Assembly: GCA_039189765.1 (NCBI GenBank)
Contig: JBCCYL010000002.1
Location: 64,001-128,000 of the forward strand
Source: Cyanobacteria bacterium P01_F01_bin.150
Lineage (GTDB): Bacteria > Cyanobacteriota > Cyanobacteriia > CAKZMO01
Reading direction: 5' to 3'
Length of the DNA stretch: 64,000 bases
Shown: piece after piece, positions 1-64,000 of the stretch
Position numbering within the stretch: the first letter of the stretch is position 1
How the letters are laid out: each line of letters begins with the position of its first letter
The notes under the pieces: model-generated
Database searches by the model: none
The model's input: the letters and a program-made list of their open reading frames with translations, nothing else
What the model was told of the DNA's origin: nothing
Translations under genes and position numbers: made by a program

Positions 1-957
1 CCATTGGAGACAGAATAAACTATTGAAGTTTTACCCCCAAGTTTATATACTTCCAAACATTGAGTTCTTGGATTAGGAGTAAGTCCCTCTTAGCATTAGC
101 TTAAGATATAAAACTCACACCAGCATCTCACGCATATCATAATAAAGTTGATTGCTAAGTATTTTCACCTACTTTTCAGTGCTTTAATATACGTCTCATT
201 GATTTTGATAGCAGCAATGTCAACTCGGATTGTGAGTGTTCTAAAGCAAGCAAGTCATCCTCTTCACCTTGAGGAAAATTGGAGGAGTGTCTGCCATAGC
301 CTTGGGGTATCTTGTATTCAAATACTCTTCTCAAGGCATATTTTGAGTAGCCAACTTTGCTTTCTCATGGTTCAGAATATAATTTACATCGCTAATCCTC
401 AGCAAGAGCAATAACATCACTCTCTATGGCAATACCGCCTTGGTTTCTCGTGCTTGGAAGACCAAGTATTTTTACTTATAAACTGTATCTTGATGTGTAT
501 TCTAAACTCACTTTGGTCAGTAGCGTTTTTCCTGAATTATCACCTGGATTTGATTTGACAAAGCTTTTGCAGACATCAATTGTGATTATGTTAAGATCTA
601 GGAATCGCATGGTCTTTGTAGCGATTGACACTCCTACTAGATCTACACATCTATTTTTTTGAGATGAATAAAATTTAAGCGAAAGTTCAGCGTGCAACTT
701 TCCTAAGGAGTTGCGTTTGTTGTTCTTAAGAATACAATAAGCTTTATGATCCACATATCATTTTTTTTCAGGCAGAATATAGAATGGGCTGTACTTTACT
801 AGCAGGCTTCCATTGAAGCGGAGAACTTTTCAGAGATAGTAATTTAGCACTCTCTGATTCCACTCCTTTGACTCTGGCACATCTCTTAATCATATTTATT
901 ATTCAAGCAATTTCGTCTAAATTCTGTTTTTAGCAGCTATTTAATGACACAAATTCA

Positions 958-2055
958 ATGGATCCCTCAATTCTTGTTGTTGGAAATCAAATACTGCACC
1001 GTATCATCGCGAAATTACTATCCAAGGCTCAAGATTTGGTTCTAGGAACTGTTGAAGTTGCAGATGCAGAATCTATCATTCATGCCCAACAGCCTGACAT
1101 TCTGATTGTTCAAGCAGATGATTGTGCTGCTGTGAGCTTATCCCAGCGTATTCAACAGCAAAGCCGCCTGACATGGATTTATCAGATTTTTGTGGGACAT
1201 TCCTTAAACGAGCAAGTACGCGAGATGGAATTAGACATTGCAAAAGCCCTCGAACAAGGGGCAGACAGCTATTTCTCAAGTCTTACATTAATTGAGTTGG
1301 AGGAATCAATGTCAGAGGGACGAATTGACGTGCTTGAGAATCAGCAAAGGCTGCTGAAGGCACATATACGTGCAGGCTTACGTCGCGTTCAAAAAAACCG
1401 AGAGCTAGTTCAGGCCAATGATTTACTCTCTTCAATCGCACTCTCTGATCCACTAACGGAACTTAATAATCGTCGAGCATTTGAATGGGAACTGCCTCGG
1501 CAAATCCAGGCTGCTCGAGCACGTGCAATGCCCGTGAGTTTGCTGATGTTAGACATTGACTTCTTTAAGAGAATTAACGATCAACATGGTCATATTGTCG
1601 GAGATCAAGCATTACAGATGGTTGCCAATCGAATACGAAACAATCTTAGATTTTATGACACCCCATTTCGATATGGAGGAGAGGAATTTTCTATTATTCT
1701 CAATAATACTCCTCTGCAAGATGCAATCCAGATAGGTCAAAGAATTTGTCATCTAATTTCAGAGCAACCCTTTGTTATTGATGCTAAGTTGCAATTGAAC
1801 ATTACATTGAGTATCGGTAGTGCATCACTCATCATGGAAGATGATGATAAGGGACTGAGCTTATTGCATCGGGCCGATCAAAATTTGCTGATAGCCAAGG
1901 AAAGTGGACGAAATCAGTTAGTTAGTGATAAGGCTCACCGCAACATAGTTCACGGACAGGGTGAAGAGAACTCTAATGATCTGGACGATAGTTCTTCTCT
2001 CGATCACAGCCAGCCTCATTCTCTAATGCACCTTAGTCAGAAAGTCATAATCTAA
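958..2055 (+). CDS. Diguanylate cyclase (pseudo-receiver + GGDEF)
   Basis: SDPLTELNNRR, LLMLDIDFFKRINDQHGH, RYGGEEF active site with RxxD (RFYD) I-site; N-terminal REC-like region has PDILIVQ (Q at the usual phospho-Asp position). Confidence 0.9.
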   Translation: MDPSILVVGNQILHRIIAKLLSKAQDLVLGTVEVADAESIIHAQQPDILIVQADDCAAVSLSQRIQQQSRLTWIYQIFVGHSLNEQVREMELDIAKALEQGADSYFSSLTLIELEESMSEGRIDVLENQQRLLKAHIRAGLRRVQKNRELVQANDLLSSIALSDPLTELNNRRAFEWELPRQIQAARARAMPVSLLMLDIDFFKRINDQHGHIVGDQALQMVANRIRNNLRFYDTPFRYGGEEFSIILNNTPLQDAIQIGQRICHLISEQPFVIDAKLQLNITLSIGSASLIMEDDDKGLSLLHRADQNLLIAKESGRNQLVSDKAHRNIVHGQGEENSNDLDDSSSLDHSQPHSLMHLSQKVII

Positions 2056-2163
2056 GGCTTTTCCCATACACAAGAGCGTGTTTTGAAGGTTTCAATGAAG
2101 TCTATAGATAAGATTCTATTCACAATATGTGTTTGCTACGCCATTGGTGACTCTATTGAATGC

Positions 2164-2397
2164 TCAATCATCAGCTTTCAAGGACTGCCATCCTGGTAGC
2201 CATAATGCCCTGTTTTTTAATGACGTTGCATTAACCCAGAAGCGAACAGTATCATCGCAAGCCGCAACCATCTCCGCAAATACCAATGCCTTTTGATTTT
2301 TTCGATTAGCGACTTGAAAATGCCGCCATCCCCACATTTCACTAGAGGATGTCCACTTTGAGTTGATAAGGTGCGGAAATTTTTGCTTCTTGGCCAT
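2164..2397 (-). CDS. Small Trp-rich conserved protein (TIGR02450-like)
   Basis: SKWT..WGWRHFQV..RFWVN..LKNRALWLPGW pattern. Confidence 0.8.
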   Translation of the reverse strand: MAKKQKFPHLINSKWTSSSEMWGWRHFQVANRKNQKALVFAEMVAACDDTVRFWVNATSLKNRALWLPGWQSLKADD

Positions 2398-3331
2398 TAA
2401 ATTACTGCTTGAATGTGTTCATAGAATATCTCATTCTACTTTTGAGAATCTACTGCTGAGCAGGCATGGGCACAATAACTCAAAAAATAGAGATACAATT
2501 TGTTTAAGTAAATATAACTAGTCAGAACTAGGCAGGTCCACATATAGCTTGCGTCATCTTTACAGAGATAGCGTAATTTGAAGACATTTGACTATCCTCA
2601 TAACTCATCCCAGCGGGTATTTCTTTTGCATGAGAAAAACGATGCAACGAGGAAACTTTTAAGCATGGACGCCAAGTTCTTGGAGCGGATGCGAGCCTGA
2701 TGATTCAAATATCATCGAAGGGCTTTTATAGAATTCAGTCATTTGGCTGAATTCTATTCAGCCATTCAGCCGAACTCGTTTCTATGCTATCATCTGCTAC
2801 ATTGTATTTATGTAGATACGCGGAAAAGCAAAAGAACGGCGATGATGCTAGCGCTTCATCTGCTTTATGTTTGGGTCTATCATAGGCTATACATAGTTTT
2901 AAGTTAGTCTGACGCACATAGAGGAAGTGCAGATTACTGAAACATTCATAATTTATAACTTATTCCATAACCCTTAATGATAGGTTTCATGGCTATCTTG
3001 TGATGTTTTGTGATTGATGAAAGTTCAGAAATGAACACATCTTCTGGTTAAAGAGGCTACAATTATAAGCATATTTTCCAAGTTCTATTCCCAAATGCAG
3101 GAGAAAAGTGGTGTGTAGATGCTCATAGATCTGGCAGCTTTATATGACTGAACTCAGGGAAATGTCAGTAGTTTTACGATTGATTTTCACCATTTACTCA
3201 TTTGTGGGATATAACAGGGTAGAACAAGAGAGGAAATTGGTTTTAGAGGAGATAGGTTGATTACAACCTTGTTGAATGTATCTGCGTTAGCATTTTGTTG
3301 TCTTGAACTGTAGGAGCATGAGGAACACGGC

Positions 3332-4462
3332 ATGACCCAGGCTAAAGATGTAATTGGAACGGTCGAAAAACTTACCAGTCAGCCAGACGTATTGGTGATT
3401 CCGAAGGATAAAGATAAAGTTGCAAGTACTGCCAGTACTGAAGCTACGGCTGAGAAGAAGACCAAAGGTCGGACATCTCGTCGCCGAGTTCAGGCAAAGA
3501 AGAAGCATTACACTGAAGATTCGATTCGTTTATATCTTCAGGAGATTGGACGTATCCGTCTTCTAAGAGCGGACGAAGAGATTGAACTTGCACGTAAAAT
3601 TGCTGACCTACTTGAGCTAGAACGCATCCGAGAGAAGATTGCGGATGACTTGGATCTTGATCCAATGGATGTGAAAGATGCTGAATGGGCGGAGAAAGTT
3701 GATATGTCTCTGCCTTCGTTCAGGCGTCGTCTATTTTTGGGGCGTAGGGCAAAGGACAAGATGGTTCAGTCCAATTTGCGTCTTGTAGTCTCTATTGCTA
3801 AGAAGTACATGAATCGTGGCTTGTCTTTTCAAGACTTGATTCAGGAAGGAAGTCTTGGCTTGATTCGTGCTGCGGAAAAGTTTGATCACGAGAAAGGGTA
3901 CAAGTTTTCCACTTATGCAACTTGGTGGATTCGTCAGGCCATTACTCGGGCGATCGCTGACCAGTCTCGCACTATTCGTCTACCGGTTCACTTATACGAA
4001 ACTATTTCTAGGATCAAGAAGACGACTAAGCTTCTCTCTCAGGAAATGGGGCGTAAGCCAACCGAAGAAGAAATTGCAACTCGTATGGAAATGACGATTG
4101 AGAAGTTGCGTTTCATTGCCAAATCTGCTCAACTTCCCATCTCTCTCGAAACTCCTATTGGAAAAGAAGAGGATTCTCGTCTAGGTGACTTTATTGAGTC
4201 TGATGGTGAGACCCCTGAGGACCAAGTTTCCAAGAGCCTGCTGCGAGAAGATTTGGAAAGTGTGCTAGACACACTTAGCCCACGTGAACGTGATGTCCTA
4301 AGGTTGCGTTACGGCTTGGACGATGGGCGGATGAAGACGCTGGAGGAGATTGGTCAGATCTTTAACGTAACTCGTGAGCGCATTCGTCAAATTGAGGCAA
4401 AAGCGTTACGGAAGCTGCGTCATCCTAATCGTAACAGTGTCTTAAAGGAGTACATTCGATAG
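3332..4462 (+). CDS. sigA: Principal RNA polymerase sigma factor SigA/RpoD
   Basis: [65 protein letters not shown]. Confidence 0.97.
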
Positions 4463-4480
4463 GGCCTGCTTAGCATAGAT

Positions 4481-4516
4481 TAAAAAAACAGCGTTTATAT
4501 AAACGCTGTTTTTTTA
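4481..4516. terminator. Bidirectional intrinsic terminator
   Basis: Perfect 36-bp palindrome TAAAAAAACAGCGTTTATATAAACGCTGTTTTTTTA with A7/T7 tails between convergent sigA and the NYN gene. Confidence 0.85.
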
Positions 4517-4607
4517 GTAGAAACATTAGGAGAGTCTCATTCGCCTATCACGGTTAATGACGCATGCTTAGTAATACCAATCATTGCTTGCAGTTCTGAT
4601 GATGATT

Positions 4608-5285
4608 TTACTGAAGGTTGCGTCGAATAGAAGGCACTAGAGTCTCTATGTTAATGTAGCGGTCAGCAAAATCGATTAGTAAATCGCTAGTCATAGACGG
4701 CAGGCTGACAACTTCCATTTGAACACCTTGGTAGGCGACTTTATCAATCGCATAAGCCAGAGCGCCTGTTCCACTTAACAACACAAATGTGTTGCAATAG
4801 TCTGCTAGCATCAACATGTCTACAGCCATTTCTACATCTAGGTTGGCTTTTTTAGATCCGTCTTGATGTTGAATGAGGTCCTTTGACACGACACGGTATC
4901 CATTGCACCTCATCCAGTGAAGAAAATTTTGCTGCTTTTGATTTTGAGGATTGACGCCTGTGTAGAAATAGGCCCGTAATAGCTGGCGATCGCGCGTCAA
5001 ACATTGCAGTAGTTTAATATAGTCAATCTCAAACTCAAGTTGAAGAGCTGCATGGAGTAAGTTTGCGCCATCAATAAAAATAGCAAGTTTTTGACATTGC
5101 CAATCTACTTTGCCTTGATGAAAAGACAAATGACGTGTTCTATCTCGATGATGACTATTTAAGAGTGGCGTTGTGCTTGATGTTGGAGGAGTAAAAACCT
5201 CAAACGGATACTCCTCTCCAGCAAAACTACCACTGATAGGATGGCCTGAATTGCCATTACGCTCAGGACGTGGGAGTAACTGCAT
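4608..5285 (-). CDS. LabA/DUF88-family NYN-domain protein, degenerate active site
   Basis: IFIDGANL, RAYFYTG, KANLDVEMAVDM; SGTGAL in place of the family SGDGDF. Confidence 0.85.
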   Translation of the reverse strand: MQLLPRPERNGNSGHPISGSFAGEEYPFEVFTPPTSSTTPLLNSHHRDRTRHLSFHQGKVDWQCQKLAIFIDGANLLHAALQLEFEIDYIKLLQCLTRDRQLLRAYFYTGVNPQNQKQQNFLHWMRCNGYRVVSKDLIQHQDGSKKANLDVEMAVDMLMLADYCNTFVLLSGTGALAYAIDKVAYQGVQMEVVSLPSMTSDLLIDFADRYINIETLVPSIRRNLQ

Positions 5286-5818
5286 ATGAAATCTGACTTC
5301 TCATACAAAAGCAACTAATTTTTCAAGTAACCATTAATACTTAGGCAAAGCATTACCGCAGTGATGATAATTGCTAAACACTTAGAACTATCTAACAGAA
5401 GAATCTGAGTAAGAATACCTTCCGGTCTTTCATAATACCTATGGCCATTAATGTTTTCTTTATGTCTTATTATTTATTGATGTTTCTCCGTGGTTTGTCG
5501 AGTTCTGTCTCGAAGACATATTATTTATTAATTTTTTTCTATAATTTGTCGAATTTTGTTTCAATGATATGAGGTCATATCATTATTAAGATGGACGCGT
5601 GTAAACGATTATATTGGGAGGTGTTCACGCATGCTTTATTTAAAGTTGTTGCCAAAAGTTGATGCTTAGCAGGATGGTTTTTGGTAAGCCAAATAAAAAA
5701 ACTTAGGATTATGGGTCCTTTCTTAACCAATGAATACAGCTTTAGAGGGCAACTCAACAATGGCAGCTCAAATGGCAGCTCATTGAAGATAGCGGAGTAA
5801 CCTGTTTAATTAATCACC

Positions 5819-6313
5819 ATGACACCTAAATTTACAAGCTCTGAAGCATGGCAACAGGCTGAAATACTTATGCAGCCAACATTTATACGTGTTATCGACA
5901 ATATTCGTAAATGTTTGGAATCCTCAGAATGGGATGGTATTTACCAAGATGTTCTCGTTTGGCCTGACAATGCAACTCCAGAAGATAAAGTGCGAGTAGT
6001 TCAATTGCAAAAGGAATTGGAAACCGCTTTTCCTGAAGAGCTTGGCTCAGTTAAAGCTGCATTGGAGAAATTGCCTAAACCTTTCCCTGGGTATGAATTA
6101 CGTCTGTCCAGAGGAGAAAATCATATCACCATCGATTTGTGGCAAATATGCTATCAGATTTGCTTTTCGAATTATCACCCTATCCAGGTTAGCTCAGTTC
6201 CTGTAGAAGTGGACACTCGGTTGCTTAAGACCAACGGGGAAGTGGATTGGCACCACCTAGATGAAAAGGCTAAAGGGTGTGTTGGAGCGATATTTGCTCG
6301 ATTGCCAGCCTAA
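5819..6313 (+). CDS. Conserved hypothetical cyanobacterial protein
   Basis: AWQQAEILMQPTFIRVIDNIRK...DLWQICYQICF...DWHHLDEKA pattern; clean ORF. Confidence 0.7.
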   Translation: MTPKFTSSEAWQQAEILMQPTFIRVIDNIRKCLESSEWDGIYQDVLVWPDNATPEDKVRVVQLQKELETAFPEELGSVKAALEKLPKPFPGYELRLSRGENHITIDLWQICYQICFSNYHPIQVSSVPVEVDTRLLKTNGEVDWHHLDEKAKGCVGAIFARLPA

Positions 6314-6372
6314 GCAGCGCGTAACGCTAGTCGTAGATTACGGAGGTGTCGCCTCCATCCATCTATAAAGAG

Positions 6373-8484
6373 TTATAAATTAACACAAAGACGAGAAGCC
6401 TCAACTTGCTGAATCGCACGGCATAGAGGCATAGATGGATGGGTGAAAACAACAATCTCTAAATCCGCAGAAAAGCAAAGACCTGCTTTTAACCATTTGG
6501 CAAAGGCTATGTTATTAAGATGGTCAGCCCCTCGCCCTGCAATGAAGCGACGTACGATTCCCAGGATATATATTGGTGGATTGACTGACGATTGCTCTGT
6601 AGAAGGAATATTGGGGGGGAGCGATAATTTCTTAACTAAATAAGCGATCTGGACTTCATCACATTGGCGTAAATACTCGGCGATTTGTTGTCGCTCATCT
6701 GAGGGTAACGCATGATATTCATAGTGATCGTTCAGACGTAGCTTTGCAGATTGGTCTGTGGTACCTGCCCACAGGGCTTGGTGCTGCTGGCGTCGCTGGC
6801 GGTAGAATTCTGCTTTGGTAAATTGCTGTAAAGACTGGTGGACTTCATATAGTAATTCAGCACCAGGAATGACAAAAGCAGGATGATTGGCCATTGCTTG
6901 CTCTAGATGAAAGATTCCTGTCCAATTCTCTTGTTCAACCAGGAGTTTTCCAAAGTAAAAATTAGCGTGGGGATGTTGAGGCGATCGCGCCAAGACCTCT
7001 TGAAATAGCGGAATAGCTCGTCGAGCATCTTGCAATAACCAAGTAAGGTAGGCCCTCTGCCACATTTCTTCAACGGTAAGTGGCAGTACTGGCATAAAGG
7101 TAGAAACTTGATCATGGGAAACATCACCAGCAATCACTTTTTGCTCCAGTCGCTCTAGGCATTGATGCTGTTGTTGGCGGATACGATGTCGAAAATTCCA
7201 GTCTTTTTGATTTTCCTCGACCCAAGCTAAATCTAGCTGATCCATCCACTGCTCTAGCTCTGTACCAAGAAAGTAGTTTGCAGCGGTTTGTGTAGGGGTT
7301 GTTGGTAAAGCATCCAAATCGACCTCATAGTCAAGAGCTTGGAGGCGATCGCTCAAGCAGGGATGAGTATCGTCATTATTAGTGGTGTTCATCAGCGCTA
7401 ACTCTATCGTAGAGCGAGCATCTTCTATGGATGGCCCCCGCTTAAGCCGGTTTAAAACGCCAGTAATAGTGTGATTAGGAGGATGGGCTAATCCATCAGT
7501 TTGCTTGTAAACGCTGGGCCAAATCGATGCGTAGAGAAAATGGCTGTAGATACGTAGTTGCAGCAATGCTTCAGCTTTGGGTTTGACCCCGACCCACTTT
7601 GCCGCAGCTCGATCGGCTTCATACTCATTGGCACGAGCTAGTACAAAGGAATATGCTTTGAAAAAGGGACCGTACCATTGGAAAAAACGACCAAATAACC
7701 AGCCGCCTTGGTGAGTTAGCTCAAACTGTTCAGCTAGGTCAAACCACACTCGTCTAACTTGATATATCCAACTAGAAAACCGCCCATCGTTGCCTGCTAA
7801 GTGGCCCAATTCATGAACCATAACTGCCTGAAATTGCTTCGGGGAAAGAACCTGCATCAATGGCAGACCTAGCAATAGATAGTTTTTGGTCCAGCCAATG
7901 ATTCCAAAGCGAGGGCGCTGAGCAACGGCAGCATTTAAGTCATCAGTGAGTAAGACGTTGTGAAATCGAGGAGCGTTAAGGGATTGGCTAAAACGGTCAA
8001 TTTCTCTAAACAGAACTGGGGCTTGCGATCGCTTTATTGCGATACCTTTTGGAGCTGGAATATAGGTCAAAAATAGTCGGATAATTCCTAGACCTATTAT
8101 TACAATAATGGGGTCAATGGATGAGGCAGCCCCCATGCCATTACGCACTAAAAAATACCGCAAACTAAACAGCAATGAACATAATAGGGTGAATATAAAA
8201 ATAATATAGACGTACCCTAAAATGGCTAAAATTCTTAATCTTAATCGATAGTATTTGGGGTGACGAGAGGCCTGATTTTCAATACGTTTAACAAATGCAT
8301 CAAACTGTTCTGGGGACTGGGGATTCAAAAGGAAGGGCAAGGGGGCGGACTTAATAACCGAAACTTGAGGCCAAGAAGAAAGGCGGGTGCGATAATTAGA
8401 GGCAAGAAATTTAAGGAGAAAGTTAATGTATCGTGATACTGAATTCCTCATCAGGGAGACAGACGTTAAGGTTGACCACTTCAA
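6373..8484 (-). CDS. M48-family membrane zinc metallopeptidase with C-terminal TPR-like region (start uncertain)
   Basis: Two N-terminal TM segments, HELGH zinc motif, EYEAD, THPCLSDRL; helical repeat in C-terminal half. Confidence 0.85.
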   Translation of the reverse strand: MKWSTLTSVSLMRNSVSRYINFLLKFLASNYRTRLSSWPQVSVIKSAPLPFLLNPQSPEQFDAFVKRIENQASRHPKYYRLRLRILAILGYVYIIFIFTLLCSLLFSLRYFLVRNGMGAASSIDPIIVIIGLGIIRLFLTYIPAPKGIAIKRSQAPVLFREIDRFSQSLNAPRFHNVLLTDDLNAAVAQRPRFGIIGWTKNYLLLGLPLMQVLSPKQFQAVMVHELGHLAGNDGRFSSWIYQVRRVWFDLAEQFELTHQGGWLFGRFFQWYGPFFKAYSFVLARANEYEADRAAAKWVGVKPKAEALLQLRIYSHFLYASIWPSVYKQTDGLAHPPNHTITGVLNRLKRGPSIEDARSTIELALMNTTNNDDTHPCLSDRLQALDYEVDLDALPTTPTQTAANYFLGTELEQWMDQLDLAWVEENQKDWNFRHRIRQQQHQCLERLEQKVIAGDVSHDQVSTFMPVLPLTVEEMWQRAYLTWLLQDARRAIPLFQEVLARSPQHPHANFYFGKLLVEQENWTGIFHLEQAMANHPAFVIPGAELLYEVHQSLQQFTKAEFYRQRRQQHQALWAGTTDQSAKLRLNDHYEYHALPSDERQQIAEYLRQCDEVQIAYLVKKLSLPPNIPSTEQSSVNPPIYILGIVRRFIAGRGADHLNNIAFAKWLKAGLCFSADLEIVVFTHPSMPLCRAIQQVEASRLCVNL

Positions 8485-8686
8485 ACATCCTCTGTTATAG
8501 CAATCCTGACAGATTTCGGATCATGTATTTTCCTCTTGACGGGGATCAACTCAAAACATGAAGAAATGCATACACAAAACAGTATGCACGAAACGGTATG
8601 ATGTACAAGCCCAATTTTGATGCGTTGTGTGTTTAAAATTCAGGTATTGGGTCAGTCGTCAAGGAAGATGGGAGAACAGAGCACAT

Positions 8687-9763
8687 ATGGATATGGCAGC
8701 ACTGGGAACGTTGGTATTTGGACTAGTGCTGTTAGTAGCCGGAGCAGAAGTATTTGTTCGAGGGGCATCTCAACTGGCTGTATTGCTGGGTGTGGCACCT
8801 CTAATTATTGGATTAACTATTGTTGCCTACGGCACGAGTGCACCAGAAATGGCAGTGAGCCTTCAGTCAGGCTTTAACCCAAATGCAGTGGGCATTTCTA
8901 TTGGCAATGTAGTCGGCAGCAATATTTGCAATGTGTTGTTCATTCTGGGCACGTCAGCCATGATTGCCCCATTGATTGTAGCTCAGCAGCTAGTGAAGCT
9001 GGATGTGCCCATTATGATCGGAGTGTCTTTGCTGCTAGTCTTGCTAGCTCAAGATGGTAATTTAGGTCGCCTAGACGGAATGCTACTGCTTATCGGAGCG
9101 GTCATTTATACTGTCTTTTTGTTCTCCCAAGGACGAGAGGATGACGCAGAAGATTATGATCCTGAAGAAGCCCGTAAACAACGAAGTAGTATGGGTATTT
9201 GGGGACTGAACATTGCTCTTATTGCTTTAGGTGGAGCGATGCTGACATTCGGCTCCAGCTTTTTTGTCAATGGTGCAGTAAAGATTGCGCAGTATTTGGG
9301 TCTTAGCAATCTAATTATTGGCTTAACCATAGTTGCGCTAGGAACGTCTTTACCAGAGGCTGCTACTTCTGTTGTTGCCAGCATGAAAGGCGAACGAGAT
9401 ATTGCAGTAGGAAATGTGGTGGGCAGCAATATTTTCAATATTTTGGCGGTATTAGGTGTGGCGGGTATATTTTCTCCTACAGGAATTGAAGTTTCTGCCG
9501 CTGCCTTGAACTTTGATATCCCAGTGATGGTCGCGGTGGCGATCGCCTGTCTTCCCATTTTCTTTTCTGGCAACGTTATTTCCCGATGGGAAGGCATTGT
9601 ATTTCTTGCCTACTATATCGCCTACGTCGGATACGTTATCTTAGACGCCACTGAGCACGATAGTTTACCAATCTATAGTGGAGTCCTGGCAACGTTTGTC
9701 ATTCCCCTTACCGTTATCACATTGTTTATCATTGTAGCAAGGGAATTGCGTAAACAAGCATAG
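8687..9763 (+). CDS. Ca2+/Na+ antiporter (YrbG/CaCA family)
   Basis: Two alpha repeats GTSAPE / GTSLPE and GNVVGSNI x2; ATG 8687 preferred (GGAG upstream) over GTG 8627. Confidence 0.92.
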   Translation: MDMAALGTLVFGLVLLVAGAEVFVRGASQLAVLLGVAPLIIGLTIVAYGTSAPEMAVSLQSGFNPNAVGISIGNVVGSNICNVLFILGTSAMIAPLIVAQQLVKLDVPIMIGVSLLLVLLAQDGNLGRLDGMLLLIGAVIYTVFLFSQGREDDAEDYDPEEARKQRSSMGIWGLNIALIALGGAMLTFGSSFFVNGAVKIAQYLGLSNLIIGLTIVALGTSLPEAATSVVASMKGERDIAVGNVVGSNIFNILAVLGVAGIFSPTGIEVSAAALNFDIPVMVAVAIACLPIFFSGNVISRWEGIVFLAYYIAYVGYVILDATEHDSLPIYSGVLATFVIPLTVITLFIIVARELRKQA

Positions 9764-9771
9764 GCGCTTAA

Positions 9772-9820
9772 AGGCAGAAGGCAGAAATCCAAAATCCAAA
9801 ATCTAAAATCCAAAATTCAA
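9772..9820. repeat. Short tandem heptamer repeats (STRR-type): AGGCAGA x2, then AAAATC[C/T] ~5x
   Basis: aggcagaaggcagaaatccaaaatccaaaatctaaaatccaaaattcaa. Confidence 0.8.
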
Positions 9821-10489
9821 ATGTCTGCCCCACCAATTGACAAATTTAATAACCGTCGAGACGCTGGGCAACAATTGGCTTCCAGATTGAATAGTTATGG
9901 CGATTGCTCCGATGCTATTGTGTTGGCCTTGCCTCGGGGTGGAGTGCCGGTGGGATATGAAATTGCTATTGCGCTGCATATACCTCTAGATGTATGTCTG
10001 GTGCGTAAATTGGGAGTGCCTACCCAACCAGAATTGGCAATGGGAGCAATCGCACCGGGAAATATTTGTTTACTTAACCACGTCTTGATTCAAAAGCTGC
10101 GTATTTCGAGGGCGGCGATCGCTACCGTGCAGAAACAGGAAAAAGCTGAATTGGCAAGACGACAACAGGCTTATCGTTTACCCAATGTGCCGATGCCAAC
10201 CCTTGCTGGTAAAACGGTAATTCTCGTAGATGACGGTATTGCCACTGGCTCCACATTTCGGGCGGCGATCGCCACTGTTGAGCGTCACTCTCCCCGTCAA
10301 ATTATTGCAGCTATTCCTGTTGCTTCTCCCTCTGCATGTCAAGAGCTATCCGCACTGGTGGATCGAGTGGAGTGCTTAATTGAACCGCCCGATTTGATGG
10401 CCATTGGTCGTTGGTATAAGGATTTTTCCCAAACTAGTGATGATGAGGTGCGATCGCTTCTTCAGAGTGCTTGTGAGCAGGGGAGTTAG
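9821..10489 (+). CDS. Phosphoribosyltransferase-family protein
   Basis: LALPRGGVPV, VRKLGVP, VILVDDGIATG PRPP-binding motif. Confidence 0.9.
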   Translation: MSAPPIDKFNNRRDAGQQLASRLNSYGDCSDAIVLALPRGGVPVGYEIAIALHIPLDVCLVRKLGVPTQPELAMGAIAPGNICLLNHVLIQKLRISRAAIATVQKQEKAELARRQQAYRLPNVPMPTLAGKTVILVDDGIATGSTFRAAIATVERHSPRQIIAAIPVASPSACQELSALVDRVECLIEPPDLMAIGRWYKDFSQTSDDEVRSLLQSACEQGS

Positions 10490-10534
10490 GGAGTTAGGGA
10501 GTTGGGGAGTTGGGGAGTTGGGGAGTTGGGGAGT
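10481..10534. repeat. Octamer tandem repeat GGGAGTT[A/G], 6-7 copies
   Basis: Read directly between the convergent PRTase and GNAT genes. Confidence 0.85.
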
Positions 10535-10555
10535 AAAAGGAGTGGGTGTGACGCT

Positions 10556-11071
10556 TTAGAGGAATTTGTCGTAGCAGTAGTAGGGTTTGTCTTTGCCATT
10601 GGCGATCATCTCTCCGGTTTTGATGTAGCCTTTGCGTTCCAGAAATTTCTGCATACGTTGGTTGGTGCTGTGGGTGTCCACTTTGATATAGGTGATGTTT
10701 TGAGCCTGGGCTAGCTGACAGGCAAAGCTTTCTAAAGCAGAGGCAACGCCTTGGTTGCGGTTGTGGATAGAGACGGCAAAGCGATGGATAACAAGAAAGG
10801 GGCGATCGCTCCGCCAGGCCATGGCATCGTATCCATCGGGTTCTTCGTTATCTACCACAATAAAGCCCATGGCATTAGACAAAGTACTCCCGTTCTTTTG
10901 ATCTTTGGCAATATACAGCGCTTGATTATCGACATCTTGGATAAAGCGATCGCGTTTAGGATAGGTCTCGTCCCACTGATTGTTGCCGTAAGTTTTCATT
11001 TCAGTGACGGTCTCTTGAACAATGGTTAATACAGCGTCAATGTCGGTGATAGTTCCTGGAAGAATATTCAT
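10556..11071 (-). CDS. GNAT-family N-acetyltransferase
   Basis: VIHRFAV..RNQGVA acetyl-CoA motif; DTHSTNQRMQKFLERKGY. Confidence 0.88.
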   Translation of the reverse strand: MNILPGTITDIDAVLTIVQETVTEMKTYGNNQWDETYPKRDRFIQDVDNQALYIAKDQKNGSTLSNAMGFIVVDNEEPDGYDAMAWRSDRPFLVIHRFAVSIHNRNQGVASALESFACQLAQAQNITYIKVDTHSTNQRMQKFLERKGYIKTGEMIANGKDKPYYCYDKFL

Positions 11072-11208
11072 AGGGGTGCTAAGTATTTTGACTTAGGATA
11101 TGGTGGAGTGATTTATCGATAGATAGCATCAGGTGCTGCACTGAATTTCTGCGCTGGATTTCTGCGCCGATTTAATACCAACGTTAGGAGCATGAAGAGG
11201 GCACTATT

Positions 11209-12189
11209 ATGAACCGACCAAATTTTATAATTATCGGGGCTGCGAAGGGTGGAACCACGGCTTTACATAATTATTTGGGACAACATCCTGATATTTTTGT
11301 TACCCGTAAGAAGGAGCCAAAATTCTTTACCTTTTACGGTGATGGTGTTCAAAATGCCTCAATATCAGATCCGCGATTTGATGAAGAAGGTCGGCGGCGC
11401 TATGAGTACACTAAAGCCGGGTCGATTTGTGATTTAGACTCCTACCACGCTCTATTTGATGAGGCAAATGGAGCGAAGGCGATTGGTGAGTCGTCTCCCA
11501 TGTATTTGTATTGTCCAAACAGTGCTCAGCGCATTCAAACCTATGATCCAACACTAAAGCTAATCGCGATTCTAAGAAATCCAGTGGATCGGGCTTTTTC
11601 CCACTATATGCAGTACAGCATTCAGGTGCAGGGAGATGAATACTTACCCACGTTTGAAAAGGCGATCGCCGCTGAACCCATCGACAATCCTAGTATTTGG
11701 TACGGGTTGCGTCACTACGTACGGCTGGGCTTTTACCATGCCCAGCTAAAGCGCTACTTCGATCGCTTTGATTCAAGGCAGATTCAGGTCCATCTGTATG
11801 AGGATTTTAAGCAAAATCCCCAGCAGCTTTTTGGCGATATTTTTCGGTTTCTAAATGTGAATGATGAATTTAAAGTAAATACGTCCACGGCCTATAATGT
11901 GGGGTCTGCGCCTAAAAATCAGTTTATCCATCGCTCCTTGGGGTGGATAAATACAATGGCAAATACGGATAATCAAGCCATCAAAACGCTAAAGTCTAGT
12001 ATTCCCCAGCCGCTCTACCGAGGAATTTCGGCAACAATTCAACGAGTAAAAAAGCAAAATATTACGGAAAAGCCTACGTCCTGTGGGGTTGAAACGCGAC
12101 AGCAGCTCCTAGATATTTATGGGGATGATATTCGAGCACTGCAGGATTTAATCGGCAGAGATTTATCCCACTGGCTAAATCCTGAGTGA
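11209..12189 (+). CDS. PAPS-dependent sulfotransferase
   Basis: PNFIIIGAAKGGTT (5'-PSB), KEPKFF, LRNPVDRAFS (3'-PB). Confidence 0.9.
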   Translation: MNRPNFIIIGAAKGGTTALHNYLGQHPDIFVTRKKEPKFFTFYGDGVQNASISDPRFDEEGRRRYEYTKAGSICDLDSYHALFDEANGAKAIGESSPMYLYCPNSAQRIQTYDPTLKLIAILRNPVDRAFSHYMQYSIQVQGDEYLPTFEKAIAAEPIDNPSIWYGLRHYVRLGFYHAQLKRYFDRFDSRQIQVHLYEDFKQNPQQLFGDIFRFLNVNDEFKVNTSTAYNVGSAPKNQFIHRSLGWINTMANTDNQAIKTLKSSIPQPLYRGISATIQRVKKQNITEKPTSCGVETRQQLLDIYGDDIRALQDLIGRDLSHWLNPE

Positions 12190-12202
12190 TAACTTTGGCA
12201 AA

Positions 12203-12793
12203 TTAAGGTGCTTTGTCGATGACGGACAAAGCACTGGTGATAATAGACTCCAAACGCTGAGGACACGGGTCCACTTTCGCCATCACCCTTATTCCCTGCA
12301 TCGTACAGGTTAAAAACGTGGCAAGGGCATCAACATCGGCATCAGGGGCGATATCGCCCAGGCGTTGAGCATTACGTAGCGCATGGGCAAAGGCGTGCTC
12401 GACTCGCTTCAGGCTCTTCTGTATACAGGTTGAGGCTTCCTCATCGTGACTACAAAGCTCAACTGCGACATTCGTGACAAAACAACCCCATTGGGACCGT
12501 TCGTTTTCTACTCGATCCAATAGGGTTTGAAAATGATTAATAATATCGGCTTTACCCGCGTCAGGCGCTTCAAGTTTGGCGATCGCCTCCTGCATCACCC
12601 GCCGTTCGTAATGGGCAATGGCTTCAAGAAAAAGCGATCGCTTATCGCCAAAGGTATCGTATAGGCTCCCCCGATTTAACCCCATGGCGTTTAATAAGGT
12701 CTGGACGGATGTTCCTTCATAGCCATACTGCCAGAAGGTTTCCATTGCCTTTTCCAATACTAATTGTCGATCAAACTCCTTTTGCCGTGCCAT
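12203..12793 (-). CDS. TetR-family regulator (NemR/ComR-like)
   Basis: MARQKEFD..FWQYGYEGTS..GLNRGSLYDTFGDKRSLF HTH; GCFVTN Cys motif. Confidence 0.92.
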   Translation of the reverse strand: MARQKEFDRQLVLEKAMETFWQYGYEGTSVQTLLNAMGLNRGSLYDTFGDKRSLFLEAIAHYERRVMQEAIAKLEAPDAGKADIINHFQTLLDRVENERSQWGCFVTNVAVELCSHDEEASTCIQKSLKRVEHAFAHALRNAQRLGDIAPDADVDALATFLTCTMQGIRVMAKVDPCPQRLESIITSALSVIDKAP

Positions 12794-12841
12794 CGAATAT
12801 TTTGCAGAGCGCTCCTAAACATTGCCACCTTTCATCTTAAT

Positions 12842-12915
12842 CTAGGGTGCATGACAACGCACCGATTCTAGAAGTTGCCACTAATGTAAGCGGTGCGTTG
12901 TTTACCATGCCCGAT
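12842..12915. repeat. Degenerate inverted REP doublet (REPIN-like)
   Basis: TAGGGTGCATGACAACGCACCG ... CGGTGCGTTGTTTACCATGCCC; ACAACGCACCG/CGGTGCGTTGT are inverted. Confidence 0.5.
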
Positions 12916-12965
12916 GGGGAAAAGCTCCATAGAATCTTCTCCCCATATATTTCATCCCAACCTCC

Positions 12966-13000
12966 AACGTGTTGTGTCGGCTCCGCCGACACAACACGTT
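12966..13000. repeat. Perfect 16-bp-stem hairpin, triloop TCC/GGA
   Basis: AACGTGTTGTGTCGGC-TCC-GCCGACACAACACGTT; second palindrome TAAGAAACAC-GTT-GTGTTTCTTA at 13008-13030. Confidence 0.85.
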
Positions 13001-13036
13001 CAAAATCTAAGAAACACGTTGTGTTTCTTAGGAGTG

Positions 13037-13384
13037 CTAGGCTGCGATCGCAGGTACGATATCCAACATTTGTAGACGCTTAAGAATGGTGGCCTTAGTT
13101 GCCAAGCCCGGCATCCGTTCCACTATCTCACCGTCTCTAAAGACGAGCAGAGTTGGAATAGAGGTGATGTTGTATTGGGAAGCGATCGCCTCTTCATCAC
13201 CCACGTTGACTTTACCGATCTTAACCACGTCGCTATACTCTTGAGCCAGATCCGCGATCACAGGATTCATTACGCGGCAAGGAGCACACCACGGTGCCCA
13301 AAAATCAACAACAACCGGAATCGAACTATCGAGGACTTCTGCGGCAAATGTGTCTGCGGTAATCGCAATAGGTTGAGTCGTCAT
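13037..13384 (-). CDS. Thioredoxin
   Basis: VVVDFWAPWCAPC, SIPTLLVF; ATG 13384 has GGAG upstream. Confidence 0.93.
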   Translation of the reverse strand: MTTQPIAITADTFAAEVLDSSIPVVVDFWAPWCAPCRVMNPVIADLAQEYSDVVKIGKVNVGDEEAIASQYNITSIPTLLVFRDGEIVERMPGLATKATILKRLQMLDIVPAIAA

Positions 13385-13444
13385 AATGTTGTCTCCAAGT
13401 GTGTGCAAAACTCAGGGATATTTCCTTACTTGCCCTATATTTTT

Positions 13445-14116
13445 CTACGAGGCCAATGCCTTGAGGGCATCAACAATTTTGCTGGGGTCAAGACGCTGAG
13501 TGTAGTCTGGGTCGACAAATGCAAAGGCAACAGTGCCATCAGCAGCAATCACATAGGTCGCCGGAATCGGCAGCTCAAATGTGGTATCGCCATTATGGGC
13601 TGGAATATCAATGCCAAACTGACTGTAGATGGGACGCAGCTCCTCTGGCAGAGTAAACGCAAGGCCCAAGGCTTTGGCAACTTGATTGCCCACGTCGCTA
13701 AGAACTTCAAACTCCAGCTCGTTCTTCTCGGCAGTAGACAAAGAGGCATCTGGCGTTTCAGGAGAAATGGCAACCAAATTGGCTCCCAAGCCTTTAATTT
13801 CAGGCAGCTTATTCTGAAGCGCCTTTAGCTCCAAATTACAGTACGGACACCAGCCACCTCTGTAAAACGAAATAACCACGGGACCGGCTTGGAGCAGATC
13901 GCGGATGGCAACAATTTGTCCGGTGGCGTTAGGGAGCTGGATATCCGGCAGCGTTTCGCCTTCCTTTAACGTTCGATCGGCAATACCAGAATCAATCAAA
14001 TTTTGGGTAGCAGTGGCCATGGTGGCTTTGATGGGGTCTGCCACTTTCTGGCGAAATTGAGCTTTGTATTGGGCGATCGCGTCAGTCAATGATGTTGCAG
14101 TAGCAGGCATGGTCAT
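13445..14116 (-). CDS. Peroxiredoxin-like AhpC/TSA redoxin
   Basis: FYRGGWCPYCNLEL, LVAISPE, LPIPATYVI; ATG 14116 has AAGGAA upstream. Confidence 0.9.
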   Translation of the reverse strand: MTMPATATSLTDAIAQYKAQFRQKVADPIKATMATATQNLIDSGIADRTLKEGETLPDIQLPNATGQIVAIRDLLQAGPVVISFYRGGWCPYCNLELKALQNKLPEIKGLGANLVAISPETPDASLSTAEKNELEFEVLSDVGNQVAKALGLAFTLPEELRPIYSQFGIDIPAHNGDTTFELPIPATYVIAADGTVAFAFVDPDYTQRLDPSKIVDALKALAS

Positions 14117-14128
14117 CAGTTCCTTTTT

Positions 14129-14216
14129 TTGAACAATCATTCCAGATTAGGAATTAAAAAACGGCGTTGTGTTCGCCTTGTTTGTCAGTATAACGCATTC
14201 TGGAACGATTGGTCAA
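14129..14216 (-). promoter_or_regulatory. Sigma70-type promoter with two putative TetR operators
   Basis: Minus strand TTGACC (14216-14211), 18 bp, TATACT (14192-14187); imperfect 16-bp palindromes at 14129-14144 and 14201-14216 are 14/16 identical in inverted orientation. Confidence 0.7.
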
Positions 14217-14352
14217 TTATTGTTTGAACTGTCTTGGATCTGATGGGAAGGCAGGTTTTGGGCACTGCACTTTTGACGCAATCTGTTAATTGCGTTTAAT
14301 GTAGAGCCAAGAATAGGATTGATTAACCAAGTGTTGTCCCCATGTAGGAGCG

Positions 14353-15123
14353 TTGCCGTTGCCATTTACGCCTTCTCATATTGTTGCGGTATTGCCGCTG
14401 GTCAAATTGTCCCGCTATGCGCCATTTTCAGCTTTTGCGATCGCCTCCATGGTGCCTGATATTCCCCTATTTGTGCCCATTTTCAACTACTCTCTGACCC
14501 ACTCTATTTCTGGTCTTTTCGCGTTCTGTTTGCCGATGGGCCTGACTGCTTTCGTCATCTTTGAGTCTCTATTAAAGCAGCCGATTATTGCCCTGCTGCC
14601 ACCAACTTACAGGCTGCAATCAACTGACGAGGCCTGGGACTGGCGCAATATTACGCCTCAATCGGTGCTCCTGTTAATGGCAGCTCTTGTTGTGGGAGCT
14701 TCCACCCATGTATTTTGGGATTCATTTACCCATGAGGGACAGTGGGGGGTTCAACAGATTCCAACCTTGGCCCAGAGTTACTCTATTTTTGGAACCTCTT
14801 TGGCAGGTTACAAGATTTTTCAGTACAGCAGCTCTCTACTGGGGATACCCATACTGGCGCTGGCGTTTGCCTTCTCCATCAAACGCGTCGATCGGCGTTT
14901 TCGTGCGTCCGATCGGTTGCGCCCCGGTGTTCGCCCATGGGTATGGGGACTATTGGTCGCAGGGCCAATTGCGGTAAGTGCGATCGCCTTTCGCGTTTCC
15001 TCCTCATTGTCCCAGGCTGTCTTTCTAAGTTTGACGCGCTCCATTACGGCTGCGGTAGGGGCGATCGCAGTGTATGCTCTGCTCTACCAGACTGGAGTAA
15101 TAACCTGTCCTACGGAGAGGTAG
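14353..15123 (+). CDS. DUF4184-family membrane protein
   Basis: PFTPSH start, SMVPD, THS, THVFWDSFTH, FQYSSS motifs. Confidence 0.85.
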   Translation: MPLPFTPSHIVAVLPLVKLSRYAPFSAFAIASMVPDIPLFVPIFNYSLTHSISGLFAFCLPMGLTAFVIFESLLKQPIIALLPPTYRLQSTDEAWDWRNITPQSVLLLMAALVVGASTHVFWDSFTHEGQWGVQQIPTLAQSYSIFGTSLAGYKIFQYSSSLLGIPILALAFAFSIKRVDRRFRASDRLRPGVRPWVWGLLVAGPIAVSAIAFRVSSSLSQAVFLSLTRSITAAVGAIAVYALLYQTGVITCPTER

Positions 15124-15154
15124 AGAAAACTTTAAGAAGCCAACTACAATTGGA

Positions 15155-15772
15155 ATGAGCAATAGTCGGGAGGAGAATCCGATGGTTAGCGTCACAGCGC
15201 GCTCGATGTCGTTTGAGGACTATCTGACCTATGAGGATAAAACAGATAACCGCTATGAATGGATTGATGGAGTATTGGTTCAAATGCCGCCAGAGTCGGA
15301 ACCGAATGCATGGCTTGCGTTAGCTCTACAGCTTTACTTTATCAATACGGGTTTGGTAAAACCTCGTTTAACCCATCGTTACAACTGCGAGATCGAAGTG
15401 CCTACGTTTAAGACCCAACAGCCGCGTAACCGCTTTCCCGATTTTGTGATTTTGCAGCCAGAACATATTGCGCTGACCCAAAAGCGATTGACCATTCGTA
15501 TGGAGATGCCACCACCACTCTTTGTGATGGAAGTGGTCAGCCCTGGTTCCAGCAATCGAGCGCGAGATTATAAGGATAAACGCCAGCAGTATGAGGCACT
15601 GGGGATTCCAGAATATTGGCTCCTTGATCCTGAACAGCAACAAGTTACAGTGTTGTCCCTTGAAGATAATGGATACAGAGAAAGATGCTTCAAAGGTAAT
15701 CAAATTATCCGATCGCCACTCTTTCCCGCATTTTCTCTAACCGCACAACAAGTCCTCAATCCGCCGGAGTAA
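15155..15772 (+). CDS. Uma2 (DUF820) PD-(D/E)XK-family endonuclease
   Basis: YEWIDGVLVQMPPES, RFPD, EVVSPG, DYKDKRQQYEALGIPEYWLLDP. Confidence 0.92.
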   Translation: MSNSREENPMVSVTARSMSFEDYLTYEDKTDNRYEWIDGVLVQMPPESEPNAWLALALQLYFINTGLVKPRLTHRYNCEIEVPTFKTQQPRNRFPDFVILQPEHIALTQKRLTIRMEMPPPLFVMEVVSPGSSNRARDYKDKRQQYEALGIPEYWLLDPEQQQVTVLSLEDNGYRERCFKGNQIIRSPLFPAFSLTAQQVLNPPE

Positions 15773-15806
15773 CTGGCATTTAATATCCGTCAAAGCGTTT
15801 ACTGCC

Positions 15807-15836
15807 GTTGGGTTTCATTGCTTCAACCCAACCTAC
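15807..15836 (-). repeat. GTAG-type REP element
   Basis: Minus strand GTAG-GTTGGGTT-GAAGCAATGA-AACCCAAC between two convergent Uma2 genes. Confidence 0.7.
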
Positions 15837-15883
15837 GCTATCGACAAACTAATAGTGCCTACCTAATGATATCTCTCGAAAAT

Positions 15884-16495
15884 TTAACTAAATTCAGCAA
15901 TTAAGCGATCTACTTCAATTTTTAAGCCTGGCATTGTGGATAGGGCGATCGCATCCCCTTCTCCATACTCTGTACGAATATAGCTGCCATCCTCAGCACG
16001 GCTTCTGACAATAATGGATTTATTCTGCCGATCGATGGACATATACTCACCCACTCCCCGGTGCCAATATTCTGCGTCTTTATCTTCTAAATCGGTTTTG
16101 ACGGATGAGGGAGAGAGGACTTCTACCACCAAAATAGGGGCTGGCATATCCCAGGTAATCGTATCCAGATTATCGGCACTAAGCTGCATTGCTGTATCGT
16201 AGGAAATCACGAGTAAGTCTGGAATTCGCCCTCGATGTTTACTGTGGCGGACTTCGACCTCTAATTTGCCTCCGAGACAGAGCCACTGCTCACCATTCTC
16301 GGAAATCCAAGCATCTATTAAATCCATCAGACGCTCGGCAATAAGGGAATGCAAAAAGCCTTCTTTACCTACGGTTACTACCTCGCCATCTTCCCATCGA
16401 AAGTTGTGCCATGGAATTTGACTGCGATCGTAACGTCGTAGTCTGTAGTCGTCCCATGACATCAATATTGTGGTGGGCCGAGTAGAAATATTCAT
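15884..16495 (-). CDS. Uma2 (DUF820) family endonuclease
   Basis: RIPDLLVI, PAPILVVEVLSPSS, DLEDKDAEY..GVGEY. Confidence 0.88.
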   Translation of the reverse strand: MNISTRPTTILMSWDDYRLRRYDRSQIPWHNFRWEDGEVVTVGKEGFLHSLIAERLMDLIDAWISENGEQWLCLGGKLEVEVRHSKHRGRIPDLLVISYDTAMQLSADNLDTITWDMPAPILVVEVLSPSSVKTDLEDKDAEYWHRGVGEYMSIDRQNKSIIVRSRAEDGSYIRTEYGEGDAIALSTMPGLKIEVDRLIAEFS

Positions 16496-16789
16496 AGTTA
16501 AAACGTACTATATTTGCTTGAAAGCTTTCGTCTGTATCCCAATAAGAGACTGGGCTTGATATATAGAGACGACTTATTACAGAGATGCTTTTGCTAGAGG
16601 GTTTTTGGGTTTTTGTGGAAATCTTAATTTTTTTTAGAGAATTTTGGAAGAGTAAGAAAAGCAATCGCTACACTTAATGGTGCGCTGGTGATATGGAATA
16701 ACGGTTCTCCGTTTGCTCAGTTATATTCTGCTGACGAATTTGTTATGTATCTGGCATCCACCTGTAACCTATTATCTGTTTGAACCCCT

Positions 16790-18091
16790 ATGACTGATAT
16801 TAAATTTTGGAAACCCGCTTATCAGCTCTTTAAGCACGACGTTCCTCTGATGGATGAGGACTTAAAGAACTTTTATGTACGGCGTGATGATAGCCCGGTG
16901 GACAGTTTGGTCACAACCCTCACGATGGAGGATCAGCCTGCCAAATTTTTACTGTCTGGGCATCGAGGCGGCGGCAAAACTACAGAGCTAAAACGATTAG
17001 AGGCTCAATCTTTGGCTGACTACACCGTGGTTTGGGTGGATACGGAGCTATCTCTAGAGCAGTTTAATATTGGCTATGCCGAAGTTATTATCCTGATTGG
17101 CAAAACGATTGTGGAGCGCCTGGCAGAGGTGGGCTGGAAGCTACCGCGCAAGTTGGAGCAGGGACTGTTGGAAAGTTTAGCCAAAGTCACCTATGAGGAT
17201 AAGTTAATCGGGGGCGGCAAGATTGAGTTGCCCAAGCTGTTTACTGATTTGGGGCTATTGCTAAGGGTGGGGTTCGATCGCACGACTACCAGGGTACGGG
17301 AAGTGCGTCCGGCGTTGAGTGATATTGTTAATCGGGTCAATACCATTATTGAGATTGCCGAAGCTGATACGGGAACAAAGCTGTTGGTGATGGTGGATGG
17401 ACTCGATCGCAAGGAGCGTGAGGTGGCTCTGGAAATGTTTTCCAGTTCACTGTTGACCAGTCTAAGCTGCCATATTGTCTATGTTGTGCCTATTTCCCTG
17501 CGCTATTCCACTGCGTTTCAGCAGCCGATGGAGAATTTTAGTGCTTGTTTAGATTTGGACAATATTCCAGTGTTTAAGTGTAATGACCAGCGGCAGCCAA
17601 CGGTGGAAGAAGACAGGGTAGGACGGCATATTCTTAAAAGCGTTATTGCAAAGCGATTAGGAACGTTGGGAGATGCATACAAGGATTTGTTTGCGGCGGA
17701 TGCGCTGGAGCTGATGTGTGAAAAAAGTGGCGGGGTGATGCGGGATTTGGTGCGGTTGGCAAGAATGGCATGTACGGTGGCATCCAAGAAACGGGCTAGC
17801 AAAATTGATGTCGCTATTGTCAAAGACGCGATTCGAGAGGTGCGTCGGATCTATTCGATTGAGGATTACCATTTTCCCGAATTGGTGCTTGTTCATCGGA
17901 CGGGGAAGCGCAGTAGTAATACGTTTGATGTACCCAGCAAGGGAACAATTGTGATTTGCGATGAACTATTGCACCATAGGCTTATCCTTGGATATCGCGA
18001 TCCGGATCGAGGCCGATGGTTCGATGTGCATCCGATTTTGATGGATGATCTCAATCGTTGGCAAGCGGCAAACCCTTCACCCCTTCCGTAG
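16790..18091 (+). CDS. P-loop NTPase (AAA+/STAND-like), no evident effector domain
   Basis: Walker A GHRGGGKT, Walker B LLVMVDGLD, SGGVMRDLVRL, C-terminal WFDVHP. Confidence 0.88.
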   Translation: MTDIKFWKPAYQLFKHDVPLMDEDLKNFYVRRDDSPVDSLVTTLTMEDQPAKFLLSGHRGGGKTTELKRLEAQSLADYTVVWVDTELSLEQFNIGYAEVIILIGKTIVERLAEVGWKLPRKLEQGLLESLAKVTYEDKLIGGGKIELPKLFTDLGLLLRVGFDRTTTRVREVRPALSDIVNRVNTIIEIAEADTGTKLLVMVDGLDRKEREVALEMFSSSLLTSLSCHIVYVVPISLRYSTAFQQPMENFSACLDLDNIPVFKCNDQRQPTVEEDRVGRHILKSVIAKRLGTLGDAYKDLFAADALELMCEKSGGVMRDLVRLARMACTVASKKRASKIDVAIVKDAIREVRRIYSIEDYHFPELVLVHRTGKRSSNTFDVPSKGTIVICDELLHHRLILGYRDPDRGRWFDVHPILMDDLNRWQAANPSPLP

Positions 18092-18095
18092 ACCT

Positions 18096-21000
18096 ATGGT
18101 TTCTGAACTGGTGCCGAATTCTTCGAACCCTATCCCTCCTGTGCCCCTTGAGGCAGAATTGAATGCTGCTGACCAGGAAGAGTTGGCGAATCTGGCAAAT
18201 GTGGTGGCGTTGAGCGATCGCACGGTGGTTTTGTTTGTCATTGCCCCCGATAGTGCGCCGAAGCATCCGGTAACGCTGGCGTTGAAAGCGGAGTTGGCAG
18301 CCTTGGGGGAATCTGAGTTTTTGACGCTGCACTACAGTGATGATTCATTGTTTAAATTTTTGAATCGATTGGATCGGGATGATTCGCCTGAGAACCAACC
18401 CGAACGCCGAGTAGTAATGGCCTTTGGATTGGAGCAGTTGCCGTTGCCTCGGCTGCGCCAGGAGATGCAGCAGTTAAATCTGGGGCGGGAACGGATTTTT
18501 GAGCGCAATTTGGTGCTGGTGTTTTGGCTGAATCGGGAGTCCTTTTTGGATGAGTTCCGTAGCTATGCTGCTGACTTTTGGGACTGGCATACCAGCATTG
18601 CTCGATTTACTACACGTCCTCCTGTGAACCCGCAGCTCTATCCCTATCTGGAATGGATGATTGCCGAAAATTCCCATCTGAAGATGAGCGGGATTATGCA
18701 GGTGAATCGTCAGGTGGATATTTTCCTGGATCAGATTTATGTGTCCCTTAAGGGGGAATGGGTGGAGGTTTCAAGGGAATCGGCAAAGGACCAAGATATA
18801 GCTGAAGAAGATCAAATCGCCAGCTACAGAATTCCGAAAAGAAAAGGATTAGACGCTGGTCTCGTGAATGATCTAGAGCTTTTGAGTCATCAAGAAAAGG
18901 CTTTCCATGACAGTGCAGAATCAGAACAACGGCAAAAGGTATCCCACATAGTGGACTTAGCAGATACTGTGCGATACCACAAACACAGTGTCATTCTGGG
19001 CGATCCGGGGGCGGGAAAGACAACCCTGTTGCGATATTTGGCCCGACATTTTGCTTTAGCTCAGCGAGAGTATGATCCCAATAAGGCGATCGAAAACGTT
19101 AAAGGTGGGCAGCAGGAGGATTTGGGACCGCTGCGATTGCCGATTTTGTTTCGGATTGCTGACTATGCTGAACGACTGGCGACACAACCAGATTTAACCC
19201 TAGTCGGGTATCTGAAGCAGTTTTATCACCAGTGGCAAAATCAGTTTGAGGATGCGGATGGGGAGGCTATTACCCAACTACTGTTGAGAAAAATGGCCCA
19301 GGGGGATTGTCTACTGCTGCTCGATGGGTTGGATGAGGTATTTGACCAGGCCAATCGAGCAGTGGTGGTGAAGCAGATTCAGCGATTGGTGGATGACTAT
19401 GCGGCCAACAAGTTTGTGATTACTAGTCGGCTAGCCGGATATCGAGAAGCGGCGTTGGGTAGTCGCTTTCGAGAATTTACAATCACGCCGATGGATGAGG
19501 CGCAGATTGAGCAATTTTTACAGCGATGGTGTTTGGCGATCGAGGAGGGCCAACGGCCAGATGCTGACAAGACGCTGCAACAGCGGGATGCAGAACGAGA
19601 AACCACAGGCATTATGGCGGCAATTTCCACCAATTCAGGGGTGAAACGGTTTGCGACTAATCCACTGTTGCTGACGATTTTGGCGTTAATTCACCGCAAT
19701 GGGACTCAGTTGCCACAGCGACGAGTGGAGTTGTACGAGTTGGCGGCCAAAACTCTGATTGAAGATTGGCAACAGGGGCGTAATGTTCCTTATGGAGCGA
19801 AACCCCAAAAATTAGTACTCAGGGAAGATGAGGTCACTGAACTGCTGGCCCCCTTAGCGTTTCGAATGCATGCGGAAAAACCGTCTGGCTTAATTGAACA
19901 AGCTCAGGCAGAAGAGTGGTTAACCCCCAAAATGATGGAGCTGTATGGGGTGGAAGAAGGTGCCGCCCTCAAGTTGGTGCGACAGTTTTTGCGTAAGGTC
20001 CGGGAAACCACAGGTTTATTTGTTGAACGTGGTCCGGGAGCCTACGGGTTTATGCATCTCACCTTCGAGGAGTATTTTGCTGCTCGTTACATAGCCGATC
20101 ATGAACGTGATCAAATTTTAGAGATTATTCAATCACACATTTCTGATCCACGTTGGGAAGAGCCTAGTTTACTTGCTTTAAGCTACCTCAAGAAACATTT
20201 TCCTGTTCGGTTTCAAGGTTTGTTTGAGGCTTTATTCAACGACTTGACCCTGCTCGATCAAGAATTATGTTCTCAACAGCAAGGTTCTTATCTAAGAGAG
20301 ATTAAATTTAAGCTGCTTAGATTAAAAAATCGTTTGAACAAAAGAAATAGATTCTATCTTCCCTTAATACAGCCATTGCGTTCCTTTGTTCGAATCGTGA
20401 TGTTATCACCTGTACAGTTTCTGTTAGGACTGATCAATTTCTATACAGAGTTTTTTTTATTTAAGTATGTAACAAGCTTAAGATTCGAAAATTTCAAAAA
20501 AGAGCATAATTATTTCTTCTCAAAAGTCAAGTTAGCGATCTTGGCACTTAAAAATATTGAGATGAGTTGGGCAAGTTTTTCTCAGTTATTAAGAGGAGTA
20601 ATGGCGGCAGAAATTATCTTTGAAAGTTCTATTTTTTCCTCATCTGATTCTAGTCGCCTTCATGTTATTGGAACATGGCTTGAAGATCTACGGGGACTCT
20701 TCTTAGAATCCGCAGAATTATCAAGAACAGATATGGGGTTAGAAGATCTCTTGTCAGACTATCTGAAACTTACCTCTAATGATTTATTGCTAGATCAAAA
20801 AATCCAAGAAAGTTCTCAAAGGATATTTTTTGAACTTTCTAATACGTACTTTAGTTTTTCAGAATCTGAAACGATCGTTGATGTTGTAGAGAGACTCAAT
20901 TTAGACCCCATAGTGAAGACCAGGGCAGTTGCTTATAGTCAAGCAGGGTCTATCTATAAAGAGCATAATAAACATGAAGAAGCTGTTTTTCACTATCAGA

Positions 21001-24000
21001 AAAGTTGTTATTACTATGAAAAGCTAAGAGAAAAACTTGACTTAGTAGAACTTTTTCATGATTTATCTGCTTGTTACCGTGCTTGGAGAAAGTATAAACA
21101 AGCCCTGCGTTGTGAGATGAAAGCTTTAAAGATATGTCAAGAAATTGGGGGAAAGAGAGAGTTAGCAAGAACCTATAATTTTATAGGGATGACTTATGAT
21201 TCTTGGGATAAACACGAGCAAGCGGTTGATTATTATCACAAATCACTCAATGCTTTTCAAGATCTAGAAGACTTAGATTATCAGTCTATTATATGGTCTA
21301 ATTTAGCATTTTGCCATAAAAATTGGGCAAAATATGATAAAGCGATAAACTGCTTAGAAGAATGTTTGGCTTTAGAGAAGAAATTAGAAAATAAATCAAG
21401 AATAGCGGATATTTTTAATAGTTTTGGTAATGTTTATCGTGCTTTGGATAAGTATGAAGAGGCCATCGATTACTACAAAAAAAGTAGTGAAATTTACAAC
21501 GAAACTTCTCAGCATAAAAAACAGGCAGAGCAACTACATGAAATTTCCTTCTGTTATTTATACGATGGAAAACATGAGAAAGCAATACATGCGGCGCAGC
21601 AAGAGTTATCCATACGCCAAGATCTTGATAATCCACTTTACATCGCCATGAGTTACGATCTGATAGCGAAAGGCTATGAGTATTCTAAAAAATATGAGGA
21701 AGCAATTACTCACTACAAAAAAAGTTGCAGCTCCTATGAGCAAGTTAATCGAGATGAGAATATTGCTAAAAACTATACATCTATTGCATCTCTATATTCT
21801 GAACGTAGTAGATATGAAGAATCAATTTTGTATTACGAGAAAAGTGCTAGTATTTACACTCAACTGAACAATTTTCACCAACTTAGAGATCAATTATTCA
21901 ATATATCAGTTTGCTACAGCAAACTAGGTAGGGCAGAGGAAGCCCTAGAAATTCTTCAAAAGAGTCTAAGAATAGCCCAAAAGCAAAATAACATACTAGC
22001 AATAGCCTTTGATTCCTCGTGTGTTGGCACAACTTATAAGACCTTAGGAAAATATAAGCAGGCTATCAAGTTTTATAAGAAAAGCTATGATATCTATAAG
22101 AAAATTAGATTTGAAGAATCCGCTGCCAATAAATGTTTCGACATTTCTGCCTGCTATTCTCACCTAAACCAATTTGACTTAGAGTTGGCATATAAAAATA
22201 AGGAATTGAAAATCAGAGAAAAGCTTGGTGATCAGTCTTTTATTGCTGTAATTCATCGACAATTGGGTCGATTTTATATGCAACAAGAAAAATATAAAAA
22301 AGCAATCTCTAATTATGATAAAAGTCGTATCTGTTATGAGAAGTTAGAACAAGCGGATGATGTGGCATCACAGTGGAATAATTTAGGAATTTGTTATCGA
22401 CGATGTCGTCAATATGAGAAAGCGATTGCCTGTGATATTAATGCTTTAAATATCTGGAAAGAGATTGAGAATAAATCTGAATCGGCTCTTACAAGCGATT
22501 TTATAGGAATTGCATATGATAATTGGGATAAATTTGAGGAAGCTATTGATTACTATAAAACAAGCTACACACAATTTATTGAGTTAGATCAAGAAGATAA
22601 TGCTCTGATAGTTTTGGGAAATCTAGCGAATTGTTGTGAGACACGACAAAAGTATTCGGAAGCCCTAAAGTGGCTTCAACAATGTTTAGTTTTTCAGGAA
22701 AAGCTAGAGCAGAGAGAGGATATCGCGAACACACTCCAGAGGATTGGAGACCTCTATCTTAAGTTACAACAATACGAAGAAGCAATTTCTCATTATGATC
22801 AAAGTCGTATCTGTTATGAGAAGTTAGAACAAGCAAATGATATGGCAACACAATGGAATAATTTGGGCACCTGTTATAGACGGTGTGGTCAATACAAAAA
22901 AGCGATTGACTGTAATAGCAACGCTTTAAATATTTGGACAGAGATTGAAAATGAATCTGAATTGGCTTTTACAAATAATTTTATAGGGATGGCATATGAC
23001 AATTGGGATAAATTTGAAGAAGCTACTAATTATTATCAAATAAGCTACACACGATTTATCGAGTTAGAGCAGGAAAATAATGCCATTATAGTTTTGGGAA
23101 ATCTGGCTAATTGCTGTGAAACACAGCAAAAGTATTCGGAAGCTTTAAAGTGGCATCAGCAATGTTTGGTTTTGCAGGAAAAGCTAGAGCAGAAAGAAGA
23201 TATCGCGAACACGCTCCAGAAGCTTGGTGGTCTCTATCTCAAGTTGCAGCAATATGAGGAAGCAATTGCCCATTATGAAAATAGTCGTGATTGTTATGAA
23301 CAATTGGGACTAGATGATAATATCGCTAATCAATGGCGTAACTTAGCTGACTGTTATATAGAAGGCAGCAGTTATGAGAAAGCAATTGACTGTGCACTTA
23401 AAAATTTAGAGATACGTCGAAAACTTGACGATCCCCAAGCCCTAGCTAAAGCCTATAACTTCGTTGGTATTGCTTGTGACGATGGAAGCCAGTATGAACA
23501 GTCCATTGCTCATTATCAGAAAAGTTGTGAAATATTTGAAACGTTACACCAAACTCATAATGTTGCCACCGTTATGAAGAACATGGCCATGTGCTACGAG
23601 AACTGGGAGAAGTACGAAGAAGCATTAGAGCGTTATCAAAAATGTTTAGTCTTGCAGCAAGAGGCTGATGATAAGGAAAAAGTTGCTAGCACCCATAGTA
23701 GCATTGCACACCTCTATCATGATTTAAAGCGCTATGAAGAGGCTATCCTAAGTTATCAAAGTAGCTGTGAAATTTACCAAGAACTTGGAAATGAAGAAGA
23801 AGCTGCTAGTCTGTGGTTTTGGATCGCACATTCTTATAAGGAATTAGGTGAGCCTAGATTAGAGTTAAAAGCAAAACAAGAGGAACTGTTGGTTCGACAA
23901 AAACTGAACGATTTGCCGGAAATTGCTCAAATATACTCTTGGATAGGACATTTATACCACAAACATAATCAGTATGAAGATGCGATTTCTTATTTTCATA

Positions 24001-25271
24001 AAAGCTCAAATATTTATCAGGACTTAGACGAGGAAAATGATTTTGCAAAGGAGCTTTTGTATCTAGCAAATAGTTACTTTAATCTTGATGATTACACGCA
24101 AGCTCTCCAATACCAAAAGCAAGGCCTAGCCATTCATCAGGCTTATGAAGATATAGAGTGGGTAGCCCTTGCTTTTCGTCAATTAGGTCAAATTTATAAG
24201 GCTTTAGGTCAATATGAAGAAGCCATTAACCAATACCAAGAAAGACGAGAAATCAATCAACAGCTCAAGGAAGACGAAAAAGTAGCTTATGATTGGTCTC
24301 GAATCGCCTCTTGTTACTTGGAGTGGGGTAAAGCTGATTTATTTGTATCTGCTAAGCAGCAAGAATTAGCAATTTATCAGAAACTGGATGTTCAGTCTGA
24401 GATTAAAACACTCCATTTTGAGCTTGGTTCTACTTACCAGAAGTGGGAAAATTATGAATCTGCCATTACTCACTACCAACAAAGTCTTGAAATTGCCGAA
24501 CATCTGGACTTAAAAGATCGCATGGCTTACAGGTTATCTGATCTGGCAGTTTGTTATCGGGCACTGAAAGACTATGAAATGGCGATCGCCCACTATCAAA
24601 AGAGTTTAGACCTACGTCAGGCTTTAGCAGATCATAGAGAAAGTGTTGCTATCCAATATACAGAATTAAGCAACACTAAACGCCTGTGGGCAAAGGAGGT
24701 AGCGCAAGATCAAGCCGTTCCCCTTCTTCAGCAAGCCAATCAACATCTGCAACAAGCATTGCAGCTAGATACTGAAGGGGACTATCGTGGGAATCTGGCT
24801 TACGATCATATCTCCCATGCCCTGTTGATTGCTGAATCCTTGCGTCAGGGGACGGGAAGTAACGAAGTAGTGGGTGACCAAATAGCGGAGTTTCGAAAAG
24901 CATATGAGAAAGGATTTGAACTCTTTGCCGAATTAGATCAGACCGTTAGTAAGGCTGAAGAAGCCTTAGAGATTGCCCGTGCCTATCTGGAAATCGAGCC
25001 ATTGCGGGACTTAGAGCAGGCGGAAAAGCTGGCCCAGCAATCCCTGCAAACCTTCCAAGAGTTTAACCGTCGTAAACCACAAGCCATAGCCTACAGGCTA
25101 TTGGGCGAAATTTCCCTACGGCGCATGGTTGATAAGGGTGAGAATAATGATGATGAGAGGACAATAGCGACTCGATATCTTAACAGCAGCCTTAAAATTT
25201 ACCGTGAGTTGACTATTGATCGGAAGGTTGGAGATTTGGAAGAGCTGTTGGGAAAGGCAGAAAGCAGTTAG
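18096..25271 (+). CDS. Giant NLR-like protein: N-terminal domain + NACHT NTPase + ~30 TPRs (~2,390 aa)
   Basis: LDQIYVSL, Walker A GDPGAGKT, Walker B LLLLDGLDE, ITSR, NPLLL, FMHLTFEEYFAA; ~40-aa periodic TPRs from ~20930; ATG 18096 lies 4 bp after the upstream stop. Confidence 0.92.
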   Translation: MVSELVPNSSNPIPPVPLEAELNAADQEELANLANVVALSDRTVVLFVIAPDSAPKHPVTLALKAELAALGESEFLTLHYSDDSLFKFLNRLDRDDSPENQPERRVVMAFGLEQLPLPRLRQEMQQLNLGRERIFERNLVLVFWLNRESFLDEFRSYAADFWDWHTSIARFTTRPPVNPQLYPYLEWMIAENSHLKMSGIMQVNRQVDIFLDQIYVSLKGEWVEVSRESAKDQDIAEEDQIASYRIPKRKGLDAGLVNDLELLSHQEKAFHDSAESEQRQKVSHIVDLADTVRYHKHSVILGDPGAGKTTLLRYLARHFALAQREYDPNKAIENVKGGQQEDLGPLRLPILFRIADYAERLATQPDLTLVGYLKQFYHQWQNQFEDADGEAITQLLLRKMAQGDCLLLLDGLDEVFDQANRAVVVKQIQRLVDDYAANKFVITSRLAGYREAALGSRFREFTITPMDEAQIEQFLQRWCLAIEEGQRPDADKTLQQRDAERETTGIMAAISTNSGVKRFATNPLLLTILALIHRNGTQLPQRRVELYELAAKTLIEDWQQGRNVPYGAKPQKLVLREDEVTELLAPLAFRMHAEKPSGLIEQAQAEEWLTPKMMELYGVEEGAALKLVRQFLRKVRETTGLFVERGPGAYGFMHLTFEEYFAARYIADHERDQILEIIQSHISDPRWEEPSLLALSYLKKHFPVRFQGLFEALFNDLTLLDQELCSQQQGSYLREIKFKLLRLKNRLNKRNRFYLPLIQPLRSFVRIVMLSPVQFLLGLINFYTEFFLFKYVTSLRFENFKKEHNYFFSKVKLAILALKNIEMSWASFSQLLRGVMAAEIIFESSIFSSSDSSRLHVIGTWLEDLRGLFLESAELSRTDMGLEDLLSDYLKLTSNDLLLDQKIQESSQRIFFELSNTYFSFSESETIVDVVERLNLDPIVKTRAVAYSQAGSIYKEHNKHEEAVFHYQKSCYYYEKLREKLDLVELFHDLSACYRAWRKYKQALRCEMKALKICQEIGGKRELARTYNFIGMTYDSWDKHEQAVDYYHKSLNAFQDLEDLDYQSIIWSNLAFCHKNWAKYDKAINCLEECLALEKKLENKSRIADIFNSFGNVYRALDKYEEAIDYYKKSSEIYNETSQHKKQAEQLHEISFCYLYDGKHEKAIHAAQQELSIRQDLDNPLYIAMSYDLIAKGYEYSKKYEEAITHYKKSCSSYEQVNRDENIAKNYTSIASLYSERSRYEESILYYEKSASIYTQLNNFHQLRDQLFNISVCYSKLGRAEEALEILQKSLRIAQKQNNILAIAFDSSCVGTTYKTLGKYKQAIKFYKKSYDIYKKIRFEESAANKCFDISACYSHLNQFDLELAYKNKELKIREKLGDQSFIAVIHRQLGRFYMQQEKYKKAISNYDKSRICYEKLEQADDVASQWNNLGICYRRCRQYEKAIACDINALNIWKEIENKSESALTSDFIGIAYDNWDKFEEAIDYYKTSYTQFIELDQEDNALIVLGNLANCCETRQKYSEALKWLQQCLVFQEKLEQREDIANTLQRIGDLYLKLQQYEEAISHYDQSRICYEKLEQANDMATQWNNLGTCYRRCGQYKKAIDCNSNALNIWTEIENESELAFTNNFIGMAYDNWDKFEEATNYYQISYTRFIELEQENNAIIVLGNLANCCETQQKYSEALKWHQQCLVLQEKLEQKEDIANTLQKLGGLYLKLQQYEEAIAHYENSRDCYEQLGLDDNIANQWRNLADCYIEGSSYEKAIDCALKNLEIRRKLDDPQALAKAYNFVGIACDDGSQYEQSIAHYQKSCEIFETLHQTHNVATVMKNMAMCYENWEKYEEALERYQKCLVLQQEADDKEKVASTHSSIAHLYHDLKRYEEAILSYQSSCEIYQELGNEEEAASLWFWIAHSYKELGEPRLELKAKQEELLVRQKLNDLPEIAQIYSWIGHLYHKHNQYEDAISYFHKSSNIYQDLDEENDFAKELLYLANSYFNLDDYTQALQYQKQGLAIHQAYEDIEWVALAFRQLGQIYKALGQYEEAINQYQERREINQQLKEDEKVAYDWSRIASCYLEWGKADLFVSAKQQELAIYQKLDVQSEIKTLHFELGSTYQKWENYESAITHYQQSLEIAEHLDLKDRMAYRLSDLAVCYRALKDYEMAIAHYQKSLDLRQALADHRESVAIQYTELSNTKRLWAKEVAQDQAVPLLQQANQHLQQALQLDTEGDYRGNLAYDHISHALLIAESLRQGTGSNEVVGDQIAEFRKAYEKGFELFAELDQTVSKAEEALEIARAYLEIEPLRDLEQAEKLAQQSLQTFQEFNRRKPQAIAYRLLGEISLRRMVDKGENNDDERTIATRYLNSSLKIYRELTIDRKVGDLEELLGKAESS
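22291..23250 (+). repeat. Intragenic tandem duplication, 2 x 480 bp (4 TPRs each)
   Basis: AAAGTCGTATCTGTTATGAGAAGTTAGAACAAGC at 22321 and 22801; other matches keep the 480 offset. Confidence 0.9.
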
Positions 25272-25306
25272 ATTTTGGATTTTAGATTTTAGATTTTGGG
25301 TTTTGG
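25270..25306. repeat. Heptamer tandem repeat [A/G]GATTTT ~5x (reverse complement of the 9784 array)
   Basis: agattttggattttagattttagattttgggttttgg at the NACHT gene stop. Confidence 0.8.
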
Positions 25307-25375
25307 GTGGAGTAATTTGCCTGTGGGAATACTTTTATAACGCTTCGATGGAAAGAAAGACTTCTGCCCTCTGCT

Positions 25376-25769
25376 CTAGAAGTCTTCTGGGTCCAATCCC
25401 ATTTGGCGTAATCGTGCCGCTAGCTGTTCTGCCCGTTGCAATGCGATTTGTTCTCGTTGTTGGGCGGATTCTCTGAGCGATCGCTCCTCCTCCAACGCTT
25501 GCTGAACTGACTGATTGAGCGATCGCTCCTCCTCCAACTGTTGCTGGGCCTCTTCTTCAGGTAGCAGAACTAAAGCTCCACTTTCGGTAAAGAATCACAA
25601 TTTATCACCATTGTGCAGCCCCACAAAAAGCTCCATCTGGTCACTCCACAACTGACCATTATCGTTGGGCTGTAGCTCCTGATATTGACCATTGATGAGG
25701 GTAAAGCCTCGAAACTCCTTTGTTTCGGGATGGAGCCAAAAATAATTCGATACCTGCCACTCGTCTTGG
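25376..25769 (-). pseudogene. 3' fragment of a Uma2-family gene with an in-frame TGA
   Basis: Manual translation QDEWQVSNYFWLHPETKEFRGFTLINGQYQELQPNDNGQLWSDQMELFVGLHNGDKL*FFTESGALVLLPEE...RAEQLAARLRQMGLDPEDF*; 5' half absent. Confidence 0.85.
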
Positions 25770-25810
25770 GACGTTTTTGGTCCCTCGCTGCGCGGGGGAC
25801 CAAAAGCGTC
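25770..25810. repeat. 19-bp-stem hairpin (2 mismatches), triloop TGC/GCA
   Basis: GACGTTTTTGGTCCCTCGC-TGC-GCGGGGGACCAAAAGCGTC. Confidence 0.8.
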
Positions 25811-25816
25811 TATGTC

Positions 25817-26167
25817 CTAACTGAAGTGACCACAGCTATACTGGTCGCCAAGACCACCAGTGCTCCACATTTTGCATTGTGTATCTAATCCAGTCCACAA
25901 ATGTGCCTTACTCGCTTTGTTCTTTTTAGTGCGATCGCAAATTAGAAACGTTTCCCATAAATTTTCATGACCATTTGAACGTGACCAATGTTGCAAATCA
26001 ATCATCTTAACCTGTTGAATTTTGGAGACTAAATCTACCGCACTTAGCAGGGTTTCAAACAAGTAGTTGTGGAAATATAATCCTTGTGTCAGGTTGACTT
26101 TAATGCGATGTGAGCCATCTAACCGACCAACAGCAATTTCTACGTTTGGTGATAGGTTGATTTTCAT
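25817..26167 (-). CDS. Hypothetical protein, possibly 3'-truncated
   Basis: 116-aa ORF just downstream of the carotenoid enzyme gene; ends 7 bp from the hairpin. Confidence 0.45.
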   Translation of the reverse strand: MKINLSPNVEIAVGRLDGSHRIKVNLTQGLYFHNYLFETLLSAVDLVSKIQQVKMIDLQHWSRSNGHENLWETFLICDRTKKNKASKAHLWTGLDTQCKMWSTGGLGDQYSCGHFS

Positions 26168-26183
26168 AAGAGCTGAGTTTTCT

Positions 26184-27743
26184 CTAGATTCCGAGCTTAT
26201 CCAATAGTTCCACCGTTTGTTCGGGCTTTACTAAACCGTTGGCGCAGAGGATGCCTGAGGCAGCTACGGCTGGAACGCCGATGCCGGGTACGGTGCTGTC
26301 GCCGACTCGGTATAGTCCTTTGATGGGCGTTTTGTTACCGGGGAACGTGGCTTGGCCTGCGGCGATCGCCGGACCATACGTACCCTGATAGCGTCGTAAA
26401 TAGCGCGCATGGGTAAGGGGAGTGCCAATTAGCTCTAGGGTGATGCGATCGCGAATATCGGGAATTACCTTTTCCAAGGCTCGGAATAGAGGTTGCGATC
26501 GCTCTTGCTTTTGGCTGCGATACTGGTCGTCCCGCTGACCGTTCTGGTCCCAATCGTTTTGCTGCCAGTTGCTGTAGGACTCCAGCGTATAGGCATGGAC
26601 GACGTGATGGCCGTCCGGTGCTAGATTTTTGTCCCATACAGACGGGATAGAAATCATGCAGGTATTGCCGGGAACCGTAATATCTGTATTCTGATCGTGG
26701 ACCACTACGTGGTGTCCAGTTAAATGATCTAGCCCATCGGCGCGAATGCCCAAATGCAGATGCATAAAGCTCTCTACCGCTGGCGTTTCTAACGCTTTTG
26801 TACGGTAGGAACTGGGCAGATCCTCAGGATCTAGCAGGTGATTATAGGTATCCCACAGGGTAGCGTTGGAAATAACGGTGGGCGCATGCAGAACTTTACC
26901 CTTGCGGAGTTTGACGCCGACTGCGCGATTATCTTTAACAATAATTTGCTCTATATGGGCATTAAGCTTTACCTGACCACCCCATTTTTCCAGACCGCTA
27001 ACCAAGGCAGCAATAATTGCGCCACTGCCGCCGATGGGATAGTCGATCACCGATTCGGAGCGTTCGCCAAACATAAACGCCATTTCAGGCATTACGGTGC
27101 CGCTGGCCTTTAGCCCCGACAGCAAAAAGCATTCCACATCTAATAGGCGCTGGACCCAAGGATCTTGCAGAGTACGATCGGACCACTGACTCACCGGACC
27201 ATTGACCACTCCCACATAGGGCAGCATCTTGGCCATATTCCAGGCGTAGCGTTTAAACAGTAGCGGAATGGCGTTAAGGTCAGGGCGAAGAGCTAGAGTA
27301 GGAATGCCCTTGAGGGCGTCGTATAGACCCAGCAGTTTGGCCTCTAGCTGCTGGAGCTGCTTTGCGCCTGTGGGGGTAATAGCGGCGATCGCCTCTCGAT
27401 AACGATCTGCATCGCCATAGATAGGTAGGGTTGCATCAGGGAAATAATAATGCCCCAGCGGATCGTAGGGAATAGTTTCCAGGGGCTGTTCCAGCACATC
27501 CAGTACCTGGCGCAAAGGGTTGAGGGAGGGGCGATCGGCTCCAGCCCCCACGTTACCTAAGCCACAGTAGAAAGAGGGACCAGAATCAAAATGAAATCCC
27601 TTACGGGTAAAACTATGGGCCGCGCCCCCGGCAATGCTGTGACTCTCGCATACCAAAACCCGCTTACCATAACGAGCCAGCAATGCACCAGCAACTAGAC
27701 CACCAATGCCGCTGCCAATAATTATGACGTCTGCATCCTGCAT
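26184..27743 (-). CDS. Phytoene desaturase/carotene isomerase (CrtH/CRTISO-like) FAD oxidoreductase
   Basis: IIIGSGIGGL, GFHFDSGPS, FMHLHLG, GTPLTH, GTYGP, VGDSTVPGIGVPAVAASG. Confidence 0.88.
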   Translation of the reverse strand: MQDADVIIIGSGIGGLVAGALLARYGKRVLVCESHSIAGGAAHSFTRKGFHFDSGPSFYCGLGNVGAGADRPSLNPLRQVLDVLEQPLETIPYDPLGHYYFPDATLPIYGDADRYREAIAAITPTGAKQLQQLEAKLLGLYDALKGIPTLALRPDLNAIPLLFKRYAWNMAKMLPYVGVVNGPVSQWSDRTLQDPWVQRLLDVECFLLSGLKASGTVMPEMAFMFGERSESVIDYPIGGSGAIIAALVSGLEKWGGQVKLNAHIEQIIVKDNRAVGVKLRKGKVLHAPTVISNATLWDTYNHLLDPEDLPSSYRTKALETPAVESFMHLHLGIRADGLDHLTGHHVVVHDQNTDITVPGNTCMISIPSVWDKNLAPDGHHVVHAYTLESYSNWQQNDWDQNGQRDDQYRSQKQERSQPLFRALEKVIPDIRDRITLELIGTPLTHARYLRRYQGTYGPAIAAGQATFPGNKTPIKGLYRVGDSTVPGIGVPAVAASGILCANGLVKPEQTVELLDKLGI

Positions 27744-27757
27744 AGAAAAACGAATCC

Positions 27758-28114
27758 TTAAGCGCCTAAAATCTCTTGCAATACCTCTTCAGATGCTCGA
27801 AAACCCACCAGAACTGCCGTGCCGTCTTTTACAAACAGAGGACGCTTAAGCAGCATGGCATCCGCTGCAAATGCCTCCACCCACTGTTCATCGCTCCAGC
27901 TCTTTTTCTCTTCCCCAATGGCGCGATAGGACATGCCAGAGGTATTCCGCATGGGTTTTGCACCCAAAGCTGCTACCCATTCCTGAATCATTTCTTTTGT
28001 GGGCATTTCTTCTTTGGTATTGATAAAGTCATAGGCTACCCCATGCTCATCCATCCATTTAAATGCCTTTTTACAGGTGCCACAATTGGGAATTCCATAT
28101 ACTTGAATTGCCAT
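27758..28114 (-). CDS. ArsC/Spx/MgsR-family protein
   Basis: YGIPNCGTCKKA, NTSGMSYR, MLLKRP. Confidence 0.9.
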   Translation of the reverse strand: MAIQVYGIPNCGTCKKAFKWMDEHGVAYDFINTKEEMPTKEMIQEWVAALGAKPMRNTSGMSYRAIGEEKKSWSDEQWVEAFAADAMLLKRPLFVKDGTAVLVGFRASEEVLQEILGA

Positions 28115-28152
28115 AGGTTAGCTCTTTCACATCACTCTCTACACATCACGGG

Positions 28153-28173
28153 GGCTTAAAGCTTAAGCCGGGA
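28153..28173 (+). mobile_element. Solo end of the MITE-like element at 60558-60638
   Basis: GGCTTAAAGCTTAAGCCGGGA, 20/21 identical to 60558-60578. Confidence 0.6.
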
Positions 28174-28238
28174 AAGATTCAACTAGAAATATAAGCTCTC
28201 TGGGTATTCTAGTGGGGGATTGGAAATGTTGCAGCTCT

Positions 28239-29078
28239 CTAGCGGCTGACAATTCCAGACCACTGCACCTTTTTAAGACGTTCCCTCCGATAGGAGAAAA
28301 AGTGTTCAGGGGTCTGAAAGGTACAGTAGGGCGCGATCGCTACCTGTCCCTCAGTCATCCCCAACGATTCAAGCTGTAATTGATTGACCCGACGTACGTC
28401 CAACCGTGCCCGACCCTCTTGGTTATCCTCTAAGACTGGCGGATTACGGATAGCTTGCACTTGAATCAGAATATGATCCACATCAGTATCGGTAAGCGAA
28501 TCTTGGACAAGACGATTAGACAAAACCGTCTGGCTGACCTGAGCTGCAACAGTGGTGGAGACCTGGTATACCTCACCGTCAATTGCGGGTCCCAATGCTA
28601 CCCGGATATCTTGAATCTGACTGCCTTGCTGCTGCATTTGACGAATCGCCACTGGAATAATCTGTTGGGCCGTGCCGCGCCAGCCCGCATGGACTGCTGA
28701 TACGGCTCCTGTCTTAACATCAGCAATTAACGCAGGGGTGCAGTCTGCGGACGCGACCCATAGGGCTTGTCCCGCTTTTTCAGACATTAGCCCATCAGCA
28801 TTTGGAAACGGAAACTGTTCATCTTGCTGTTGACGTTGTTGTTGATAATGGTCAACAGCAGTGGGGGTTAAAACACAGTTGCCGTGGACTTGTTTGACCC
28901 GATAGGCCGTGGCGCTAGGATCGAGATCCGGAGTAATTTCGGCAGGGGGAGAAGGCCACCAGGCATGGGTAAAAAAGCCATGGTTCCAGGGAGCTAGTAA
29001 ATCACAGGTTAAATAGGCGCGTTGACTTGTCTGTGCAGAGCCCGCATCGCCTGCTTTTTTCCACGTCCAGGTATGCAT
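28239..29078 (-). CDS. pgeF: PgeF/YfiH (purine nucleoside phosphorylase-like, DUF152)
   Basis: HGFF, QVHG, ADCTP, VHAGWRGT, FFSYRR. Confidence 0.92.
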   Translation of the reverse strand: MHTWTWKKAGDAGSAQTSQRAYLTCDLLAPWNHGFFTHAWWPSPPAEITPDLDPSATAYRVKQVHGNCVLTPTAVDHYQQQRQQQDEQFPFPNADGLMSEKAGQALWVASADCTPALIADVKTGAVSAVHAGWRGTAQQIIPVAIRQMQQQGSQIQDIRVALGPAIDGEVYQVSTTVAAQVSQTVLSNRLVQDSLTDTDVDHILIQVQAIRNPPVLEDNQEGRARLDVRRVNQLQLESLGMTEGQVAIAPYCTFQTPEHFFSYRRERLKKVQWSGIVSR

Positions 29079-29192
29079 GAATATGATTTAGTGAGAGAAT
29101 TGGCGAGATAGTCGAATAAGTTGTTCCATCTGTTCTGGGGCGATTATAGCGATTAGCGTCTGTTCTTTCGAACTCATTCTTTATCTACCTCC

Positions 29193-30179
29193 ATGGTTCT
29201 CTCTTCCCATTGGACGACTCTCGCAACATTTCAAATTCAAGAGTACTTGGAGCAATTAGCTAAAGGTCATGCTTTACAAACTTCTTTTAGCGGTTCTCCT
29301 GAGGAAGACATTTACACTTACGCTAAATATTCATCCTTTTTGCCGACCTCCGATATTTATATTTACGATGAATTAATCTCAACCAATCAAACTTTGTGGG
29401 AATTAATCCAGCAGGGGGCAAAGGCAGGAACAGTGGCGATCGCCCATCAACAATCGGCGGGGAAGGGCCAGTGGGGACGGCAATGGGATTCATCGCTTGG
29501 AGGTCTGTATTTATCGCTTGCCCTAGAGCCTAATCTGCCTGTTCAGCAGTCACCCCATTTAATTCTAAGTACTGTGTGTGGAATAGCCTTAGCACTCCAC
29601 TCCTGTCAACTGCCTGTTGCAATCAAGTGGCCCAATGATCTGGTAGTGGAAATGCCATTGGGGTCTTCATCTTCACTGTATAAATTAGGCGGTATTCTCA
29701 CTGAGACTCACATTAACGATCAAACCATTAATCAGGCGGTTATTGGAATTGGCCTGAATGGAGCAAATCCTGTCCCCGATCCTGGTATCAATTTAATCGA
29801 CCTATGGTCTAAGCTTAGGGGCAATCGACCGCAGCCTCCTCTATTAAATAGTTTGAATGGACTAGCGGCGATCGCCATCTACGGTATTTGTTTTGGTTGG
29901 CACAAATTGCAGAAGGAAGGTATTGGGGCGATTTTGCGTGATTATAACCAACTGCTAGTTTATCGCAATCGCCTAGTTCAAATTGAATGGCAAAGACATT
30001 TGCAATGGGTTCGCATTTTGGGTGTGACAGAAGCAGGATATCTGAGAGTGCGACCCGAAAATGCAGGTAAAAAACTTACAGGAACTTTACCTACTGTCTC
30101 ATCGTCTATAGAGGAAATACAGATCCCTACTGGGACAATTAGGCTTGGATATGACAAGGTTTACAGACGAACAGGCTAG
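29193..30179 (+). CDS. birA: Biotin--[acetyl-CoA carboxylase] ligase
   Basis: STN, QSAGKGQWGRQW, IKWPND, KLGGILTE, IGIGLN. Confidence 0.92.
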   Translation: MVLSSHWTTLATFQIQEYLEQLAKGHALQTSFSGSPEEDIYTYAKYSSFLPTSDIYIYDELISTNQTLWELIQQGAKAGTVAIAHQQSAGKGQWGRQWDSSLGGLYLSLALEPNLPVQQSPHLILSTVCGIALALHSCQLPVAIKWPNDLVVEMPLGSSSSLYKLGGILTETHINDQTINQAVIGIGLNGANPVPDPGINLIDLWSKLRGNRPQPPLLNSLNGLAAIAIYGICFGWHKLQKEGIGAILRDYNQLLVYRNRLVQIEWQRHLQWVRILGVTEAGYLRVRPENAGKKLTGTLPTVSSSIEEIQIPTGTIRLGYDKVYRRTG

Positions 30180-30825
30180 ATCTTGACTTACTGTCGGTAT
30201 CTTCTCTGATTATTACGGGTAGCTCTTGTTCATTACTTTACACTTCATTCTCGATTGGGAATCCTTTCGTAAATTTTTCGAGAATTCCTGTCCGTCAAGG
30301 GTGTAAATCTGCGTAAGCAACGATTTAATTATGTACAGTGTTGATATTCGCTCGTTGCACTGTGTTTTGCGACGTGGAGTAGCCAACCGTACGCCCTCAA
30401 CATGCTTTGTAAGTATGTGTAATGAAGTATCTGAAAACTTTTAGTTGATAGGAAGTTTGGTCAAAACAAGGTTAAATTCAGCACAATCTAAACCTAGTAA
30501 GAGTTATGACCGGGCTTTCAGATACTCTCTAATGATTTCCCCCAATTAATTAAATGCGGTGCAGTAGTGAGAACTGAGATAATAACGTGCTAGATCTAAC
30601 GTTTGAATGCTGGGAAAAGTATTGAAAAGATTATCATCAGATATTCCTAATTTTTATTGAATAGGTGCAAGTCATCTAACTGATAAATATGCTTTTTTTC
30701 CGGGACATCATTTAAGTCGTAATCAGGGACATCGGCGACATTAACAAAACGTAGGGTGCAAGCTCTCAACAGATTTCTCAGAGTTTAGGTGAAAAAATCA
30801 TTTAATACGTTTTAGTGCGACCGCT

Positions 30826-31398
30826 ATGTCAATAGTTAAAAATAATCTTTCAGATGAAGGTATGCTGTGCTTTCTTAAGCGCAACCCATCTTTATCCTCT
30901 GCTCTGTTTGCGGACTGTTCCCATGATATTCAAGAGGTAACTACCATCATCGAGCCTGTGCTAAAGGCTCCTGAACGATGTCAAGCTGCGTCTTGTTATA
31001 TCCAAGCTGTTTCTTTGGGTGCAACCGGTTTTTTGGCAACAAATTTGCATACTCAGGAAAAGAAAAAAGATAATATTGCTGCCACTGAAACGGCATCTAG
31101 TTGGCTTATTGGTAGAGGATCAACCTGTATATTGAATATGCCAGATAGTTCTGTTTCTCGTTGTCATGCCGTCATCAGCCACCATGCGTACATAGGCTTT
31201 TTCCTAACTGATGTTGGCAGTACTAATGGAACCTGGGTGAATGGAGAAAAGCTAAAGCCTCGACATCGTCATACTCTACAGGATGGAGACTTGTTACGCT
31301 TTGGCAGTCTAAAAATTGAGTTGTTTATCAGCGATCGCCAACAGAGGACTCAGCGACCTGGTAATGCAATTTCCTGTCTAACGACAACACCAGGATAA
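30826..31398 (+). CDS. FHA-domain protein
   Basis: LIGR..SVSRCHA..DVGSTNGTWVNG..LQDGDLLRFG. Confidence 0.9.
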   Translation: MSIVKNNLSDEGMLCFLKRNPSLSSALFADCSHDIQEVTTIIEPVLKAPERCQAASCYIQAVSLGATGFLATNLHTQEKKKDNIAATETASSWLIGRGSTCILNMPDSSVSRCHAVISHHAYIGFFLTDVGSTNGTWVNGEKLKPRHRHTLQDGDLLRFGSLKIELFISDRQQRTQRPGNAISCLTTTPG

Positions 31399-31430
31399 TA
31401 AGTAATTGGACACAATTAATTTAATGAAAG

Positions 31431-31465
31431 TTGAGATATGCGCCCCTCCGGGGCGCATATCTCAA
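31431..31465. repeat. Perfect 16-bp-stem hairpin, triloop TCC/GGA; possible terminator
   Basis: TTGAGATATGCGCCCC-TCC-GGGGCGCATATCTCAA between convergent genes. Confidence 0.85.
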
Positions 31466-31549
31466 TAAAAATAATTTTGTCTAGGTGCTTAGTCTGAAGT
31501 GAGATTAGAGTTAGGCCCCAGAATTCTTTAGAAATCCTGAGGCCTAACT

Positions 31550-32446
31550 CTAGTTGCTATCAGTGGTAAAACTTTGTGATGCACTACCCCCATTAGACGA
31601 CGGTGGAGGATTAGATGATGGCGACGATGGTGGTTTATCGTACCCCATTAATTCGGTAGTGGATTCTGTCAGCGCTTTTGGATCCATAAAGACAATCTTG
31701 GCGTTGTTGCTTTGCCCAAGTTGGTAATTGGCATCTACATAGCGCTGTGCGACCAGATAGCGCAATACATCTTGAGCATTTACCGCTTGCCCTCCTAAGC
31801 TGGCACCTAATTGCTCTGCAATCAGACGAGCGGACTCCACCGTTCCTTCTGCTTCTTCAATGGCAGCCTGGCGCCGTCCTTCTGCCTCCAAAATTGCCGC
31901 TCGTTTTTTACTCTCAGCAGCCCGCTCTTGCTCAAGTGAATCCCGTAGAGTTTGGGGGAGGTCAATATTTTGAACTTCCACACGGGTTACTTTTACGCCC
32001 CAGTTCGCAGTTGCCTCATCTAACTGTTGTAAGATAGTGCGGTTGATCTCTTGGCGAGATGAATACATATCCTGCAAGGTCATCGTACCAACCTGCGATC
32101 GGAGAGTGGTCATGGCGATCGCCTCCAGCGCCCCTTCCACATCCTCAACCATATAGTAAGCTTGCTGAAGTTCCAGCATTCGCCAATAGACGATAGCATC
32201 CACTTCCAAATTTACATTGTCTGTGGTGATAGCCTGTTGGGCCGGAAAATCAAGCAGTTTTTCACGGGTAGTCTCAACACAGACAATCTGATCAAGAATT
32301 GGCACAACAAAGTTGACGCCTGGGGTTAATTTTTTATGGTATCGGCCCAAACGTTCCACAATTGCTTCATAACCCTGGGTGATGATGCGTACCGATCCGG
32401 CAATACATCCGACAATTAACAAAACAACAATAAGGAAGGTAATCAT
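31550..32446 (-). CDS. SPFH/stomatin-family (QmcA-like) protein
   Basis: N-terminal TM, IVERLGRY, ITTDNV, WGVKVTRVEV, AESKKRAAILEAEG. Confidence 0.92.
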   Translation of the reverse strand: MITFLIVVLLIVGCIAGSVRIITQGYEAIVERLGRYHKKLTPGVNFVVPILDQIVCVETTREKLLDFPAQQAITTDNVNLEVDAIVYWRMLELQQAYYMVEDVEGALEAIAMTTLRSQVGTMTLQDMYSSRQEINRTILQQLDEATANWGVKVTRVEVQNIDLPQTLRDSLEQERAAESKKRAAILEAEGRRQAAIEEAEGTVESARLIAEQLGASLGGQAVNAQDVLRYLVAQRYVDANYQLGQSNNAKIVFMDPKALTESTTELMGYDKPPSSPSSNPPPSSNGGSASQSFTTDSN

Positions 32447-32482
32447 GACTCGTGTAGGTTAGGGAATGCTCCCTAGATTAGT

Positions 32483-32929
32483 TCAATGTACGCTGTCAGG
32501 GAATCGGGTCGGAATGACAATCAGAGTATTCCCCTGACGCCCTACCACATGGACTTGCTCCCCTACAGGAATAGTAATATCTGAAACCTGGCAACGGGCT
32601 CTCCAAAGCGATCCTTCATAAGCAACTTCTCCTGCATACCCTTGGGGAATTTCCTTCACCACTTCCCCATCACTAACTGGTCGTAGGTCAGTAGACTCCT
32701 TGGGAACCATCCCTCGCAGCAATATAGTAAGAGCCGCAGAGAGAACGCCCCAGATAATAAGCTGTAGAGTAAGCTGCTGAATGGAGATAGCCGCAATCGC
32801 CGTAATAATTGCAGCAAGACCAATGGCTGCAATGCCCGGTTCTCCAATAAACATGCCAAAGAGCAACCCTATCAAACCACCGACTAGCCATATATTATGA
32901 CTCGGTTGATTGGCTAGAAAATCCTCCAA
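32483..32929 (-). CDS. NfeD-like protein (SPFH partner)
   Basis: TM helices then GEVAYEGSLWRAR..VHVVGRQGNTLIV; adjacent to the SPFH gene; TTG start. Confidence 0.88.
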   Translation of the reverse strand: MEDFLANQPSHNIWLVGGLIGLLFGMFIGEPGIAAIGLAAIITAIAAISIQQLTLQLIIWGVLSAALTILLRGMVPKESTDLRPVSDGEVVKEIPQGYAGEVAYEGSLWRARCQVSDITIPVGEQVHVVGRQGNTLIVIPTRFPDSVH

Positions 32930-33225
32930 TTTTTCTTCTCCCTACTAACGCGTCCCGTCATCTGCTATCCATATTAATCAGCCCTATGACCAAAGTGCGC
33001 AAATCTTCGCTCATTTTCAAGCTTTGGCCCAATATATGCAAGTAATCTATAGGGAAGCGATCGCTTATACTAAGCGTATTGGTTTTCTTTTCTTTAGATT
33101 GCGATCGCTTGGGTTCTTTTGATTGGGGGTTAGCATTGGCTATTATTATGCTATCGAGTCTTTCCTCACAGGCTGGATAGCTCTGCCGTAGTTGTTAAGA
33201 ATGCCCTAGACGCAATAGCGTAAAA

Positions 33226-34068
33226 GTGACCTTAAATCATCAGTCTTCTTCAAAGCCTTCCCGTCGTCTTGTCGGTCTACTCCCTGCGGGAGGTAGAGGT
33301 ACGCGGATCTCACCCTTGCCCATGAGCAAAGAACTGTTTCCCATTGGCTTTCAGGAATGGAACCCTCTCCCTGGATTACGACCCAAGGTCGCTTGTCAGT
33401 ATTTACTAGATAATATGCGACAGGCAGGTATTACCGAGGCGTTTATTATTTTACGCCCAGGCAAATGGGATATTCCCGATTACTTGGGGGATGGGTCGTT
33501 TCTAGGGATGAATTTAGCCTACTTAACGATCCACGTCCCCTTTGGTGTGCCTTTTAGTCTTAATCAAGCCTATCCGTTTATTCAAAATTCTACCGTTGCT
33601 ATCGGGTTTCCCGATATTTTGGTTCAGCCCAATAATGCCTACAGCCAATTATTACAGCGGCTGAATCAGACAAAGGCGGATGTCGTGTTGGGCCTTTTTC
33701 CAACCGATCAACCGGAAAAGGTTGGAGTGGTAGATTACGAGCAGAATAGCGGGCGCGTCTCGGGCATTTTTGAAAAATCACCGTTTACCCATTTGCGCTA
33801 CATGTGGGCGATCGCCCTCTGGCAGCCTACCTTTACCGAGTTTCTAAACCAGTTTATTCAAGCTAAATTACAGCAGTTGATTGGAGGGCGATCGCCCCAA
33901 ACCCTCACCGAAATCCCTGCCTACACTGAAGTTCCCATCGGTGACGTTATTCAAGCCGCCATTGAGGATGGACTCCACGTCAATAGCCACCCGTTTGAAT
34001 CCGGAAGTTACCTGGACATTGGCACCCCCGAAAACCTACAGCAAGCTATTCGTGAGCACCTACCCTAG
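33226..34068 (+). CDS. Sugar-phosphate nucleotidyltransferase
   Basis: LLPAGGRGTRISPLPMSKEL, YLDIGTP. Confidence 0.88.
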   Translation: MTLNHQSSSKPSRRLVGLLPAGGRGTRISPLPMSKELFPIGFQEWNPLPGLRPKVACQYLLDNMRQAGITEAFIILRPGKWDIPDYLGDGSFLGMNLAYLTIHVPFGVPFSLNQAYPFIQNSTVAIGFPDILVQPNNAYSQLLQRLNQTKADVVLGLFPTDQPEKVGVVDYEQNSGRVSGIFEKSPFTHLRYMWAIALWQPTFTEFLNQFIQAKLQQLIGGRSPQTLTEIPAYTEVPIGDVIQAAIEDGLHVNSHPFESGSYLDIGTPENLQQAIREHLP

Positions 34069-34109
34069 GGAGTCGCCTCCCCCTGACAAGTTCTTAGTGA
34101 TTGATACCG

Positions 34110-35686
34110 AAGGCGGAGAAACAATCACGGAAATATCCACTGCTTCTATTTCGAACTATGGGAAAAGAGGGCACCTAAACCAATCGGTCTAATTGGAACC
34201 GCCTGATTAGATCGATTGAGCCATGGTGGATTCAAAACTATTCGGCAGCAGGATACTCTTGGCAGATCCTAAAAGGGATGATGCAGTACTGCCGCTATAA
34301 AGATGAGCGGTTAAAGTCGATTATTATTCGCTGGCTGTCAGCTCAGCCTGTAGACGAAGAAGATTTAGAGCGTGTTAAACTCGCGATTGGGAGAACGACT
34401 TAAGCCGTGAAGCCTTCTCGCTGGAGGCGATCGCCGTTCTCAGCAAATTATCGCTTCTAGACGAACCCCTCATTATTATTTTCGATCAGCTTGAAGGATT
34501 AGGTCGGCCCCAAAATCGCATTGTTCTAGAAAATTTTGGAGAAACTGTCAAAGAGCTATTTACCCATGTCCCCAATAGCCTAATTATCTTCAATCTATTT
34601 CCTGATCGCTGGCAACAGATGAGAACAGAAATCTTTGACGGTTCAATCATCGATCGGATTTCGCAATATGTTGTACAGCTTGATCGACCTAATAGTGCCG
34701 TTCTAAAAAATATTCTATGGTGCAGGCTAGATAAAAGTAACTTAAATTTGGAAGATATTTTCAGTAGGCAAGACCTTGATGATATTTTAAATCAACCATC
34801 TATTCGCGCTGTTATTAACCGCGCAGCGTCTTACTATCGGCATAACGTTGAAGGCCTGCCATTACCTTACCCAGCATCAGGCTCAAATCAAGCAAAAGAG
34901 AATCTTAAGGCTTCAACACAGGATAATCTTTCTAGTCGATTAAATAGTATCGAATCATCTCTTTATGAGTTAACAGAACGGATCAAAATTATAGAATACT
35001 TTATTGATAGTAGTTTAAATCAAAAGCCATTATCGAAAAATCCTTCCTCTCTTGATGAAAATATTCCCTTAAGTAGATCTCTAAAAACAGATAGAGATAC
35101 TTGTCTCGATCCAGACATTGAACTAGTCAAGCATTATCTAAAGACCGAGAAGTTATTTTTAACTAAAAAATATAGCGATCCTACTATTATTTCTGCAAGT
35201 GATGATATTGGAAAACTAATAGCCATCGTTTCTGAGTTGCAAACATTTACTGAATTTGATATTCAAGAATTAAGACTGGGAAAAAATCTTGTATTGCCAG
35301 ATCATATATTAATTCAAAAATCAGAACAAGGAAATGTTTTAGGATTTCTTCACGTTGGAGGAAATTCTTTTACTTCTCAACTCAAGAACTTTAATCAGCT
35401 TGTAATCAGCAACAAGAACCTGGATTTTGTTTTGATGCGGGACGAAAGAGAATCCAATATCACTGGCGGAATTGGTAGGCAAGAAATCGAGAAGCTAAAT
35501 CATGCAGAATCAGGGTGCTTTAAGATCCTAAGCCGTGAAGATAGAATACAACTTGAGCTGCTTTATTCTATAATTGTGGCTATCCAAAATAGAGATTTGG
35601 ATATTGATATTGCGAAGGCAATTCAGATATTTGAACAGCAGAATCCTGAATATTGGTTACTTGAAAAGCTAATGTTGAATTCATAG
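34110..35686 (+). pseudogene. Disrupted P-loop NTPase gene (5' truncated, premature stop, frameshift)
   Basis: Frame continues upstream of ORF 34619 as DWENDLSREAFSLEAIAVLSKLSLLDEPLIIIFDQLEG (Walker B-like); frameshift at ~34383; TAA at 34176-34178; no Walker A or start. Confidence 0.7.
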
Positions 35687-36441
35687 CGACTATCCGTTAT
35701 GTACTCCTATGATTATTCTCTAATGCCGTCAATATTGTAACTATTGCTATGTCAAGCTCAATAAGCCTACTCCTGTCTTGGCACAAGATTGCATAATCGC
35801 AAATCTTTGTATGTAAGCTAAACAATGCTCAACCTACGCATTCGTCGTGCCATCATAGAGTGGGAAGGGAGTATTAAATGAAACCAATATCCTTTGAATT
35901 CTGGGTTAAGCTCTCTGATGACCTTGTTAATAGCAAGCACTATCGGGATCATATCTTTGCCATTATGCAGGGTCGAGCGATGATGCATTTTGGATCGCGG
36001 GGGGCGATCGCACCCGATCTTTCGAAGAACCTGGCATCCTATAAAAAAGCCAAATCCCTCTCCCCAGAGTAGAGGTACCCCCTCCTCACCCAAATCGATC
36101 TCCCAGATAAACTTCTGGATCTTGGGTATAGCGTTATGGTGATGGCCTTTTCCGAATTTAACTGATTTATTGAAAGATAATTACCGCAGGTCATTCCTAG
36201 GCTTAAATGTAGTTGAAGATTCCGTTTTTATCTATTCACAACAATAAAAATAAGTAGATAAATGAGTCTTATGATACAGCCTCAAATATTTTTAATAGTT
36301 ATGATAATAGATACTAATTCGCATGTTGCCAAAATTAAGATGAAGCAGAGTTGGTGGTATTGACTAGGCTCTGTGCCTCCACTATTCATCTGAATCGGTA
36401 CCTCAATTTTTAACAGGCATTTATCTATTTGGAGAAGCATT

Positions 36442-36804
36442 ATGAGAAACGCTATAGATCCCTTAGTTCAAGGCATTTCCGGTCAAATTACCTGTCATTA
36501 TGTAAACAGTACAAGCAAACTTCAAATTGTACGTATTGAGAACGTTGCCAACTGGTATTTTGAGCGAGTTGTTTTTCCTGGGCAACACTTAGTGTTTCAG
36601 GCCCTGTCAGAGGCTGTTTTAGAAGTACATACGTCGGAAATGGCAACTACTATTCTTGCCGACCGCATTCCTTGCACTACTTTACGCTACACAGAGGTTT
36701 TAGAACCCCTTCCTCCTTACTATGTTTCCCACTCTGACGGTGATGCTAGTCAAGCAGATGATGAAACATCGCAGTCTAAGACTGTTGATGAAATTGGCTT
36801 TTGA
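36442..36804 (+). CDS. DUF1830-family protein
   Basis: CHYVNSTSKLQIVRIENVANWYFERVVFPGQHLVF..LEVHT. Confidence 0.85.
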   Translation: MRNAIDPLVQGISGQITCHYVNSTSKLQIVRIENVANWYFERVVFPGQHLVFQALSEAVLEVHTSEMATTILADRIPCTTLRYTEVLEPLPPYYVSHSDGDASQADDETSQSKTVDEIGF

Positions 36805-36888
36805 TATCGGGTATTTCAAATGTGTAAGGATATGTAAATATTCGAATATGTTTGAAATAATTAAGTGTCAGCATAGCAAGACTCCGTT

Positions 36889-36927
36889 CAAAAGAACCTT
36901 GGGGACATTAGCCTCGGGGTTCTTTTG
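36889..36927 (+). terminator. Probable intrinsic terminator
   Basis: CAAAAGAACCTTGGGG...CCTCGGGGTTCTTTTG stem ending in a T run. Confidence 0.6.
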
Positions 36928-37122
36928 AGCGATCGCCACACAACTTTTCAAGACTCTTCCACCGACTTTCCACGCAGGTCACTTGAAAAATTGATGGCTC
37001 GTGGCATGACGGCTACCTTACAATGTCTTCGTAGAAACACTGCACTGCGCCACGGTTATTCGTTGAATGTTCTTTGAAGAGCTGTCTCTCCTCTGTGGCC
37101 TTATTGGTTTTGAGATTTAACT

Positions 37123-38565
37123 ATGCGATCGCCATCTTCACAAGCTCAGTCTTCTGCTCAAGCTTATTTACCTATTCCCATTCCATCCTTTGATAGCTTA
37201 AAGCATCGTCGTCAACAGTTAGCCCAAATTTTTCCCCACCCCGTTATCCTCTGGTCCGGAGCCAGTGCCGCACGCAATTTTCCGGCAAATGTATATCCGC
37301 TTAGAAGCAACAGCAACTTTATTTATTTTGCTGGATATCCATTGGAAAATGCAGCCATTCGCTTGGAGGATGGTCACCTTGAACTTTATCTAGATAATCC
37401 GGCTCCAGATAGTGCTCTATGGCATGGTCCTGAACCCTCACGCCATGAAATTGCTGATGCGATTGGAGCTAAGCAGGCTTTTCCCATGGTTGAGCTGAAG
37501 GGACGAGCCGATGGTGCAGCGACGATTTTAGTTCAGGATGGAGCCACGCAGCAGAAACAACGGTCTGTCCTTAACCGTTCGGTGGAGGTAGCTTCCCATG
37601 CTGATGGACTAGATCACGACTTGGTATTGGCGATCGCCTCTCTTCGCCTAACCCATGACGATGATGCCCTCAGCGAAATTCGTAAAGCAGTGTCTATTAC
37701 AATAGAGGCCCATAAAGCTGGCATGAGGGCGACAGGTCAGCAGACCCATGAATCAGGGGTCAGAGCTGCAATAGAGCAAGTGATTCTAGCCCATGATATG
37801 ACCTGCGCGTATAACAGCATTGTGACCGTGCATGGGGAGGTACTGCACAATAATCATTACTATCACTCTATTCAACCAGGGGATTTATTGTTGGCAGATG
37901 TAGGTGCCGAAACCGCATCTGGTTGGGCAGCAGATGTGACCCGAACGTGGCCAGTATCAGGGCGATTTTCGGATAGTCAGCGAGCTATTTATCGAGTGGT
38001 ATTAGAGGCCCATGATGCTTGCATCGCTGCGACTAAACCAGGAGTAGAGTACCGTGAGATTCATATGATAGCGGCACAGGTAATTGCAGAGGGGCTGAAG
38101 GATTTGGGGATTTTACGAGGGAATCCAGAAATACTAGTGGAGCAGGATGCCCATGCCCTATTTTTTCCTCATGGAGTCGGTCATCTGCTAGGGTTAGACG
38201 TTCACGATATGGAAGATTTGGGAGATTTTGCTGGTTATGCACCGGGGCGAACCCGCAGCGATCGCTTTGGTCTCAGCTATCTGCGTCTAGACCGTCCTTT
38301 GCAAGCAGGCATGTTGGTGACCATTGAGCCAGGCTTCTATCAGGTTCCAGCAATCTTAAATCATCCAGAGTGGCGACAGCGTTATCAGGATATGGTCAAT
38401 TGGGAACGACTGGCTGACTTTGCCGATGTGCGGGGCATTCGCATCGAGGATGATGTACTGGTAACGGCAACGGGATATGAGGTGCTGACGCGATCGCTTC
38501 CTACGGGCATCACGGACATTGAGTCTCTAGTTAAGAACTCCGGAACTGCTTCTCTAAAAGGTTAA
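37123..38565 (+). CDS. pepP: Xaa-Pro aminopeptidase (M24B)
   Basis: LLADVGAE, ADVTRT, PHGVGHLLGLDVHD, TIEPG, GIRIEDD. Confidence 0.92.
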   Translation: MRSPSSQAQSSAQAYLPIPIPSFDSLKHRRQQLAQIFPHPVILWSGASAARNFPANVYPLRSNSNFIYFAGYPLENAAIRLEDGHLELYLDNPAPDSALWHGPEPSRHEIADAIGAKQAFPMVELKGRADGAATILVQDGATQQKQRSVLNRSVEVASHADGLDHDLVLAIASLRLTHDDDALSEIRKAVSITIEAHKAGMRATGQQTHESGVRAAIEQVILAHDMTCAYNSIVTVHGEVLHNNHYYHSIQPGDLLLADVGAETASGWAADVTRTWPVSGRFSDSQRAIYRVVLEAHDACIAATKPGVEYREIHMIAAQVIAEGLKDLGILRGNPEILVEQDAHALFFPHGVGHLLGLDVHDMEDLGDFAGYAPGRTRSDRFGLSYLRLDRPLQAGMLVTIEPGFYQVPAILNHPEWRQRYQDMVNWERLADFADVRGIRIEDDVLVTATGYEVLTRSLPTGITDIESLVKNSGTASLKG

Positions 38566-39310
38566 CGATGGCTGCACGGGGCATAAATCGCGGAAGGTTG
38601 ACAATCAGCTGATTAAGGGGGCCGCCATTAACAAGGCTTGGTGCCTCCGCATCCATTGCCTTCAGTGCTTCTTGAACTACGGCATCCGATGTCATCATTT
38701 GGGGAGCCTGATAGCTCATTGTGTCGCTAAAGTTCGCCACCTGAAAGAATTGAGTATCCGTGGGGCCGGGACAAAGGGCCAGAACTTTGATGCCATCGGC
38801 TTTCACTTCCGCCCAGAGGGCTTCACTAAAGCTAAGTACAAAGGCTTTAGTGGCCGCATACACAGATAGATAGGGCATCGGCTGAAAGGCTGCAATTGAG
38901 GCAATATTAATAATGTGACCACTTTTTTGCGTCACCATGTTTGGCAAAAACAAGTGAGTTAAATCGGTCAGAGTCAAAATATTGAGGCGAATCATGTCGA
39001 GCTGTTTGGTGCGATCGCTCTCTCCAAACGCCCCATAATCCCCAAACCCAGCGTTATTAATCAATACATCGACTACTATCCCCAGACTGTTGACCTTTTG
39101 GAAAACAGTACTGGCCCCGTCGGGGTGAGCCAGGTCTTGCACAATAACCTCGGTGCGGATATCGTGCTGGGAGTGAAGGCGCTGGGCGATCGCTTGCAAT
39201 TTATCCTGCGATCGCGCTACTAAAATTAGGTCATTTCCCTTAGCCGCCAGGGTGTTGGCAAAGGCTTCTCCAATACCAGAGGAAGCCCCCGTAATCAGTG
39301 TGGTGGTCAT
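38531..39310 (-). CDS. Short-chain dehydrogenase/reductase
   Basis: TGASSGIG, NNAG, YAATK; 3' end overlaps pepP by 35 bp. Confidence 0.93.
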   Translation of the reverse strand: MTTTLITGASSGIGEAFANTLAAKGNDLILVARSQDKLQAIAQRLHSQHDIRTEVIVQDLAHPDGASTVFQKVNSLGIVVDVLINNAGFGDYGAFGESDRTKQLDMIRLNILTLTDLTHLFLPNMVTQKSGHIINIASIAAFQPMPYLSVYAATKAFVLSFSEALWAEVKADGIKVLALCPGPTDTQFFQVANFSDTMSYQAPQMMTSDAVVQEALKAMDAEAPSLVNGGPLNQLIVNLPRFMPRAAIVNLLEKQFRSS

Positions 39311-39428
39311 ACAGTCTAATGTAAATCTGATCGATACGAGTGTTTATAATCGTTAGACTTTACTGTTACATATTTCCCCATGTCATGCAGAGTAGACATA
39401 AACATAAATGGGGGCGTTAAAGAACTTT

Positions 39429-40223
39429 CTAAAATATGGTCTTAGTGTGAACTTGTCCATTGAGGTTAACAACGGTAACCGATTGTTCTGGAAGGGACTG
39501 CCAAGTTGCATCCATTAGAGGCTCTGAGGCGATTAGAACGCCTTGCTCTTGTTGCAACCAATAGAGGGTTGGGACTGGCTCTTTGTTGGCCGCACGGCTT
39601 ACAATCAAATGGGTACCGGTACTAAGAACCATATTTGCCCCCACCTTCAAATCTAGGGGTTGAGCGAGTTGAAAGATAAATTGAATCATTTGGCTAAGGG
39701 CGATCGCTAGCGATTCTGGGTCATTTGGCGGTCCCCCCAGCTGGTCTAAAAATTGGAGAATAAGCACAAATAGATGTTCGGAGTCTGTTGTGCCATGAAT
39801 AGATTGGTAAAGGCGATCGCACAACTTTTCTCTGATTGGGCGATATAGGGTTTGACGAAAATCTTCAATGTAGCCATTGTGGATTGCCAATAAAGAACCC
39901 GACTTAAAGGGCTGACAATTACCCAAATCAACTGCTAGGCCAGGAGTGGCGCTGCGAACATAAGCCACCATGCAATGGGAATTTACATATCGGGCTAAAT
40001 CCACTAAGTTGATGTCATTCCAAATGGGCAGAATATTTTTATAGCAGAAGGGCTGTGTCGATTGCTCTGTATGATACCAGCCAATGCCAAAACCATCCGC
40101 ATTCAGCAACCCAGCAGTCATTTCTTGGGGCTGATAGCTTTGAACAATTAAAGAATGGGAAGGTTTATATAATAACTCCTCTAAGGGAAGGGGGACGCCC
40201 AAGTAGGCCATCAATCGACACAT
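39429..40223 (-). CDS. egtC: Ergothioneine biosynthesis amidohydrolase EgtC (class II GAT)
   Basis: N-terminal MCRL, SLIVQSYQPQEM..NADGFGIGWY, PIWND, VRSAT, HNG, GTTDSE. Confidence 0.85.
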   Translation of the reverse strand: MCRLMAYLGVPLPLEELLYKPSHSLIVQSYQPQEMTAGLLNADGFGIGWYHTEQSTQPFCYKNILPIWNDINLVDLARYVNSHCMVAYVRSATPGLAVDLGNCQPFKSGSLLAIHNGYIEDFRQTLYRPIREKLCDRLYQSIHGTTDSEHLFVLILQFLDQLGGPPNDPESLAIALSQMIQFIFQLAQPLDLKVGANMVLSTGTHLIVSRAANKEPVPTLYWLQQEQGVLIASEPLMDATWQSLPEQSVTVVNLNGQVHTKTIF

Positions 40224-40363
40224 AATTCGCCTGATTTAATTTGAAAAAGTTTTTTCTAGACCAATGTTAATAACAATCTAACGTCTTGAAGGACGCATTG
40301 GTGAAACTTAATAAAGGGGAGTGCCTTTGCTTAAGGCTAAAGACTACAGGGCGCTACGGGAGT

Positions 40364-42667
40364 CTATGCAGATTCATTCCCATGCAAAGATCTGGGAGAG
40401 CCTGAGGATTCATCGACAGTTGCTGCTTCCAAATGAGAAAGGCTCAAAGCTTTTTCATTTGGAAGCTTATGTTTAGAAGACTCTAAAGGAATAATGATGG
40501 TAAACTTTGTGCCTTTTCCTACTGTAGATACACATTCCAACTGACCACCATGCTTCTCAACAATGATTTGATAACTAATAGAAAGCCCTAACCCAGTTCC
40601 TTTGCCAATAGGTTTCGTTGTAAAAAATGGATTAAAAATTTGCCGCTGATCGTCTGGATTAATACCTGGACCGTTATCTTCAATCTCAACAATGATATTA
40701 TCATCGGCTTTAGAGGTGTAAATTCTAATATGGGCAGGTTTGCCCGCCCGTCGCTGATCTTCAAGGGCATCTAAGGCATTGACCAGCAAATTCATAAAGA
40801 CCTGATTGAGCTGACTGGCATAGCAAAACACGTCTGGAATGGAGCCGTAGTCTCGAATAATCTCAAGAGCTCCTAGAGAACCCACCGCTTTGACTCGATT
40901 TTGCAAAATAATCAGCGTACTATCCAGTCCTGTGTGAATATTAATATCTTTTTTCTCTGCTTCATCTAAACGAGAAAAGTTGCGCAAGGAAGTAACAATA
41001 TTGGTAATGCGCTCTGCTCCGTTTTCCATGGAAACCAGCACTTTTTCTAAATCAGGAATCAGAAAATCAAGGTCAACAGAGGTCAGCAAAGCCTGAATCT
41101 CTGGAATAGGTTTTGGATAGTTTTTTTGATAAAGACTAACAAGCTGAATCAAGCTTTGGGCATACCCTTTAACGTGATCAAGATTTCCGTAGATAAAGCT
41201 AACAGGGTTATTAATCTCGTGGGCAATACCGGCTACCATCTGACCTAGCCCAGACATCTTTTCTGTCTGAATAAGTTGGGTTTGCGTTTTTTTAAGCTTA
41301 GTAAGAGTCGCTTCGATTTCCTGTTTAGCCTTCTCTAATCGGCTATTTCTATCTGCTAGCTGCTGACGCTGATACTTTTCCTGTTCTAGCAATTTAGCTT
41401 GGGATAGGGCAATGCCCACTTGAATCGCCACTTCTTCTAACAGTTTGACTTCGCCAATACTCCATTCCCTAAATCGATCGCACTGATCCAAGGAAATTAC
41501 CCCATTTACGTGACCTTTGTAAGCCGTTTGCACAATCAGTAGGGACTTGAGCTGATTTTTGTGACACAACGGATGAATACTTTCCAGTAATGGCTCCTCA
41601 AAGACATTACTAGAGGCTAAAGGATGAGGTTGCGATAGTAATTGATGGAAAAACAGGGTGTCTTCCACAGAAATCTCGATTTGGCCATAGTTAGGAAACT
41701 CTGGTAAGTAGTCTTCTGCAACTAAAATGCATCGCGGTTGAGGATACTCATCGTAAATGAAAATATTACAGCGACTTGCACTGAAAGCATGGCGAACTTC
41801 TGTGGCTGTTCGTTGAAAAATAGCCTGTACATCCAAGTCCTGACGAATATGTTGAGTGATAAGGCTTAGAAGCTGTTCTCGCCAAAGTTGTTGTTCCAGT
41901 GCAATTTCTGCCTGCTTCCGTTCTGCCTCAGTGCGTTTTCGATTGGTGATATTGAGTTCATTGACCAGTATGGCGGTTTGGCCAGTTAACGGGTCACGGG
42001 CATATCTCACATCAATTTCATGCCACTGGATACCTTGAAGTGTAGTGACTTGAGCCTCAATTTTGAAAAAATGTCCTGACTTGACCCATGTCATTACCTG
42101 GTACGCTACGCGAGGATCCGTGAAACGGCGAATAAAAGTATCTGAGGCGGGAGAATACTCTTTGTCATTCCCATAACATTCCAGAGCTGCTGGGTTTTGG
42201 AGAATGGATTGACCTTGCAAATCGTATAGCGAGATCATTACCGTAGTATGTCGTAGTGCTTCTAATGAGCAAAGAATATGAGAGTCTACTTGGTCAATGC
42301 TTTGGGGAATACCTTCAACCAACATTGCCAGACGGCCAAATTCAATCCAGATCGCTGAAAAAGTGCAGCTTACGGAAATAGCGGATTCTGCTTGAGGATA
42401 AAATGTCCATTGTTCTGTGACAGTATGGCCCTGATTGAACTGACTAAGATAGTCCTGGAAACGAACTTGGGTCGCGTCAGAGTAGTCGTTCCAATCCCGA
42501 TCAAGTAGTTCCTGTAAGCAATCGGCATTCCACAGACGAATTGCTGATTGATTGGCCCACCACATCCGCATGTAGTCCACATCAAAAATCCACACAGGAG
42601 TCTGCAAACAGTTGAACCGTGCTAGATCAGATGGCGTAACGACTGACTGATTGAGGAATCCTGCCAT
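40364..42667 (-). CDS. Sensor histidine kinase (PAS-like, GAF, HisKA, HATPase)
   Basis: MVAGIAHEINNP, QLNQVFMNLLVNA, PFFTTKPIGKGTGLGLSIS; GAF segment IRQDLD..DQCDRFREW. Confidence 0.93.
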   Translation of the reverse strand: MAGFLNQSVVTPSDLARFNCLQTPVWIFDVDYMRMWWANQSAIRLWNADCLQELLDRDWNDYSDATQVRFQDYLSQFNQGHTVTEQWTFYPQAESAISVSCTFSAIWIEFGRLAMLVEGIPQSIDQVDSHILCSLEALRHTTVMISLYDLQGQSILQNPAALECYGNDKEYSPASDTFIRRFTDPRVAYQVMTWVKSGHFFKIEAQVTTLQGIQWHEIDVRYARDPLTGQTAILVNELNITNRKRTEAERKQAEIALEQQLWREQLLSLITQHIRQDLDVQAIFQRTATEVRHAFSASRCNIFIYDEYPQPRCILVAEDYLPEFPNYGQIEISVEDTLFFHQLLSQPHPLASSNVFEEPLLESIHPLCHKNQLKSLLIVQTAYKGHVNGVISLDQCDRFREWSIGEVKLLEEVAIQVGIALSQAKLLEQEKYQRQQLADRNSRLEKAKQEIEATLTKLKKTQTQLIQTEKMSGLGQMVAGIAHEINNPVSFIYGNLDHVKGYAQSLIQLVSLYQKNYPKPIPEIQALLTSVDLDFLIPDLEKVLVSMENGAERITNIVTSLRNFSRLDEAEKKDINIHTGLDSTLIILQNRVKAVGSLGALEIIRDYGSIPDVFCYASQLNQVFMNLLVNALDALEDQRRAGKPAHIRIYTSKADDNIIVEIEDNGPGINPDDQRQIFNPFFTTKPIGKGTGLGLSISYQIIVEKHGGQLECVSTVGKGTKFTIIIPLESSKHKLPNEKALSLSHLEAATVDESSGSPRSLHGNESA

Positions 42668-43057
42668 AAAAGAGTCCTGATGTTGTTATTGACGCAAAGG
42701 GATAAAGCTTGTCATGGACTAGACAAGGGGCATTCCTTATACGATTGGCAATCGTAGTGAGCGCCAAAGGACACTTGCCGATAATAGACATAAATCGTAA
42801 AATGCACCACTACCAGATATTAGGACAGAATACCCATTCTAGGAACTCTTGATATCTGCAAATTACCTTTTCAACCTTGATTTCAACCTTCTAGATAAAG
42901 TATCCGCATAGTTTACTATTGTGAACGATAAACAGTTGAAATAGTGTCCACATTTCAACGTTATTAGATTAAATTAGCCGATAACGTAAGAGAAATTGAT
43001 GAATCCTCCGTCTTCCCCGACCATGTGTTGGGGTTTTTCTTATTGGTTATCTGGGAT

Positions 43058-43387
43058 TCAATTTTTCTTCTTGCTAATCTCAGATTTTTGACTAGGGCTT
43101 ATGTCAGATATCGCATCTTTTAGGGCAGTTTGCCCAACGATATGCAGCCCTGGGTAAGAGGTTGGAACCGGATCATATCCTCCTTGGTGAAATGGATGAC
43201 ACCGCAGCAATCGCCGCAAGCCCAGTCGTCCCCCTTTCCACACACCGTAACGCTGAACAGCATCAATCATATATTGGGAACAGGTGGGTTGATATCGACA
43301 AACGGGTAAAAATAGTGGGGAAATTACCATTCGATATCCTCGGATCAAGCTGATAAGTATAGTTTTGCCTGATATCTTCATCACCAC
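43058..43387 (-). CDS. yidD: Membrane protein insertion efficiency factor YidD
   Basis: [27 protein letters not shown]. Confidence 0.92.
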
Positions 43388-43541
43388 TCCATATCAGTAT
43401 CTAGCTGTTTAACCTCTAGGTAGTGGGGGCTAGAGCATTTTCACTACCATTTATTTTATGTCGCCTTAAAATAACAAGCCTTTGTGGGAACGTTCTGAGC
43501 AAGGAACTTTTGTGGCTACAGGGATAGGCTTTAACATGCAC

Positions 43542-44336
43542 TTAAGGGATCGCACATTGCTTCATCTTTAGTTCGTCTAAGAAAGATAAAGGCTGGCTCA
43601 TGGTTTCAGAAAAAGTGAGAATACCGCGATCGCGATATTCATAAAGCGTATTACCCTCATCATCAAATAGGAAAGTGCCCCCCCTCTGGGTCAAATATGT
43701 TGAATCAGGGACATAAGTATTCCATTTACCCAGGGATTCTGCCATATTTCTCAGTCTCAGCGTTGCTAGTTCAAATGGCCGCTGAAAGCCGCTCCCGCCT
43801 GCCAAATTAAAGAAGGCCCCTTTTAAGGGGGGTAATGGTGCAGCTTGAACCACTTCATCCTCGCCAATTAACTGGGGAGAGGTGCGATCGCCCTTATATC
43901 CTCGAAACACCTCTGCCAGCGTTCCCGGACTACCAATACCTGCGCACATTAGCATTAGGTTTAGCCATGCGTTTTGCCCTGGAGACAATCCCGGCATTTT
44001 GAAGGCAAGACCTGCATAAAGATTAAGCTGACGATGGATCTCCGCATTGGAGTCAGTAAACAGCCATTCGTTTGGAAAGCCCGTGTACTCACAGAATTGG
44101 GTTCCGGCGGCGCGATCGCCAATTCCCACTGCACGAATGGTGATATTGTTTTCCCTTAACCTATCTGCCTCTCGCCGCAGCCACCAAGCATATTCCATAC
44201 TGTCAAAGTCGCCAAGTTGTGACCAAATAAGGACAAGTAAGCGAGATGCGGTTTCACAGCCTTTGAAAATTGGTATCATTTCGCCATCGCTGACGCGTTG
44301 GCGTTGGGTTTGCGTCAGAATATTAAAAGCAGTCAT
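43542..44336 (-). CDS. Peroxiredoxin-like protein (AhpC-TSA_2 type)
   Basis: QLGDFDSMEYA, MCAGIGSPGTL.EV.RGY, QRPFELATLRL, TQRGGTFLF. Confidence 0.8.
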   Translation of the reverse strand: MTAFNILTQTQRQRVSDGEMIPIFKGCETASRLLVLIWSQLGDFDSMEYAWWLRREADRLRENNITIRAVGIGDRAAGTQFCEYTGFPNEWLFTDSNAEIHRQLNLYAGLAFKMPGLSPGQNAWLNLMLMCAGIGSPGTLAEVFRGYKGDRTSPQLIGEDEVVQAAPLPPLKGAFFNLAGGSGFQRPFELATLRLRNMAESLGKWNTYVPDSTYLTQRGGTFLFDDEGNTLYEYRDRGILTFSETMSQPLSFLDELKMKQCAIP

Positions 44337-44353
44337 GGGTAGCCAACAACCAG

Positions 44354-44740
44354 ATGGATATTATTCAAGCACTAAAAACAGATTATCAAAACTTTCCAAA
44401 GAACCAGACATTCTCACTGTATGCAAAGGATGTTTTCTTTAAAGATCCAATGACGGAGTTTAGAGGATGCGATCGCTACAAAGAAATGATTGGTTTTATC
44501 GATCAGTGGTTTGTGAACCCCCAACTCGACTTGCATAAGATTAAACAGAGTGATTGCCACATTCGTACCGATTGGACACTACAGTGGACCACCCCTTTGC
44601 CGTGGAAACCTCGCGTTAGTATCAGTGGTTGGAGTGAACTAGAGCTAAACGAGGAAGACTTGATTGTATCCCATGTGGATTATTGGCACTGCTCTAGGCT
44701 AGAGGTACTTAAGCAGCTCCTCCCATTTACTAAAAAGTGA
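44354..44740 (+). CDS. DUF2358 (NTF2/SnoaL-like) protein
   Basis: YAKDVFFKDP..FRG..Y, WTLQWTTPLPWKP, SHVDYW. Confidence 0.85.
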   Translation: MDIIQALKTDYQNFPKNQTFSLYAKDVFFKDPMTEFRGCDRYKEMIGFIDQWFVNPQLDLHKIKQSDCHIRTDWTLQWTTPLPWKPRVSISGWSELELNEEDLIVSHVDYWHCSRLEVLKQLLPFTKK

Positions 44741-44806
44741 GGGATAGAAAAATCCCTCACCTACAACTTATTGTCCTCACCTGTATTATTCACCAGGACT
44801 CGGGAC

Positions 44807-44885
44807 GTAGGATGGGCAAAGAACGCAAGGACGTGCCCATCACACGAGTCGCCCTGATTGGCCCCCATTGTTTTGCCCATCTTAC
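44807..44885. repeat. REPIN-like inverted pair of GTAG-type REPs
   Basis: GTAGGATGGGCAAAG...GTGCCCATC (44807-44841) facing TTTTGCCCATCTTAC (44871-44885). Confidence 0.65.
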
Positions 44886-44985
44886 ATGGCTCCTTCCCGA
44901 ATTATCCAATATTGTCATGAATAATTCGGGCTAATAAACAATTGGTGTCTCGGCCAACCACCACATTAAAGGCCCTGATTTAGGA

Positions 44986-45567
44986 TTATGGACTAATCGG
45001 CGTTTTGAATTCGGGTTTAGGATTAAATGCCTCTACTGGTGGTCCAACCGTTCCTGCCGCAGGTTCATCATCGGCTACAAGATAAACAGACTGGACCTGA
45101 TCACCATCGTTTGGAAGGGCCACAAAGCGACCTTCATCAATTAAATAGGTCACCACTTCTCCTTGAATACTATTGCCGTCCTGTAGAATATACACGTCGC
45201 CATTAAGGACGATCCGGCCTTCGCGACTATAGTACTGAGCCTGAACTGCGGTAGCTTGCATATTGCGAGCCGGATAAAAAATTTGAACGTTACCTCGGGC
45301 TGTCACAACTCCAGTAATGGCGTTGGCTTCTTGAACGTCAGCCAATAGGGTCATGGGTTGACCCGTCGGGATTGCCTCTTCAGCATTCACCCGTCGCACT
45401 TCAGAGACCAAAGCCCCGCCAATCACAGTGCCGCCCACGATAAATGACAGCCCCCAAGACATCGCATTGCGATATCGAAAAAATGGTTTGTCCGCCGAAT
45501 GCATGAGCAGATGAGCTGGATTTAACAGAGAAAATAAGCGATTCATAACATTCACAGAGCTACTCAA
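44986..45567 (-). CDS. LptA/OstA-family protein (start uncertain)
   Basis: ADVQEANAITGVVTARGNVQI, AQYYSREGRIVLNGDVYILQDGNSIQGE. Confidence 0.85.
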   Translation of the reverse strand: MSSSVNVMNRLFSLLNPAHLLMHSADKPFFRYRNAMSWGLSFIVGGTVIGGALVSEVRRVNAEEAIPTGQPMTLLADVQEANAITGVVTARGNVQIFYPARNMQATAVQAQYYSREGRIVLNGDVYILQDGNSIQGEVVTYLIDEGRFVALPNDGDQVQSVYLVADDEPAAGTVGPPVEAFNPKPEFKTPISP

Positions 45568-45730
45568 CAGTTCTAACTAGGCTAACTTAAGGCCGCTCAT
45601 CAGGTTTGGAATGCTGCGTCCTAGCTCCTCAAGCATAGCAATTACAGGGTGATTTCTCCACCACCTTTACGTTATTTTCCTGCTAGGGAATGGATGTCAG
45701 AAGAACAGCATAATGCATTTGTTCTAGACA

Positions 45731-46207
45731 CTATATTATCCGAGCAATAGTAGGTGCTCGCAGCCTTAATTGTGGCAGTTGTTCAACCGTTCCGTTAGAG
45801 GATTGACTATTGTCTTCAACCGTTTCATTCCCAGCATGAACTTGACTGGCCAGAGATTCTACATTCTCTGGCCCAGCCTGCTGTATGGCTTGCAAAAGAT
45901 ACTGAACTGATTCTATAAAAGGAGTTACCTCAATCTCGAAATAGTCAGGTTGATATGCTCCTAAGCGCTGAAGACCTTCGCCCATTAGAATGACACAGCC
46001 TTGCCAGTTGTGGTTGCGGAGATGGTAGAGTCCTACGGCAATTTGGATTAATCCTTGATAAAAGTTGCGATCGACTTCTATTGCCTCTAGCCAAATAGCT
46101 TCCCATGTATCATGGCAGGCATAAAAATCTTTGGTGTTGAATTCTTCGACCCCTTGCCAAAATTCTGGGGGAATATCGGAACGCCTATCTGTGGTCATAT
46201 GTTGCAA
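45731..46207 (-). CDS. DUF309-family protein
   Basis: FN..DFYACHDTWEAIW, FYQGLIQIAVGLYH. Confidence 0.88.
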   Translation of the reverse strand: MQHMTTDRRSDIPPEFWQGVEEFNTKDFYACHDTWEAIWLEAIEVDRNFYQGLIQIAVGLYHLRNHNWQGCVILMGEGLQRLGAYQPDYFEIEVTPFIESVQYLLQAIQQAGPENVESLASQVHAGNETVEDNSQSSNGTVEQLPQLRLRAPTIARII

Positions 46208-46606
46208 CTGTTAGTTTCGTAGCTAATTGCCATAAATCCCTTGGCAAAAAGTGGGCATCAGAATTCGCTCAAGTAGGATTATCTTATCCTCTGAGTATCA
46301 CTTTTGAACATCAAGCATTTCAAACGCAACATTTGCTCGTGCCATCCTTCGCGTTCCTGTATTTGAGTGCAGACAATCCATTCAGACGCCTAGAGAAGCG
46401 GACTGTTTGAGAAGCATGATAGCTGAAGGTATGCAAAGAACTGAATGGGACGTGAATTGTTCTGGCCAAACCGTTACATTTAGAGATGGGCGCATTCACG
46501 ATCTATCAATCGCAATTCAAAATGGTCAACCATCCCGTGCTGATTTTTTAAATTTCCATACCTATCAGTATGCCTGCCAGTAGCTTGCTACCGCAATCAC
46601 TTCTCA

Positions 46607-48244
46607 TTATCTATTTCGTGGTAGAGCACTGGCAACAACGGCTCTACCATATTGAGACGGAACTTTTTCATCCCAATTGGTCGATAGATGTAAACGGTTA
46701 AGCGCCTGCATATAGGCATGGGCAGAAGCTACTACCACATCAGTATTGGCAGAGTGACCAGAGTAAATGCGGCCTTCGTGACGCAGGCGAATCGTAACTT
46801 CGCCGATGGCATCAATCCCTGCGGTTACAGACTGGACCGAAAATTCAATAAGCTGATTAGGAATTTGCACAACTCGGTTAATCGCTTTATATATGGCATC
46901 TACAGGACCAGTGCCAATAGCAGCATCGGTTAGTTCCTTGCCATTCGGGGTCAATACCGTCACGGTCGCTGTAGGACAAGAATGATCGCCACAGGAAACC
47001 TGCACATGTTCTAGGCTGTAACCTTCAGCAGTTTGCCGGGTTTCATCATTAACGATCGCTTCCAAATCCCAATCGGTGATTTCTTTCTTTTTATCCGCCA
47101 CATCTTTAAAGCGGGCAAATGCCTTGTTCAGTTCTTGATCGGCTAATTCAAAGCCCAATTCCTTTAGACGAGTGCGGAACGCATTACGACCGGAGTGCTT
47201 ACCTAAAACAATTTGATTGTCGGTTAAGCCAATGGATTGGGCATCCATAATTTCATAGGTGAGTTTGTTCTTTAGAACACCATCCTGATGAATTCCCGAC
47301 TCATGGGCAAAGGCGTTAGCTCCCACAATTGCCTTGTTCGGCTGCACAAACATTCCTGTGAGATTGGAGACCATGCGGGAGGTCTTATAGATTTGGCGTG
47401 TATCGATACTGGTTAGTGGTGCTTCCGATTCCGTTGGCCGACCGAAAAACCGATTAAAATACTGTCGCCGCACATGCAGCGCCATCACTAATTCTTCAAG
47501 GGCTGCATTGCCAGCTCGTTCTCCAATCCCGTTGATAGTACATTCAAGCTGCCGCGCGCCATTTTTGATAGCTTCTAGAAAATTGGCAACCACTAAGCCC
47601 AAATCGTTATGACCGTGGACTGAAATAATCGCTTGGTTAATATTTGGGACATTTTCCTTAATGCCTTTAATCAATGCACCAAATTCTGCTGGAGTTGTGT
47701 AGCCAACAGTGTCAGGAATATTAACCGTAGTGGCTCCAGCCGCAATCGCCCGTTCCAGTACCTGATACATAAATTCTGGATCAGAACGCCCGGCATCCTC
47801 AGGAGAAAATTCTACATCATCCACAAACGATTTAGCGTAACTCACCATTTCAGGCACGATATCCAACACCTCTTGACGAGTCTTTTTCAACTTGTACTGG
47901 AGATGGATGTCGGATGTAGCAATAAATGTATGGATACGTCCGTGGGCTGCGGGCTTAAGAGCATCGGCCGCTGTTTTAATATCCTGTTTGGTAGCGCGGG
48001 CCAATCCACAAATAGTGGGGCCACCTTCCGTACCCACTAGCTCAGCAATCTGGTTCACCGCTTCGAAATCCCCTGGGCTGGCAAACGGAAATCCGGCTTC
48101 AATAACATCAACCCCTAACCGCGCAAGCTGACGCGCAATACTTAGCTTTTCATCTACATTTAGGGTCGCTCCTGGAGACTGTTCACCATCTCGCAGGGTT
48201 GTATCGAAAATAATGATGCGATCAGACTGAGATGACGTGTTCAT
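46607..48244 (-). CDS. leuA: 2-isopropylmalate synthase
   Basis: [41 protein letters not shown]-terminal regulatory domain GTGPVDA. Confidence 0.96.
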
Positions 48245-48448
48245 GGCAGGACAATAAACCCTTATGATGAGCTAGTGATAATAAACAGTTTGCGTCTAAT
48301 CTGCTCTCTCAACAAGGCGATCGCCTCCAGCAGACTGCTTACCATCAATTGTCGACTATTGTACTTTCGCTAGTGAAGTTTGTGGAGGTTTGCCACGGAA
48401 TCGCAACGTTCAGGCGAATTTGACACGGTGATCGGTATAAAAATAATT

Positions 48449-48979
48449 TCAGTAGCCGTTATCGCTCTTTTCGATATAGTCTCGAATGCTATTGAGGTCA
48501 ATGTAGCGATCTGTCGCATTACGTAATTCGCGAGCAATCATGCCTTCTGTTGAAACCACCGTGATATGAGTACTTTTAGAACGGAGCAACTCAATAGCTC
48601 GTTCAAAATCACCATCACCACTAAATAAGATGACTCGGTCATACTGATCAACAGTGTTAAACATATCCACTACAATCTCAATATCCAGGTTTGCTTTTTG
48701 AGAATATCGGCCTGAATTATCGTCGTAATATTCCTTCAGCACTTTAGTCCGTACTGTGTAACCAAGACTGATAAGGGCGTCTCGAAATCCTCGCTGGTCT
48801 TGAGCATCTTTTAATCCCGTATACCAAAATGCATTTATAAGTTGGGTATGGGGACTGCCCGTAAAATATTGCAACACACGCTTGGGATCAAAGAACCAAC
48901 CATTTTTTTGCTGTGCGTAAAACATATTGTTACCGTCTACGAAAATCGAGAGACGAGTAATCAGAGGTCTCAAAACCAT
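48449..48979 (-). CDS. labA: LabA (circadian output, NYN domain)
   Basis: SIFVDGNNMFYAQQKNGWFFDP, KANLDIEIVVDMF, FSGDGDFERAIELLR. Confidence 0.85.
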   Translation of the reverse strand: MVLRPLITRLSIFVDGNNMFYAQQKNGWFFDPKRVLQYFTGSPHTQLINAFWYTGLKDAQDQRGFRDALISLGYTVRTKVLKEYYDDNSGRYSQKANLDIEIVVDMFNTVDQYDRVILFSGDGDFERAIELLRSKSTHITVVSTEGMIARELRNATDRYIDLNSIRDYIEKSDNGY

Positions 48980-49700
48980 ATCTTAAAGTTTTTTGTAAGT
49001 GAGAATAATAATATGCAGGCTAGGACACCATTTAATGGTGTAAGACGCTGTTGATAGATAGACGAATAAACATTGAGGTTAATGGTCGCACATCATTGCC
49101 CAAACTTTAGTTAACGTTTAAGCAGATAGTACGGGCATAAAGTGTTCCAACTAGCCTCTATTCGAGTTCACTATGCGGCAAAAACCATCAACCCTATATA
49201 TAAGGGTTTACCTATAGATGACATAGAGCAAGTGAATGTGCTTAAACCCGGCCTTAGGGAAAACCAAGATAAGGTTCTGCAAAAAAGCCAATAAATTAAT
49301 AGAAATAGACTAAAAAACTAGGGAACTAACCTAGCAACTCAACTGAATCACTAGGTAGCAATCGACCGAGTAGCTATTATCATCATTGAACCAGGAAGCA
49401 ATTTGTCTACTACCCTCTGGTCATAACTGTTAGAAATACTAACGATAGTATTAAAACAGGTCAAAACTAAACCATAAAAAAACATAAAGTATATCCTAGT
49501 AGGATCAATATAGATCTGAATATATGGAGACCTTAATTGGCATAAAACGTACACAGTACACATATATACAACCTATTATAGAGCCTCAACCTCGCAATTC
49601 AGAAGATATGCTCATAATGTCTATCCATTATCTCGTAAAGGCTTGATGAAGTCTGAGTCCTTAGTGTCATTGTTCGAGTCAGTTATCTAATTTAGCCATC

Positions 49701-50393
49701 ATGCGTTTTGTATCTGCGATTGAAGATGAATCCGCTACACATGTTTCCTTATCTTCGTTACAGGCTCCTACGGTCCAATCTCCAGCTATTTTGTCTTTAA
49801 TGGAGGCTCATTTCAAGGCTCCGTCTCTACGATTGGGAATTATGGCCTCAGGCTCTGGAAGTAATTTTGAGGCGATCGCCCAGGCTATTGCTCAAAAACA
49901 GCTCAATGCTCAGATCCAGGTGGTCATTTATAACAACCCCGATGCAGGGGTTGTGGAGCGAGCAAAACAATGGGGGATTCCAGCGATATTAATCAACCAT
50001 AGAGATTTTGAGAATCGAGAGAGCTTAGATCAAGAAATTGTAACGACCCTCCAAACCTATCAGGTGGACTGGGTAATTATGGCAGGATGGATGCGATGCG
50101 TTACCGAGATTTTGATTAACGCGTTTCCGAAACGGGTATTAAATATCCATCCCAGCCTTTTGCCCAGTTTTCCAGGGCTTCATGCCGTCAAACAAGCATT
50201 GGATGCTGGGGTCACACTGGCAGGCTGCACAGTACATCACGTCGTGTTGGCAGTGGATAGTGGTCCCATTGTGATGCAGGCGGCGGTTCCCGTCTTGCCC
50301 AACGATACTGAGGAGACCTTGCATAACCGCATTCATAACCAAGAGCACGCTATTTACCCGATGGCGATCGCTTTAGCGGCTGCATCTAGCTAG
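49701..50393 (+). CDS. purN: Phosphoribosylglycinamide formyltransferase
   Basis: ASGSGSNF, MAGWMR, NIHPSLLPSF, GCTVH..VDSGPI. Confidence 0.95.
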   Translation: MRFVSAIEDESATHVSLSSLQAPTVQSPAILSLMEAHFKAPSLRLGIMASGSGSNFEAIAQAIAQKQLNAQIQVVIYNNPDAGVVERAKQWGIPAILINHRDFENRESLDQEIVTTLQTYQVDWVIMAGWMRCVTEILINAFPKRVLNIHPSLLPSFPGLHAVKQALDAGVTLAGCTVHHVVLAVDSGPIVMQAAVPVLPNDTEETLHNRIHNQEHAIYPMAIALAAASS

Positions 50394-50612
50394 AGTTCAG
50401 GCTGGCTACATTACATTAACCTTGACGATTTTCCAGATACAAACATCCACCAAAAACTTCTGCCAAGTTAGCAGGTATCAGGAGTAGTGATGTTTACGAT
50501 GACTAGATATAGATTGGAGGCATCACAGCGTCACCGCAGACTAGCAATGTCGCTTTTTTCTCAATCACAATCCATAATTTTTACTTATTAAAAATACTGA
50601 AATGATAATTTT

Positions 50613-50652
50613 TGCCCTGAGGGGGGTGACACCCCCCACCCCCCTCAGGGCA
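50613..50652. repeat. 16-bp-stem G/C-tract hairpin
   Basis: TGCCCTGAGGGGGGTG-ACACCCCC-CACCCCCCTCAGGGCA. Confidence 0.8.
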
Positions 50653-50919
50653 TACTATGTTAAGTAGATGCACCCTGATGGTTGGGAGAGTTTCCAAATG
50701 GCTCTCCCTTTTTTTACGTCTATAATATAGTCCGTTTGATCTATGCTTGCGAAGGGGCCTAATCATCGCACTTTTCAATAAGGCTGAACATAAGAGGGAT
50801 TTGTCCTGCTTGAAGCCCAGAGTGAGTACTTGCAGCATCTCAATTTCTGAATATCAGATTTCGCCAAGAAGCGAAAGACTACTAAAATGTAAAAAGTAAG
50901 TCTTTTGTGGGAAGCCTAA

Positions 50920-52416
50920 ATGTTTGACGCCTTATCGGAACGCCTTGAATCTGCCTGGAAAAGCTTGAGAGGTCATGACAAGATCTCTGACTCCAATATT
51001 CAAGATGCGCTGAGAGAGGTTCGACGCGCTTTGCTAGAGGCGGATGTCAACCTACAGGTGGTGAAAGGCTTCATTGCAGATGTGCAAGAAAAGGCTCAGG
51101 GCGCTGATGTTGTCGCAGGAGTACGTCCTGATCAGCAGTTCATCAAAATTGTTTATGACGAGCTGCTGAAACTGATGGGGGAAACTAATGCCCCTCTAGC
51201 CCATGCGGAATCAGCTCCTACCATAGTTTTGATGGCGGGACTGCAAGGAACGGGTAAAACCACCGCATCGGCCAAACTGGCGCTTCATCTCCGCAAGCAG
51301 AATCGTAGTTCTCTACTTGTCGCCACGGACGTTTACCGCCCTGCAGCAATTGATCAGCTACAAACCCTGGGGAAACAGATTAACATCCCGGTCTTTGACA
51401 TGGGGAGCGACGCTAATCCAGTAGAAATTGCTCGTCACGGTATAGAGAAAGCTAAAGCTGACGGCATTGACACAGTGATTATTGATACTGCCGGTCGCTT
51501 GCAGATTGATGCAGACATGATGGGAGAGCTAGCTGAAGTAAAGCGGGTTGCCAAGCCTGACGATGTCTTGCTAGTGGTTGATGCGATGACCGGTCAAGAG
51601 GCTGCCAACCTAACCCATACGTTTCACGACCAAATAGGCATCACTGGCGCTATCCTCACCAAGATGGACGGCGATACCCGAGGCGGAGCAGCCCTCTCCG
51701 TTCGCCAAATTTCAGGCCAACCCATTAAATTTATTGGGGTTGGAGAAAAGGTTGAAGCGCTTCAGCCGTTTTATCCCGATCGTATGGCATCCCGTATTTT
51801 GGGCATGGGGGATGTGCTAACTCTAGTTGAAAAGGCTCAAGAAGAGGTCGATTTTGCTGAAGCTGAGAAAATGCAAGAGAAAATTCTCTCTGCTCAGTTC
51901 GATTTCAACGATTTTCTTAAGCAGAGCCGTCTGATGAAGACCATGGGATCGTTTGGTGGTTTAGCCAAGATGATTCCTGGGATGAATAAGATTTCTGGTG
52001 ACCAGCTAGAAAAAGCAGAAGTGCAGCTTAAGCGGTGCGAGGCAATGATTGGTTCTATGACCGTAGAAGAGCGCCGCAATCCTGAGCTGCTATCTCAGTC
52101 TCCAAGTCGCCGTAAGCGTATCGCGAAGGGGTCAGGACATACCCTAAACGATGTTAGTAAGTTAGTAAGTGATTTTCAGAAGATGCGATCGCTCATGCAA
52201 CAGATGGGCCAGGGTAACTTTGGCATGCCAGGAATGGGCGGTGGTATGCCAGGAATGGGTGGTGGCATGCCGGGAATGGGTGGCCTCGGCAATATGTTTG
52301 GTGGCATGCCAGGGATGGGGGGAGGTGCTCAGCCAGGCTTTAGGGGATATCAAAACCCCATGTCTCGTAAGAAGAAGAAAAAAGCTAAGAAGAAAAAAGG
52401 ATTTGGCAGCCTTTAA
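50920..52416 (+). CDS. ffh: Signal recognition particle protein Ffh
   Basis: ALLEADV, GLQGTGKTT, DTAGR, TKMDG, PDRMASRILGMGD; GMPGMGG low-complexity tail. Confidence 0.97.
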   Translation: MFDALSERLESAWKSLRGHDKISDSNIQDALREVRRALLEADVNLQVVKGFIADVQEKAQGADVVAGVRPDQQFIKIVYDELLKLMGETNAPLAHAESAPTIVLMAGLQGTGKTTASAKLALHLRKQNRSSLLVATDVYRPAAIDQLQTLGKQINIPVFDMGSDANPVEIARHGIEKAKADGIDTVIIDTAGRLQIDADMMGELAEVKRVAKPDDVLLVVDAMTGQEAANLTHTFHDQIGITGAILTKMDGDTRGGAALSVRQISGQPIKFIGVGEKVEALQPFYPDRMASRILGMGDVLTLVEKAQEEVDFAEAEKMQEKILSAQFDFNDFLKQSRLMKTMGSFGGLAKMIPGMNKISGDQLEKAEVQLKRCEAMIGSMTVEERRNPELLSQSPSRRKRIAKGSGHTLNDVSKLVSDFQKMRSLMQQMGQGNFGMPGMGGGMPGMGGGMPGMGGLGNMFGGMPGMGGGAQPGFRGYQNPMSRKKKKKAKKKKGFGSL

Positions 52417-52744
52417 TGTTGCATTGACTTTAATATTCAGCAAAAGAGAGTATCAACTTTGGTTGGGTTGTGGGGCTGCGTCGCGCCCTCAGAAACGTTT
52501 ATATTTTTCGCCTTAAAGAAACCCGCAGAAAATCTTGTAAGATTTTCCACGCATTTGTAAGAGTTACTGATTAATTGGTTGAAGTTGCACGCCGAGCAGT
52601 GATATGATTTATAGCCTGCGTGTTTACGTAGCGTAGAAATTCTCATCATGGAGCGTCCTGCAACGGTCTAGTTCTTCGTTGTGTGCGTTGGAATGATGTT
52701 TCAAGTAATGCAATTTAGGTTTTTTAGGAGATAGTTTTCCGAAA

Positions 52745-52996
52745 ATGGTTAAGTTAAGACTTAAGCGGTACGGCAAAAAGCGTGAAGTTAGTTACCGAAT
52801 TGTGGCAATGAACAGTCGCTCTCGCCGTGACGGTCGGCCATTGGAAGAGCTGGGTTTCTATAATCCTCGTACAGATGAGACTCGCCTAAACGTTCCTGCT
52901 ATTGTTAAGCGCTTAAAAGATGGTGCTCAGCCCACTGATACAGTACGTGCTATCCTGACGAAAGCTAACGTATTTGAGCAAGTGCAAGCAGGCTAG
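52745..52996 (+). CDS. rpsP: 30S ribosomal protein S16
   Basis: [32 protein letters not shown]. Confidence 0.97.
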
Positions 52997-53234
52997 CTTA
53001 TGTCTAGGATGCTGTAGATTGAGTGCGATACTTAACATGCCAGATGATTGGATGGTCAGTTTGCTCAGTGCGCAGTCTATTCAACAGTTAACTTATCTCT
53101 TAGTGAGTATTTAAATTGTTTGAGGGGCTGGCTATTGATATAGCTGAGCTTCTGGCTTGTTCTGTAAGTACGATCAGTATGGCAAGTCTAAAGATAGAAG
53201 AAGCACCACAAGTGTTTCTTAGGAGATACCTGAT

Positions 53235-53642
53235 ATGACCTCTGAAAGCACCCCCTCTGACACCATTGCATTATCTTCGGGTGAGGACAAGTCAGTTGAT
53301 TATGCCGAAGTCATTCGTTTTCTAATTGGACCTTTTTTGGACTCTCCCGATTCACTACGCCTTAATTGTGAAACTAATCCTAGGAATGGGCGAGTGTTAA
53401 TTCGCCTCGCTATTGAGGGTGAAGATAAGGGAAAAGTGTTTGGACGTGGTGGACGAAACATACAGGCTGTCCGAACAACGTTGCAAGCTGTGTCGGTTGC
53501 AATGAACCAGAAAGTACATTTGGAGATTTACGGTAGTGACTCAGGGCGACGGAAAAGCGATCGCCCGTCTAATGGGGGGGGACGGCGTTCATCACCTAAT
53601 CCTCCTCGACGCAACTCCCGTCCGCGCCCTAATCTCTCTTAA
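53235..53642 (+). CDS. KH-domain RNA-binding protein (KhpA-like)
   Basis: DKGKVFGRGGRNIQAVR; between rpsP and phoH. Confidence 0.9.
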   Translation: MTSESTPSDTIALSSGEDKSVDYAEVIRFLIGPFLDSPDSLRLNCETNPRNGRVLIRLAIEGEDKGKVFGRGGRNIQAVRTTLQAVSVAMNQKVHLEIYGSDSGRRKSDRPSNGGGRRSSPNPPRRNSRPRPNLS

Positions 53643-54596
53643 ATGACCTATACTCAATCGATTGATCTTCTTAGTGCGGAAAATGCGATCGCGTTAACAG
53701 GCGATCGCCACGATCCCGTCAAGCAGCTTGCTCAACTTACTGGAGCAACCGTTGTCATGAGAGGCCAGGACCTGTTAATTTCAGGAACTGAAAGCGCTGT
53801 CAACCAGTGTGTTCGCCTGGTTCAGGCATTGGAACCTTACTGGAGTAAAGGCCAACCCATCACAGGGGTTGAAATTTTAACGGCACGCCACGCCTTAAAC
53901 ACCAAGCGTCAAGATGATTTAAGGGCATTACAGGATGATGTCTTGACGCGTACCCGCAAGGGACAGGTGGTTCGAGCCAAAACATTTCATCAACGACAGT
54001 ATGTTCAGGCTATTCGCAATCATGATCTGACCTTTTGTATTGGTCCAGCGGGAACGGGTAAAACTTATCTAGCCGCCATATTGGGGGTTCAAGCTCTATT
54101 GGATGAAGAATTTGAGCGTTTGATTTTGACGCGCCCTGCGGTGGAAGCAGGGGAAAAGCTAGGATTTCTGCCTGGTGATCTTCAGGAAAAGATTAATCCT
54201 TATCTACGTCCCCTCTATGATGCGCTATATGAGCTAATTGATCCACTTAAGGTTCCTAGTCTGATGGAGAAAGGAACGATTGAAATTGCTCCTCTTGCCT
54301 ACATGCGAGGCCGTACCCTCTCTAACGCCTTCGTGATTTTGGATGAGGCCCAAAATACAACTCCAGCGCAAATGAAGATGGTTCTCACTCGTCTGGGATT
54401 TAACTCTCGCATGGTGGTAACGGGTGATGTCACCCAAACCGACCTTCCTTCTTCGCAAAAGTCTGGACTATTTGTTGCCCAATCGGTTCTTCGAAATATT
54501 GATGACATTGCATTCTGCAAACTGACTCAGGCTGATGTAGTCCGTCATCCTCTCGTTCAGAAAATTGTCAAAGCTTATGAGGAACATCGTGCCTAG
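53643..54596 (+). CDS. phoH: PhoH-family ATPase
   Basis: GPAGTGKT, RPAVEAGEKLGFLPGD, YMRGRT, DEAQN, VVRHPLV. Confidence 0.94.
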   Translation: MTYTQSIDLLSAENAIALTGDRHDPVKQLAQLTGATVVMRGQDLLISGTESAVNQCVRLVQALEPYWSKGQPITGVEILTARHALNTKRQDDLRALQDDVLTRTRKGQVVRAKTFHQRQYVQAIRNHDLTFCIGPAGTGKTYLAAILGVQALLDEEFERLILTRPAVEAGEKLGFLPGDLQEKINPYLRPLYDALYELIDPLKVPSLMEKGTIEIAPLAYMRGRTLSNAFVILDEAQNTTPAQMKMVLTRLGFNSRMVVTGDVTQTDLPSSQKSGLFVAQSVLRNIDDIAFCKLTQADVVRHPLVQKIVKAYEEHRA

Positions 54597-54611
54597 GTAA
54601 TGCCTCAAAGT

Positions 54612-54644
54612 GATTTTGGCATGACCAGCCATCATGCCAAAATC
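54612..54644. terminator. 13-bp-stem hairpin between convergent genes, possible terminator
   Basis: GATTTTGGCATGA-CCAGCCA-TCATGCCAAAATC. Confidence 0.6.
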
Positions 54645-54734
54645 GCGATAATTTGTCGAAGGCTCGGCGAAGCTGCGCTCTCAATAAAAAACGTTCCGAT
54701 TCTATTGCGTGAGCGTTCCTTGGCAATAATAGCT

Positions 54735-55532
54735 TTAGAAAGCTTTACCAGATTCCACATGATTTAGAATTCCCCGTAAAACGCCACTTTTGCCCTTGCA
54801 GTTTAGCTGGAGTACTTCGCCCGCCAATGCCCCTGCATCTTTTAAGCTGAACACGATCTCGGTTAATCGATGGCTCATATATCCAGTAATTAACACGACT
54901 AAATTACACCGATATATTTTGGACTTAACGCGATTGCGAGTCGTATTCGCTTCATTCATGCGAGGAATTTCAACAAAATGCTTAAGGCCATAATGGGCCT
55001 GTAATTCTTGAATAACCCCTCGACGAGTACTTGGATGGCCACCAACAAGGGCTAAACGAAAATCTGAAAGGTCTAGAGATGAGGGTGGAATCGAAGAGTC
55101 ACCAGACTGAAAAGAAGATATGGCTTCACTGCTTGCCCCATCATTCTGTCTCGGCTCTATTATCACTCCTTGATGGGTAGAATCCAAGGAAGTTGAAGGT
55201 TCCAGAGAAGACTGAGCGGCTAAAGCACTTAAGTCTTCCTCTAAAATTAAAACCTGTAACTGTAACTCATCCCGTTCCTGAATGATTCGTTCAGTTTCTT
55301 GCTTGGCCTTCTGTAATTCCCCATCAGTATATTGCAATAGTTCCTGCATTTCCTGGTGGAGGCGAGCGCATTCGGCTTCCGCTATTTCCAATGCGGCCCT
55401 AAGTAGCTGCACTTTACGACGATCCTTGCCGCTTAAGCCACCAATCGCTTGGCTAAGCATGGATGAAATCGGGTTAACAATAGCTCTTGGCCAATTAGTC
55501 GGTTTAAAGCGCTTCATCCTCTCACCCTCCAT
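54735..55532 (-). CDS. Coiled-coil protein with a C-terminal DUF2325-like domain
   Basis: E/Q/L-rich heptads then ALVGG..LVVLITGYMSH. Confidence 0.7.
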   Translation of the reverse strand: MEGERMKRFKPTNWPRAIVNPISSMLSQAIGGLSGKDRRKVQLLRAALEIAEAECARLHQEMQELLQYTDGELQKAKQETERIIQERDELQLQVLILEEDLSALAAQSSLEPSTSLDSTHQGVIIEPRQNDGASSEAISSFQSGDSSIPPSSLDLSDFRLALVGGHPSTRRGVIQELQAHYGLKHFVEIPRMNEANTTRNRVKSKIYRCNLVVLITGYMSHRLTEIVFSLKDAGALAGEVLQLNCKGKSGVLRGILNHVESGKAF

Positions 55533-55772
55533 TTTACAAAGCAGGTATCATCTTTACCATCGCAAACACCTTTTTAACAGAGAGCGATTTAGACCTGTAA
55601 AGCATAGATTTTAAAAAATCGACCCCACAGGTAAAGTCAAGCGTATAAGATCGGCCTGCCACCGATTTTTACCAGACAATGCTGCTGAACTGATACCAAA
55701 TAAATGCGGTTTATCTTAAGCATATTTCTTGAGTATAGCGATCTCTATTGGAAACGGAGTAAGACCAATACA

Positions 55773-56447
55773 ATGAATTTACCTAAACTACGTTTTTTTC
55801 TGGATACAGCAAACGTAGATGCATGGAAAATATGGTTACCCACTGGATTATTTTACGGGGTGACAACAAATCCATTGTTGCTAGAGCGAGCTGACGCACC
55901 ATGTACTGTGGAATCCTTGAAAAGCGTGGCAGACATAGCCTTCAATCTGGGTGCTCAAAATGTTCAGCTACAAACCTGGGGTACAACAGTAGAGAAAATG
56001 GTTTCAACAGGGAAGGCGTTAGCAGCGGTTAGTAATCGCATCACAGTAAAAGTCCCTTTAACCCAGGTTGGTATTCAAGCAACCCGTGAATTGCGCTGTG
56101 CCAAGATTAGCATTACATTAACGGCCTGCTATGCTCACCACCAGGTAATTATCGCAGACGCTGCCTCTGCCGATTATGTTGCGCCTTATCTGGGGAGAAT
56201 GAACGATCTGGAGATGGACGGACGCAAGGAAATTAGCAACATGCAACGATCCTTGAGTGCTTTGCATAGCCGTACTCGTATTTTAGTCGCTAGCATTAGA
56301 TCCGTAGATGACATTACAGCTTTGACAATGAATGGCTTAGATACGTTTACGTTTTCGCCAGCGATCGCCCAAGCTCTTTTTGATGTTCCACCTACGCAAA
56401 AGGCTGCAGCGGATTTTCAACGTGCAGCCCAAGCGATGCAGAAATGA
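55773..56447 (+). CDS. Transaldolase/FSA-family protein (short type)
   Basis: FFLDTA, GVTTNP, VKVP, APYLGR, ILVASIR; ATG 55773 preferred over 55704. Confidence 0.88.
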   Translation: MNLPKLRFFLDTANVDAWKIWLPTGLFYGVTTNPLLLERADAPCTVESLKSVADIAFNLGAQNVQLQTWGTTVEKMVSTGKALAAVSNRITVKVPLTQVGIQATRELRCAKISITLTACYAHHQVIIADAASADYVAPYLGRMNDLEMDGRKEISNMQRSLSALHSRTRILVASIRSVDDITALTMNGLDTFTFSPAIAQALFDVPPTQKAAADFQRAAQAMQK

Positions 56448-56448
56448 C

Positions 56449-56685
56449 TTAGCATTTATTTAGGTCAATGCCAGCCTGCTTAGCCATCGCTTCAATGCCT
56501 TTATTCTTTAAGGTTTTAATCGCTTTGGTGGACAGGCGTAATTTGACCCATTTGTTGCCTTGGGGCCACCATACCCGCTTGTACTGTAGATTTACACCCT
56601 GCAATTTCTTAGTACGACGGTGAGAGTGGGATACCGCATATCCGTTATTTGCTTTTTTTCCAGTCAGTTGACAAACCCGAGACAT
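56449..56685 (-). CDS. rpmB: 50S ribosomal protein L28
   Basis: [34 protein letters not shown]. Confidence 0.97.
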
Positions 56686-56878
56686 AGTCAGATCTCCAGC
56701 AGCTTAATTTCATTAAATAGCACAGTCTCTGATTGTACCTTAAACCCTACCGTAGAACCAGTTGAAAATAAGTCTAGTGCGTCTTCAAGTTTTAATTTTG
56801 AGGTAAATCCCAGGGGATTTATCTCAACTCTCAAGATTTAAAGAGCACTGGTGAGGCTAGAGAGCCTCAAGATATGTG

Positions 56879-56920
56879 GAACCGCGATCGCATCCTACAA
56901 TGAGGGGGCGATCGCGGTTC
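56879..56920. repeat. Hairpin whose two arms each contain HIP1
   Basis: GAACCGCGATCGC-16 nt-GCGATCGCGGTTC. Confidence 0.75.
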
Positions 56921-56948
56921 AATTACTCGCAAGGACTACTTTTGCTCG

Positions 56949-59900
56949 TTAATTAGGCTGAGTTGTATTGTCAGTGTCGTCTTTTTTAAGACCCAATGCC
57001 CATAACTCTCGACCAATGCTCTCGCGATCCTCTATCGGAACAACAGTAGGAGTCGTGCCTCTCGCAGTAAAGAACAGGCGATTTCCGACATTAATAAAGT
57101 CACTTGGATTTGAACCACTGTTGTCTGTTTCATATATCCCATTCGCATTTACTATTGGAACCTCTACTTCCTCACTCTCATCATTAATTTCCGTTGTGGT
57201 CTGTACAATTGGCCGATAGATATCCTCAACCATCTGCGTCCCATCTGCTGTCCCATCACTCTTCCATAGCTCCTGTCCGAATACCCCATCATTAGCGGAG
57301 AAGTATAAAACGCCATCAATTGCAATAAAGCTTTCCAATGATGATGAACTATCCGGATTGATATTTTTCACCAATAAAGGATCGTGGAAATTGGCACTAT
57401 CGGCAGGATTAATATTGATTGACCAGAGTTCTTTATCATTACTCGCATCCCGTGCTGCAAACATTAGCTTATCACCAAGAACTGTTAGCTCTTCTATAAG
57501 AGGAGAACTGTCTCCTGCTAAGTCTGTAATCCGTCTGGCCACATCATCATTGGTATCAACCGTTCCATTTTGATCGACGTACCATAGTTCAATTTGCTTC
57601 TCGCTGTTTATCTCGCTTTCAGCCAAGAAGTAAAGCGTTTGACTGTTGTCGGGTGCTGTCACTTGGAGGAAAGAACCATCGTTAAATCCAGTAATCACTT
57701 CAGAGGTTGCTAGAGTTTGGATATTATCGGGGACCGTTTGATCCTTCTGAATCCGCTTTAAGGCATTATCGTCTGTAAAATACAGCGTATCACCCACTGC
57801 AGTTAGATTCTCCGGTGAAGCAACAGACGTCAATAATATTTCCGCACCATCTTTGACGTCTGTTTCCTTGGAGTCATAACGGTACAGCGACTTACTTTTA
57901 TCTAGGAAATAGAGAATATCATCGACTACCGTTAACCCACTAAGCGTGTTGTTTATCGAGAGGTCGTCATCTGTTGTTACATTTGTTTTGACAGTGAGAG
58001 TAGAGCCGGTGACTCCCCATAACTCAGAACCTTTTGCCGTTGTTACTTGTACTGCCTGATCATTATCCTTGCCAAATGATGTAGCAGTGAAATAAAGAGT
58101 ATTGTCCACAACTGTAAACTCTGAAGCGGTAAAATCAAATACGGCATCATTTTCGGCATCAGTTGCCCCGTCTCCTGCAAGCATCTCTAAACCAGATGCA
58201 CCTTCTGTCCAAAGCGCCTGCTTACCGTTGATCGTCCCCAAGAAGTAAAGCTGGTTATTCACCACCGACAAGTTAGAAATAGATTCAAAGTCTTGGGGAT
58301 TTTCAAAGGCCACTTTGACAGTAGTTTCTTCAGAGCTATCCTCACTGGCTCCACTGGACTTCCAAATCGCTTCTCCGTTACCATCGTTGGCGACAAAAAA
58401 TACATCAGTGTCAATACTAACCATTTTATCGGCCTTAACTCCGTCTCCAAAGCCTGCGTTAATATCCTTGGTGAGCGCAGGAACGTCATTTAGAGGGAAT
58501 AGGGCCAACTCCAAGTGATAGTAAGACGCATTATCTGGATCAGGAGTATTGGTACCTGTGAAGGGTGCAGGATAGACATTGAGGTAATAGGTTCCAGCCT
58601 CTAAGTTCCCCCCTGCTGATTCCACTAAATCTCCTGGTTTGGCAGATAGACTCACTGACTCAGTGGTTATTGGGTTTGTACCAACTTGTCTAAGTAACTC
58701 CACATCTAGATTACTATCTATCGTCCCTTCGATATCAGGATCAAATATATCTACCAAGTCAACGCCAAGGTAGCTTTTTTCATCTAAGACAATTTTGTAA
58801 TAATCACTTGGGTCCTCTCCTCCAACCCATAGTGCCTCATCGGGATCGTCACCAAAGATGACTCTATTTGTGTAGGTTGTATCAACCAAGGCATCAAGAG
58901 CCTCCTGGGGCAACGTTCTTGCTTCAGCAAGGGTATCACCGGCCTCAAAACTATCTGCCTGTTCTGGAATGGCGGCTAGATTTAATGTGTAGTCTTTGGA
59001 TACGATTCCTGCACTAGCGGCTTCCACCTTGAGTAAGTAGGAGCCTGCGGCCAAATCAGTGGAAAAGTTTTCCGCTGGAGTGATAATTTCATCGCCTATC
59101 CCAACACCAGGATTCTGGGGTAAAAGCTCTATCGCAGAGCCATCTTGGCTCAAGATGGACATGTTGAGATCGCCCGCTAAATCGGTGAGGGTAAAGCGAA
59201 TTTCAGAATCACGGGAAAGTTCAAAGGCAAAGTAATCGACTGGATCGTCAGCATCAATTGAGAAGGGAGCATCGCTAAAATTCGCATGATTGTTATCAAG
59301 GAGGGTGGACCTGAAGCTTAGAAAAGGCAGTTGGTCAGCTGTTGCGGGCGTGTCATTATCATCTCGTGATAGAGCAGATCCGGTAATAGAATAATTGCTT
59401 TCAGTCCCCGCGAGAGGCTGAAAAACATGTAAATAGTAGTTCCCAGCTTCTAAGGTTTCCGAAAAGGTTTCGCTGGTCGTTCCTCCATTGTCAGATGTCT
59501 GGACTAGAGCATTATTGCTGTCTAATAATTGAACATCAATGTCTGCCGTTAAATTACCAATGCTCAGATCGACGTTTGCCCGACTCGCTAATGAAAAGGA
59601 ATAATAGTCAGCAGTATCGGAATCGCTGATAGAAAAGGGTTCAGAGCCTGATGGTAATCCGGTTAGATCCGCAGCCGTGTATGTCTTAGACGTTTCGGAT
59701 AAAGTTAACCCTAACGCTGTCTGAAATGTTTCATTCCCATCTGCCACAACAACTGGCGTAGGGGTTACTGACGGAGTTGGCGTAGCTACAGTAGGGGTTA
59801 CTGACGGGGTTGGCGTAGCTACAGTAGGGGTTACTGACGGGGTTGGCGTAGCTACAGTAGGGGTTACTGACGGGGTTGGCGTTACCGATGGCGTAGGAGT

Positions 59901-60398
59901 AAGGTCAGGCGTAGCCTCGATTTCCGTGCTGGCTACATCAATCCTGTACTTCACTTTATTTTTTTTACTGGCTCCTTTGTTGGGTCTAACCCGAATAAAG
60001 TATTCACCTGCTTCTAGGGATTGAATAATGCTTTCATCTTTTTTGCCACCCCTTTTAGAGATGGCAAGTCGAGTCAGGCTTCTGTTGAAATGCTTTTTAA
60101 ATTTACTTTGCAGCTTTAATTTCTTACTAAAAGGGTTGGTAAAAAGATCACTGAACTCTCTTCTTTTAATTTTATTGAAAGAATTTTTAGGGCCAGCTTC
60201 TTTCCGCTGATAAAGCTCAACGTCCACGTTGCTGCTAAGGTCTGTCAACGATAAATCGATGTTACTGCTTTTCCCCAGGGAGAAAGTGTACAAATCAGTT
60301 AGGTCTTTTTTCCCGACCCTATCTTTATTGCTGAAACTTTCACCAGATGATGAGAATACGATATCCGTTGCTTTTTTAAGCGAATGATCCTTCGGCAT
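56949..60398 (-). CDS. Large extracellular-type protein: PPC-like domains + Thr/Pro linker + ELWxxDGT beta-propeller
   Basis: About four DxYxF..DxDxxL..L.AGxYY units; GQELWKSDGTADGT, KELWS, GRELWAL. Confidence 0.85.
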   Translation of the reverse strand: MPKDHSLKKATDIVFSSSGESFSNKDRVGKKDLTDLYTFSLGKSSNIDLSLTDLSSNVDVELYQRKEAGPKNSFNKIKRREFSDLFTNPFSKKLKLQSKFKKHFNRSLTRLAISKRGGKKDESIIQSLEAGEYFIRVRPNKGASKKNKVKYRIDVASTEIEATPDLTPTPSVTPTPSVTPTVATPTPSVTPTVATPTPSVTPTVATPTPSVTPTPVVVADGNETFQTALGLTLSETSKTYTAADLTGLPSGSEPFSISDSDTADYYSFSLASRANVDLSIGNLTADIDVQLLDSNNALVQTSDNGGTTSETFSETLEAGNYYLHVFQPLAGTESNYSITGSALSRDDNDTPATADQLPFLSFRSTLLDNNHANFSDAPFSIDADDPVDYFAFELSRDSEIRFTLTDLAGDLNMSILSQDGSAIELLPQNPGVGIGDEIITPAENFSTDLAAGSYLLKVEAASAGIVSKDYTLNLAAIPEQADSFEAGDTLAEARTLPQEALDALVDTTYTNRVIFGDDPDEALWVGGEDPSDYYKIVLDEKSYLGVDLVDIFDPDIEGTIDSNLDVELLRQVGTNPITTESVSLSAKPGDLVESAGGNLEAGTYYLNVYPAPFTGTNTPDPDNASYYHLELALFPLNDVPALTKDINAGFGDGVKADKMVSIDTDVFFVANDGNGEAIWKSSGASEDSSEETTVKVAFENPQDFESISNLSVVNNQLYFLGTINGKQALWTEGASGLEMLAGDGATDAENDAVFDFTASEFTVVDNTLYFTATSFGKDNDQAVQVTTAKGSELWGVTGSTLTVKTNVTTDDDLSINNTLSGLTVVDDILYFLDKSKSLYRYDSKETDVKDGAEILLTSVASPENLTAVGDTLYFTDDNALKRIQKDQTVPDNIQTLATSEVITGFNDGSFLQVTAPDNSQTLYFLAESEINSEKQIELWYVDQNGTVDTNDDVARRITDLAGDSSPLIEELTVLGDKLMFAARDASNDKELWSININPADSANFHDPLLVKNINPDSSSSLESFIAIDGVLYFSANDGVFGQELWKSDGTADGTQMVEDIYRPIVQTTTEINDESEEVEVPIVNANGIYETDNSGSNPSDFINVGNRLFFTARGTTPTVVPIEDRESIGRELWALGLKKDDTDNTTQPN
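59758..59897 (-). repeat. 33-bp coding tandem repeat (VATPTPSVTPT), ~4 copies
   Basis: GTAGGGGTTACTGACGG at 59758, 59791, 59824, 59857. Confidence 0.9.
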
Positions 60399-60557
60399 TT
60401 GTTCGAAGTTCCTTTTTGTGGTAGTGCTGCCTCCATCCTGTCTTTTGTTAGAAAAAAAAGAGTCGTTAGTTTTGTCGATTTTTACCTGGAACTCTGCGTA
60501 TCTGTCGGTAAAAATACGCTATTCTCCTATTTCCAACCCTTATAAAGAGGAGTTTCG

Positions 60558-60638
60558 GGCTTAAAACTTAAGCCGGGACGCATTTAACGGGATACTGGGG
60601 CGCTCCGCACCCCAGTATCCCGCCTTAAAATACAAGCC
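60558..60638. mobile_element. 81-bp MITE-like element with 9-bp target-site duplication
   Basis: GGAGTTTCG at 60549-60557 and 60639-60647; ends GGCTTAAAACTTAAGCCGGGA / rc GGCTTGTATTTTAAGGCGGGA (16/21 match). Confidence 0.75.
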
Positions 60639-60663
60639 GGAGTTTCGTTTTAATGTGAAACAG

Positions 60664-60708
60664 ACTTAATAGGATTGTGGGCGCGACGCGCCCACAATCC
60701 TATTAAGT
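60664..60708. repeat. Perfect 21-bp-stem hairpin, loop GAC/GTC
   Basis: ACTTAATAGGATTGTGGGCGC-GAC-GCGCCCACAATCCTATTAAGT. Confidence 0.85.
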
Positions 60709-61162
60709 TGCTATCCACAAAGAGTCCGATCATCGGCTTATTCTTTAAGCTGGGATTAAGCTGGGATTAAGCTAACAGTGCTATGAGGTATGGAGCGTAC
60801 TACAACACTGTCTTGAAATACAGGCCCGATCCTTAACATGTAATTGCGAAACGGATGCTTAACCCACGATGGTCTCTGTTGCGATCGCCACCTTGACTAA
60901 GATATTTTTTGTTGAATTAGCAAGTGATTTTACGGATCGTCATTTGAAGTTACTGTAAAGCGTCAGATAATGCTGCAAAGGAGCGATAAAGTGGTGTGAG
61001 AGGCTACCTTCAATCCACTTGACGTTATCATCGTTACGTTGTGGATTAAGAGAGTAGGGGTGCTTGCTCAAGTTATTTCTTCACTGCATGTCCTAAATAT
61101 TTTCCAGAATAGGGCTTATGCGGGGTTGAAGGGATTGAGGGAACATAACAGATTGTGCATTA

Positions 61163-62953
61163 GTGTTGTTGGCGCTGTGTAAGGAGTCCGTAAAGATGCT
61201 TCGTAGGCATACTGCATTCATTGGAATTATCTGTGGTTTAGTTGGTTGGCTGGGAGAAAGTTCTATTGCCCAGGCGGATACTCCTTTGACTCACGCAGAT
61301 ATCCAGCAAATTCGCAATCAGGTTGACTTTATTCCAGAGAATGGCTCTGCTCGTCTTGCTGAACTCTCAGATCGGCTGATTCCAGGAGATGCCCTTTCAA
61401 CTCGTCAGTCTTCGTTCGCTGAGCTGGAGTTCAATGATGGAACTTTAGCTCGTGTTGGTGAATTTGTACTCTTTCGCTTTCAACCCAACACTCGCACTGT
61501 TGATCTGGAAAATGGCACGTTGTTACTCCTTATTCCACCGGATCAAGGAACGACTAATTTGCGTACACCCAATGCAAATGCAGGAATTAGAGGTTCTGGG
61601 CTATTTGTTCGCTACATTGAAGGCGATACTCCCGAGCAGTCTACCACTCTGATTGGAGCCTTAACGACCAGCGGTATTACTGTTGCCAATACAACTGAGT
61701 CTCTTGTTTGGAATGATGAGAGCGATTCATTTACATCTGTGGAGGACAGTCACTCAACTCCCACCGTCGTTGAGTTGGAAGCTGGGCATATGGCCGTTAT
61801 TGTCGGCAATAGTACACCCCAAGTCTTTTCATTTGAACTTGACCTGTTCTATCAAACCAGTACCTTGGTGTCGGGGTTGGACTTAGATGGCGATGGCGAT
61901 ACCTCAGTGGCAATTTGGAGAGAGGAACCCCGTGATGGCGAACATCTCCTCTCTGTCCCAGCTACCAGCACCAACGGTGAACGGGATGCGATCGCCCTTG
62001 TTAGGGAAGAAACAAAAGACGGTCTTTTTGCCCAAGCCGGAACCCTTACTACTCCCTACATTGATAATCCTCCATTTGTATACGGTGGTGACTGGCAGCC
62101 CTCGACTGCTTGGTTGCCATTAGCTCCTCAGCAAAATCCAAGTTACGGTGAAGCTGTCGATAATATGATTGATGCCGCAGAGCTGCAAACTCCTCAATCG
62201 AATCTGGGAACAGTGCCTTCTGGGGAGAGAATTGCGCCTCCTCCCATTGAGCAACCACATATTGTAGGACCCATGCCAACGGTTGGGCCAAGGCCAGATC
62301 GAGGAATAGATATTCCACCTCCACTAACCCCTCCAACGATACCATCCCCACCCTCTGTTCCATCTCCACAACCCCCTACTGCATTCCCTCCCCAGGCCCC
62401 ATTGCCAAGTCCCTTACCCCCTACAACCCCAATCTTTCAGCCAACGCCGAGTCCAATGCCTCCAGAGCCAACGCCGAGTCCAATGCCTCCAGAACCAACG
62501 CCGAGCCCAATGCCTCCAGAGCCAGCGCCGAGTCCAATGCCTCCAGAACCAACGCCGAGTCCGATGCCTCCAGAACCAACGCCGAGTCCAGAACCCCCTG
62601 AGCCAACTCCAAATCCTGGCCCCTTGCCTGACCCACCCACTATCCCATTTCCACAAGGCAATCCTGAAGCCCCAGATAGCGATCCTCCTGAGATGACACC
62701 AAGTCCACCTGAAGGGACCAACTCTCCTCCTCCCTCAGAGGCTCAAAGTCCGAATGAAACCCAACAGCCGGAACAACCTAATACTCCACCCGAACCCAGT
62801 ACTCCTTCGATAGATGATGGGCAAGTTACACAGCAACCGGATTTTGATATATTTGGGGGCGATTCTGGAGAAGGGGCATCAGACGATGGTGATAATATCC
62901 CATCTGGTCCTATGCTGCCATCTGAAGGAAGTATTGACGTCAACCGTGAGTAA
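61163..62953 (+). CDS. FecR-domain exported protein with Pro-rich C-terminus (start probably ATG ~61196)
   Basis: Signal-peptide-like N-terminus ending AQA; GDALST..AELEFNDGTLARVG..TPNANAGIRGS. Confidence 0.85.
   Translation: MLLALCKESVKMLRRHTAFIGIICGLVGWLGESSIAQADTPLTHADIQQIRNQVDFIPENGSARLAELSDRLIPGDALSTRQSSFAELEFNDGTLARVGEFVLFRFQPNTRTVDLENGTLLLLIPPDQGTTNLRTPNANAGIRGSGLFVRYIEGDTPEQSTTLIGALTTSGITVANTTESLVWNDESDSFTSVEDSHSTPTVVELEAGHMAVIVGNSTPQVFSFELDLFYQTSTLVSGLDLDGDGDTSVAIWREEPRDGEHLLSVPATSTNGERDAIALVREETKDGLFAQAGTLTTPYIDNPPFVYGGDWQPSTAWLPLAPQQNPSYGEAVDNMIDAAELQTPQSNLGTVPSGERIAPPPIEQPHIVGPMPTVGPRPDRGIDIPPPLTPPTIPSPPSVPSPQPPTAFPPQAPLPSPLPPTTPIFQPTPSPMPPEPTPSPMPPEPTPSPMPPEPAPSPMPPEPTPSPMPPEPTPSPEPPEPTPNPGPLPDPPTIPFPQGNPEAPDSDPPEMTPSPPEGTNSPPPSEAQSPNETQQPEQPNTPPEPSTPSIDDGQVTQQPDFDIFGGDSGEGASDDGDNIPSGPMLPSEGSIDVNRE
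62441..62602 (+). repeat. 27-bp coding tandem repeat (PTPSPMPPE), ~6 copies
   Basis: CCAACGCCGAGTCCAATGCCTCCAGAG units with period 27. Confidence 0.9.
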
Positions 62954-63080
62954 AAGAAGAATAGGTTTCCTTGCAAAATCCTATTGAGCCAGCCAATATG
63001 GGTGATGTCCTACTGCCAATTTGACCCTTATGGCTAGCGAATAAAGAGTCTGTAAGCACCCAGACAAAATTATTTTTATC

Positions 63081-63111
63081 GGAGTGTGCGCCTCTTCGAG
63101 GCGCACACTCC
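63081..63111. repeat. Perfect 14-bp-stem hairpin, triloop TTC/GAA
   Basis: GGAGTGTGCGCCTC-TTC-GAGGCGCACACTCC. Confidence 0.85.
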
Positions 63112-63173
63112 AATTTTCATTAAATTAATTATGTCCACCTGCTTATAAAGCTAGTATCGCGTCAGCTTTATTG

Positions 63174-63205
63174 TGAGGGGAAAATCCCTCGCGATTTTCC
63201 CCTCA
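63174..63205. terminator. 13-bp-stem hairpin, possible terminator
   Basis: TGAGGGGAAAATC-CCTCGC-GATTTTCCCCTCA, 19 bp beyond the DMT stop. Confidence 0.6.
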
Positions 63206-63224
63206 TTTATTTCTTGATAGAGTA

Positions 63225-64000
63225 CTAGACTCCTTTGAAAGTAACCGATTCGCTTTTGTCGATTTGGCAAGAAGTTGCTTCTTGGCTGAGCCGAGGTTTA
63301 ATACGTTGGACTCCGATTTGGTTTAGGGCAATTCCTCCGAGGATGACGATGCCACCAATGTACTGGCCTAGGGTAGGCACGTCGCCTAGTAGGAGGTAAG
63401 CGGCAAGAACGCCTGCTAGGGGATTAAAGGCTGTGGCGAGGGAAATCTCGCTGGCGTTGCTAAGTTTTAGGCCGTTAAACCAGGCGAGTTGACCACCCAC
63501 TACAATCACTGCGCTGTAGAATAACATCCATTTCCATAGGAAAGGAGAGGCGGTATCCATTAGGTGACTGGGGCCAAATAAAACAATCACCGTTACAAAA
63601 AATACGACAGTGCCCAATGCCACACGGTAAACATTGAAAATGCCCAGGGGGATTTGCTGGAGGCTGACTTTGCTAATCACGTTGGAGATGGCCTTAAAGA
63701 CGGCTGCGGCTAAGGTAAGGATCTCACCGAGGCCAATTTCCATCCCACCCATCGACACCATCTCGTCGCTCGGAGGGGCGATGATAACGGTTAGGGCCAC
63801 GCCGATAAAGGCGAGAATGGCTCCGGCAATCACCCAGCGGTTGATGCGATCGCCCAGAAACCACACTGATAGAGCTAGAACTAAAGGCGTATCAAGTTGA
63901 CCAATCAGAATCACGTTATTAACGGAGGTTATGGCAAGGGCGCTAAAGATAAGGGTGGGGACGACGGCGGAGCTAAGGATGGCGACAATGGTGAGGATAG
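63225..64000 (-). CDS. DMT/EamA-family transporter (5' end outside the window)
   Basis: Multiple TM helices; frame open to the window edge; PLAGVLAAYLLLGD.P..GQYIGG. Confidence 0.85.
   Translation of the reverse strand, partial: ILTIVAILSSAVVPTLIFSALAITSVNNVILIGQLDTPLVLALSVWFLGDRINRWVIAGAILAFIGVALTVIIAPPSDEMVSMGGMEIGLGEILTLAAAVFKAISNVISKVSLQQIPLGIFNVYRVALGTVVFFVTVIVLFGPSHLMDTASPFLWKWMLFYSAVIVVGGQLAWFNGLKLSNASEISLATAFNPLAGVLAAYLLLGDVPTLGQYIGGIVILGGIALNQIGVQRIKPRLSQEATSCQIDKSESVTFKGV

What the first reader, a model, noticed from the sequence alone, without database searches (positions are those of the whole stretch)
16790..25271. Two-gene NLR-like system: helper P-loop ATPase coupled to a giant NACHT-TPR protein with no recognisable effector
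Seen: a 433-aa ATPase (GHRGGGKT, LLVMVDGLD, SGGVMRDL, WFDVHP) whose stop lies 4 bp before the ATG of a ~2,390-aa protein with intact NACHT motifs and ~30 TPRs. I could recognise no nuclease, TIR, SIR2 or protease domain in either gene. Established: bacterial NACHT/STAND proteins with TPR sensors (Avs, bNACHT) act as anti-phage pattern receptors and normally carry an N-terminal effector. Inference: this is a bipartite sensor plus partner-ATPase conflict or immunity system that signals through ATPase hetero-assembly or an in-trans effector. It is the best candidate in the window for an uncharacterised system.
Basis: partly seen in the sequence, partly recalled or inferred. Interest (0 to 1): 0.8.

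Follow-up and report, generated by a model that had tools for sequence, protein, structure and literature searches.

The report
ATPase paired with giant NACHT-TPR protein
A small ATP-burning protein and a giant sensor-like protein are kept side by side in many cyanobacteria. The giant carries a dead copy of an ATPase fold at its tip that always travels with the small ATPase, which suggests a new way of wiring bacterial NLR-like sensors.

Summary
Gene 1 (16790-18091, 433 aa) has an intact P-loop. Its TAG lies 4 nt before the ATG of gene 2 (18096-25271, 2391 aa), which has a NACHT module and a long TPR array.

New here:
- **Folds.** Gene 1 folds like ORC/Cdc6/TnsC AAA+ ATPases. Residues 21-175 of gene 2, which match no Pfam family, fold like an ORC-type AAA+ core that has lost Walker A/B ("iAAA").
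- **Pair conservation.** In 65 of 68 related cyanobacterial loci with enough downstream DNA, the ATPase is followed on the same strand by this same protein.
- **Linkage in this genome.** Of 12 ATPase homologues, 11 sit directly upstream of an iAAA-bearing ORF. The rest of that ORF differs: NACHT-TPR, TPR-nSTAND1 or TPR only.
- **Fusions.** Elsewhere the ATPase module is fused behind a MoxR-associated protein or behind another NACHT.

PADLOC and my paper searches found no described system that matches, and I found no effector domain.

Best reading (about 0.5): an NLR-like conflict system in which the inactive AAA+ domain docks the small ATPase. I rate it a new variant of a known kind.

The parts
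16790..18091 (+). Gene 1: a 433-aa ORC/Cdc6/TnsC-like AAA+ (minimal STAND-like) ATPase.
   Evidence: ORF and translation. The AF2 model has pTM 0.70. Foldseek's best PDB matches are Cdc6/Orc1, TnsC, mS29 and RdrA at E 1.8e-7 to 7e-6. Pfam gives only a weak nSTAND_NTPase5 hit (21.8 bits, cut-off 34).
16958..16981 (+). Walker A of gene 1: GHRGGGKT, aa 57-64.
   Evidence: G57, H58, R59, G60, G62, K63 and T65 are invariant in 18 relatives.
17381..17407 (+). Walker B of gene 1: LLVMVDGLD, aa 198-206.
   Evidence: V202, D203, G204, L205 and D206 are invariant.
17726..17749 (+). Lid-domain motif SGGVMRDL (aa 313-320). Calling it sensor-2-like is my inference.
   Evidence: S313, G314, G315, R318 and L320 are invariant. 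The motif lies in helices 303-333 of the model.
17852..18088 (+). Conserved C-terminal domain of gene 1 (aa 355-433), fold unresolved.
   Evidence: D359, Y360, G372, G385, W410, F411, D412, P415 and W424 are invariant. pLDDT is below 50 in my model. No Pfam family at E up to 1.
18089..18098 (+). Gene junction: TAG, 4 nt, ATG.
   Evidence: In relatives the estimated spacing is within +/-50 nt in 37 of 66 loci (taken from BLAST offsets, not from mapped start codons).
18096..25271 (+). Gene 2: a 2391-aa protein built as iAAA, NACHT, variable helical region, TPR array and conserved TPR-like cap.
18156..18620 (+). iAAA domain (aa 21-175): an ORC-like AAA+ alpha/beta core without Walker A or B.
18621..18950 (+). 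Linker of gene 2 (aa 176-285): conserved pre-NACHT segment (MQVNRQVDIFLDQIYVSL) followed by a variable spacer.
   Evidence: Alignment A2. pLDDT is low beyond aa 215.
18951..20195 (+). NACHT NTPase module (aa about 286-700). Walker A is at 18999-19022 and Walker B at 19311-19337.
   Evidence: Pfam NACHT and NPHP3_N, motifs, and 49-74% identity across loci.
20196..20975 (+). Variable middle region (aa 701-960), with one marginally hydrophobic stretch at aa 764-782.
   Evidence: BLAST finds it in only 1 of 77 loci. The Kyte-Doolittle maximum is 1.73. No Pfam family.
20976..24542 (+). TPR array of variable length among orthologues.
   Evidence: Pfam TPR_12 matches 15 stretches, E 8e-145. Complete downstream ORFs with this architecture span 1051-2433 aa. 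Identity to relatives is 29-40%.
22300..23299 (+). Recent tandem duplication inside the TPR array: 480-nt unit, 2.1 copies, 84% identical.
24543..25268 (+). Conserved C-terminal 242 aa, a TPR-like cap.
   Evidence: Found in relatives' ORFs of 56 of 77 loci; in the 25 rows listed it is 42-59% identical and ends at or within 27 aa of the ORF's C-terminus. The nearest Atlas clusters are TPR proteins. Only the first 36 aa hit Pfam TPR models.

Best explanation
This is a conserved two-gene cassette of filamentous cyanobacteria. It belongs to a wider class of 'ATPase + iAAA-tagged partner' modules.

Gene 1 is an active ORC/Cdc6/TnsC-like AAA+ ATPase made of little more than the nucleotide-binding module: core, lid and a small C-terminal domain. 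Gene 2 is an NLR-like protein. In the N-terminal adaptor/effector slot it carries a degenerate ORC-like AAA+ core (iAAA), not a known effector.

Proposed mechanism, all inferred:
1. The TPR array binds a trigger, most likely a protein of an invader.
2. The NACHT module oligomerises.
3. The clustered iAAA domains dock or template the small ATPase through an AAA+-to-AAA+ interface. This resembles the way inactive ORC or clamp-loader subunits sit beside active ones. The conserved residues N128, R131 and R155 may contribute to the interface.
4. The ATPase is the common output or checkpoint. It may act by ATP-dependent assembly on DNA, as its structural neighbours do.

Shown: the genes, motifs and folds; the near-obligate genetic linkage of the ATPase with the iAAA domain; and the modular exchange of everything else.

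Inferred: physical binding, order of events, trigger, output and immune role.
For: **Linkage of the pair**
- In 65 of 68 loci with at least 900 nt downstream, the ATPase is followed on the same strand by an orthologue with the same N-terminal domain (44-66% identical), NACHT (66 of 68) and TPRs (63 of 68).
- The 3 exceptions have truncated ATPase matches of 230, 183 and 88 aligned residues.

**Linkage within this genome**
- HMM scans of all ORFs of this 10.6-Mb genome find 12 ATPase ORFs and 12 iAAA ORFs.
- 11 of the 12 ATPase ORFs have an iAAA ORF next downstream on the same strand.
- The partners differ: NACHT in 2, nSTAND1 preceded by TPRs in 7, TPR only in 1, and 1 cut off by a contig end and unclassified.
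- The N-termini of the NACHT-type and nSTAND1-type partners are homologous: hhalign probability 96.9%, E 1.5e-10, 143 columns.

**Folds**
- Gene 1.
- iAAA domain.

**Breadth of the iAAA domain**
- A profile search finds 370 representatives at E<=0.001.
- I scanned 36 of the 150 listed with Pfam. The domain sits in front of NACHT in 21 (14 with HEAT, 2 with FGE-sulfatase), NB-ARC+TPR in 1, TPR alone in 10, TPR/HEAT with EAD7 in 1 and a RES domain in 1; 2 had no Pfam family.

**Fusions that tie the ATPase to conflict-type machinery**
- It forms the C-terminus of a SAV_2336-N-domain protein directly after a MoxR-type ATPase. One case is on a Nostoc plasmid (54% identical). Another is in this genome, next to a caspase-type gene on the opposite strand whose NCBIfam hit (101.5 bits) is below that model's cut-off of 140.
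- It forms the C-terminus of a different NACHT protein, P0272.

**Pointers to a conflict role**
- Orthologues are patchy: 6 of 200 other genomes sampled across the phylum, including 1 of 8 and 1 of 5 within two genera.
- Distant family members lie on conjugative Acaryochloris plasmids, one beside CHAT, NB-ARC and TIR genes and the other beside HicAB and integrase genes.
- The TPR array varies in length among relatives and carries a recent 480-nt duplication.
Against: - No effector domain was recognised in either protein. The output step is therefore a guess.
- There is no match to PADLOC beyond generic TPR and weak P-loop hits.
- The sequences are unusually well conserved for a defence gene: 54-70% identical across the 120 listed homologues and 51-71% across loci from several cyanobacterial orders.
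- In 22 loci the pair follows the same upstream gene pair, and QueC-like and other ordinary-looking gene clusters recur nearby in 15-16 loci.
- Only 4 of 18 loci examined had a plausible known or candidate defence gene within 9 kb. That count has no control.
- The window's own neighbours are ordinary genes plus two Uma2 endonucleases.
- Profile comparison finds no sequence similarity between the ATPase and the iAAA domain, so 'same fold, therefore they pair' rests on structure prediction only.
- The C-terminal domain of the ATPase is poorly modelled.
Confidence: 0.5

Rival explanations
1. This is a non-immune regulatory scaffold. The pair would be a cyanobacterial signalling or assembly machine, for example for cell differentiation, the cell envelope or protein-complex control. 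The TPR array would bind host proteins, and the two NTPases would act as switches.
For: Conservation is high, 51-71% identity across loci from several orders. 22 loci share the same upstream gene pair, and QueC-like and other ordinary-looking gene clusters recur nearby. There is no effector domain and no PADLOC match. A conserved TPR-like C-terminal cap is present in 56 of 77 loci. Non-immune STANDs such as NPHP3 and transcription regulators are interspersed with defence clades (Lee et al., section 4 read).
Against: Orthologues are patchy, 6 of 200 sampled genomes. This one genome holds 12 paralogous modules whose partners are swapped. Relatives lie on conjugative plasmids among TIR, CHAT, NB-ARC or HicAB genes. 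The module is shared with MoxR- and caspase-linked genes. One iAAA-RES fusion exists.
Confidence: 0.2
2. The system is immune, but the small ATPase is a chaperone or reset factor and not the output. Like MoxR for vWA proteins, it would load, hold or recycle the giant NLR-like protein through its iAAA handle. The true effector would be encoded elsewhere or be host-derived.
For: The linkage is strict and the genes are closely spaced, which fits a stoichiometric partner. The ATPase also pairs with iAAA-TPR proteins that have no NTPase of their own, and one iAAA protein carries a RES toxin domain that would itself be the effector. Kaur et al. 2020 describe AAA+ chaperones as threshold-setters in such systems (passages read).
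Against: The structural neighbours are initiator and transposition AAA+ proteins (ORC, Cdc6, TnsC), not unfoldase or MoxR types. In the fused forms the ATPase occupies the C-terminal slot behind a MoxR-associated protein, where a MoxR-like ATPase is already encoded next door.
Confidence: 0.18
3. The roles are reversed. The ORC-like ATPase would be the sensor, for example of foreign DNA or a nucleotide signal, and would report to the giant NACHT-TPR protein, which would act as an amplifying platform.
For: ORC, Cdc6 and TnsC relatives bind DNA (structure titles). Kaur et al. 2021 propose basal or inactive STAND modules as nucleic-acid receptors (passages read). In P0272 the ATPase sits C-terminal to a NACHT, the usual sensor position.
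Against: The variable, duplicating TPR array looks like the diversifying sensor, while the ATPase is the most conserved part. The iAAA domain sits at the N-terminal adaptor position of gene 2.
Confidence: 0.08
4. The pair is a selfish or mobile-element function, such as a TnsC-like transposition regulator or an addiction module, and not a host system.
For: TnsC is among the best structural matches. Some relatives lie on plasmids next to integrases or IS elements.
Against: No transposase or other mobile-element gene family recurs next to the pair in the 77 loci. Only the two genes themselves are widely shared, in 75 and 69 loci. 22 loci share the same upstream genes.
Confidence: 0.03

Closest known systems
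nSTAND2 two-gene system (Kaur, Iyer, Burroughs & Aravind, eLife 2021, PMC8195603; passages read)
   Same: A two-gene operon that pairs an active ORC/STAND-type NTPase with an inactive one. The inactive module is fused to variable parts, and a hetero-oligomer was predicted.
   Different: In that system both proteins are nSTAND2-family and the inactive one carries GT4 or HEPN effectors. Here the active protein is a different family (a weak nSTAND_NTPase5 / KAP-like signal). The inactive core is a 155-aa N-terminal tag on a protein that also holds a second, active STAND NTPase (NACHT or nSTAND1) plus TPRs. No effector is present.
Bacterial NACHT proteins (bNACHT; Kibby et al., bioRxiv 2022.07.19.500537; passages read)
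   Same: A NACHT module with a C-terminal repeat sensor, many paralogues in multicellular cyanobacteria, and a three-part NLR-like layout.
   Different: [quoted passage not shown] Here a strongly conserved operon partner exists, and the N-terminal slot holds an inactive AAA+ core.
Avs / AVAST STAND pattern receptors (Lee et al. 2026, bioRxiv 10.64898/2026.01.04.697583, also PMC13581612; abstract and section 4 read)
   Different: There is no PADLOC Avs match, no nuclease, protease or SIR2 effector, and a second ATPase gene is needed.
vWA-MoxR ternary conflict systems (Kaur et al., eLife 2020, PMC7159879; passages read)
   Same: Relatives of the gene 1 ATPase occur as the C-terminal module of a SAV_2336-N-domain protein encoded directly after a MoxR-like ATPase. 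Both kinds of system are enriched in multicellular bacteria.
   Different: The window's locus has no MoxR, vWA or VMAP gene. I did not test whether NF041121 equals their vWA component, and Pfam finds nothing in it.
Sensor/helper and paired NLRs of plants and animals (NAIP-NLRC4, NRC helpers; recalled, not from a call)
   Same: One NTPase protein senses and a second NTPase protein is recruited to execute.
   Different: Those pairs use two full NLRs of one family. Here the second protein is a bare ORC-like NTPase module, and the proposed docking site is a dead AAA+ core. This is an analogy only.

Membership tests
NACHT-clade STAND NTPase (Pfam PF05729) | Pfam NACHT model above the gathering score, with Walker A GxxGxGK[ST] and Walker B hhhhDGhDE. 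| tested here: met
   32.3 bits against a cut-off of 26.7. GDPGAGKT at aa 302 and LLLLDGLDE at aa 406.
bNACHT / Avs-type anti-phage NLR | A recognised effector domain (nuclease, TIR, SIR2, protease and so on) fused to the STAND protein. | tested here: not met
   No such family in Pfam, NCBIfam or PADLOC. The N-terminal domain is an inactive AAA+ core.
bNACHT / Avs-type anti-phage NLR | A match to a curated defence-system model. | tested here: not met
   PADLOC gives only the generic 'TPR' model, mad8 at E 2.8e-5 and PDC-S39 at E 2.4e-4. NCBIfam EruA scores 51 bits against a cut-off of 1000.
bNACHT / Avs-type anti-phage NLR | Protection against phage. | not testable with these tools
   This needs an experiment.
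nSTAND2 two-gene system (Kaur et al. 2021) | A two-gene operon with one active and one eroded NTPase module. | tested here: met
   Gene 1 has invariant Walker A and B. The iAAA domain has the AAA+ fold without either motif.
nSTAND2 two-gene system (Kaur et al. 2021) | Both modules belong to the nSTAND2 family, and the inactive one is fused to GT4 or HEPN. | tested here: not met
   No GT4 or HEPN domain. The two modules show no profile similarity to each other. Family-level identity with nSTAND2 could not be tested, because I had no model of it.
Pfam nSTAND_NTPase5 (PF25199) | Score above the gathering cut-off. | tested here: inconclusive
   P0001 scores 21.8 bits against 34 and matches aa 38-88 only. 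Many close relatives carry a precomputed PF25199 hit.
KAP NTPase (PF07693) | A match to the Pfam model. The transmembrane insert in the P-loop domain is recalled as defining, not taken from a call. | tested here: inconclusive
   P0001 has no hit at E<=0.01. Nostocales relatives and Atlas clusters carry PF07693. The insert at aa 96-194 is helical, and I did not assess it for membrane spans.
ORC/Cdc6-type AAA+ (fold level) | An AAA+ core plus lid, with ORC/Cdc6 as the best structural neighbours. | tested here: met
vWA-MoxR ternary system | MoxR and vWA genes at the locus. | tested here: not met
   Nothing of the kind lies within 9000-33000 of the window. Only paralogous or fused copies elsewhere have a MoxR neighbour.

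The most novel reading that the evidence does not exclude
The ATPase/iAAA pair may be a general, so far unnamed adaptor principle of bacterial NLR-like systems. A dead ORC-type AAA+ core would serve as the 'death-fold equivalent' that plugs many different sensors into one common ORC/TnsC-like ATPase executor. The sensors include NACHT-TPR, TPR-nSTAND1, WD40, HEAT, FGE-sulfatase and TPR-only proteins. Once nucleated, the executor would assemble on DNA and arrest the cell. That would be a prokaryotic sensor/helper NLR network built from replication-initiator parts.
Probability: 0.25. Interest if true: 0.8.

Novelty: new variant of a known kind. Interest (0 to 1): 0.62.

Why it matters
Bacterial NLR-like proteins are usually read as single-chain sensor-switch-effector machines. 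Here a whole class of them has no effector. This one genome holds 11 ATPase-iAAA gene pairs, and relatives include proteins with NACHT, nSTAND1, NB-ARC or no NTPase module. In place of an effector they carry a dead AAA+ core that is genetically inseparable from a small ORC-like ATPase.

If the two bind, this would show how such 'effector-less' NLRs signal. It would add a new kind of adaptor, based on an AAA+-AAA+ contact where death folds or EADs are the known kind. It would also give a bacterial counterpart of sensor/helper NLR pairs that can be tested with two proteins. Finally, it gives a name and a fold to an N-terminal domain for which Pfam, NCBIfam and PADLOC have no model.

Tried and rejected
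**Complex prediction (ATPase alignment A1 with iAAA alignment A2, aa 18-225).** It was not sent on. The tool was declared unavailable. Nothing was folded, so there is no verdict on binding.

**The iAAA domain as a diverged copy of gene 1.** hhalign of A2 against A1 finds no similarity (probability 0.15).

**Amyloid-motif pairing.** I looked by eye for a short motif shared between the C-terminus of gene 1 and the N-terminus of gene 2, as in the NLR-associated amyloid signalling motifs named in the title of bioRxiv 2020.01.06.895854 (listing only). I saw none, and the first 20 or so residues of gene 2 are not conserved. No formal motif search was run.

**EACC1 two-gene system.** I considered it because of an EACC1-type caspase near a paralogue. 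I rejected it because EACC1 is a single-TM domain (passages of PMC7159879).

**A membrane-spanning region in gene 2.** There is only one marginal hydrophobic window (KD 1.73, aa 764-782), in a region that relatives do not conserve.

**A hidden effector in the C-terminal 242 aa.** Atlas neighbours are TPR proteins and Pfam sees only TPR.

**Genomic context of an iAAA-RES protein (P0204).** The metagenome scan found no relative.

**Expression.** No RNA holder is listed for the stretch, and read laying was not used.

**Promoter and terminator scans.** The counts do not exceed shuffles.

**Earlier findings of this scan.** Nothing was found by sequence.

**Literature.** Searches for nSTAND5 and related names, Sll1717, SAV_2336, and KAP NTPase with NACHT and gene pair found no description of this pair. 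I did not open the supplementary tables of Lee et al. or Kaur et al. They may already list this NACHT clade or the ATPase family.

Full report
**1.

The window has ORFs at 16790-18091 (+, 433 aa) and 18045-25271 (+). The junction reads TAG (18089-18091), 'acct', ATG (18096). Gene 2 from that ATG is 2391 aa. The upstream in-frame ATG at 18045 cannot be excluded. The first 20 or so residues are not conserved among relatives.

- Gene 1: GHRGGGKT, LLVMVDGLD, SGGVMRDL and WFDVHP.
- Gene 2: NACHT Walker A GDPGAGKT at aa 302 and Walker B LLLLDGLDE at aa 406.
- Pfam NACHT passes its gathering score (32.3 against 26.7 bits), and TPR_12 matches 15 stretches.

No effector family was found by Pfam, PADLOC or NCBIfam. 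A permissive Pfam run on the unassigned pieces also found none. Those pieces were gene 1 aa 350-433 and gene 2 aa 18-180, 701-960 and 2150-2391.

**2. What the two proteins are**

Gene 1 hits no family convincingly. Pfam nSTAND_NTPase5 scores 21.8 bits against 34. NCBIfam Sll1717-family scores 24.9 against 75. PADLOC finds nothing.

An AF2 model from 18 relatives (pTM 0.70) shows three parts:
- a P-loop alpha/beta core with a helical insert between Walker A and B;
- a helical lid carrying SGGVMRDL;
- a poorly modelled C-terminal 80 aa.

Foldseek's best PDB matches are Cdc6/Orc1 (7jgr_G at 1.8e-7, 2qby_A), TnsC (7ufi_1), mS29 and RdrA. Walker A and B residues are invariant in the alignment. So gene 1 is an active-looking ORC/Cdc6/TnsC-type AAA+ module with no sensor or effector domain.

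Gene 2 residues 1-285 match nothing in Pfam. An AF2 model from 30 orthologues gives block-mean pLDDT of 84-97 over aa 21-170.

- Foldseek's listed top hits are AAA+-type proteins: RAD17-RFC, Rif2, NSF, clamp loaders and Hda, at E about 1e-5.
- At the P-loop position the sequence is APDSAPKHP. At the Walker B position it is AFGLEQL.

I call this an inactive AAA+ core ('iAAA'). Its invariant or nearly invariant residues include N128, R131, N146, R155 and the block D160-F161-W162-D163-W164. It is my inference from strand positions, not a structural test, that N146 sits at a sensor-1-like place and R155 at an arginine-finger-like place.

The rest of gene 2, compared with the relatives' loci:

| Region | Residues | Conservation |
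|---|---|---|
| NACHT | about 286-700 | 49-74% identical |
| Middle region | 701-960 | found in 1 of 77 loci |
| TPR array | 961-2149 | 29-40% identical; complete ORFs span 1051-2433 aa |
| C-terminal cap | 2150-2391 | found in 56 of 77 loci; 42-59% identical in the rows listed |

- The TPR array holds a recent duplication at 22300-23299: a 480-nt unit, 2.1 copies, 84% identical.
- The low G+C of 20-24 kb (0.35-0.36) coincides with the K/E/N/Y-rich TPR part.
- The C-terminal cap ends at or within 27 aa of the ORF's C-terminus in the 25 rows listed. Its Atlas neighbours are TPR proteins.

**3. The pair is conserved**

Gene 1 has at least 248 homologues at E<=0.001. The 120 listed are 54-70% identical and 384-540 aa long, and their names, where given, are cyanobacterial.

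A scan of one genome per species found 316 relatives, and 77 loci were fetched. 76 record titles name cyanobacteria and one says 'uncultured bacterium'.

Of 68 loci with at least 900 nt downstream of the ATPase:
- 65 have an orthologue of the iAAA domain directly downstream on the same strand;
- 66 have the NACHT;
- 63 have the TPRs.

The three without the N-terminal domain have truncated ATPase matches and look like deletion remnants: L066, L071 and L077, with 230, 183 and 88 residues aligned.

Clustering all neighbouring ORFs shows that only these two genes are widely shared, in 75 and 69 loci. The next families occur in 22 or fewer loci.

**4. The linkage is between the ATPase and the iAAA domain, not the NACHT-TPR protein as such**

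The window's own genome is 10.6 Mb in 350 contigs. It has 12 matches to gene 1: the window copy, a second copy 56% identical on contig C211, and 10 paralogues 26-31% identical.

HMMs built from the alignments and run over all ORFs of at least 90 aa give 12 ATPase ORFs and 12 iAAA ORFs:
- 11 of the 12 ATPase ORFs have an iAAA ORF next downstream on the same strand.
- The 12th ATPase is a fusion, described in section 5.
- The 12th iAAA ORF lies about 1 kb beyond one of the partners.

The partners differ in everything except the iAAA tag:
- NACHT: window copy and C211.
- TPR, then nSTAND1, then a further region: 7 partners.
- TPR only, 377 aa: 1 partner.
- Unclassified: 1 partner, cut off by the end of contig C335.

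The N-termini of the nSTAND1-type partners are homologous to the window's iAAA domain. hhalign gives probability 96.9% and E 1.5e-10 over 143 columns, with shared N-x-x-R-E and APDF-x-W motifs.

Trees of the 11 ATPases and 10 N-termini share the (C2, C211) clade, the basal C3a pair and the (C52, C140) pair. Other nodes are weak, so this is only modest support for co-divergence.

A profile search of 1.84 billion representatives with the iAAA alignment gives 370 hits at E<=0.001, of which 21 are at E<=1e-30. I scanned 36 of the 150 listed with Pfam:

| What follows the iAAA domain | Count of 36 |
|---|---|
| NACHT (14 with HEAT repeats, 2 with FGE-sulfatase, 5 with nothing further) | 21 |
| TPR only | 10 |
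| NB-ARC + TPR | 1 |
| TPR/HEAT with EAD7 | 1 |
| RES domain | 1 |
| No Pfam family | 2 |

On two conjugative Acaryochloris plasmids a distant ATPase (22-23% identical by tblastn) overlaps by 4 nt a large downstream gene. One encodes a 1290-aa WD40 protein and the other a 1920-aa protein. Both start with the iAAA domain (E about 1e-61). One sits beside CHAT, NB-ARC and TIR genes, the other beside HicAB and integrase genes.

**5. Fusions**

- **Nostoc sp. C057 plasmid.** An orthologue-level copy of the ATPase (54% identical) forms aa 552-973 of a protein annotated 'SAV_2336 N-terminal domain-related', encoded directly after a MoxR family ATPase.
- **This genome, contig C49.** The same layout occurs with a paralogue. 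A MoxR-like gene is followed by a 1004-aa ORF. That ORF has NF041121 at aa 17-484 (E 1e-132) and the ATPase at aa 582-998. A convergent gene matches NCBIfam's EACC1-associated caspase model at E 4e-29, but its 101.5 bits is below that model's cut-off of 140.
- **P0272.** A search among longer proteins found this 1251-aa protein: an unassigned N-terminus, a different NACHT (28% identical to ours), and the ATPase (54% identical) at aa 826-1249. It is known from a single 6-kb contig.

The ATPase is therefore a portable module that is repeatedly wired to STAND and MoxR-type machinery.

**6. Distribution and evolution**

In 200 other genomes drawn evenly from the phylum, an orthologue (E<=1e-60) was found in 6. 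That includes 1 of 8 genomes in one genus and 1 of 5 in another. One copy carries an internal stop.

In the ATPase tree taxonomic orders cluster, but not cleanly: Nostocales need 4 changes and Coleofasciculales 2. Calothrix NIES-4105 and the window's genome each hold two divergent copies. The C211 copy is 79% identical to the copy in an Egbenema genome.

In 22 loci the pair follows an actin-like (ALP) gene and a 159-aa gene on the same strand. QueC-like and other ordinary-looking gene clusters recur nearby in 15-16 loci.

PADLOC was run on 109 neighbouring ORFs from 18 of the 77 loci. Plausible known or candidate defence neighbours appeared in 4 loci:
- SoFic in L006;
- Hhe/PDC-S37 in L016;
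- PDC-S17 in L062;
- IetA in L068.

PD-(D/E)xK genes lay next to the pair in 2 loci, and the other hits were generic. There is no control, so I treat this as inconclusive.

**7. Mechanism**

Shown:
- an active-looking ORC-type ATPase;
- a dead ORC-type core at the N-terminus of a NACHT-TPR protein;
- near-obligate genetic linkage of these two elements across changing partner architectures;
- close spacing of the two genes.

Inferred:
- the two AAA+ modules contact each other, as inactive and active subunits do in ORC and clamp loaders;
- ligand binding by the TPRs and NACHT oligomerisation cluster the iAAA tags, which recruit or nucleate the ATPase;
- the ATPase is the output or a checkpoint, possibly through ATP-dependent assembly on DNA like its structural neighbours.

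The reverse order (ATPase as sensor) and a chaperone role remain open. The complex prediction that would have tested binding never ran.

**8. Comparison with known systems**

- **Closest in logic:** the nSTAND2 two-gene system of Kaur et al. 2021. It pairs an active and an eroded STAND module, and a hetero-toroid was predicted (passages read). The families, fusion partners and architecture differ.
- **PADLOC:** no model fits.
- **Literature:** searches found no description of the ATPase-iAAA pair. I did not read the supplements of the large surveys, so the clade may be listed there without comment.

**9. Verdict**

This is a real, conserved cassette. It also points to a broader, apparently undescribed coupling module. 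An immune or conflict role is plausible, at about 0.5, but is not shown. I rate it a new variant of a known kind, with interest 0.62.

Noticed in passing
window 15155-15772 (+) and 15884-16495 (-): Two Uma2-family (PD-(D/E)xK) endonuclease genes lie directly upstream of gene 1 (Pfam E 5e-32 and 2e-23). PD_DExK-type genes also abut the pair in L002 and L004. I recall that this family is very abundant in cyanobacteria, so this may be coincidence.
   Followed up: partly
window 25268-25306: A tandem heptamer GATTTTG, about 5 copies, starts at the stop codon of gene 2.
   Followed up: no
window 25475-25538: A 22-nt direct repeat (gagcgatcgctcctcctccaac, two copies). Each copy holds a GCGATCGC palindrome, which I recall as the HIP1 motif.
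   Followed up: no
L042:6983-8140 and L075:8135-8614 (22 loci in all): In 22 loci an actin-like ParM/ALP gene (Pfam ALP_N, E 2e-16) and a 159-aa gene with no Pfam family lie on the same strand just upstream of the ATPase. They could be mere synteny or extra members of the cassette.
   Followed up: partly
L095 (G000:C49:47500-54291): A MoxR-like ATPase gene is followed by a 1004-aa fusion of a SAV_2336 N-terminal domain with a paralogue of the gene 1 ATPase. A gene on the opposite strand matches the EACC1-associated caspase model below its cut-off (101.5 of 140 bits).
   Followed up: partly
L071, L073, L077: These look like deletion derivatives. An N-terminal ATPase fragment runs directly into the NACHT (L071, L073) or into the terminal TPRs (L077) of the partner.
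   Followed up: no
G000:C3:35544-36134 (-): A 197-aa ORF holds an extra copy of the iAAA domain (E 2e-39) about 1 kb downstream of the C3 partner gene.
   Followed up: no
L090 (G000:C7) and L094 (G000:C52): In two paralogous pairs a short ORF (190 aa and 126 aa) and up to 1.7 kb separate the ATPase from its iAAA partner. These may be insertions.
   Followed up: no
window 20001-24000: G+C drops to 0.35-0.36, against 0.44-0.51 around it. The dip coincides with the K/E/N/Y-rich TPR array. Amino-acid composition is my explanation, rather than a foreign insert; I did not test it.
   Followed up: partly
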